From NCBI RefSeq assembly GCF_052425735.1, contig NC_135760.1:14012001-14076000 (forward strand): 64,000 nt of DNA. The letters run 5' to 3'. Origin of the DNA: Oculina patagonica (Eukaryota). This document shows, one piece after another, positions 1-64,000 of this stretch. Position numbers and translations under genes: made by a program. How positions within the stretch are numbered: position 1 is the first letter of the stretch; each line of letters opens with the position of its first letter. The notes beneath the pieces were generated by a model. It was not told the DNA's origin, searched no databases, and was given only the letters and a program-made list of their open reading frames with translations.

Positions 1-13137: not shown

Positions 13138-16100
13138 TAATTATTATATTATTATTATTATTACTAAAATTACGAGCAGTTCGTGCGTTATCCGACCTAC
13201 GTGTCACATTAATTATATTTTGTGTAATACCTGCTTTCGCCATTGATGTACAATTGAAAACGTGTGTTGTAGGATATAAGAATCTCATTAGCCTGGCTTG
13301 ATACGGCATAACTGAAGAGACTCCCTTGACTGTTGGTAGAACTCATCCACAGACAAACCGTGAACGCAGTCAAACTACGCTTTCCCGGTAGCTTAACATA
13401 GTTATTGACTCCTTTGTTTGGAAAATTGAAAGCGTAGTCTGAAATGACAAAACAAATACAGATCAGCAAGAGAGTAACTCTTGAGATCAGTTAATACCTT
13501 TTTGGAACAACATATCAAAGTACAGGGAGAAGCACTAGAGGACGATTGGATAGCTTGTTCTTCCTATGCAAATTCCGCTTCCACTTTCAAACGGCCATAC
13601 AAATATCTAGTTTTATAAACGCTCTTTCTATTCTTAACGACTTTTCTTTCGCGTAAGTGACTTGCTTTTATGACACTTCTGAGAAGTTGGTCACGCGTTC
13701 AAGTGTTTCATTGTTGAGAGAGACACTATTCAGAAGAAGAAACAGGTGTTTCGAAAAAGATTGCCAAAAAAAATCACAAAAGTGCAAAAGTGGTAGATCA
13801 AGATCAGCCTTAAATTCCTTTCGAGGGCTAAGCGTACCCCACTTTTCCTGTACTAAAAGCTAGAAGTGCAATAACAATATTATGCACTTAATGTATATAA
13901 TTTGTACTTTTTTGGCAATTTAGTAACCTGAAGCTTAGAAACATACGTGTATAATAAACTGTTCTGTTGAACCTGTATATAAAAATTATAACAGAGTCAC
14001 CCACTCATTATCTGATACGGCTCACAGGGAGATGGCTTGACTAGCTTTGCGCCCCCCTGACGAAGGAAATCGGTCCAATTGTAAACAGTAGCTTGATTCC
14101 ACTCATCCACGTCACATGATACTGAGATTTCTGTTATTTGTGCAACAGAAAGCACGCTATTCCATACGTTGACATTTGATAACATTCCTTGAAAGGAATC
14201 ATCGGTCTGAAAGCCACCACCGACTGAGTCTTGGTCTTGTCCTAACACCAGGGTACCGCCTTGTCTTATTGAGTAATCTCTCTTGAAGTTTGTGCCTTGG
14301 TCGTTCAGGATGCAATCTTTGTAGAATTTCCATGCTCCTGAACTGTTTTCCCAGGTTACACAGATGTGGTGCCACACATCGTCGTTAGCTGTCACTGAGG
14401 TAGCTCTTTAAAAAAAGAAATCGCACACAAATCATCAGGCTGTCGATTGCCGGCAGCAGTTTATAATTTTAAGATGACCTCGGAAGATTAAGGTTGCTAT
14501 GACAACCAGAGCCGTAACCAGACTTTTGGCATAGACGAGGCAAGATCTTGCTTGGAGGTTCTGGGGGTATTCCCTCCACAAACTTTGTAGAGCAAGAAGC
14601 TGTGAAACACTTTCTTTACCATTTTTAATAAGGTATTTCTTGAAAAAAATCAAGTGTTTTGAACTGGGAGTTATTATTTTTCCAACTAAATATATTTTGT
14701 TTTTAATTGTCGGTTAAAATCAAGACGAGGCAAGTGCCTCGTCTTGCCTCTTGCTAGTTAGGGCCCTGACAATATCTCAGGGTCAATAATAAACATCAAC
14801 ACTTTCAACATCAAGTTTGAAACTAAGGCATGCTTGCCGTACAGTAATAGGAATGGCGGTTACGTTTTCGAATTGGTAGCGCAAAATAATCTAACGGTAC
14901 TTTAATCTGCCACAATGAACAAAACTTGTTATTACAATTAACGTTACATGAGTTACCTGACAATGCTTTCTATAAGCAGCAACCTTATACATCTGTTGTG
15001 CTCGTTTTTACTAATGAAGCACACAGAGAGAGTTGCAGTGCCATTACTTCAGTGTTACTTAACATTACTTACAATACAGTTTCATTACTGAAATATAAAT
15101 ATATGAAAACATATATTTGAACTGCGGATGAAGAATAAATGAAGAGAAGATCGTCGCCAGGATCTTCTCTTCATTTAGTTTCATTACTATTTATATTACT
15201 AATGACGGATTCACTTACAATGGCACAACTACTTAGACATCACACCTAGCGAATTGCCAACCATAGCCCCAATTAAGAGTAGCCTGTCCAAAGCCGAATT
15301 TTAATTGGCAGTTTAAATGTAGTAAGCAAAGCGCTGAAAAGAATTCACTTCACTCGTGTAAAAATGCGGTTACTCCATGCGTTATCTCCGTTACTTCCTT
15401 ATATGTACATGTAATACCTGCTTTCGCCGCCGATTTTTATCTGAAAATATCTGTTGTAGGATATGAGAAGCTCATCAGCCTGGCTTGATACAGCATAACT
15501 GACAAGACTCCCTTGACTATCAGTAGAACTCATCCACAGACACACCGTGAACGCAGTCAAACTGCGCATGCCTGAGACTTTTACAACTTCAGAGACACCT
15601 TTTTGTGGAAAATTGAAAGCGTAGTCTGGCGAAGGAGAAAAAAAAAAGCTTCAGTATAAAGAGATCTAGTCACATCGATGAATACGTTAATAATAAGAAG
15701 AATTCGAACTTTTTAGATTTATAAATACTTAATTACTTTTGTTTCCTATTAACAAATAATTTAAATATAAACTTAAAACTAATTAATTTATTCTTTTCTG
15801 TAATTAATTAAACATTGTTACATACTACGAAAGTAAAGTACGAACAATCTCGTCCTCGAGTGAATGATGGTTGTACTGTTTACCCAATAATAGAACTGTA
15901 GCTGGACTCAAGGAGATATAAAATATTGAGTTTTCATTCTTGAGAAAGTGATGAACTGAAGCAAGACTCGCAGTTTCTTTTGGTTCCAGCACTTTGCTGT
16001 GTTACTGTTGTTGTTTTTTGTTGCTGTTGCATAGGGCTCCAATTTTTTAGAGCACTGATCTTTTCATAACAGCTGGCACACACAGAGGACCAATGAAGTT

Positions 16101-19100
16101 TGAAGCTTGAGAGAGAACTTTTACACTGATAAATTTTGAATTGTTCAAATGGTGCTAATTAATTAAAAAAATTAATTCTGATTTGAAAGCGTTCCTCTTG
16201 GCAGTTTTTTTTTATTTATCCTTCAATAATATAGTAATGTTTCCTAACTTCCTCATTCCGGACGACGCGGCGCAGGGTTGAGGGCAATGTCATCATTATC
16301 GTCGTGGTCGTAGTTGTAATAGTGGTACTTATGGTTATTATATTATTATCATAAAAAAGTTCTTTATTACCAGCAAATGGCGCGAGAATTTTATTTTAAA
16401 GAATGGCATGTTTGATGATTTTTGCAATATGTACATGTAGATGAATTTAAACTCATACCCTTTCCAAATGGTTCACACGAAGATGGTTCAATGAGCCTTG
16501 CTTCTCCCTCGCGAAGGAAATCGACCCATTTGTATACGTTTCCATAATCTACTCCATTTAGCAGACATGATCCTGACATCTCCTTGATTTTTGCAGCGTT
16601 TAGCACTCGATCCCATACGTTGACATTTGATATCTGTCCTTGATAGGATTGAGCGGCCTGGTAGCCACCGCCGACCGAGTGTTGCCTTTGTCCCAGGACT
16701 AAAGTGCCACCTGCTCTAATCGTGTGACCTGTCTTAAAATTCGTGCCTTCATTAGTTGCTTCACCATCCTTATAGAATTTCCAAGATCCCGAACTCCTTT
16801 CCCACGATAAACAGATCTGGTGCCATTCGCTGTCATTGGCTACAACTAAAGTTGTCCTTTAAGCAAAAAAAAAATTATCTAGCATCCGACTCTGGTATTT
16901 TGCGTTACTTCGGTGGCGAGAGCAGCTCAATGTAAGGGTTTCAAGGCTGAAACAGACAAATTTCAGTACGATTTCTGCAGTTCAGAAATACCACTTGCGA
17001 AACAATGTTGTACTTATTACTGCTTTAGGCACGGTACAAATCACGTTTTGTCCCCCTGCAGCCGTCGCCCCCTTCTTCCCCCATTTAAAAGAATAAAAAG
17101 CTCAAAAGACCCCGTCGTATTTTAGACGCAAACATTCATATGACAGGAAGCATAAATACCTTCAAATACATCGATTAAATGTTTAAATGCTTTTGTTTTC
17201 CTAAAGAAATTTTAAACAATTTTTGCTCTCAAGAGGTTGCACGTCGGCTGAATTACGAACACGCGCACATTAACTAACAAAGAAATATATTTTTAAAAAT
17301 TTGTTTACTTAATATTGTACTTTACTGCCAGTTTGTCCACGTCTTATTTGAAGAAAAAGAAAGAAAACAAAACGCCTGATCGCAGGTTAGTCTATGCATT
17401 ATCTCTGTTATTTACTTATCACTTTATATATATGCACTTAATACCTGCTTTCGCCATCGATGCTCAATTGAAAATATGTGTTGTAGTATATGAGAATCTC
17501 ATTAGCCTGGCTTGGTACAGCATAACTGAAGAGACTCCCTTGACTGTTAGAAGAATTCATCCACAGACACACTGTGAACGCTGTCAAACTGCGCATGCCC
17601 GAGAGGTCGACCACGTCATTGACTCCTTTGTTTGGAAAATACAGGGCGTTGTCTGACGAAGAAAAAAAAACTTCCGTCTTAAAGAGATTTTTTGTCACAT
17701 GGATTTATATTTTGGCAAAAGTGTAGATATTTTTTCGGTATACTATAAATTCTGTTTGGATTAGTTTACATACTAAACACTGTCTAAACTACGCCTAACA
17801 CCGAAAATGCTTTTTAAGTTACGTTGGATTGCGCTTTAGTTGCTTAAAAAAAAGTCTGCGTTGGAGACTGGTGGCCCATCAGGCCGGAGCTTATCCTGGT
17901 TTCAGTAGCACGAAGCGACCAGAAGAATTTTTTATCCTCTCTGGATGGGATGCTAGTCAATCGCAGGGTTACCCTAAGTAATCATTTTGCCTGAGCGAAG
18001 AGTGGCACTGTTAGAGTAAAGTGTCTTGCCCAAGAGCACAACGCTTTGAACTCAGCCAGGGGCCAAACCTTGACTGCTTATTCTGGAGTCCAGCGCACTG
18101 GGCCACCAGGCCTCCTAGACTGTGCTCTATTTGATTAAAACCGCACATAATAATAATATTTGTCATTGTATTACTTTTTAAATAAATTCCGACTTAATCT
18201 TAACTCAAAAGTAAAATAATAATTATATGACTGTTACAGATTATTATGGCGAATCAATAAATTCGGGAATTTGATTGGCTTAAATCGATATCGGCTGCGA
18301 TTAAAAGAGCTGAATTCAATTTTCTTGAGTACGTACTGAACTAAGTGCGAAATAACATGAAAAATATACAGGCGCTTGTGCTGAGGAAGTCAAATTGATA
18401 CTGATCATGTTGTTATATTTAGTGATACTAGTGATACTAAGAATATATAATTTACGCCTGTATTATATACCTTATTCAGCATAAAAAATGTATTTAAAAG
18501 CTTTTACTAACCAATCAACACCGGCTGACAGGGAGATGGATGGACAATTGTTACTCCAGGACCTCCTTGACGAAGAAAATCGAGCCATTTGTATACTTTG
18601 CTATTAGTAGCTTCATCTTGTAGACAGGTTTTTGAGAGCCTACTGATCTGTGTAGCATCTAAAGCGACATGCCATACATTAACATTTGATAACATTCCTT
18701 GAAAGGACTCGACCGCCTCAAAGCCACCACCGACGGAATCTTGATCCTGCCCAAGAACCAGTGTGCCACCTTGTCTTATCGTGTGACTTCTCTTGAAGGT
18801 TGACCCTTGTACTTTCAGGTCACCATCTTTATAAAATTTCCAAGATCCTGAATTGCTTTCCCACGATACACAAATTTGGTGCCATAAGCCGTTGAAGGCG
18901 CGAACTGATATATCCCTGTGGATCATAAATGAACGTAAAACGAAGTAAATCGTATACACGTTCTAATAAATTACAACTGACCTTACTAAACTACATAGTA
19001 CAGTGGAACCCCGATATAACGATCTTCGATATAACGATATTCTCGATATAACGATGAATATGTTATGTCCCGGCAATAGTAAAATGTATGGGACGGAACG

Positions 19101-22100
19101 ATTCCTCGATATAACGATATAATTTTACTGCCCCCTTGGCATATCGTTATATCGGGGTTCCACTGTATTTGTTTTATCCGTTTTAAACGGGGTAATATGA
19201 TACTGGTTGTTTTTGTGATAAAATTTGAGAAAAACGGCATCAATATACGAAACTACCTTAGAACATAGTTAATAGAGGGAAATGGTTAGGAAGCCCGGCA
19301 AACATCAAAGGAGCAAACAATGAGGCCAAGACTTAGGTTGGAAGGTCCATGACCGTGCACATCTTTTGTTTTGCTCTCATACACTATGCATGAGTTACGT
19401 AATCCAAATGTTTTTATTGGTTTGTTGCTTGAACACACGTAACCACCTATTGTATTTTGTCAGGTTTTGTGCAGGGTCAACCCCCAAAATAGCGAACAAT
19501 AACCTATAACAAAGAACTTTGACCGGCTTCCTAACCATTTTCCTCTATTAACTATGCTTAGAACCGCCACAAAGTAGACATTTAGTTGTCGACAACTATC
19601 TGATATCGATAACTAAATGTAATTGACAGCTTAACCTAGTAGTGTGTAATACGATTTGTCATCACCTAAATTGCTAATGTTTTAATAGTCGACAACTAAA
19701 CTGTTTTACTTTTCGAAAATGGAAACTGCTTTATAGTTGTTATTATATGAATCATTGGTTTAGTTATCAGTAGTCAGTGGTTGCGCATGCGTAGTGAACG
19801 TTAGTTCCCAAAGCTCTTGCGGTATAAACAGTTATAGTGAGCGTTGCTTTTCAAGCTTTTTTTTCTGGCTTAAGTTAGTTATGACAACTAACACTCCATG
19901 TGGAATCCTCGCATCGAACAGAATTAGTTCTAGAAAAACATTTAGTTGTCGATAACAAGTAGATTTCGACAACTTACACAGAGCGGTTTTCACTTGAGTG
20001 TCGAAAGTAATTCGCGTTTGCATTGGTTTTGCATTACTACGCTCAGTGATTGGTTTAAAACTCTCGCGCCACTTTCTCAGCCAATCAGAAATAGAACCAA
20101 AACCAATCGTGACTCGCTTGCACACGTTTTCCAGCGCTTCGTGCCGGCTACATGTATTTGCCTTGAGTTTTGATTGGTTTACTGGATTGTCTGTGTTCTT
20201 TGTGATTGGCTCGAGTGATTTCTTTGGTTTTGGTTTTACGACACTCAATTGAAAAATGATCGATCATGTTACTTATAATTTACGTCTAATACCTTTTTTC
20301 GCCACCAATGTACAACTCAAAATTATTGTTATAGGATATGAGCAGCTCATTACTCTGTCCTGATACAGCGTAACTGACAAGACTTCCTCGAGTGTTACTT
20401 GAACTCATCCAGAGACACACGGTAAAGGCGGTTAAACTGCGCGGCATGTTGGTGATTTTGACAAGGTTAAGAATCTCTTTGTTTGGGAAATCGAAAGCAT
20501 TGTCTGAAAAGTTAAGAAAACAGCACGTATATTAGTTTAAGGAATTTTTGCAGTATGTATGTGATGACTCTAATTTCATGGACCATGACATATTCTGTAA
20601 GCATAATACTTTAATGTGACACCTGCCGTCCCCCTTACCTCGCCTTCTGAAGCACATCTTTTTCATTCTTTTAGCGATCTGGTTTGGAGTCCTGACCATG
20701 ACCCTGACCTTTTCATGCTTCTTGGGAAAGACACTTGACTCTTACAGTGCTTCTCGCAATCCAGGTGTAGAAATGAGTACTATGGTATTTAATGTTAGGG
20801 GTGGGGGGGGGGGGGGGGGTTACGTCCCATTCTAGAAGGGGAGGAGGGATAGTAAAAAAACATAACCACTTCATGCTAGTGAAATGGGATAGCCCCGGCT
20901 CACAGGCCACTAAGCTTGAACGCAGTCTCAATCTACTTACTCAAAAACGTCCTCACAGTACACTGGTCTTCAAACAGAAATAGGCAGCGAATATGTTTCA
21001 ATTTAATGCAGACTAAAAGGTTTATACCAACTGCCGAGCAAACAGTCCTCTTTTGACAGCTTATTTCTAAACGGGCTCTTTTATTGGTTATAAACGCCTC
21101 AGGATATAAGTACCCTTAGATTAAAGCGTTCAAAAATCTTCTTGCGAAGTAGTAAAACTAATATTCAGATAATTTACAGTGCGGCTACTGTAACCGGGGT
21201 CACCCAGACAAAGTTAACCAATCACAAAGCAGAACTGAAACAAAAGATTTCTACATTTTTAGCTTCAGCCAATGAAATGTCGAGTACAGAACAAAGAAAT
21301 TTCAACTTCTTCGTTCGCCACGAAACCAGATCGATACAAACTTTAAATTGGCCGTATGGCGGCGCTGAATTTTCAATTAATTTCAATTGCATCCGTTTTG
21401 AACTTGAGTGGTTGTGACAGCAACATTTGGAAGGTAAATATTAGCGATGTTTACTGATTTGAGCTTGCAAATGTTTATTTTGTTGAAGGAGGAAAACCTG
21501 AGAACCCTCGAAGTAAGAACGAGAACAAACAGAAACTGGAGACGTGCGCTCTCACCCCCTGCTCCCTCATCCCTGCATCCCCATTCGCCACCTCAACACC
21601 CCTAAAACCCATATCAAAATTTTGTACTTAGCCCCAGCAGATTTGAATAAAAATTAAACCTGGTTAACGTGTTATGTAACCTACCAGCGAGCAGCGGTTC
21701 ACAGGTAGATGTTGCTAAGAGTCTTGTTTCGGATGCTTGGAGGAAATCGCGCCACTTGTATACATTTCCAGCATTCCACGGATCCAGCAGACATGACGTT
21801 GCCATCTCTTCGATTTGTGAAGCAGGTAGCACTTTATTCCATAAGTTGACATTTGATAACATTCCTTTGAATGATTTATCAGCCTGAAAGCCACCACCGA
21901 CAGAGCCCTGCTTTTGTCCTAGCACCAGCGTGCCACCTTGCCTTATCGTGAAGCCTCTCTTGAAGTTAGTGCCTTCCTTTTTTATCGCGCCATCTTTGTA
22001 GAATTTCCATGAACCCGAACTGCTTTCCCACGATACACAGATATGGTGCCACACACCGTCATTGGGGGATACTGAAATGTCCCTAGAAAAAAAAAGTTAA

Positions 22101-25100
22101 GATGGTTTCCACCGAACATTCGAGCAATACAGGCAAAAATAAAGTTACCAAAGAGATCTCATAGCATGGTAACAGTTTGAGCACAGCTAACAAAAACCTA
22201 CCAACACTTTAGCTCTCAAGCTGACCCCTCCAGAGGAAAATGGATTTGAAATTATCTACATTTCAATGAAAACGGACGTTTCGCGCCAGTTTAAAACAAA
22301 AAGGCGCGCGTTTTAAACATTTTTACAAGGTTTGACTTAAATTTTCTCGAGAACGCTTTAGAGTTTTATCACGGGGTCACTAAGACAAATTAATTTTAGT
22401 GAGATGTTTCAAATAGTATATAAAATGTAACCAAACTATAAGTAGATTTTTGGTGCTTAATTTTTACACTCATTGCTCGAACTTTCAGCGGAATCCATCT
22501 TAAATGTTCTATGTTTGTGTTGTTCGTGTTTTGTTGGATTTAGTCAGGGAATACGCCACTCGGTTAAGATGGAGTGGCGCATGAAATCTACGAGTGGTTA
22601 AGTTTCCAGAAAAACATTCTCCTTTACATATTTATTATTTATATTGACATTTAATACCTTTTTTCGCCACCTATGTAAAACTCAAAATTATTGTTGTAGG
22701 ATATGAGAAGCTCATTAGCCTGACTTGATACAGCATAACTGAAAGGACTTCCTTGACTGTCACCCGAAATCATCCACAGACACACCGTGAAAGCCGTCAA
22801 ACTACTACGCATGTTCGTTATTCTGACAGAGTCATCCACGCCTTTGTTTGGAAAAAGTAAAGCTTTTCCTAAAGTGACAAGAAGAAAGCAAGAAATGCAT
22901 CAGTTACAACTTTCCAGCGTGTTTTGAACCTCGTATAATTATATAATGTACGCTCAATTTTCCGAACTCTCACATTATTATAAAGTAAAACATTAACAAA
23001 GATGATAGCACACCTGGGCATGTATCTGCTGCGATAATAGACGCACTTTGACGAGTTTCAATCGTATCATCTGACAAGTGAAACACAGAACCGGTATGTA
23101 ATCCAATGCAGTCCTTTCGTATTACATCAAAATCTGTTCTCTTTTCACTCCATATGTTTACATGAGAAATTTCTCCCACGAATGCTTTTGCCGCGACAAA
23201 CTGTTTCTGGGGTTGCTGTCGTTGTCCAAGTACAAGGTATCCACCCCCTGCCAGTGCTGATCGAGTGTAAGTCAAAGGACCAATAGTACGTGTCCCTTCA
23301 CGAATGGTCAAGTGACCATTAGATGATTGCCATTCGATCCACAAGAAATGCCAGTTTCCGTCGTTTAAGTTCCAAGAACCTCCAGTGCCTTGTGAAGAAC
23401 CCTTAAGGATTACTCTCACTCTGGGGTGTGTCGTGATAACCAGTTCCTCTGCCTGACTTTGAGTTGCATAAGAAAGAGCTGTTCCTTCACTAGTCTGTTG
23501 CGTTTTCATCCAGAAAGAGATAGTCACTGCTGTCATCGCGGGAATGGCTGTCTCTACGGATACATTGGACGTTCTTCTAAGGAACAGCATGTAGTTGTGA
23601 ATTTCTAAATTGGAGAAAAAAAGAGCGTTACTTCACCACTCGAACAATGCTGAGCACAATGACTAATGTAATGCAAAGAACTTGTACTTTACGTTGTGAT
23701 GGAGCACCATGGGTAAGGAAATTTGGTAAACCCATGTTTTCAGTTTAAACTAGAAACTCATATGGTGCAGCAGCGCGAAAAACGTGCCAGTGAAATTTTC
23801 TCACGATCTTTGTACTCCACAAGGCCGGTTTTTGTGTTTTGCTGCAGCCGCAATGGCTGCAAGCAAAACACATTGAGAGCTGAAGTTTGTGCCGTAAGGT
23901 GTAAGTGCCGTAAGGTGTAAGTGCCGTAACAGAGGAGAAATCTGAACTACCGATGTCAATCAAATCCATGAACAAACAAAATCGAAACCAATGAACCGTA
24001 GCGCTGATCGCATTCGAAGTTACGGGCCAAAGTATTCGAACGCAAACCACGTTGGACACGTTGGAAAACAGAAAACCGATTTAAAAGTATATCGCATTGG
24101 GAAAGAAAACAAACTGTGGCGCGACCACTCCAGTTTTATGAGAAAATTATTCTGCAGTTTTCATCATTTACGAAAAGAGCGAAGACTTGGAACCTCGCCG
24201 AAGGTCATAAATATTTTCTCCAAAGGACCGGTTAGTGCACAGTTTGTAAACTTTCGCTTTGAAAATAAACTTACCCTCACCTTGTCTACACTGTCTACAG
24301 CATACTAGTACTGTATTAACTCTGAACTTCATATTTTAAAATAAAATGTATGAACGTGTAACTTGTCACGCAAAGACAGCTGGAAAGGAATATACCATGC
24401 TGGTAGGCTGCACCGCTAATTGTAGCTGTATTCGAGCTATATAAAAGACAGCTAGAAACGAATTAATACTAGTAACATCACAATGGGAAAGAAACTTATT
24501 CAGTGGTGCACACCGTCGAAAACAAAGAAATATTAAAGGAAGTTCTCATTCACCAGATTCACTGCATCAGATGCAACATTCGTCAGTTCGTGTAGTAGGG
24601 GTTAAATGCGTGGCGACCAGTTTGTTTACTAGTTATTAAAAAATAATACGGTCTTCATTTAATAAACAGTTCATCCTTAAATTTCAGCTTTTCTACGACT
24701 GACAGGTAGGTACTATAGTATAAGCGCCGCTAAAATAGCTGGAAAGGGAAAGTTTTTTGAAAAATGAATTTTTGACTGCCAGACGCGCTGGCGCCACATG
24801 TTTATTTTGTGAAGATTAATTAAACGCCGTGAAAAATAGAATTTGATGTCCAGCGAGCCACTGCATCTTCGGCTACGCAGTCCTCAGTGAATCCTCCAAC
24901 TTCACAAATTTCTAAAACTTTAAGAAAACGAACTTTCGCAGAATCAAAAATTGGTCCTTATCGATCTTCCGATCTTGTTGTGAAGACACTGAAATTCGAC
25001 GAGTGTTCATGCGTGAAGGGATGACTGACGAATGATAATAATTATTTGTAAACTTTCGCTTTCAAAATGAACTTTGCGTTACGTTCAACGCCGTCTTTCT

Positions 25101-28100
25101 GTTGTTGTACGCCGGTGCGCGTGCGATTATTTATAATTTCTGAATTTTGCATATTTAACTCAGGGTGACACAACAAGTTTGTTAAGAGTTAGTTGTTCCA
25201 GTGTTTAATTTGGGTGAAAGTGGTTAAAGAACCACTGTCTTGTCACTAATAAATATATCACATTGAGTTCTTATAAGGTCAATAGATTCTGTCTTTTTCG
25301 TTGTTGTTAAAACGCTACCATTGTGACAATGATTCCAAATACAACTAACGGTAACCAGTGAGATAACGCCACTAAAAGAATCACATTGAGTTCATTGAGA
25401 TTTTTTTATAATGTTAAGAGTTACTGTTTTTTATCAAAGAGACAATCATGTCAGACATTACGTTAACTTACTAGTAATTAAATTATGTTTGCTGTCTTTG
25501 ATTTCAACATAACATTGATCAGTAAAATTATCAGGATTGAATTAACACAAAGTGACTACAATATAGTGCAATTATTAACCTGCACACAAGTGACAGACAA
25601 TAAAAGACGTTGGATTTCAATCTCGACTCACTTGTCTTTCATCAACATGTTCCCTAAGACTTTGCTCTAGCAGCAAAACACATGGACCCATTGGGGCCCT
25701 ATTTTTATAACAAGTTCCGTGTTCTTCTTGACCACGCTATTGATTCTAAACCGGTGGACAGTCTGTAGTTTGGGGAAATATATTGGGATGGTAAATGAGT
25801 GTGTTGTATTCCAGCACAATTTGCTCGTCTTTTGTTCGTTGACACCCTTCAAATTGAAATGTCTGTTTGTTTTTAATATTTTTCTGGGTAGCACCTAGTG
25901 ATAAGTTAAAACCAGCGTACAAGTTAATGCACCAACATTGTTTGAAGGAACTGTGTCAAGGATTTTAGCCAAATTTAGGCATCTGAAATGACCATCAAAT
26001 CTGGAGAAATGTAAAAATAAACGCTTAAAACATTGAAGGAACATTTCAATAACACAGCAGATACAAAATAGAAGGTACGGATGGCCAAAAGTGACGAAGA
26101 TTAAAACGGATTGCAAAATGTTTTTTTTTCGAAATATTGTTGGGCTAAACAGTTTTCGAAGAAAGTCTTTCTTGCTTTTAACTTAACGCCCGGAAGACAC
26201 ATTTGGCTGCAATGAAGCTATGGTTTCGTCATTAAATCGTGGAATTAATTTCGTTGCAAACATTTAGTTTCATAGCGAATATTTGACAAAAATTAATATC
26301 ATAAAATTAACCTAGCCGTGACACAGTCTCTTCAAGATAAAGTTGATGTCCACCACTTGGTTTGAATTACTTTGTGTAGAAGAAACATCGTTTATAGTTT
26401 TGTCTCGTTGTTAACCTAACTATTTTAAATAACTCATTTTGTCAATACAAATCTTTTATCACTTACCACTATTTAAGCATTGGAAAACTGGACAACACTC
26501 ATCATTTGCAGGGTAAAATGTACAATCGCTTGGTAGTGTGGACGGACAGGATGCAACCGAGTTACAAACGGATTCTCCATCGTTACAAGTGCAAAAACGG
26601 CAAGGCGTAGAGGCTGGCCCATCTAAGAAGCGCTGTCCCGAAAGGTATTTGTTCTTCTTAAAAAGACACTTGCCTGTAAAATGAGAAAGCATGTCATCGG
26701 GCTAAGTTGTCAACAGACAATTATAAGTTTTAGATCACAGTAGAAACTAAATGAACTGAGAAGAAAGTAAAAGAAGGAATTAAATGGAAAATATACACTA
26801 TCAACTAGACTATCGTACACAAAAGAACTGGTAGACACACGAGATATTCGAACTTCAACTTACTTTGCCCTTCTTTTAAGAGACAAACTGAAGGTGGAAG
26901 AACTTTTGCAGTTCAAACATGCCAAGCATGGAACAGTCTGCCACTCGAACTAAGAAAAAAACCTTCTTATAACAGTTTTCGAAATAGTTTTTGTAGTTCA
27001 ATTTTAAGAAAACAACATTTTATTGACCATTTTTTAATTTAAGATCTTATTCCGAATACAGATTGTTTTTTAATTGTTTTTTAATTAGTTTTTAATAAGT
27101 AGTTTTTTAATTGATAATTCGTTTCTTATATATTATTGTATATCGTAGGTTTTTTATTGTGTATCTTAGATTTTTTAATACTTGTAAATAGGAGGGTCAC
27201 GAGTTTGTTAGCTTTATAGCTATTAAGTGCTACCCTCTATAAATAAAGACGTTACTTACTTACTTACTTACTTCAGTTTAAGAGAAGTCTCTTATGATGT
27301 CCATATTTTTCTCAAAAACTACATAACAGCTCATTTTGACATGGTATTTCTCGCTTTTCATTTCATTTTATTGTGATAAAAAATAAAAAGTAAATAAACG
27401 TGCGAATTTGTCTTCATTTAAATGACCCAAATCATTGTTGCCGTTAGACCGAAGTTCAAACTTGTCAATGCAATATATTTTGCAGGGATAATGCAATGTC
27501 GAAAACCTAGTTGAAGAGGTAGCTTAATAGAAAGTTGTATGTAAACTTGGGCACCAACTGAAAAACTCCAAATGAAATCACTTAAACCATGGTCTGTTAT
27601 ATTCACTTGTTATATTCAAGTTGCTGTACAGTAATAAGTTTGTTTCATCATCCTCCCCTCCCACCCTCATTTCTCAGAACTCATTGGGTTGCAGTTACGA
27701 TTAATCCGGAGAGGGGAAACCCCAAATGAAAGGGGCGGGGATGCTCGTCGGAAACTTTGAAAAGAACCCCTAAAAGAGTCCAATCTAGGCGTGGCTTAAG
27801 CTTTACCACTAAAAATCTGAAATTTACACCCCTAAGCGAGACAATGAGCATCCCCGTTTCTTGCATATGGGAGTCTCCCCGGTGATTAATCAATGATTCG
27901 TTTGCAAATGGTTGCGGCTAAACGCGTTTTCCGAGTGAGTGTCTTTCTCTTGTTGTCAGAGTTGATCCATGACTGTGTTTGTTTTAATTGAGATGTTCTA
28001 CTTATGCGGTATGAAACAATGGTTAAATTGTCGATCTCGGTAAAATATTTAATAGAATGAACTTACATTGTTTTCCTCTTTCCACGCCATATTCGCAACA

Positions 28101-30625
28101 ACTGGATTCTTCATCTTTATATAGTTCCTTGTCTTTACAGCAGCTCCACGATTTTTTCTCGGTCAAAGGCAGAACATGTTTATTTTTACCACAAGAGTAA
28201 CAAAAGCTTGTCCTGTTATTGAAACCTTGATCATCACAACATTCCAAAGCATCTTTGCTGTCCATCGCCAATGGGTAGAATGGTGTTAGAACATCATTAC
28301 AACAGATTCCGTGTGTTGATAAATAAGGTTCACTTCCACAACACTGCACTGTAGGATCGTCAGCATCCGTGTCTTGTCCAGGAAGGTCACGGACGTTTCC
28401 TAGAAGATATATCACACATTAACTTAGTAAATGGCCCAGCTCACCACGAGTCTCTAGTAGCTCAGTTGGTTAGAGCGCCCAACCGGTATCTGGGAGGCCA
28501 TGGCTTCGATTCCCGTCGGGGACTCGTTTTTTTTTTCTTTGTCCCACCCTCGTGTCGTGTTGAAAAATTCATCTCCATTACAAAAAATCGTCTTGGGGAA
28601 ATAAAATCAATCTGAGCTCAGAATGGTTGAAATTATTAGAGATGTTCTGACGAATAACCTTTGGTTATCTTCGAAAATCCTCCTCCTTCTTTTTTCAACA
28701 TTAAAATGAAATGTCGATCTCACTATTACACACACTCTTCAATTGTTTAACTGTTTATTCGTTCTCATTTGCCTGATAAATTTTTTTAAATGTAGAATGT
28801 TAGTTACAGTTACCTTGACAGCAAACCTGTCTGTCAGGAAAGAAAGCAGCATTTCTGCAACATCTGGCCTCCTTTGCACTTCTGCGCGTATTGTTGAAAC
28901 CGCTGACACTACCACCGCAGCAAAGAGATGTTTCTGTATTGTAGGGCTTCTCTCCAGCACAACATTTCCATGTTTCGTGTTTGGGACGAATATAAGATTC
29001 AGAACCACATCTATCGCATACTTTATAACGGACATCATAATGCTTATTTCCACACTTGCCAATCATATCTGTAAATTAGAAATTCCCAGAAGTCATTTAA
29101 AGGTCGATTTACACGGCACGATTTTGTAACATGTGACAAGCTTACGACAGCCTACGACAGTGGCAAGCAAGTTGTAAGTTTGATTGACAAGACACAATTC
29201 GTGTCGTAGGCTTGTCGTAAGCATGGTGCGACAAAATCGTACCGTGTAAATCAGCCTTAACACACCCACCGTATCAAAATCTCTAAAGTCTTGTTACTTT
29301 CCGAATATAATTAATTTACTCTGTGACTTAAGATATTTTCGTTATGATATTTTTTTGCTCTCATTTTGATGAAATGTGTAATCTTTTTGACAAAGATCAT
29401 TAGAAAGCTATCAACGACTCACCCTGACTTGGTAGAAATGTGTAACATTATTTATCGTGAGTCCAAAACGGTTTTCGTTAGTTTTTTACACCTACCTTTT
29501 TTGATCACCCATTTCCCAGAGTAGTCAAGAAAAGGTGTTTCAGTAAGCATTGGAGAGTGTTCGCCCATATGTCTCTTTCCACTTCTAAGTGACGCATAGT
29601 TTGATTTCTTGACCAATTTTACTTGGTGTTCAATTCTAACGGGCTGTCCTGATGGAGTACCATTCTTAAGGCCCATAGTTCCAGTTACAACAAACTTGTT
29701 TTCATCACATGAATGTTTGCTGTTCCACATCCAGTGGTTAAGATGTGGCAATCCCGGACAGGTTCCCAGTCCACAGCGCTTCCTTCCAGATTCACAACCC
29801 AACCACAAGCCGTCGCCATTGTCATTCAGCCTGTAAAACAGAGCAACTTCGTCTCCGTAGTGGATAGGGTCACTTGTTGTCAGCCTTCCCTTGCCATAGA
29901 TTTGAAACACTTTCTTGGCGTGGGTGTAAACATTTTCCGTTGTCTGACGCGTTGAGAAATTGCAGTCATTTTTGCTGCAAGCTAACCAAGATGTTGACGC
30001 ACTGGTTGCTTCGTTTACGGTAAAGAGAACAGCATCGCCACTGAAAATGTGATCTGGATCTTCTTCTTGTTCTTCGATAAAAGAGAAACAGAAGAACTTG
30101 TAAAAGCCTTTCTAGAACTACGAAACAACATTACATCTTAGTTATTTCTTTTAATGCGTTCCCATTTGTTTGTTTATTTTTCACCCTGTTTTGAAAACTA
30201 GTTAAACATGATTTCTTTAGGGAAAAAGCGCCCTGGGGACGAGGGAAGAATCTTTCTAAGAACTTCAGTAAAGTAAGTAAGTAAAAACTTTACTTCCGTG
30301 TCTATGTATTAAGCCCTTATGGGCTAATTGGGGACACCAATTAAAATACCTAAAAACTATTAATTCTTTAAAGAAACTCCAGTGAATAAGAATGCGTAAG
30401 CTAAACTAAGCTGACAAAAAAAAACAATTAGTGCATCCTGGTGAGCTGTCACAAAAACTTAAGAACATCATTTCGAAATAAGTAATACCGATGTGTAATG
30501 TTAAAATTAGGATCATACGTTTTGAGAGTTAACGTAAAACAACAAACCAAATTACCTGCATTCGTGTAACACAACAGCCCTATAAATAAAAGGAGTGTCA
30601 GACATCCAAGGGATGCCAAATTCAT
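1307..30625 (-). CDS. Giant secreted multidomain protein, 3'-incomplete: signal peptide, unknown domain, galaxin-like repeats, VWC, 6x pentraxin, >=3 biomphalysin-small-lobe-like modules
   Basis: Exons in transcript order, all GT-AG: 30556-30625, 29496-~30071, 28814-29068, 28067-28399, 26467-26673, 23014-23604, 22658-22868, 21685-22082, 20293-20503, 18512-18915, 17445-17652, 16459-16856, 15418-15625, 14005-14405, 13231-13438, 7498-7889, 6857-7097, 3856-4139, 2948-3185, 2057-2340, 1307-1547. Total 6359 nt and every junction phase is compatible. The last exon ends at a phase-2 donor, so the gene continues left of the window. Without transcript data, a split into two genes cannot be excluded. 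Confidence 0.8.
2057..3185 (-). CDS. Cys/Trp-rich module 2 (exons 2948-3185 and 2057-2340)
   Basis: Paralogous to module 1 with the same splice phases. Confidence 0.8.
2778..2928. mobile_element. Palindromic MITE
   Basis: GAGAGGTTAAGCATGACGTT ... AACGTCATGCTTAACCTCTC. Confidence 0.7.
3440..3740 (-). mobile_element. 5'-truncated R4/Dong-like non-LTR retrotransposon fragment (restriction-like endonuclease end)
   Basis: IDMAVPSDRN....EKLSKYKDLEIE..RMW...IPVIIGA...LGTAHILRRVL, directly abutting a (TAA)n tract. Confidence 0.7.
3741..3785. repeat. (TTA)n microsatellite
   Basis: Read directly from the sequence. Confidence 0.95.
3856..7097 (-). CDS. Cys/Trp-rich module 1, biomphalysin small-lobe-like (exons 6857-7097 and 3856-4139)
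   Basis: Three internal repeats of C..A.W..SLD..GW..C..G.YL.GL.R.....IE.G.CC. Confidence 0.8.
4962..5553. mobile_element. hAT-like MITE
   Basis: TIR TAGGCTTGTACCGAAAGTGCT with 8-bp TSD GAGGAGAA on both sides. Confidence 0.85.
6107..6810 (+). mobile_element. Penelope-like element remnant (GIY-YIG endonuclease)
   Basis: Broken frames encode VVYKFSCASCNACYINETSRHF..RVREHL...KHL...FEVLDSA...MYIKWKKPDLNQQ. Confidence 0.75.
7498..13438 (-). CDS. Pentraxin domain PTX-f (exons 13231-13438 and 7498-7889; its intron holds an LTR element)
   Basis: AFTVCLW, WHQICISWASSSG, LVLGQDQDSVGGGF. The phase-2 junction AG|G is intact. Confidence 0.85.
8411..8541 (-). repeat. 3' LTR of copy 1
   Basis: 131 bp, identical by eye to the other three LTRs. 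Confidence 0.95.
8656..12607 (-). pseudogene. gag-pol polyprotein interrupted by a +1 frameshift between RNase H and integrase
   Basis: ORFs 9956-12607 and 8656-10119 together match the 1316-aa ORF of copy 2. There is an extra base at ~10005 (GGACAATTATA vs GGACATTATA). Confidence 0.9.
12680..12810 (-). repeat. 5' LTR of copy 1
   Basis: 131 bp, followed on the minus strand by the PBS. Confidence 0.95.
13104..13165. repeat. Compound (CTT)n/(ATT)n microsatellite
   Basis: Read directly from the sequence. Confidence 0.9.
14005..15625 (-). CDS. Pentraxin domain PTX-e (exons 15418-15625 and 14005-14405)
   Basis: AFTVCLW, WHHICVTWENSSG, LVLGQDQDSVGGGF. Confidence 0.88.
16459..17652 (-). CDS. Pentraxin domain PTX-d (exons 17445-17652 and 16459-16856)
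   Basis: AFTVCLW, WHQICLSWERSSG, LVLGQRQHSVGGGY. Confidence 0.88.
17862..18115 (-). mobile_element. tRNA-derived SINE, degenerate (related fragment at ~20680-20915)
   Basis: On the minus strand a tRNA-like head is followed by the TCTTGGGCAAGACACTTTACTCT core. Confidence 0.6.
18512..20503 (-). CDS. Pentraxin domain PTX-c (exons 20293-20503 and 18512-18915)
   Basis: AFTVCLW, WHQICVSWESNSG, LVLGQDQDSVGGGF. Confidence 0.88.
19001..19165. mobile_element. Tc1/mariner (pogo-like) MITE
   Basis: TIR CAGTGGAACCCCGATATAACGAT with TA TSD. Confidence 0.85.
19264..19556. mobile_element. MITE with CATAG...CTATG ends (P-element-like)
   Basis: TIR CATAGTTAATAGAGG(G/A)AAATGGTTAGGAAGCC with 7-bp TSD CTTAGAA. 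Confidence 0.8.
19980..20255. mobile_element. CCAAT-rich MITE-like repeat
   Basis: Imperfect TIRs TTTTCACTTGAGTGTCG / CGACACTCAATTGAAAA and repeated GATTGG motifs. Confidence 0.65.
21685..22868 (-). CDS. Pentraxin domain PTX-b (exons 22658-22868 and 21685-22082)
   Basis: AFTVCLW, pentraxin signature WHHICVSWESSSG, LVLGQKQG. Confidence 0.88.
22101..22499. mobile_element. Non-autonomous DNA transposon, TTAA target
   Basis: TTAA|GATGGTTTCCACCGAACATTCGAGCAAT ... ATTGCTCGAACTTTCAGCGGAATCCATC|TTAA. Confidence 0.75.
23014..23604 (-). CDS. Exon 6: divergent single-exon pentraxin/LamG-like domain (PTX-a)
   Basis: TAVTISFWMKT...ALSYAT...LNDGNWHFLWIEWQS...LVLGQRQ...FVGEISHVNIWS. Confidence 0.8.
26467..26673 (-). 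CDS. Exon 5: von Willebrand factor type C domain
   Basis: C...PCRFCTC.....C....SC......C......ECCPVFQC shows the CxxCxC and CCPxxxC signatures. Phase 1-1 exon. Confidence 0.8.
26790..27273 (+). mobile_element. L2/CR1-like LINE 3' remnant
   Basis: Degenerate TR.S...EGGRTFAV...WNSLP coding, then AATAAA and a (TTAC)n tail. Confidence 0.65.
28067..29068 (-). CDS. Exons 3-4: galaxin-like di-cysteine repeats
   Basis: Repeated CC units (KCCAGEKPYNTETSLCCGG, RCCRNAAFFPDRQVCCQG, QCCGSEPYLSTHGICCND, SCCKDKELYKDEESSCC). Exons 28814-29068 and 28067-28399, both phase 1-1. Confidence 0.7.
28448..28575 (+). mobile_element. tRNA-derived SINE head
   Basis: A box TAGCTCAGTTGG and B-like CTTCGATTCCC, continuing into non-tRNA body with no proper cloverleaf. 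Confidence 0.65.
29102..29256. mobile_element. Harbinger-like MITE (partial second copy at ~34135-34245)
   Basis: TIR GGTCGATTTACACGGCACGATTTTG / CAAAATCGTACCGTGTAAATCAGCC. Confidence 0.7.
29496..30071 (-). CDS. Exon 2: ~190-aa Cys-containing domain with internal repeats, unassigned
   Basis: The frame is open upstream of the listed ORF (EQEEDPDHIFSGDAVLF...WLACSKNDC...VFQIYGKG...PIHYGDEVALF...WLGCESGRKRCGLGTCPG). Donor is G|gtaggt; acceptor position is approximate. Confidence 0.7.
30556..30625 (-). CDS. Exon 1 of giant gene: signal peptide
   Basis: MNLASLGCLTLLLFIGLLCYTNA has a hydrophobic core and T-N-A cleavage-like end, followed by a phase-1 donor G|gtaatt. Confidence 0.7.
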
Positions 30626-30692
30626 CTTTGTTTCCAAACTAAGCTCTGCAACATTAATAAGGTACATTTTTAAAACTTCTTAGCAGGCAGTA

Positions 30693-30853
30693 NNNNNNNN
30701 NNNNNNNNNNNNNNNNNNNNNNNNNNNNNNNNNNNNNNNNNNNNNNNNNNNNNNNNNNNNNNNNNNNNNNNNNNNNNNNNNNNNNNNNNNNNNNNNNNNN
30801 NNNNNNNNNNNNNNNNNNNNNNNNNNNNNNNNNNNNNNNNNNNNNNNNNNNNN
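30693..30853. other. Assembly gap (161 N)
   Basis: Run of N. Confidence 1.
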
Positions 30854-33269
30854 GGGTCTTGAAATTTGTTCTTTCAGTGTCAGTTTTAATCAAATATGCT
30901 TTAAGATAAAAAGGTAGTTTGCACTTGTATATGAGACGATTGAACTTAGAATGACAAAATTTATCGAAAAAAATCAAACTTATCGCACTTTTAACATAAG
31001 ACAAACTTTTTAGTTTTATTTGTATCATGTTGTGAACGTACGTAGCACTTTTCTTTGCCATGATTACAGTAACCCGCCAGTAAGAACCTGCATTTTTCTA
31101 AAAGGCTAAACAGGTTTTTACATAAATGGTTATAAGCACAAATTTAGGCTATTTAGGTTCTTATTTTCTGACGAAGAATTTACATTGTTGTTAATAGAAT
31201 TTTTAGTGTATTCAGCCTTTTCCTTATATGAAATTTCCATACCAAATAAGTGTTTATGTAAAAATGACTATAACAGAAAACGATTCAATTATTCTTTCTA
31301 AAAGTAAACATTTTAAATCGATTTTTGAAAATAAGATCCTGTTTTCCTTCTACGCTAAAGAGGTTCTTATATAAAGGGGGTCTAACTGACAAATTTTAGC
31401 CCAACAGGTTCTTAAATTTTATGTTCTTACTCGCGGGTTTTTACTGTATCAACTAACCTTCAAAATGCGTCAAAAATGATCGGAAAAATACAATGTACGT
31501 TACAAGTGCAAAAAAGGGGGTTTGGATTTTTGACAATCTACGGCAAGAACCAATGCACGCCGTCTCTTGCTTTCATTATAAAAGAAAATTTGGACTGGTT
31601 TTGAAGTCAGAAAAACGCCCTCGTATTTCTAAAATCAGGGTAAGAATGTGAACAAACTTTAGGGCTGTGTTTAAATTCAAAAATTTGCCAAGCCTTCAGT
31701 AGTCGAATTGCTAAAAGAAGTAACGGGTGTTCGTTCACAAATTAGTGACCCAGGTTATGGTACCCGCCTAAGGCAAATGTCCCCAAACTGGTGCTCATCT
31801 TTAGTTCTTGCTTTTCGGCGGTGAAATCTCTTTCTTTTTAATTTACTTATATAAACTTATATTCTATCTTAGCTTTTTAAATTACGGGAAATAAGTGACA
31901 TAGGGACTGCAGAGTCACTTTGCCAACATGGTGGATGCAGTGAATGGGAGTTTGACTTTTAATTCCCCTATTAAAGGGCCAAGACACCAGGCTTGAAACA
32001 CAGATCCTAATAGCACTTGCGACAATCACTCCTCGCTGTTGGTTCATTTGTTCCGCCCAGTTATGGGAGTAACAAAGGGCTGCAGTTAAGCCCAGTTATA
32101 TACGTAGTTATACCGGCCACATTTTTCTATTTCTTGGAATTAGGGGCGTGTCTACCAATTGTTGAAATCTTCACCAAAATATCTGACTCTTTCGGATGCC
32201 AGCTGAATAACATCCTAATTTACACCTCGGAAGTGGTCTTTATACGCGATCGCGATCTACCAAACCCAGTGACGAGTTTGATTACCCCTTATATTTGTGA
32301 ACTGTTACATAAAGGGAGATGTAAGGATAAGCATAAGCACAGATGTTACATAAAGGGAGATGTAAGCATGTTAACAAGTATATCTTATTTTGAGACAAAA
32401 GGTAAAATCTTATTGGCATATTTCGAACTGAAACTTAATAGGTTTAAAAAGTAACATCCCTGTGGGTTGGTATATACCTAATAATGCAGCTTACATAAAA
32501 GAGAGTACATGATATGCGGTCGACGTTTTCTCTTTCTTCTTACCTTTAAAGACTTTCTTAGTCAAGAAACCCTGTTTTCAGATCAATAGTCATGGCAAGA
32601 ATGCCATCTAAGTGAATAAGTCAAAAGAGTAATTACTAAATTTCAGCCTCGCCACGTCTCAGCAGTCAAAATTCTGACCGAAATAACAGGTGCTTGTTAA
32701 CAAGCGATGAACTCAGGGCATAGTTAGCATCCTACACAGACGTTCTTTGGGCTCGTCACCCGTTGTAGGGTATAGTACGCTCTTAAGATGTTTGAACAGG
32801 TGCTTGGCTTGCGTTCTTCTTTTTGGTAGAAAAATCTGTCTTTGAATTAGCTTACATGGGCATGTGTACATTCTTGTATCCAAAGAAAAATAGATTTTCT
32901 TTTTTATTATTTTATTTGATGTAAGAGAGATGTTATGTTGAATCCATTTGTAATCATTTATCAGGCACTTCTGACCACGTGATCTGTAGGCGGTATAAGT
33001 CTCGTTAATACGGTTGATGGTTACATTGTTCGACAGAAGTTTTTGTTTGCAATATATTATTCAAACTCCTTATGGAATACATTCTCGGTTCTGGATGACC
33101 AGGCAAAAGAAAACTACTATGACTTCCCTTTTCTTGAATGCGAGATAGCTTACACTTTATTGTTATTAGTATTAAAACAAAGATATTTGATAGAAAACCT
33201 GGATGGAAAAACTGAATCGTCTTTATTTTACGAGGGTAGCACTAACAATCTTTCGACTAACAAACCTGT

Positions 33270-33463
33270 GGCCCTCGGATTCCCGATCGAATTGGAATTT
33301 AGAAGTGTTGATTTTTGGGGAGGGAGGAAAACCGGAGAACCCGGAGAAAAACCCTCGGAGCAAGGACGAGAACCAACAACAAACTCAACCCACATATGAC
33401 GCCGGGACCGGGCGACATTGGTGGGAGGCGAGCGCTCTCACCACTGCGCAATCCCTGCTCCCC
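33270..33463 (-). mobile_element. tRNA-derived SINE (degenerate copy at ~21455-21565)
   Basis: Minus-strand head GGGAGCAGGGATTGCGCAGTGGTGAGAGCGCTCGCCTCCCACC and body CTCCGAGGGTTTTTCTCCGGGTTCTCCGGTTTTCCTCCC. Confidence 0.7.
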
Positions 33464-34926
33464 AAACGAGTTGGGTTGATTCTCTCTTGGTTGGACTGAT
33501 GATTTTTTTCTTCTCTTTTCTTTTCCCTATCTCGGATCGGCCGATAAATCTTCTTTCTAGCGGAGTGAAGGTGTTGCTAAATATTTTGTTTAATCCTCAA
33601 ATTTGGTTTCGGCACGCAAAATGTACTAACCTATTCTCTCTAATTATAATACAGTACTGTTTCAGTAGCACTTCGTGCTTTAAGGCGGGGGTATACCCGA
33701 ATTTGAATGGAATTATAGGAGGTTTAGAGAAGAGGTTGAAGAAAGAAAAATTTTTTTTGAAACACCACCAGCAGTTGACCCCCACGCCAGAGCACTTCAG
33801 GTTGCCAGGGGGACTATCTGGTGTCCGTCTTCCAATTTTTAACTTCAAATTCTTTTTTTTAAATCACATTAAATCTCCAACTTTTCTTATTTCTCTGAAT
33901 TTTTCTTATCCTTTGAGAAAAACTATCTCCTCCCAAACATCCCCAAAAATTAACAAAACACCGCAAAAAAGCAAAGAGTTTTTGGATGGCTTGAAACGCG
34001 AACAAGATATTCGCATAAAACCCAAGTTAAGAGGTGGATAAACGGCCTTCAGGTGTACTCACGCCACCGTTTAGAAAATAACATTTTCTAAACGGTGATT
34101 TAGACTACAACGCGTATCATGTCGTTTAAATCAATCTACGACATCATTACGACAGATATAGGCTAGATTTCTACGAATCAATTCGTGTCGTAGGCCTGTC
34201 GTAAGCTTGTTGCATGCGAGGAAGTCGTACCGTGTAAATCGGCTCTAGGCTCTGTCAACTAAACAAGTAATAATTATATAGTGTACGTTTATGTGTGGCA
34301 TCTTTTGCTGCAGTGGATCTAAACTCCTTTCGAAATTTTCTTCAGTAAACCAGCATGAATCGCCCAGAGAGACAAAACGTATATGTTGATGGCCTAGGGT
34401 ATACAAGCCATTTTTCTAAGTGTTTTTTTTTTACTACCAAATCCCGTTATTTAAATTGTAAAACGATGTTCAGTAAAAAAGAGCTCGTTTTCTCTTAAGC
34501 ATGCACTATAAATTTCTCTGGAACAAGGAAGTTAAAAATAAACTGTTCTAATGACGATGTCTTTACGGGAGTAAAATTTGCGTCATCCGAAAAAGACGCT
34601 AAATTTAATGAAGATCATACTTTTCAAATTTTAAAACTCAGTCCTTTCTACAGAAATAAACATCCGTTATGGCTATATTTGCCCTTGTTGATATATTTAC
34701 AGCCCTGGAAGTGTTTAGGAATAAAAGAAGTTAGGATATTTATACAAACACAAGTGAATGTTGTTGAGGAATCAGGCACCATAGCTTGCTTGGGTTTTTT
34801 ATTTTCCTTTCACTTAGATTTCTTACTTTACAGCAGATTTACTTTAAGAAGCACTTTAGAAATAGCACTGACTTTCACAACAAAGCTGAAGTCATCTGTA
34901 AGATAATGTCTACAATTATCAGACCG

Positions 34927-34992
34927 CCGCCCGGTTAGCTGAGTTGGTAGAGCGCCGGAGTGCTGTGCGGGAGGTCTTGGGTTCGAACCACA

Positions 34993-35033
<41 letters not shown>

Positions 35034-35220
35034 TGTGCTGCCTTTGTAATTACATCTGCAAATGGTTATACATTCTAGTCTTCTCCGAAAAGGCCGATAA
35101 ACCGTAGGTCCCGTCTCCTGTATCTTCAGTCTTATACTGACAGGGGACGTTAAAGAACCCACACACTATTCGCAAAGAGTAGGGCACGAAGCTCCCGGTG
35201 TTGTGGTCTGGCCTTTGTGT
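34927..35220 (+). mobile_element. tRNA-derived SINE with Nin/Deu-like core
   Basis: tRNA-like head, then CCAACACTCAGGGTCTTAAAATAACTGAGGAGAA...GGACGTTAAAGAACCC (family recognised from recall). Confidence 0.7.
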
Positions 35221-36272
35221 AGTTAATTACAGTATGTGTACAGCGCATATGAACAAAAACATATGAAAAATGCGCTATATAAATGTATCATCATTATCAT
35301 TATCATTGTCATTATTTCAACTACGAGTAACAAATCTTCTCACAATCATTCCATTTCCTAAAAGAAGGGAGGTCAGATACTCTTGCTAGGGAAGATCACA
35401 ATAATTGTTTCATCAGTAATTATCTATTGGTACGCTTTAACCAGTACATGATAAACAACATTGATTATCAATTACCACTGATTTGTCATCACTTGGCAAA
35501 CACCTTATGTTTTTATTTAGCAACAGAGCAGTCGACAGCGATGATATGAGAAACCTGACCGAAGAAACACTTTGCAAGGAAGAAAAGGATATAATAATAG
35601 AGTCGGATAAACGTGTAGCCCTAAAGAGGTAAAAATAGTGTTACAGGTGCGCCTTCACGGTCAACAGGTGTTTAAATTGAAAAGCTTTTTCTTCCTTGGT
35701 GTCTTCTTTCAGTCTCGTGTACCCTTTGTTTCATGTTTTTAGTTGAAATCAGTTTCAATATTCTCCTCCTATAAAAGCTAAATTTATTCCAATTCACTTT
35801 TGTTACTTCTATTACTCATTTGAATAACGTAGTAGTATTCGTTTGTCATTACTCTATATCGCTCTATTCGTCCAAGGTTTTGAGAAGTTTTAACTTTAGC
35901 TTACTTACTTTTCACGAAGGATTCGAAAATTAAGAGCTAAGTCACGACCAGCGCATCTCGAGAGAACTGGCCATTTTTTCAAGTTTGTCAAGCCGTCAAG
36001 CGATCCTTAATTATTTGGTTATTCTCCATGTTTCTTTTGAGATTTGGATCCTTCAATTCAGTGTTTTTTTTTTACTGCCGGAAAAATGACTGAAAATATC
36101 GTGACATCGCTCTGTACTTTACTTCAACAAAACAGCCGGGTTTTATTTAGAGATAATAAAGAAAATCTGAAAACTGAGATTGGGCAGAGGCAAACCTTTT
36201 GTCGTTCATCATTAATTACGTAGTGTAAAAAGCTGTAAATTAACGCAGTTTATACAAGGAAAAGCGATCTTA

Positions 36273-36675
36273 GACCCGGTTCAGACGCCGTACTTTTCAT
36301 GAGCCGAACTCAATTCGAATTTGACCGACCCAAATTGTCAAAAGTACGCCTCTTGATTCAGACGCCGTACCTTTTGGCCGGTCCGAGGCCGTTCCTAACA
36401 CAGTTCCAATAATTAAGGTAAACTGCTGGCAAAATACATTACAATATTTTATGAATTAGGATCGGCACATGAAAAGTACGGCGTCTGAATCAAAGCCGTT
36501 CCAAAGGCGTTCTACAGGCGAAATTCTCGGCCAAGCCAGGCGGGAAGAACGGGTGAGCCGTTCCAAGTTGAAATAGCCGTTCTAATTTGATTCAGACGCC
36601 GATCTTTTCATGTACTTAATTCAAGGAATTAGGTTCGGCTCATGAAAAGATCGGCGTCTGAACGTTAACCGGGCC
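36273..36675. mobile_element. PIF/Harbinger-like MITE
   Basis: Long inverted repeats (GTTCAGACGCCG...TTTTCATGAGCCGAAC) with TTA TSD. Confidence 0.8.
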
Positions 36676-36757
36676 TTAGTAACCAATGCAATGTTCAGCA
36701 AATCGCTTCACCATATGTGCACCCGCTATCAGTAGACATTAATAAATTCACGAAACT

Positions 36758-36888
36758 TGTGGAGTCCTGGGACTAGTAGAGTCGTCACGTGACAAGAAGG
36801 CCGTGTACGATCGAGTTAGTTGAGTTCTTGCCATGTGTGTGTTGTAACTCGGAGTTTACACACTGTTTTCTGTATTAAATACACCACA
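36758..36888 (+). repeat. 5' LTR of copy 2
   Basis: 131 bp TG...CA with ATTAAA at 36874-36879. Confidence 0.95.
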
Positions 36889-36960
36889 TTTTTGGCGACG
36901 AGGAACGTGATCGAATACCACGACCAGGTAGACTAGAGTGAAGCGAAGTCTACACGGAAA

Positions 36961-39900
36961 ATGCCTACATTTGGGAAATTAGACGAATACAACGAAACGG
37001 AAGATTGGCGCCATTACACTGAGCGTGTAAATCACTTTTTTGAAGCAAACGAGATAACCGATCCGGACAAAAAAAGATCCATTTTCCTGGTTAGCGTGGG
37101 AGCAAAAACCTACAAGCTTATACGAAGTCTGGTCGCTCCGGAGGACCCGAAGACCAAAACCTATGAGGATTTAGCGAAACTCGCCCAGGAACATTTCATG
37201 CCAAAGCCTTCCGCTATTGTACAACGATTCAAGTTTAACACTCGCACTCAACAACCAGGTGAGACAATTGCCATGTTTTTAGCTGAGTTGAGGCACCTGA
37301 CCGAACACTGTGAATTTGGGGCAACATTAGATGAAATGCTACGTGATCGGCTTGTGTGTGGTGTTCACGACATCAGAATACAGCGTCGTTTACTAGCCGA
37401 ACCGAAATTAACCCTGAAGCGAGCGCTCGATCTGGCTCTCGCCATTGAGGCCGCGGATAAGGATGCCTCGGAGATACAAAAGGGGGACCCTCAGGAAGGG
37501 GATACTTCGCTCAACAAAGTCGATTTTAAAGTGGAAAAGGGTGGCGAAGTTAATTGTTATCGCTGTGGCGGTAATCACTACCCCAAAAGCTGTCATTTTA
37601 AGGATGCGAAATGTTATGCTTGTGGAAAGTTGGGTCACCTATCTCGAGTGTGCCAGAACAAAAAGAAAGGGAAACTACCACCTCCTAGTACTAATAAGAA
37701 GTCAGACACCCCACAGGATACCCATCTCCTAGAGGGGGGAGAGGAGGCAATGGGGAGAGAACAGGGTGTGGGTGCATATTCTTTGTTTACCCTTGGCGGT
37801 AAACGACCTTTGCCATACAAAGTACAGCTGAGTGTTGGTGGGCAAGCACTAGAAATGGAAGTTGACACAGGGGCTTCATTGTCAGTGATAAGTGAAGGCA
37901 CCTACAAACACCTTGTCTCACAAAACGGGGCACCGCCACTGGAGAAATCAGGAATTGTCCTTCGTACATACACTGGGGAAGAGGTCAAGCCCGAAGGGGT
38001 GTGTACAGTTGATGTACATTATGAAGGGGGCGAATACTCCTTGCCATTGTTAGTTGTAAGTGGAGAAGGCCCAGCTCTGTTGGGGAGGAATTGGCTGGAA
38101 GAAATTAAGCTAAATTGGCCAAGGATTAAGCAACTTACTTCGCATGACAAGCGACTTGGAGAGATTTTGCAGAAACATGCACAGCTATTTGGGGAGGGTC
38201 TGGGGACCCTACAGGGGACAAAGGCCAAGATCCATGTGGACCCCACAGCCACCCCCATTTTCCATAAAGCCAGACCAGTGCCATATGCTCTCAGGGAGAA
38301 AATTGAGCAAGACCTGGAAAGACTTGAGAAGGCAGGAACCATTGAACCCGTTCAATATTCCGAGTGGGCCACACCCATTGTCCCAGTTATGAAAAGTGAT
38401 GGCACAGTAAGAGTCTGTGGAGATTACAAGCTTACCGTCAATAAGGTCTCGAAATTGGATGGCTACCCTATCCCCAAGCTCGATGATCTATACACAAAGT
38501 TGGCTGGGGGTCAAACGTTTACTGAGTTAGACTTGAGCCATGCTTATGAGCAGATGCTTGTGGATGAGAACTCAAGGGAGTTTTTGACAATTAACACCCA
38601 TAAAGGCCTTTTTAGATATAACCGCCTTCCGTATGGGGTCTCTTCAGCGCCCGGCATCTTCCAGAGAACCATGGAGGGTTTGCTGCAAGGAATACCTTCG
38701 ACAGGAGTCTTGCTAGATAATATCCTCATCACAGGGCCCAGCACGGAAGAGCACCTAGACAACATCGAGAAAGTTTTGGGACGCCTTTCTGATGCCGGCT
38801 TGCGGCTCAAAGCTGAAAAGTGCCAATTTATGAAGCCCGTTTTGGAGTGCCTGGGGCACCGCATTGACGCAGAAGGGTTCCATCCAGTTGAAGCAAAGGT
38901 GAAGGCCATCAAGGAGGCCCCAACCCCAACCAATCCCTCTGAGCTGAAGTCCTTTCTAGGGATGCTTAACTTCTATGGCAAGTTCATGCCCGACCTATCG
39001 TCCACCCTGGAGCCACTGCACGAGCTTCTGAGGAAAGATATCTGTTGGAAATGGGGTACAGAGCAACAAGAGGCGTTTGATAAGGCCAAGAATCGACTTC
39101 AATCATCAGATGTACTCGTACATTATGATCCTGAGAAAGAGTTGGTGGTATCTTGTGATGCTTCACCCTATGGTATTGGGGCAGTGCTGGCCCATGTTAT
39201 GAAAGATGGCTCAGAGAAACCAGTTGCATATGCCTCACGAACACTCTCCACAGCAGAGAGGAACTATGGCCACCTAGATAAAGAGGCACTAGCTGTAGTT
39301 TTTGCCGTGAAGAAGTTCCATCAATTTCTTTTTGGACGTCATTTCAAGGTCTACACAGATCACAAACCACTTTTGGGGCTGCTTAACCCTGAACGAGCCA
39401 CACCTCTAATGGCCTCAAGTAGGATGCAGCGATGGGCATTGACTTTGCTTGCGTATGAGTATGAGCTTATTTATCGCCCTGGTGAAGAGAATGGAAACGC
39501 AGACGCCCTCAGTCGTCTACCCCTTCCAGTTGCTCCAGAGACCACGCCCACCCCAGGGGACATTATACACCTTCTAGAGACCATCAACACCAGCCCAGTG
39601 GATGCCACTAAAGTGAAGTTGTGGACAGCCCGTGATCCAGTACTTTCTCAAGTTCTGCAGTTCGTCCTTCACGGATGGCCCATGGCAGTCGAAGAAGAAG
39701 CCCTGAAGCCTTATTTTGCTAGAAGAGAGGAATTGAGTGTACATGCTGGCTGCCTACTTTGGGGATCCCGGGTCGTGATACCCCCACAGGGGAGAGAGGA
39801 AGTGTTGAACATACTTCATGAGTCCCACCCCGGTATTGTTAGAATGAAAAGCCTAGCTAGGAGCTATGTGTGGTGGCCGAAAATGGACTCACGTTTGGAG

Positions 39901-40911
39901 GAAAAGGTGAAAAGCTGTGTTACCTGCCAAAGCCACCAAAAGAAGCCACCCAGTTCACCGTTGCACCCTTGGGAATGGCCAGGCCGCCCTTGGTCTCGAG
40001 TACATGTAGATTATGCCGGTCCTTTTATGGGCAAGATGTTTCTCCTAATTATTGATGCGCATTCTAAATGGATGGATATCCATTGTGTGAATTCTGCCAC
40101 TTCCAGCGCAACCATTGAAAAGCTGAGGACAACCTTCGCTTCACACGGCCTACCAGAGATTGTAGTGTCAGACAATGGGTCCAATTTTGTTAGCAGCGAG
40201 TTCAAGTCATTTCTACAGAAAAATGGCATCAAGCACATTACCTCTGCTCCTTATCACCCATCATCAAATGGCCTCGTAGAACGAGCGGTGCAGACGTTTA
40301 AGCAAGGGATGAAGAAGCAAGGTGATGGTACTGTCGAGACCAAGTTAGCTCGGTTCCTATTAAGTTATCGTATTACCCCCCAAAGCACCACGGGTGAGTC
40401 TCCTGCTCAGTTACGCTGGGGACGAAGTCTGAGGTCACATCTCGATCTGCTGCGACCAGATGTAGCGGCAAGGGTACATGCAGCACAGTCAAGACAGAAG
40501 ATACAGCATGATCAGCATAGCCGAATGCGTCAAGTGGAAGTCGGCGATTCAGTGAATGTTCGAAACTACTCCAGAGGCCCCAAGTGGATTCCAGGAACTA
40601 TCATCCAGGAAACTGGTCCTTTGTCTGCGAGAATTGAGTTGGAAGATGGAACTGTGGTTCGAAGACACCACGATCAACTAGTTGCTCGACCCACAGAAAG
40701 TTTCAACCCTGGTGTCACATTACCAATTACTAGCCCATTGCAGCAGGAAGGTGTGGATCCAGAGATAACCGTACCTGATGTAAATGACCCCGAGGTTGCC
40801 CATGGAGACAGAGAACCACCCAGTGCAACAATGGTTCGGGACTCGGGGCCAACTACCCCTGTCAGGCGATACCCAGCGAGGAATAGAAACCCCCCGCAGC
40901 GTTTTTACTAA
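36961..40911 (+). CDS. Single gag-pol polyprotein, 1316 aa (Gag with two zinc knuckles, protease, RT, RNase H, integrase)
   Basis: Knuckles CYRCGGNHYPKSC and CYACGKLGHLSRVC; protease VDTGAS; RT ELDLSHAY...RLPYGVSSAPGIFQ...LLDN; RNase H CDAS...KEALA...TDHKPL...ADALSR; integrase HESH...CVTC, VHVD...SDNG...GLVER. Order PR-RT-RH-IN is Ty3/Gypsy. Confidence 0.97.
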   Translation: MPTFGKLDEYNETEDWRHYTERVNHFFEANEITDPDKKRSIFLVSVGAKTYKLIRSLVAPEDPKTKTYEDLAKLAQEHFMPKPSAIVQRFKFNTRTQQPGETIAMFLAELRHLTEHCEFGATLDEMLRDRLVCGVHDIRIQRRLLAEPKLTLKRALDLALAIEAADKDASEIQKGDPQEGDTSLNKVDFKVEKGGEVNCYRCGGNHYPKSCHFKDAKCYACGKLGHLSRVCQNKKKGKLPPPSTNKKSDTPQDTHLLEGGEEAMGREQGVGAYSLFTLGGKRPLPYKVQLSVGGQALEMEVDTGASLSVISEGTYKHLVSQNGAPPLEKSGIVLRTYTGEEVKPEGVCTVDVHYEGGEYSLPLLVVSGEGPALLGRNWLEEIKLNWPRIKQLTSHDKRLGEILQKHAQLFGEGLGTLQGTKAKIHVDPTATPIFHKARPVPYALREKIEQDLERLEKAGTIEPVQYSEWATPIVPVMKSDGTVRVCGDYKLTVNKVSKLDGYPIPKLDDLYTKLAGGQTFTELDLSHAYEQMLVDENSREFLTINTHKGLFRYNRLPYGVSSAPGIFQRTMEGLLQGIPSTGVLLDNILITGPSTEEHLDNIEKVLGRLSDAGLRLKAEKCQFMKPVLECLGHRIDAEGFHPVEAKVKAIKEAPTPTNPSELKSFLGMLNFYGKFMPDLSSTLEPLHELLRKDICWKWGTEQQEAFDKAKNRLQSSDVLVHYDPEKELVVSCDASPYGIGAVLAHVMKDGSEKPVAYASRTLSTAERNYGHLDKEALAVVFAVKKFHQFLFGRHFKVYTDHKPLLGLLNPERATPLMASSRMQRWALTLLAYEYELIYRPGEENGNADALSRLPLPVAPETTPTPGDIIHLLETINTSPVDATKVKLWTARDPVLSQVLQFVLHGWPMAVEEEALKPYFARREELSVHAGCLLWGSRVVIPPQGREEVLNILHESHPGIVRMKSLARSYVWWPKMDSRLEEKVKSCVTCQSHQKKPPSSPLHPWEWPGRPWSRVHVDYAGPFMGKMFLLIIDAHSKWMDIHCVNSATSSATIEKLRTTFASHGLPEIVVSDNGSNFVSSEFKSFLQKNGIKHITSAPYHPSSNGLVERAVQTFKQGMKKQGDGTVETKLARFLLSYRITPQSTTGESPAQLRWGRSLRSHLDLLRPDVAARVHAAQSRQKIQHDQHSRMRQVEVGDSVNVRNYSRGPKWIPGTIIQETGPLSARIELEDGTVVRRHHDQLVARPTESFNPGVTLPITSPLQQEGVDPEITVPDVNDPEVAHGDREPPSATMVRDSGPTTPVRRYPARNRNPPQRFY

Positions 40912-41031
40912 TGGACTCATTCCCTCCCCCGTGAACAGTTTTAAGTTTTAGGGCAGAGGCGTTAATTTTTTTTTTCTCGTTGACATTTGTTTTCTTGCTT
41001 GTTTAAGAACTTGGGGGGGGGGGGGGAGGAA

Positions 41032-41162
41032 TGTGGAGTCCTGGGACTAGTAGAGTCGTCACGTGACAAGAAGGCCGTGTACGATCGAGTTAGTTGAGTT
41101 CTTGCCATGTGTGTGTTGTAACTCGGAGTTTACACACTGTTTTCTGTATTAAATACACCACA
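41032..41162 (+). repeat. 3' LTR of copy 2
   Basis: Identical to the 5' LTR and preceded by the PPT. Confidence 0.95.
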
Positions 41163-41964
41163 AAACTACACCTTAAAAGAACTGCAGGGCATTTAGTCGA
41201 CAAAATCATGATCCAAACTGACCTGAAGCGTAAGACAATTGGGTCACATTGAATCACTCCTGGATAGTTATGAGCCAAAAATTAAGGTGCTGTTACTATG
41301 TTAAAAGGGTTACCCTCCTAGAAAGGCTAAAATATTCACATACGGGTGGAGTTACCCTTAAGCGGGGGTGGAAGTCATTCAAGGACAACCAACGGTGGAA
41401 AAACGTTTCCAAAAAATCATTTTTTGATCTTTGTTCGCGTTTTTCCTGTCGATCTCAAGCAAATTTCGCTCAGTTTCGAAAATTATAACCATTCGCCAAT
41501 AGTTTCCTTTTGGTGTTTGGTTGGTCTGGTTACAGGTCTAGTTAGGTGCGTGGGACGTCCCACATGCAGACAATGAAACAACCGGTAAAGCAATGCGAGG
41601 ACTATATGTCTTCGCCAGCCTATAAGTAAAAGTTGTTTTCTTATGTATTTTCATCAGTAACAGATTATTAAGAAAGCACGTTTAAGCCAATTACAAATTA
41701 ATCGTGTGCGTTCTGAAAGTTAAAAAGCAATTCAACCCATTAGCTTGTGAGATTACAGCATGTCCCATATAAATAGTTAATTTCCTCACTAATCACTATT
41801 GTAAATATTTGAGCTTCCTAAAATCGGCTTTTTACTGCTGTGTTTTTTAATGAAATTAAGTAGAAATATTTTTGCAATGTTAAAGTTTGTGTTTGATGCA
41901 GTTTTTTGGGCGATTAAAAGCACACGAGCACCGACTCGCGTATAGAATACATTCTGTCCTTTAA

Positions 41965-42840
41965 AGGTTAGTTCTCTTATGATCGCCCCGATCGTTTCTA
42001 TCGCATCGATCGTTTGCAAATATTGAGACGATCGTAGGCGATCGAAGCGATTGGAAGCGATCGGGGGTTAATCATATGATCGTCCCGATCACCTGGTGTG
42101 AGCGAAGACCTACGAAAAACAATCATTTTAGCCCTATATCCAACACAATGGCAGCCTTCAATGAAAGAGCAAAACTCGTGGCCCTCTATCCTCTCAGTTA
42201 TTGTAGTTTTACGGCGAAGAAGGGAAAGAGGAGCTAGAAGAATAGATAGATAGATAGTTTATTAATACAACTTCGCAACCTAAAAGGTTGAATTATGTCA
42301 TATTTACAAATTTATAAAGCGATAAAAACTAACGATAAAATGTAAAAATATTTAAAGAACTATACAAGAGTGATTAAAATCCAAACTTAAGTACATTAGA
42401 GACAATATAACTATTTCTAAATCTATTACTCTTAAAAACAGGGTTAAACTGGCGTGACTTTCTGAGGTTATAACTACTAAGATTCCGTGGGGGCAGTAAA
42501 TTCCTCAGCCTACTGTCATTGTTCTCTAAAATGTTGTTAAACAATTTGTCCGTCAGGGCTTGTCTTCGACCTGACAGAGTGACTAGACTTGCCTTGTCGA
42601 GCGCTTCTTCATACGTAAAAAACGGAAAAATGATGCGCATCGCCCTCTTTTGCACTGCTTCTAGCTCACGAGAAAGATAGGCAGGTAATGAATAGAACAC
42701 GGGCAATCCAATCAATCGCCCCAATCGCCGCAGTCGTTAGCGATCGTCTGTGTGATGTTCTCATATAATCGCCCCGATCGCAAGAAAACTTTTTGAAGTG
42801 ACAGAGGCGATAGAAACGATCGGGGCGATTGAACCGGCTT
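41965..42840. mobile_element. GATCG-rich MITE interrupted by a LINE fragment
   Basis: Inverted ends ATCGCCCCGATCGTTTCTATCGC / GCGATAGAAACGATCGGGGCGAT. Confidence 0.6.
42241..42706 (-). mobile_element. CR1/L2-like LINE 3' fragment
   Basis: SLPAYLSRELEAVQKRAMRIIFP...YEEAL...RR...YNLR...RFRNS, then AATAAA and a (CTAT)n tail. Confidence 0.75.
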
Positions 42841-45676
42841 TAAATGCTCATTGACACGCTGTTTAAGATCGCTGTTTGTTCTCTTTGCTGTTCTGTGGCT
42901 CGAGTAGAGCGAAGAACTGAAAATTTCTTGTCCTTATTTCCTCCCACGTTTCGAAAACTTGTTTTAATAACAATCTCATTACTGAACGACTTCCGCGAAA
43001 CTTCACAGAGCGCTTCAACACGTCTACTGTACGCATGGTTGGTGTAACTTGTTTACCGTGTTTCGGCGAATGAACCTCAATTCCCTTTTCGCCGCTTCGA
43101 TTTCCTTTTCCGTTGAGGGAAGTTCCGTTGCAGGAAGTTCAGCCTGTTAATGTTCCTTTCCAAGCTCCTCATCGTGTAAAGCGAAGGCCATGTCCGTCAC
43201 CAACACGTAGTTACGTCCCAAGCCTGCAATATCAAACTAAGGGTGATTTGACTGTTTTATTTACTCGGGTTGACGGCCGATACCTAAGTGTTCGTCACAT
43301 CACTGTGAACAGTGAACCTAGAATCAGTTCCTGATCGAAGGTTCTACAGCAAAAAGAAATAAATAAAGCGAAACTTACCCCTAGCTTCAAAGAGAAAATA
43401 TAATCGACGGACGCAAGCGAACTTAGTACGTACAAGCACTATTCTATAAACTATGAAAAAGAAACTACAGCGTAAATTTAGAATAAACTATATATTTATT
43501 TAATGTCGAGGCGTGTCCCTTGGGGCTGCACGAGGGCACGCCACAAATTACGTTAATTCAGTTCAAGTTCGTTGTTAACACAGTTAATTATGGAAAAATA
43601 TGAGCATTAATTACCTTATCATAGGAATATAACAAAGCATTTAACAACGCGAACAAAATGTACGCGTTATAAAATTAACGCGAATTTAAGAAAAGTTCTG
43701 GTTAAATGCTTATAGTAAACGTGTTTATATTAATAAACATCAATAAAATTAACGCGAATTTTTGAAATTCGCGTTAATAACATTTTTCGTTAATTTCCTA
43801 TAATAAGGTAGTTGCAGTATTTCCCATGTCTCTCTGTGCGCGTCAAGCTTATATCCAGGCCCACTCTTTTTTCAAAATGGCTAAGATCCAGGTGTGAATC
43901 CTAACCAATTAACAAACGTTGTTTATTTTCATTTACCTGATTTACGTACCTCGAACATTGTTGTCATGATTCTATCATGAACTGAGCGAAAGAAAAGCCT
44001 CAGGCTTGAGAAAATCTACCTGACAAGTATTCGAGAAAATCGTCTAGAAGATGCAAGATATATTGTCGTTTTAATGTTTGGATCAAATAATTTCATTTTT
44101 ACCATCGAAAATGTACTGTAAAATTCGTCAGTCGGAAACTGACACCAAAACAAACACCCTTTTATTATTTGTCGGTTTTTTTTTGCGTCGCAAGTCTATC
44201 TTTCGTATAAAGTGGATTGAATTACCAACGAATGACAAAAGAAAATCCAGTTTTATACTTTCTAGAAAATTGCTGTAAACAGGTTGGTTTCAATTTCAAG
44301 TGTTCTTCCCCATCCCTTAATTGGATTAACGTCAAACGTTTGACGATTTCTGATGACTTTGCAAAGACAGCGGAGGTAGCTTTCGTAATTACACCCTGTT
44401 AGCCAATCACATTGCGTGAAATTCAAGGACCAACTAGCTCCCAAATCATTTCATGTTTGCTCAGAGATTTGTCGTGTTAAACCTCAGCAATTACCATTAC
44501 TGACGGCGGCAACCTCTGTTGGCCAACTGAATCACAAGAAGACAAAAACAAAGTCCTTGGCGAAAAACTTAGAGGCAATTCTGGGGGATTCATTTCTTCT
44601 GTCGCTTCGGTGAAGGTGAACATAATATTTTTAAACACAATTGTGCATTACACAGCTTAAATGACCTTTAAGGCTTCGGTAAGGACTTAGTCGGGTATCA
44701 AAACATTTAAGAATATAGACGACTTTTAAGGGACTGAAAATGTCTATTTCTAGCGTTGTTTAGTGCCTCTTGAGGTCGATAGAGGTTATGCACCTTTTTC
44801 ATTACTGAAGTCACAACAACACAATTTTTCTTTTTTGCTTTGATGTGATCTGCTGCTGTAATTATTTCGTTTTTAGTGATATCGTTGTCTCCATAATCTG
44901 ACGGAAATGTCGCCGGCTTTCGCCGCAACAAGAGAACCATGCTTTTTTTCACTCAGAGGGTCTAACTCAAAACAATATTATATACAGTTTGTATTATATT
45001 TTATCGATATCTGGGAATGTTTATTTTCCACAGGGTATTTGCAGTGTTACGGGTATTTACAGCTTGGCTCCTGTGTAAACATATGAGCTGACTGCACCTT
45101 TTCTATTTTGTGCGAACTAAAAATTTGTGAAAACCGGGCAAAATAGTATTTGTTTTTTATTGTACATAGCAGCTTATCTTGGTACATTTTTAGCGGGAAC
45201 TCTAGAAAATCCAGGTCTGGAACAAAAACTTGTCAAATCAGCTGCTTGGAGCATCGAAGCATTTGCCTGTTTCTGTATGCTTCTACTATAAAAATAAAAA
45301 TTTAAACAAACACGATGACACCGAAACGCGCGATTGGTCCCTCAGTCACGAGAAAACGCCTGCACAGGGTATTTCTGAAGGGTACTTTTTACGTTAACAT
45401 AAATCAATAATAATTTTTTGAACATGCACACAATTGCATAAAACTATATAAATCTATAATCCCGGTTTGAGGGGCCTAAAGGGGTAAAATGGACACTGGA
45501 ATTTGCCTATCTTTTTTTTTGCCTATCTGATAACGGGACTAGGATTGGACCAAAAATAGGCTGGGAAATGGGATTTGAGCAAAATTTGGGTTGGGAAATG
45601 GGATTTTTATTCCCCCTTCAGGACCCTCCGGTTCTGGTAAAACCAACTTTAACATTTACAATTTGTGGTCACTAGA

Positions 45677-47247
45677 ATGGTTTCCACGGCCGACGTTCTA
45701 CTGTCAGTACTGTTTGGTTTTCTGATTGTGATTGACATCACCGGGAATGTATTGGTTTGCCTTGTTGTTTATCGCACCAAGCAGATGAGGAGACCAATGA
45801 ACTATCTTCTGGTGAACCTTGCTGTGGCGGATGTTGTGATTGGTGTATTTATGTTGCCTAGACACGTGTTCCATGACGCATTTGATCACCCGACTGGTAA
45901 GTAGATGCTTGGCTAGTTTTTACGCCTCATCATTTTCCGCGGTTAATTCTCATTAAAACAGATTCACGGTCAAGGACTAGGAAAAAGCTGCCTTGAGGAC
46001 GGACAGAGGATTATCCCGATGTTAAATAATTAACTCTATTGCTTTAATTTCGCACTTTTTCAAGCGAGCCCGGTTAGCTCAGTCGGTAGAGCATCAGACT
46101 TTTAATCTGAGGGTCATGGGTTCAAGTCCCATATCGGGCGGACAATATTTTTTCCAAAACTTTTTTTAAAATATTTTTTAAAACAAAAAAGCACTTGTGC
46201 AACTATTGTTTGATATTAAACTAGCCATCTTGCAACAAAACGAGATATAAACTGTTACCTTTGATTCTTTCACATACAAAGTAAATAATATTCAATAAAA
46301 CTTGCCCTCCTTCTAGCAGTAACCCTACCCCTAGGTAGCCCCTATCTCTCCTCTCCCCCCTCCTTAATCACCCTTTCGGCTACCGAACGCACTCCCCTAA
46401 TTTCCAATTATTACTAGTATTTATTTCGTATTTTCTTCTGATTTTTATGACCATAGGTACATCCGGGAACTATCTTTGCAAGTTCATCACCGGTGGCGTG
46501 TTCATCTGGCTGAGCGCGGCCTCATCCGGGATCTTACTAATCGCCATTGCCACCGCACGTTATTTCGCCGTCGTGCATCCTTTGAGGAGTAACTTCCGGT
46601 TAAACACGAAACGTGTCCTTTGGATAATGGCGTTATCTTGGGGTTTTGCTTCTGTTCTGACAGGACCAAGTATGTCGGCCATCGTTTACGACACGGGAAA
46701 GGATTTTTGTGTGGAGGACTGGGTGGAATGGTATCCGGAACAAGCTCACGTGGCCTTTGTTTTCGTAGTGAATTGCATGATTCCTATCATCACAATGACG
46801 CTCCTATATTTAAAAATAATTTACAAGTTGTGGCGCAATGATGATGCAATCACAAGTTCAGTTCAACTTGCACGACTCAAATCACGCAAACGTGTTACAG
46901 TCATGTTAATTATTGTAACACTGGTCCACACTTTGTGTTGGTCCCCGAACTATGTGCTGTACTTGTTGATTTTCTACGCTCCTGGATTTTATTATGGCTC
47001 AACCGCTTACATCATCACGGTTTTGCTAATTCTTCTCAACGCAGCCGCTGACCCACTTTTGTATACTTGGTACATGGACGGCTTTAGGAGGGGTATACGG
47101 AGCATGCTCTGTTGCCATAGAAACAGGGTGCACGTAATAGACAGCTCTGGCAAGAAACCCGTGGAAACACCTTTCCGAGTCGGTTTTTCGAACACAACGG
47201 AAGCGAACGACGACCAGGCAGAAGGAATGGATACAAGCACCTTTTGA
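45677..47247 (+). CDS. Rhodopsin-like (class A) GPCR, peptide-receptor-like, ~336 aa
   Basis: Exons 45677-45896 and 46457-47247 (G|gtaagt ... atag|GT). TM1 GN, TM2 NYLLVNLAVAD, TM3 CK...ARY, TM6 CWSP, TM7 DPLLY, C-terminal CC. An upstream exon is possible. Confidence 0.9.
46068..46140 (+). tRNA. tRNA-Lys (anticodon UUU)
   Basis: 73-nt GCCCGGTTAGCTCAGTCGGTAGAGCATCAGACTTTTAATCTGAGGGTCATGGGTTCAAGTCCCATATCGGGCG folds into a full cloverleaf with A and B boxes. A T-run terminator lies ~8 nt downstream. Confidence 0.95.
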
Positions 47248-48903
47248 GAGCTGACAGTTTCACAGTGTCAGTGACACCATATAATTGTGTGGACTGTAAT
47301 ATGAAAACGCAAAATGCACTCGAGCAGTGGGAAGGCCCTATGCATTGTCACCACTTGAAATGTTATAGTCCTGAGCTTCAGAGATATTTGGATAAGCTCT
47401 GTGCGGCAAGCACAAGCAAAAGGATCAAAATTTGTCCTTTTTGCGTGATTGTACTTGTGCTTGCGTTGGTGCTTACGTCGCTAGTGAAAACCAGGCTTTA
47501 GGGCGCCAAATCCTCGCTGTGTTTCCGATTCCACGGGTCCAATCAGAAAATAGCACAAACACTCTGAAGGTTGTGACGTCAGCTTTCCGACAAACGACGA
47601 GTTGAGTCTCCTAGCAACTTCCTACTCGTCCGCCTGACAGCAACTGACTTTCTGATTAAACAAAAACTCGTTCCTAAGATGATCTCTTTTCCTCGTCGTA
47701 TGAGAATGAATGATGATTTCAATTTTTTATCAGACAAGCGAATGTAAATTACGGCTTCTAGATATGGCTACATACATTTCATTTCATTCGGAAACACAAG
47801 TAAACTATTTTCATTATTTACAATGTATGTTCATAACATTCTTGATCGATTTCGTATGACTCGACTGTCAGCAAAACAATATTTCAGGCATTTCAAACAT
47901 ACGTTATTCGTGTATTAATGATTTGTTTCAGAAAAAGATTGCACTTTGTTACCGCTAAGCAGCGGGCAGGTACATGACGTTTAGTTTGCACAGGGTGAAT
48001 AACGCACCACTTTACAGACAGGACAGTTGAAAAATTGCTAAAAAAATCAAGTCCATCGCGACAAAGTACGTACAGTCGAACCTCCCGGGCATCCTTAGGA
48101 CAAGGAGTGTTCTCTTAGGAGAGATGTCCAATGCAGGGTTTGTATGTGGCTGGGGCCATAACCGAGTGTCCGTTTGCGGAGGTTAGACTGTACAGTGGTA
48201 GCTTTTGTAAAAATAATGATAGACTGCAAAACAGTCGATGTGTGACGCGCGAAGCAACGATAAGCTCGCAAGCCTCGCGAGAATTTACCCGCTCGCCCCA
48301 GATCTTTTTCGAGAGCCATCTTTTCGCCCAAAGACCTATGGACTGTTTTATTTACAGTCTACAAAGAATATTAAACAGCAGTAAAGTGTAAGGATATCTG
48401 GAAACTACAGTTGAAATATATAGGAATAATAATCCATAAAAGAATATGCAAGTATAGCAAAAAGAGTAACGAAAAAATAAGACTGATTTCAAACGCCTCA
48501 GTTTTCGGGTTACTCTAAGTTTTTTTTTTTCTCGGTTTGAATCATACATTTGTAACAGCGGGATTGACAGGCAAGGTTATTATTATCTTATCACATTAAC
48601 CCACCGACGCCTAGAAACGTAAAGAATAATGTAAGCTTATAACCGAATTCTCGTATATTGGACAGAAACACTTTTTAGTTGGATAGATTTTATTGCATGG
48701 TATTACATTCATTTATTACAAAATTATATTTATAAATTTTAGTATTATTCGTAGCTTTGCTGCAGCGACATTTTAATAATAATAATAAATGTTATTGGTA
48801 TTACAACTAAGTTTCTGAGAAAACTAGTTTTACAGTGTTGACCGCAGCTATTTCATAACTTTATTACAGACATTTGGATGCTATCTAATAAATTACATTA
48901 TGT

Positions 48904-51900
48904 TTACATGTCCACAGTGAACACAGGCTCTGCCGAGTTCTTTCTGCTTTCCGTGCTTTTAGCCTTGTCAATCTGCAAATGAAAAAAAAAATACAAAACC
49001 AAATATTAACGAGAACAATCATCAAAAGCTTTAATAAAAAATCTGGACGAGACCTTTTAGAGAGATGACGTGTCACACAAAGGGAATGGGGTTACCAAAA
49101 TACGCCAAGAACTGATGCTTATGTTTGGTCGTATGATCCTGTGGAATTGAATGTGGAAATCGGTAACCACAGTGTGTGGGGTACATGTGAACGAGTTGAG
49201 TGTGGGTTGTCTTTGTATTTCAGAGCGAATTACCTGTGTACCGTAATATGGGATACCTGTACATGTAATCATTGGATGCCCGTGTAGTTAAAAGTGCAAT
49301 GCCGGTGTGTGGTGTGGGTTTCCTGTGAAGTTCAGTGTGAGTTGTCGGTTTAGTTTACTGTGTGCGTGGTGGGGCATGTGTAAGTGTATAAGGTCAAAGT
49401 AAGATTTAAAAAAAACAAACAAAAAAACCTCAAAACGAAGTTTACTCATTTCATTTTTGAGCCGCCCCAGCAAATCGCTATTCTGGAGCATATCAGAGCC
49501 GTTTTCTCGCTCGCTGGTAGATTTACTTTCATCCTTTTTGTACTACAATTAAACAAAAGCAAACACAAAATTAGTTAAGTAATCTGTAAGATTAATGACT
49601 AAGAAGGAGGTCTGGACGAAAGTTGTGAAAATGTTTTGTAGACGTACTGAACTGCGTGTGTAAAATGAACTGTTGACTGAGCCGTACGACAATTTCCGAC
49701 CGTACACAGCTTGCAGTCATGTCAGCAGGGCCGTATGGTGGCATAAAAAATTGACATATAGTGTTCACACTAGTCTGCGTAGCTGGCGGGATTCGCGACC
49801 GAGTGCGAGTGCTTTGTTTACGGCGAACGGCAGACCCGAGCTGCGAAGCCGCGAGGGAATTGGGGAGGAGTCGAGTTGAGATCGCGCCGCTCACGCACGC
49901 GGGCTTCGTCCGCGATTTTTCTCGCGCCACGCTAATCCCGCCAGCTACGCAGGCTATGTTCACACGAGAATCATCACTGATTCAGCAGTAAGGATCTTTC
50001 CTTTAGATTTGACTTACGTCGAGTTTACATTAGGCTACGGAATTCAATTGCCTGGTTATAATGATTACCTTTTTGATGGAGCCCGAAGGTCTGTCACAGT
50101 AGATTCTAATCAGCGCTCCCCACTTTTCAAGATGAGGATGTAGTTTCTACAAAAGAAAAAAAAGAAGCTTAAATATTACAAAGACTGACAAGGGCAGCGT
50201 CTGCTCGTGTAAGATGGGAGATTTAAAATATGAATCATAAATTTAAGTTTCTTCAGTTCAGATTTACACAACACAGTACCTTTAAGATTTGTTGTGAGGC
50301 CAGCTGCTTGCCAAGTCGTTTGTTTTTACATGGACCCTGTAAAATTGAACGCAAATTACATAAATTAAGAGTGCGAGAACCAACCTATATATGTATTGTT
50401 CATACATGTAGCTTTTAACTTTCGCAGCACCAAGAACGAGAAAAACAAGCAAACCACAAACCAGCTTATGAAATTGCTACTGAAACACAGTCTGATACAA
50501 TACAATCATTTTCTATGAACTGTATAATCTTGCAATGCAAGGAATGTGATGAAAACAGTGGTTCTTCTAATGTCTTGTTTTTCTACCCATGAGAATATTG
50601 CCTAAGACTATCAGTGATCAACAAAACAAACTTCTAACCGTTGCTGTGTGTTTGCCGCATGTTATATGAAATGACAGGCTTCTGTCCTGTCCGCAGACGG
50701 TAGTGAACTGGATCGGAGATGAACAAATGCCTTGGTTTCTGCAATGAAGAAATACAGAGTAATAGAGATATGATTAAACGCTCAGAAAAAAGAAGAAGAA
50801 AGAATCAGTTTACTACGTCGACAGGCAAGTGAAACGGTGGTAAAATTGCTAAGTTACTAAAGTTAACGTTGCTCTAGCGTTCAATACGTCAACTTTCCAA
50901 ATTCGCTACGGCTGTTCCCCTTGTAATTTAGCTATAAGATGTATGGTAGTTGCCACCCTCGATAGTTTACTCAGTCTGCCAGAATTTTTCACATAACCGT
51001 CAAACCCGAACTGAAGCAGTCAAAAATACGTCAAAATGTGCACACAGTGTTCGCTTTTCCAGACACGTAAACTGGAAAGGAAAGTTACTTGTTTTCCATC
51101 CCTTCTTGTCCATGCTTTTATTCCAATGTCGTGGCTATCGCACTGAATAGTAGTACATCATGATGCATTTATAGGTTGATTGGGTTGATTAAAAAAACCT
51201 TAACGAAAATCCACTACTCCTATTGGTGCATTTATTCTGGAATTTGGCAATAAACAGCAAGCGACAACAAAGCATCACAGAAGATCTCACCTCTTTAAAC
51301 ACTCCTCGAGGATTTGCGAGGGGTTCGGGAGGGTTGTCTTTGAACAAAACTCAGGAAGACGCGGATCCAATATGTCTACCTTGTCAAAAAACTGAAACCA
51401 TCAACAACAAAACCAATAAATAAACAATAAAAAAGGGTACTAGAACAAAACACACAAATGAGTACAACAAAGGGCAGAGAAGTGAAGTTTCATAGTTGTT
51501 TCGTTTTGTACAACTTCTTTCATTTTTCCTTACTCGGCATGTTTTTAGGCCACATCGCAGTGTAATGTACTTGGTCAAAAACACTCAGGTCGCCGGCTTT
51601 TCTTTGACCACGTTTTCATAAATCCAGTTATACCGTATTTTCTCAAATAAACGCCCCCGGCGTTTATTTCAAACTTGGCGTCATGAACCGGGCGTTTATT
51701 TGAAGCCGGCGTTTAATCGGGGCCCGGCGTTTATTAACGGACTGCAATTTTCAGCCAATTTTTCAGACTGATTTATTGTTACCGATCTTCGAGACCAAGG
51801 GGCAGTTTGTCAAGGCGGGACGATTTTTCTCTTCCTTCAGCCCCAAAAAAGTGTCCCTGGGTATCCAAAGGTGATTATTTCCCAAAGGTGCGCTATTAAG

Positions 51901-54900
51901 GATTGGATAGTTTATGTTGCAATCGAGATTTGTGACAAACAGAATATATTTACTTGTTAGCTTGACCTCAAATAAACGCCGGGACCTCGAACAAACGCCC
52001 CCGGCGTTTGTTTAATCGAGAAAATACGGTATGTTGCCAGTGAATGTCACATGTGAGAGAGGAAAGGCAGGAATTCACTCCAGATGCATAGAAAATGATT
52101 GATTGTAACTCGAGAGGCCTATTCTCGACCTTTCCGGTCATACTTTGGCAATAATTATGACTGGATTTATGAAAACCAGGTCAGTGAAATTTTCACCGTT
52201 GCCGGTTAGCGCAAATCGACGTAAACGCGTTTTTTTTCTCGCCAGAAATCTCCAAAAGTAAAGTTAAAGGCCGGTTTGGTAAAAAAAAAAACATCAAACA
52301 TAGCGGAATGCAGCGCCAAATACAGATATATAACAGGGTTGGAAATTAGCGCTCGCCCACTCGCCCAGGCGAGTGTGAAAACTGTCGGGCGAGTACAAAT
52401 CACGGATCACTCGCCCGGTTTGGCGAGTATGATTTTCATATCCAGTATTACTAATATTAAATTTTTCAAAAAACTTCAAATTAATCCACACAGTGACACT
52501 GTCCACAAGCCTACCAACATTTTGAAATCTCCAACAAAGCTGCATTCGAGTTCGTAAACAGACAAAAATGGCTTCCTTTTAGTGATTGTTACATGATGGA
52601 CGTACCTTTACAAAGTAATACCTCTGGACATAAACACACTAACTCGTCTACCGAGCCGTGAAATGCGGCAAGATTGCTATTTGCCGATTTTCTTGACTCT
52701 TTTTCTGCACAATTTCGACACTTTGCATTTGGGAAGACGTTTCAAATTAAAAACTGCGTTTCAACTTTTGAAGTAAGCGTACTCATGGTTTATTAAGGAG
52801 TAACGTCTATTTTTGGCGATTTTCATTGAAAAAATAGATTGCAGTCTGTATCGCGATTGACCACTAACGGTGGCACAATGAGTATCTAACGTGATTTAAA
52901 ATTTAAGATATATATTTCAACTTTTTGTGGGGGGTGAGGGGCTAAATTTTCCTTTCTTAAATGGAGGAGACTGGGCGAGTGAAAATTGATCTGGGCAAGT
53001 GCAATTTGAAGGTCACTCGCCCAGATGGCGAGTGCTCCGAAATTTTAGTTTCCAACCCTGTTATATAAGAATGAGGAGCTAAAACATTTTTAATACAGTC
53101 GAAGCTCTCGTAAGCGGACACCCACGGGACGCGAAAAAAGTGTCCGCAACTGGAGCTGGCCGCTTACGAGAATGATTCTGGTAAGCGGCCACTAGAGGTG
53201 TAGGGGATAGATGGCCGCTTACGGGAGCTTGCCCAGCTAACAATAACCGGACGGACGTGGATGACGACAAAACAAACACTGAAATATGGTACTGTAATCG
53301 GTACTGTAAAATCATTGTGACGATTGGTGATGTGAAGTTGATTGATAAAAACAAACAGAGGTTGTAAAATAGGATTTTCTTTGGAGGGTCCGCTTACGGG
53401 AGCTTAAAAACAAAGAAAAAAGTCTAAGTCGTAATTTCTGAAGGTGTCCGCGGCCGCTTAGGGGAATGTCCGCTTACGAGAATGTAAAGATACAGAGTTT
53501 GTATGGGAGGTAAAACGGGATTTCAAACAAGGCGGCCGTAAGTAGAGCTGTCCGCTTACGAGAGTGTGCGTTAAGAGAGCTTCGACTGTACCTATTTGTT
53601 ATATTTAAACAAAGAAAATGTAAATTCGATAGAAATTCATGTTGTTATTACATGTAGGTGTTCTATAAACCCGACATAAATTAAAAAGCTAAGTCAATTT
53701 CAGTCTCAACGGTGTTATAAAAAAGGTGCTGATAAAAAGAGTGTATCTCACTTGATTCAACCCAGTCAACAGGTCTGTAACGCCCTGAGAAAAAAGCACC
53801 AGTCAGAATAACTACATAAACATGACAATAAGACGCACATCCTTTGTACACCCTACCTCTAGCTCGGCTTCTGAAATCTGGTAATCACGTATTTTCTTGT
53901 AAACTCCAGGTAACAACACTTCCAGTGTGCATTCAGCAGCAATCTGTCGAGCAAGTTTCTTACTGGAGCCAATTCCTGATCCATATTTGATTTCATCTAT
54001 CTGGACCTCTGCCAAAAACGGAGTATCAGCATTCTCGCATTCACTGGACAGGTACACAGGTTTGGTCTTCAATACTCGCTGGCAGTATTCGTGTAAAATT
54101 GCCACTGGGGTTTTCCCGCCAGCGTTCAGCAAACATTCTTTGCCTTGCTGCTTCTTGTTTTCAGCGCCTTTAACAGCGTACGGCTGGCATTCCAAAGATG
54201 CTGGTAATTCAAGATTGTCAACAGCTTGCGGCTGCGCTATCACAGCGTAGCGTTCTTGGTCTGAGGTAAGAGCTTGAAACTCCCAAATACTTGATAAGTA
54301 AGTGCCCAGTTCTCCAGCATCTATTAACTCTATGCTAGTACTGCTACTGCCATTGCTAGCCGGTTCTTCTGGTTTTGAAGTAGCCTCCTCCCCCGAACTT
54401 TCTTGACCATCACACGACACAGAATCCTCTGCAACTTGTGAATGTTGTGTTACGTTACTTTGGTCTGTCACATCACATCTTTCGGTCATACCGTTACTTT
54501 CTGTCACAGCATCTACTTCCATCACACCATTAAGCACTCTTGCCTCACTCCTAACTGTCACGGCTCTCTTCTCCGTCACGTCATTTTTCTCTGTCACGCC
54601 ATTTGCATCAGTCACGCAATTTGTATCAGTAACGCCATTTGTATCAGTTAGGTTCATGATAACATCCAATCCACTTCGTTCATGCCCCTCTCCAACGGAA
54701 GTGTGCTCTGTAATGACAATCTCATTTGGAGTTGCTTCCTCTGTATTTTTCTCACCCGTATTCAGTGTATTTAAAATTGAGCCTCCATAGTTCACAAGCC
54801 TGGGACTAGAGTTGTTCTCCTCTGAACTTGTACTTTCACTTTTCTCTTTTTCCATGGCTAATCCTCTTCTTTGATGAAGGCATGGAATGGCAGCAAGTGG

Positions 54901-57900
54901 TACATCATGTTTCTGAAAGTTGACAGTATATATTATGCACCAGTGGTCAAAGGAAAAACCCTTAGCATTCTGATTAGATCGTCCATGTATATTACATAAT
55001 ACAGGGCTGCAAATAACAGTCGGTCATCGGACATTACTACTTACTTACTTATTCTCTTCGGGCCCATGAGGACTTTTGAGGCTGGTTTTGGTTTCCGTAA
55101 TCATATATTTTTACAGGGTGCGGGGATTAGCCGCACGCCCAACCCCAAACCTGGAGGACCAGTGACTACCATTTTGTCTGGCCTCTACCCTTTGACCTGC
55201 CCGCCAAGGTTAGACCTGCTGGGGGAAGACCCCCACCGGTATATCTCTCAGGGTCATTGAGGCACGCAAGCTCCCCCACCACAACAAGGCGGTAGTCTAC
55301 GGGCAAGGGTCATCGGACATTGGCCAACCAAAATTTGCTCATGTCCAAAAAAATCCCAAGTGTGATTGGACATGATGTCCGGACAAAATTTTTACATACA
55401 TGTATGTCCTTTCAAGTGAAAAAAATATTTGCAGCCCCGATATTATGAAATAAAAATTAAATGCAGGGGAAACTGTAGACTGTTCACAGTCCCCTATTTT
55501 TCCGTGACGTTGTAGAGATCGATCGTTCAGTCCGACAAGCCGCCATCTTGGTTTACGAACGCGAGCGAAAACTGGGGAGAGTGCAAAAACCCCGTGGGTG
55601 GCTGGGCTGGATGCAACCCGTCACACTCCCCCCCCCCCACCCACGAGTTTTTTTTGCACTCTCCCCATTTTTTGCTCGCGTTCGTAAACCAAGATGGCGG
55701 CCCGTCGGGCTGAACGATCCATTTCTACGACTTCACGGAAAAATAGGGGACTGTGAACAGTCTAGGGAAACTGAAGTTTCCAGTAAAACTTACCATCTAT
55801 CCACATTCTCTACACTTGTGTAGTGTGGGAGATACAGTTGAGAAATTTGAGCTAAACGGCTACAACATGGATTAGGAATGAATTATACCACAAATACTGA
55901 AACACTTGCATATGCGAGCTCACATCTCTTTGAGCCTTGTTCCAAACCCAATGGTACATCAGTACCAGTGACCCAGGACATTATTTACAGGCTAGAACTT
56001 GTATTACACTATGTATCTAACTGTTTTCAAGTTTCAAGTCTGAATATCAGGACAAATATCAGATAAATTATGGGACGCTACAAATTTATTCAGTGTTAGT
56101 GTGTGCCTGAGACCATGACCGCCTGTTTTGCAAGTGTCCAGTAAAAAAGGGTGGACTTGCAAGTTTGAGTGAACCAGTCACACATTGAAACCTTAAGGTG
56201 CAGCTAAAGAAAAGTGAAAAACTTTCAGTGGTTTCCAGCTTTGTCTAAATTGGCAAGATACTGCCCTTTCAGACAATGGCTTTACATGACTTGTTCATTC
56301 AGCTTGAATTAAAGCTACAATTTCTGCTGAACGACTGCAAACAAATTTTGAGTCTTCCAACAGTCTAACAATCTCAAATTTACCAAACCCCCAACGTAAA
56401 TTAGATGTAAACTTTTTGTATAATCTGTATGTGCAGTCAACAACAGTTGTTCAAAGGGTGGACAATGCTATCCACCAGACAAATCATTATCAAGTTGAAA
56501 AAAAAAACATGATTGATAGCATTACCCATCCTTTGAACAATGTCAGCCTGAACTGTTACTTCTCTTTGTATAGCATGGGTCTAATTTTCTTTTCTAGCCT
56601 GCCTCTTAACTTGTTGTGGCAAACAAGCCCTATATATTCCCATTTCACTCCATATTTGCTCCTTGCATGTGACTAAAAATGCTACCCGTAGGTTGTAAAG
56701 ACCTACCAGTGGCAGTTTTAAGGCAAGCGCAAGTTGCAGAAAAGTGAAAAAGGTGGATAGTTGTTGTAAATTATTGGTATTGTCACCATCTATCGTCATA
56801 TTATGACAGTTATCACATGCATTGAACATCTCCCACAGATCTATGCCCGAGATCCAGTGGCTATTAGTCACTTCCTGCAGACTGGATACAAACATAAAAC
56901 CTTTGCCAGAAACTAAGTGAGCCATACAGTGACTGCTTAAAGCCAAGGGACTGTACATGGTTGCCACAGACATCAGTTTTCAAAATTTACTGATTTTTCC
57001 CTGACTCTTCTCTGATAAAAATCAAATTTCTTTGACCAAAAATGCAAAATGTCAGATATAGTTGAAGCCTCCAGCATCCAAATCACAGAGATCACATTGA
57101 CATGAAATATTTCTTCCAACGTTTAATGGTATTACATCAGCAGCAGTATAGTTTCAATTTTCCCTCACTCAAAATACAATTCCATGACTTTTTCCTGACC
57201 TTAAAGAATTTTATATTTCCCTGACCATTTCCTGACCTGTGGCAACCCTGCTGTAGCATGAAAGAATCAAGGGTACTGATACTCTAGCCCCAGGATCAGC
57301 TGCTAGTCCACTGGAAGTTACTTCCTTTAACAGTACTTCCTTGGTGAATACAGAAGCCTCTATTTGCACATGCGAGGGCATGCAGCAGTGCACTGATATT
57401 ATTTTACAGTCTGTGGTATTTGTTTCCCTTTTTTAGCCAGGAGTGAATACCCTGTATTAAGCCAAATGGAATTGTCTCAATGTACTGTGATCATCAGACA
57501 AGTCAGTGAGAAGTTGACTGGATAATTTAGGCTCGACGTCTGTGGTGATGTACCAGCATTTATTAAGGAAGGGTTGGTATTTTTTCAAACCGCCACAATT
57601 TTTGATGGCATTCAAGGAAGCACAATATTCAAGGGTATTTAGTTCTTTACATAAGTGACCCATGGGAAGCAGTGCAGCCAATTCACACAACACACCTATT
57701 AACAAAATTTATAAATGCTTGTCACCTACATGTATGGGTATATGATCAATGCAAAATACAGTTACAGGGTTTTTTATTGAGGATTGAAGCAGGCGGGCAT
57801 CCGTTCAGGGTTTTGCACCCAGTCAAAGTATCAGCGAGGCCCTACCCTCTTCTGTAAACTGAAGTTGGTTCAGATGTTGAAAACAGCCAAGCAAAGTGGT

Positions 57901-59869
57901 GTTCACAGCCAGTCAATTTGCCTGGTGGCTGGCCCTTAATGAAACCCCTGTAGTTATGCACACACTATGTGTAAAATGCTTGTCTTTGCCTTCCAACTAA
58001 AATGTTTTAAAGAAAGAATAAAGTTACCCTGACACTTCCACCTCCAATGTGATAAGGACGAGACCAGGTTACCACTCTTGTTGGTTTGTGGAGATAGATT
58101 ATTCCGCCACTCCGATGATTAAGTGCTATCCAGCCATCTGGTAAAGCCAATTTTGGCAAATTACCCTTCACTAAAGGAAAAAAAAAACAAAGAACAAAAC
58201 GTCTAAAATTCAAAATATGTATGCCATAATATATCTTAGTTAGAATATTGTACTTCAGTTCAATGGACACAGTCAGCACTTTAAAATTAAGCTGGCAGCT
58301 TGCTCCATACAAACTCTGTTAAAATACATGTTGTGGTTCAATTTTATCCTTGGTTCAAATTTTATTTTCCTTTGTTTTGGGGTATGGTAATGTATGATAA
58401 TGAGTTTAAAACAAAGGAAAATAAAAATTGAACCAAGGATAAAATTGAACCATAACATAAACAGTAAATACTCAGAAAAGGTGTCTACTTATTGGAGATG
58501 TAAAATGTAGACTTTATGTTTGACTGAGATCAAAAACTCAAGACAAACAAATAAGATGGTGCAACTTTGTAGCATGCAACTCTTTTAGCCAATTCAAGGG
58601 TGCTCACATCATGCATGTAAAAGGCACACACATCTTTACAGTGTTTGAGGCTTAGACTTTTTTTAGGTTTTTAAAACATGTTATTATAATCCTTCAACAT
58701 TCAAATTAGAGGCTTTGTGAGATGGGGAGGTGAATATCTTTTCTGCAAGCTGAAGACTTTCTTTAGCCTTGCAAAAGAAATCTAGGCTTTGAGACAGCTT
58801 TTGTAAAAAATTCAAGACAGCAAGACCGGTAAAACGTTGACAAAAATTCTGTACGACACATATTCTTTAAACGGGACCAGTCTTGTGCAAGTTATATGTT
58901 CAAATATATACCAAACAATAATAATATTATTGTGCATGTATGCAGGTTTGTTGACTAAGCTTGTGACTATATGCATGGCAAGTAGAGGTCTCCCATTTCT
59001 ACGTAATGTAGGTTTTTCATTAGCAGTGGTACAGTGAACACCCGTTTCCCAATTTTTAAATTAGAGTAAATTTTATTCAGATGTTTAAGACCAAAGATAA
59101 AGAATGGCATGTAAATTTTTAAAAAATATATGCCTCGAAGAGACGGTAGAAGTTCTCTAGTAATAGCCCATTGCAGCTGGTGATCACATGACCATGTCAA
59201 TCAACACAACAGGTGTTAGCATGCTAATGGTTTCCAAAAAAGAAAGAGGAGGTGTAGACATGTATTTAGTACATAAGAGCAGTGGAAATGTTTCACAATA
59301 AAATATTTTCACAATAAAAAGCTGGAAAAAATTTCACAATAAAAAGCTTTTTTGTGTGTATGTTATGGTTCAATTTTTATTTTCCTTTGTTTTCAACTCA
59401 TTATCATACATTACCATACCCAAAAACAAAGGGAAATGAAAATTTCAACCAAGGATAAAATTGAACCACAACATTTATATTCTACACCCATGCAGGGATT
59501 CCCTTAAATTTTGCAATTAAGGCATTTAATATGCTAGTATTTAGAACTGAGAAAAAAATACATACTAATGATTACTCTTCGCTCTGGCTCCGTAGGCTCG
59601 CACATTTCTTTTTCTTCACTGCCGTTCCCTTTCTCCGTGCCTGTATTCTCTATCGGTATCAAAGTATCTTCGTCACTGCTTTGAGTTTCCTCTGTCACTA
59701 GACGTCGTTTTTGGTCGCTTCCCAGCTCTTCGTCCGACTTTCTTTTCAATGGTACTCTTTCTAAATGTAGTGTCGTTGTTTCAAGGGATTCTTCAGTTGT
59801 CGGTGCTGACAAAGGACGAAGATTATCCAAACCCGTGGCGCATAATTGTTCCCGGCCATCATCTTGCAT
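48904..59869 (-). CDS. DGCR8: Microprocessor subunit DGCR8/Pasha, ~673 aa, 9 exons
   Basis: Exons 59566-59869, 58028-58170, 53857-54912, 51291-51391, 50639-50738, 50280-50336, 50069-50146, 49429-49542, 48904-48972 (2022 nt, phases consistent). WW/Rhed LPDGWIALNHRSGGIIYLHKPTRVVTWSRPY...KHDVPLAAIPCLH; dsRBD1 KTPVAILHEYCQ...GSSKKLARQIAA; dsRBD2 [42 protein letters not shown]; tail LLGRLKNEMSKL...EPVFTVDM*. Confidence 0.95.
49771..49956. mobile_element. MITE with 9-bp TSD
   Basis: TIR TAG(T/C)CTGCGTAGCTGGCGGGATT with TSD TGTTCACAC. Confidence 0.85.
51633..52029. mobile_element. Tc1/mariner-like MITE
   Basis: TA|CCGTATTTTCTC ... GAGAAAATACGG|TA. Confidence 0.8.
52334..53060. mobile_element. hAT-like non-autonomous element
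   Basis: CAGGGTTGGAAA ... TTTCCAACCCTG with near-perfect 8-bp TSD ATATATAA/TTATATAA. Confidence 0.8.
53096..53588. mobile_element. Tc1/mariner-like MITE
   Basis: TA|CAGTCGAAGCTCTC ... GAGAGCTTCGACTG|TA with internal CCGCTTACG repeats. Confidence 0.85.
55036..55307 (-). mobile_element. RTE-derived short retroposon nested in a hAT-like element (~55002-55439)
   Basis: 14-bp TSD GGTCATCGGACATT, (GTAA)n tail on the minus strand, RTE-like 5' UTR. Confidence 0.75.
55476..55764. mobile_element. MITE with 9-bp TSD
   Basis: TIR TAGACTGTTCACAGTCCCCTATTTTT with TSD GGGAAACTG. Confidence 0.88.
58329..58459. repeat. Palindromic MITE-like repeat (second copy at ~59361-59473)
   Basis: TGGTTCAATTTTATCCTTGGTTCAA ... 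TTGAACCAAGGATAAAATTGAACCA. Confidence 0.7.
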
Positions 59870-60445
59870 TTTCGAGATAAGCTTAAAAATTCTTTGGCCT
59901 TTATCGGAAACCCTTTTTCGGTCGATAACTTTTGGTGCTATATAGACAATAATTTTATTTTATATTAAAAAGTTGAAAGCATCGTCTGTTTAACTGTCAA
60001 CTGCCGATGACGCGAAAATAACTGACCAATTCAAACTGAATTTCGTTTGTATGTAAAACGTGCATTCTGCGCGTCACGGCTGACAACAGAGCACGCGATT
60101 TAAATGTGTGATCGTTTCTTTACGAAAACCGTAACTCAAACTAAAATCAGCTTCGAAGCTTAGAGAAAGGCCCATAAAAGAGCATTGCTTTCAAAACAAA
60201 ATAAACAAAAAGTAAAGAAAGGAAAAAATGTCAAAATTCAGAATCCCACCTGCACCCACCCTACCATGGCCGCCATTTTGGTTGCGCCAGTAATTAAAAA
60301 TGTTTTAGTCAGCGGTGTATAAAAATAATTTCCAATCCCCCTCGGTGTTTAGTAAGTAACGCCTGTGAGAAAATAACCTTTGAGAAGTCAGTAGCACTTG
60401 CGGTTGTACATGTAGCTACGTACATGTGAAAAACATGCAAAAATT
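59870..60445. promoter_or_regulatory. Putative bidirectional promoter between DGCR8 and GNB1L
   Basis: 576 bp between divergent start codons, with a perfect YY1-type motif GCCGCCATTTTG at 60269-60280. Confidence 0.6.
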
Positions 60446-63400
60446 ATGGCGAAAAGAATCCCACCGGACCCAATATATGTTTTACGTGGAACAGAAGCAG
60501 CAATAAATCTCCTCAAGTTTGCACCGAAGTCTGCGAGAGAAGAAGGGCTCCTACTTTCTGGGTATGTACCTATTATGATATAAAATTTATTCATTCCCAC
60601 TATGTGGGAATGAATGAATTTTATTGGGAATCACAGTTAGCACTACTAACTATGTCATAGTTAGTAGTGCTAACTGTGATTCCCAGGCCAAGTTCATTAA
60701 AACTTTAATGAAATAATGTGCGCTTTGATTAAGCTTCTGAAAAATAATAAAAAAACTACTGTTGCTGTTTCAACTGTTACAAAAATTACATTCTAATGTT
60801 TCCCTGGAGAAGGGATTTTTTTGTAGAAAAAGTTTGCTTTTGGGTATATTTGTTGGGGGGGGGGATTTGTTTACGTCATTGTGAAAATGCCTGGGGATTC
60901 CCTGGGGTTTAACCCCCGGGATGGCTGCTGATAAGTGCATAAAGCTTATAATAAATGTGAAAATGCTGTTGATATGTATACAGTATCATAGGATAAGTTG
61001 TTTCTTCAAAAGTGCTTTAGTTCTAATAGTTATGTTTTTTATGGGGTGTTTCGGGGATAATCCCTTCATCAATAGCAGAGTGCATTCAGAACTGTTAAGC
61101 GATAATCCATTGGTTTTGACTAATGAAGGGGTTATTCCTAAAATGTCCTGTGAATATATATTAAGCTAAAAGAACAAAAGCACCTTTGAAGAAACAACTG
61201 CCTTTTAGAGTGCCAGAATGTCCCCACGCACTTAGAAGAATTTCTACCGAGAAAAAAGGAGAAAAAGAGAGAAAAAGAGAGAAATACAGCATATAATAAG
61301 ACTTTACCACCAGATTGTTATATAAACAAGTAATTCAAAACAATAAAAGTATTTAAATCTGCCCTTGAATTTTAAAGGTCTGTTAAAGGAATTATAAGCC
61401 TGTGGAATCTTAAGACAAAAAGAACAGAACTAACCTTGGATGGTCATGATGGACATGGGATTCTTGCTGCAGATTTTCATCCATGTGGAAGCATAATAAG
61501 GTACATTGGATACTGAAGTCTTACAATTTATTTGTAGATCAGTGCATAAGGATAGTGCATTGGCAAAAATTGAAGAATTCATTCTTATCATGTATATTTA
61601 CTATTGCAGCCATGGCCGAGATGGGTATATAAAAACATGGCAGTGTTCTGAAGGAAGATCTGAAGTAGTGAGCAGTATAGCAGCACCTTTTCTTGGATTT
61701 TGCCAGTTTTGTATTTTGTCAAGAGGTATCTGAAATTAATTTGAACAATTACTTCAACTTTAACAATAGTGCTTCATCTAGAAGTAACAACGTACAGGTA
61801 ACATCATATATGTTTTATTACACCTAGAAAATAAATGTTGCATTAACTAATTTTTCAAACCATATGCCTGAAAATATCCATTTAAATTATTTTCCATATA
61901 TTTTAATGTAATATTTGATTAATATAATTAAAAATATTTTATCCTCTATAGGACATAAGTCACATTGGATTGTGCTACCTTCATCTAAACAATCCCAGGT
62001 GAACCAATTCTACACTCATAGATAACTTTGGTCCCAAGAAGTGGAAGTATTGTAAAATTTGCTGTTTTGACAAAAATTAATTGCTCTCTCAATAGTTTGA
62101 TTTGCCACCTATGAAGACCTTTGATATTCTAATTTCTCAGGTGAATATTCTTGATCTGGAATCTAAGGAAGTTCTGTGCTCTTTAAAACCTGAAAATGAA
62201 AAGTCGCTTGGTAAGTGCAATCAATGTCACTGTAAAAAAAAAATTACAGCAGTCTGTGATTATGATCAATTTATTGCAGCTAAAAGTGGCAATGATTTAA
62301 ATTGTTCTTTATAAGGAAACCAACAGTCAATATACAAGGTTCATAAGATGCTGTGTTTTAAGTTTACATTTTGCAAGTTGTGCTCTTTATGTTGATTTAT
62401 TTATTACATCACACTTAAAAGTTGCCAGTATTTTGAACATAGTTTTAGTCTTACATTGAAAGAAGACAACACAGGACTTGTGCAATACTGTTCAATCTTT
62501 CTGATACCAAAACATTTCAATTCTATAAGTTTGTCTCTTTTCTTCTGTTGTCAGGAATGTGCATGTGTTTGTCCATGTTCACCAACCCAATAACAGGCAA
62601 GCCTCTCTTGATCGCAGGCTATGAGAATGGTCAGCTTGTGCTCTGGGATATTGTGGCAGCAAAGGTGCTGAGTACCTGTCTTACTCACTCTGAATCAGGT
62701 TAGTTGCTAATAATATTGTTGCTCACTTTATTTATTTATTTATTCATTTATTTATTTATTTACCAATCACAATTGTTATCCCACTTTTTAAAATACTTTT
62801 AAAAAGACACTAACTGTTATACAGTCAGTTTAAACGCTCCTGAAGAAGGCTGAGATGGCCGAAACGTAAAGTGATAACAGCTAACAAGTCTTAACTGGAG
62901 TTGGTTTCAATTCTGTCTTAAGTCTTCAAGTTTCCATGATCGTTTCCAGTGATTCCCTGTTACAGACTCTGTGGACAGCATTGTTTGTGGTACCCATTAC
63001 AAGAAATCAAATATTATTTTCTATCTTGTATGATTGAGAAATGTGTAAAATGTCTGTGATCATTATCTGCTAAACCACCAAATAGAAGATTTATTTTTGC
63101 AGTACATTTCTCTTGTTATTTAACCATAAAGTGGGGATGTTCCCAAAATAGAATGGAAAAAGCTTGGATAGTCAGTGTTGACAACTTGGAAAAAAAATGA
63201 AGAGAGGTTGAGGCATCAAGATCAAGCACTTGTAACAGAATGGTTTTTTAACTTTCCTCCAAATTGCCCTCTGTAAGTGCCATCTCCTTTAACCTCACAT
63301 GAAGGTGTGGTACAAACTGATTCTGTACACATATATATTACACCTGTGGGATTAATTTTACAAGGTTTAGTCTATCAAGTAATTCTGGTTTTGTTTCTCT

Positions 63401-63503
63401 TTTGTTTATTTTAGTTCTCTGTTTGGATGTAGACAAAGAAAATCTTCAAGTTGTCTCGGGCTCGGCAGACAACAAATTATGCATGTCATCAATAACTCCC
63501 CAG
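60446..63503 (+). CDS. GNB1L: WD40 protein GNB1L/WDR14 (Asa1-like), 3'-incomplete
   Basis: Exons 60446-60561, 61378-61500, 61610-61725, 61952-61998, 62141-62210, 62555-62698, 63415-63503 (phases consistent). PPDPIYVLRG...LLLSGSVKGIISLWNLKTKR...LDGHDG...SHGRDG...GFC...LGMCMCL...LLIAGYENGQLVLWD...VSGSAD follows human GNB1L as recalled. Confidence 0.9.
60580..60685. repeat. Two adjacent inverted repeats
   Basis: 21-bp arms with 1 mismatch at 60580-60624, then perfect 30-bp arms at 60625-60685. Confidence 0.9.
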
Positions 63504-64000
63504 GTTTGTCCAAAGTCAAGTGAAAACTATTTTGCTTGTCACAACATTCAGCTCCAGATTTCTGCAGGATAATGTTTTAAAACAAAAATATATACCGTTA
63601 TATACATGTACAGTATATGACTGAAACAAGGGGCAAAATCATAGAATTATTTTAATTTACATGAGGAACAGCTTGAATGATGTATTTTCAGTATTGAGGC
63701 TTATTGTGCATTAGTCAATTGAAACCCCCGGGGCTTACAGGGGATTTAACGTGTCCAAAGCCGGGATTTAACGTACTTTTAACGGCACGTTGGCCCCGGT
63801 GGGCGGTGGATTTAACAAAATGTCAGTAGACCCGGGCCGTGGAGCGGTGATTTAACAGCACGCAATCACCTGAAGCCGCGACGACAGCCGGGATTTAACA
63901 TGAAGGACTAATTCCAAAGGATAGGTTTATTGCTACTTTGTCGGAGTATTTCGTTTTCTATTTTGGTGATTTTCGTGCCCATGGCTGTTCGATGGGTTGA

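Follow-up and report, generated by a model that had tools for sequence, protein, structure and literature searches.

An LLDN motif in place of YxDD in the reverse transcriptase of an anthozoan Ty3/gypsy retrotransposon clade, and its covariation with a motif-A residue

A Ty3/gypsy-type LTR retrotransposon family of the coral Oculina patagonica carries LLDN at the place of the YxDD box in motif C of its reverse transcriptase (RT). The motif is present in both family members, copy 1 and copy 2, of the window, a stretch of 64,000 nucleotides of contig NC_135760.1 (positions 14,012,001 to 14,076,000). By comparison with database homologues, it is a feature of an old anthozoan lineage spread across Hexacorallia and Octocorallia and not a sibling lesion. 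The family is probably an autonomous, K02A2.6-like one, with an RT that is active with two aspartates; its N587 (numbering of the copy 2 polyprotein) would be a selected residue that was made compatible with function by loss of a basic residue in motif A.

Copy 2 is a complete element with a single Gag-Pol open reading frame (Table 1). Its polyprotein matches RVT_1, two RT-RNase H families, Integrase_H2C2 and rve of Pfam at significant scores, while retropepsin-type families score below the Pfam cut-offs. By residue the Pfam positions are 288-380 for protease (PR), 478-635 for RVT_1, 698-832 for RNase H and 940-1120 for integrase (IN). The integrase is thus located C-terminal of RT, giving the PR-RT-RNaseH-IN order of Ty3/gypsy. 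The polyprotein also carries two CCHC knuckles, a protease DTG and all RT motifs. The original prediction, made from the letters of the window, stated that the two copies share the LLDN reading, that the other motifs are intact, that the 1316-aa frame of copy 2 is open and that all LTRs are identical. These statements were borne out: the codons TTG CTA GAT AAT are found within GVLLDNILITG in both copies, motif A (TELDLSHAY), the protease DTG, the D-E-D-D residues of RNase H and the HHCC and D,D,E residues of integrase are in place, and the four window LTRs match at 100 % in a repeat search. The primer-binding site of copy 2 is complementary at 12/12 positions to the CCA-tailed 3' end of host tRNA-Ser(GCT); a structured-pattern search revealed 13 tRNA-Ser(GCT) genes with the ending ...TCCTCGTCG in the O. 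patagonica genome.

Table 1 Features of the two LLDN elements (positions in the window)
Feature	Position	Strand	Details
Copy 2, complete Ty3/gypsy-type LTR retrotransposon	36758..41162	+	4405 bp; LTR pair, single Gag-Pol ORF, Pfam
Target-site duplication AAACT, 5' side	36753..36757	+	5 bp; partner at 41163-41167
5' LTR, copy 2	36758..36888	+	131 nt, TG...CA, identical to 3' LTR
Primer-binding site TGGCGACGAGGA	36893..36904	+	4 nt downstream of 5' LTR
Gag-PR-RT-RNaseH-IN polyprotein ORF	36961..40911	+	open, 1316 aa
RT motif A TFTELDLSHAYEQM	38515..38556	+	catalytic D524; clade-specific E522 (K in relatives) and E530 (Q in relatives)
RT motif C GVLLDNILITG	38704..38736	+	LLDN = L584 L585 D586 N587
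LLDN codons TTG CTA GAT AAT	38710..38721	+	residues 584-587
RT motif E LECLGH	38842..38859	+	clade-specific C630 (Y/F in relatives)
RNase H domain	39151..39516	+	D, E, D, D residues present; Pfam and motif reading
Integrase HHCC zinc finger and D,D,E core	39817..40290	+	Pfam and motif reading
Polypurine tract G14 AGGAA	41013..41031	+	adjoining 3' LTR
3' LTR, copy 2	41032..41162	+
Copy 1, member of the family of copy 2	8411..12811	-	99.4 % identical to copy 2
LTR, copy 1	8411..8541
LTR, copy 1	12680..12811
LLDN codons, copy 1	10847..10858	-	reverse complement gives GVLLDNILITG

Copy 1 differs from copy 2 at 21 positions and by three indels, and its polyprotein is broken into two ORFs by one extra base near position 10005. 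It is flanked by a target-site duplication (TSD) of its own, CTCTA. The homology of the two copies ends at the LTR ends and they therefore represent separate insertions; a segmental duplication was ruled out by the differing flanks and TSDs. A DNA search of the O. patagonica genome revealed 25 copies at ≥94 % nucleotide identity, with the next matches at only ~67 %. LLDN is encoded by 25/25 of these genomic copies (≥93 % amino-acid identity). Twenty further genomic copies were examined together with the two window copies, and in 18 of these both LTRs fell within the examined stretch. A perfect 5-bp TSD was found in 16 of the 18, every TSD being different, and the LTR pairs were identical in 10 of 17 comparable cases, although the dating of insertions from identical LTRs is only coarse because these LTRs measure just 131 nt. 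The examined elements are 98.2-99.7 % identical to copy 2 and are spread over many chromosome-scale contigs; several of them, a minority, have kept the full-length 1316-aa ORF. The LLDN family has been recently active, as seen from these near-identical, TSD-flanked copies, some with an open ORF.

The best solved homologue of the RT-RNase H region of copy 2 is Ty3 RT (4OL8, E = 7.8e-66), and 4OL8 and 7Q5B are the top matches, at ~1e-65. In the alignment to 4OL8, LLDN falls on Y211-L212-D213-D214 of Ty3 and D524 on D151, so that coral N587 corresponds to Ty3 D214 and D586 to D213. Ty3 RT has YLDD with a Thr two residues before the motif-A Asp (position −2), while the coral family has LLDN with E522. 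Pao-type features in copy 2 were without a Pfam match; compared with BEL/Pao elements, copy 2 shares only the D-to-N change, and its nearest solved RT is that of Ty3. Motif C of Ty3/gypsy is expected to read [Y/F]xDD and all copies read LLDN, but YxDD is a sequence hallmark and not an architectural criterion, and copy 2 is therefore still filed in Ty3/gypsy (Metaviridae), as a variant.

Among the best 120 homologues listed, all 16 with ≥69.5 % RT identity have xxDN (13 LLDN, 2 FLDN and 1 LPDN), while those at ≤65 % have YLDD, YIDD, RVDD, RIDD or FLDD. A second search brought the clade to at least 19 proteins, all with xxDN together with E522, E530 and C630. Where a source species is given, it is Oculina patagonica (Scleractinia), Actinostola sp. 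(Actiniaria) or Paramuricea clavata (Octocorallia); the remaining proteins are from ENA, JGI and Logan assemblies. A relative of 90-96 % identity spanning most of the element was also observed in metatranscriptome contigs, which could stem from DNA carry-over. With 16 diagnostic columns removed the clade forms one side of a branch (SH-aLRT 98, starred), and it does so again on a tree of 384 sequences (SH-aLRT 99, starred); it contains two deep subclades, and the copy 2 element nests among K02A2.6-like elements. LLDN is thus not limited to sibling copies, and the view that it is unlikely to be one chance lesion agrees with its presence in every genomic copy and throughout the anthozoan clade. 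A profile search among 1.84 billion cluster representatives failed to recover the xLDN clade, which at 50 % clustering was probably absorbed into YxDD clusters.

The xLDN clade is set apart by 14 positions in the RT region. The K-to-E substitution at 522 lies two residues before the motif-A Asp, K being present in 103 of 104 relatives; the other marked substitutions are Q to E at 530 (motif A), Y to L/F at 584, D to N at 587 and Y/F to C at 630 (motif E). Partial combinations of these substitutions were not encountered among the listed sequences. The K02A2.6-like YLDD/YIDD elements of fish, molluscs, echinoderms and cnidarians have the same single-ORF Gag-Pol and ~57-65 % RT identity, but show K522, mostly Q530, YxDD and Y/F630 where the coral clade has E, E, [L/F]LDN and C. 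The first position of motif C is itself variable among 384 relatives (Y 301, F 38, R 23, L 17), and LLDD is present in a relative of 50 % identity as well as in RTs further removed. In view of this variation, and of YVDN in nematode BEL/Pao elements (see below), the original description of YxDD as near-invariant was too strong.

The RT domain of the LLDN clade is under strong purifying selection. The ORF of the window was compared with four intact relatives for which DNA could be retrieved. With the nearest of these (dS = 1.04), dN/dS was 0.033 for RT and 0.031 for the integrase core, the comparison proposed originally, and 0.043 for RNase H, 0.071 for Gag and 0.33 for the C-terminal tail. In deeper pairs the synonymous sites are saturated, and RT dN is still the lowest or near-lowest of the domains. 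The unusual residues display synonymous codon turnover: AAT/AAC for N587, TTG/CTA/CTT for L584, GAG/GAA for E522 and E530, and TGC/TGT for C630. The ratio of RT to IN divergence stands at 0.84 for the clade (IQR 0.72-0.92) versus 0.78 in YxDD relatives (IQR 0.72-0.84), indicating that constraint on RT is not relaxed. Furthermore, the clade shows no variation at the finger Lys/Arg, the steric-gate Tyr, the motif-B Gln or the motif-D Lys, and over all 384 sequences the first motif-C Asp (D586) is found in 384 and the motif-A Asp in 380.

Asn at 587 recurs in another group of Ty3/gypsy elements, recovered through the search of cluster representatives. The intact 1358-aa polyprotein P0277 has YFDN, and among its listed relatives at least 14 proteins have YFDN, including one of Elysia chlorotica, a sea slug. 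These YFDN proteins are interleaved with YFDD, YIDD and YLDD sisters. There are at least two independent origins of the D-to-N change in Ty3/gypsy elements. Only sites 522 and 587 depart from the YxDD state in both DN clades, and they covary. In the 384 RT sequences the residue at 522 that accompanies N587 is E in 23, T in 6 and S in 3 cases, and K or R in 0/32, while D587 is paired with K or R in 334/351. On a careful tree built with the trait columns removed, four changes between D and N and four between basic and non-basic at 522 were found, concordant at every tip; two DD lineages are nested among DN lineages, one with K522 and the other with R522. The independent events are few: three pairs lie on starred branches and the floor of the sign test is p = 0.25, so that the covariation, although without exception, does not yet stand on firm statistical ground.

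Effects of an Asn at the second Asp are known from engineered enzymes. In Ty3, D151 and D213 are essential, while the D214N and D214E enzymes keep polymerase activity with reduced processivity; mutants of all three residues are lethal for transposition (PMC5371799). Ty1 D211N retains activity, with a 223-fold lower kpol and a preference for Mn2+, but its transposition is blocked, as had been stated in the original prediction, and it is partly rescued by second-site suppressors (PMC2148107). The Ty3 D214N mutant cannot transpose, in contrast to the coral Asn family with its recent insertions and long-term selection. Ty1 D211N has the same second-Asp-to-Asn change as the coral family and its suppressors are a precedent for compensation; however, it is an engineered mutant of another superfamily (Ty1/copia) while the coral Asn is natural, and the suppressors map to RNase H while the coupled change of the coral clade lies in RT motif A.

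It is suggested that the LLDN RT would catalyse polymerisation with D524 of motif A and D586, the first Asp of motif C, the second Asp of YxDD having been replaced by N587 and presumably fixed through selection in the old anthozoan clade. In YxDD relatives this second Asp is most likely ion-paired with the Lys or Arg at motif-A −2, beneath the catalytic hairpin, with a putative physical contact between residues 522 and 587. Each Asp-to-Asn change appears to have been accompanied by loss of the basic residue, giving E in the anthozoan clade and T, S or E in the YFDN clade. Loss of the basic partner would be compensatory in that it lets Asn support a full retrotransposition cycle, and this would explain why Ty1 and Ty3 enzymes with the D-to-N change alone polymerise in vitro without transposing. 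It can be at most a partial explanation, because Ty3 has Thr at −2 and D214N is nevertheless lethal. In a predicted structure of moderate confidence (12-sequence alignment, mean pLDDT 64.5), residues 520-524 are in a β-strand, and 581-584 and 587-590 form a hairpin with L585-D586 at the turn. In HIV-1 RT, Asp186 is the one catalytic-triad residue that lies no more than 10 Å from a bound NNRTI, and Val108, Tyr183 and Trp229 are on the same 10 Å list (PMC6269006). By motif counting, as opposed to structural alignment, Asp186, Val108, Tyr183 and Trp229 would be the counterparts of 587, 522, 584 and 630, which would fit a concerted change in the layer under the hairpin.

An active RT with three acidic ligands, in which the role of the lost motif-C Asp in metal binding is taken over by E522 and/or E530, would be a different solution, and could alter metal preference or fidelity. 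Both glutamates are fixed in 19/19 listed xLDN proteins, where relatives have K (331/384) at 522 and mostly Q at 530, both GAG and GAA are used at these codons, and one YFDN subclade likewise has E522. However, other YFDN lineages, whose ORFs of ~1330-1375 aa are intact, have T/S at 522 and T at 530, which indicates that a replacement carboxylate is not required for the DN state, and this solution is considered rather unlikely. That the third carboxylate has shifted from motif C to motif A (522, 530) while the layer under the hairpin, the NNRTI pocket of HIV-1, was remodelled (Y to L, Y to C) is a similarly doubtful, tentative proposal.

It has also been considered that LLDN inactivates the RT and that the family contributes Gag, PR and IN while being copied in trans by the RT of a YxDD family. 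The block of transposition in vivo in engineered Ty1 D211N and Ty3 D214N (PMC2148107, PMC5371799) would agree with this, as would the co-existence of YxDD-type and RxDD-type Ty3/gypsy families in the O. patagonica genome. However, RT has the lowest dN of all domains, with dN/dS of 0.033 at dS ~1, its constraint is not relaxed relative to IN, the catalysis-specific residues are invariant, and xxDN persists over Hexacorallia and Octocorallia and in a second clade. Strong purifying selection on RT, on a par with that on the integrase core, makes a dead RT supplied in trans unlikely. Moreover, a search of this genome found no element with the LTR/5'UTR of the family joined to a different RT, the nearest other RT having just 57-61 % amino-acid identity. 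The LTR and 5'UTR are always attached to the same internal sequence, with a single exception (L053) in which the LTRs of the family flank 4.1 kb of unrelated, ORF-poor DNA and the last 858 bp of the element; given this interior, L053 was rejected as a YxDD partner element. Copying in trans is accordingly judged quite improbable. Of the two possibilities raised originally, a natural RT with an altered active site is favoured by the clade-wide conservation, the dN/dS of 0.03, the codon turnover and the invariant dNTP-binding and catalytic residues, while an RT borrowed in trans is disfavoured, RT being the most conserved part of the polyprotein and a partner family with the same LTR not having been found. 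The motif would be uninformative on RT function if the copies had arisen by DNA-level duplication or as an assembly artefact, without retrotransposition. The two window copies do lie 24 kb apart in inverted orientation, but homology halts at the LTR ends, 16/18 copies, on many chromosome-scale contigs, are each flanked by a different 5-bp TSD, and elements of near-identical sequence are present in independent sequencing runs with several organism labels. Such an origin is hardly credible.

Natural motifs with Asn after the catalytic Asp are found elsewhere. Nematode BEL/Pao elements (Cer7-Cer12, Tas, Atlas virus; Belpaoviridae) are characterised by YVDN (PMC554778; PMC9094657; 10.1101/2021.11.23.469668), the activity of which 'remains to be determined' (PMC554778). 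Like the coral family these are natural, apparently intact LTR retroelements with Asn for the second Asp, but they belong to another superfamily, live in other hosts and have kept the Tyr where the coral family has L. The D-to-N change itself is thus already known in LTR retroelements. A search of the full-text literature found no description of LLDN for this clade or of D-to-N in Ty3/gypsy, and no report of a coupled second-site (motif-A) change. The occurrence in Metaviridae, the two or more origins there, the strong selection and the coupled motif-A change appear to be new, as no report of them was found.

Motif C also varies in this way outside the LTR retroelements. Viral RNA polymerases of Mononegavirales (GDN) and birnaviruses (ADN) have Asn after the catalytic Asp of motif C, and telomerase has Leu in place of the Tyr. 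These are palm-domain polymerases of other enzyme classes and provide an analogy to the coral RT only.

The YxDD box serves as the signature of a working RT, and annotation pipelines and 'intact element' filters often depend on it. The D-to-N change is kept by strong selection at least twice in Ty3/gypsy, besides nematode BEL/Pao, and xxDN elements should not be scored dead. The engineered Ty1 and Ty3 D-to-N mutants pose a puzzle, in that polymerisation survives and transposition is lost; the neighbouring basic residue, lost each time in the natural elements, is a specific and testable candidate for the compensating change, and natural DN and DD sister enzymes can be compared without engineering. 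If the active site is indeed re-wired, metal preference, processivity or fidelity of the enzyme could be altered. In that case the coupling of K/R522 and D587 would amount to a structural rule that holds generally in this RT group and had not been recognised before, and it would account for the contrast between the in vitro and in vivo behaviour of the Ty1 and Ty3 mutants.

The copy of the LLDN family (a young Ty3/gypsy family with LLDN at motif C) that lies on the minus strand at 8411-12811 of the window is enclosed by a tandem array of repeat families D1-D3. Across this copy the array spacing is 6516 bp, corresponding to one unit plus the element. The window also harbours an inverted repeat, located in the region that the original prediction labelled DGCR8/GNB1L.

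Features in and outside the window
Feature	Position	Description
Array repeat families D1-D3	window 7497-22883	units ~2.1-3.2 kb
Inverted repeat	window 55476-55764	114-nt arms, 92% complementary, 61-nt spacer
L053	G000:C3:8558300-8564200	two LLDN-family LTRs, 5.1 kb apart
tRNA-Ser(GCT) genes (L055-L058)	G000:C4:60.97-61.54 Mb	cluster of nearly identical 82-nt genes
RVDD/RIDD clade, Oculina patagonica genome		L027, L028
RVDD/RIDD clade, database proteins		P0023, P0026, P0047, P0063, P0076, P0085, P0107, P0110, P0119

The LTRs of locus L053 enclose ~4.1 kb of unrelated DNA without a long ORF and, of the LLDN element itself, no more than the final 858 bp; this locus is possibly a derivative of the family, either rearranged or non-autonomous. 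In the pair of copies L038/L049, located on the same contig, the target-site duplications (TSDs) of one copy are mismatched (CCCTG versus CAAAA) and its 3' flanking pentamer is identical to the TSD of the other copy, which could reflect chance or inter-element recombination. One RNA-library contig of sequencing run X16 joins the equivalent of window position 41091 to that of 36818 in a related element, in the order 3' internal region, single LTR, 5' internal region. This one-LTR junction could stem from two elements in tandem, from a circle with one LTR or from a collapsed assembly.

Replacement of Tyr by Arg at motif C (RVDD or RIDD) characterizes a separate, well supported (96*) K02A2.6-like clade, with Oculina patagonica and molluscs (Saccostrea, Mizuhopecten) as hosts. 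The highest-scoring cluster representatives in the search with the LLDN-clade profile were proteins of 2000-4400 amino acids with 2-4 RT stretches (P0191-P0232 and others); these are most likely gene models in which elements lying side by side or one inside the other have been fused. In several of these proteins a more distant RT carries LLDD.

The 82-nt type of tRNA-Ser(GCT) gene found in the cluster on contig C4 is present 13 times genome-wide, and tRNA-Ser(GCT) is the likely primer of the LLDN family.
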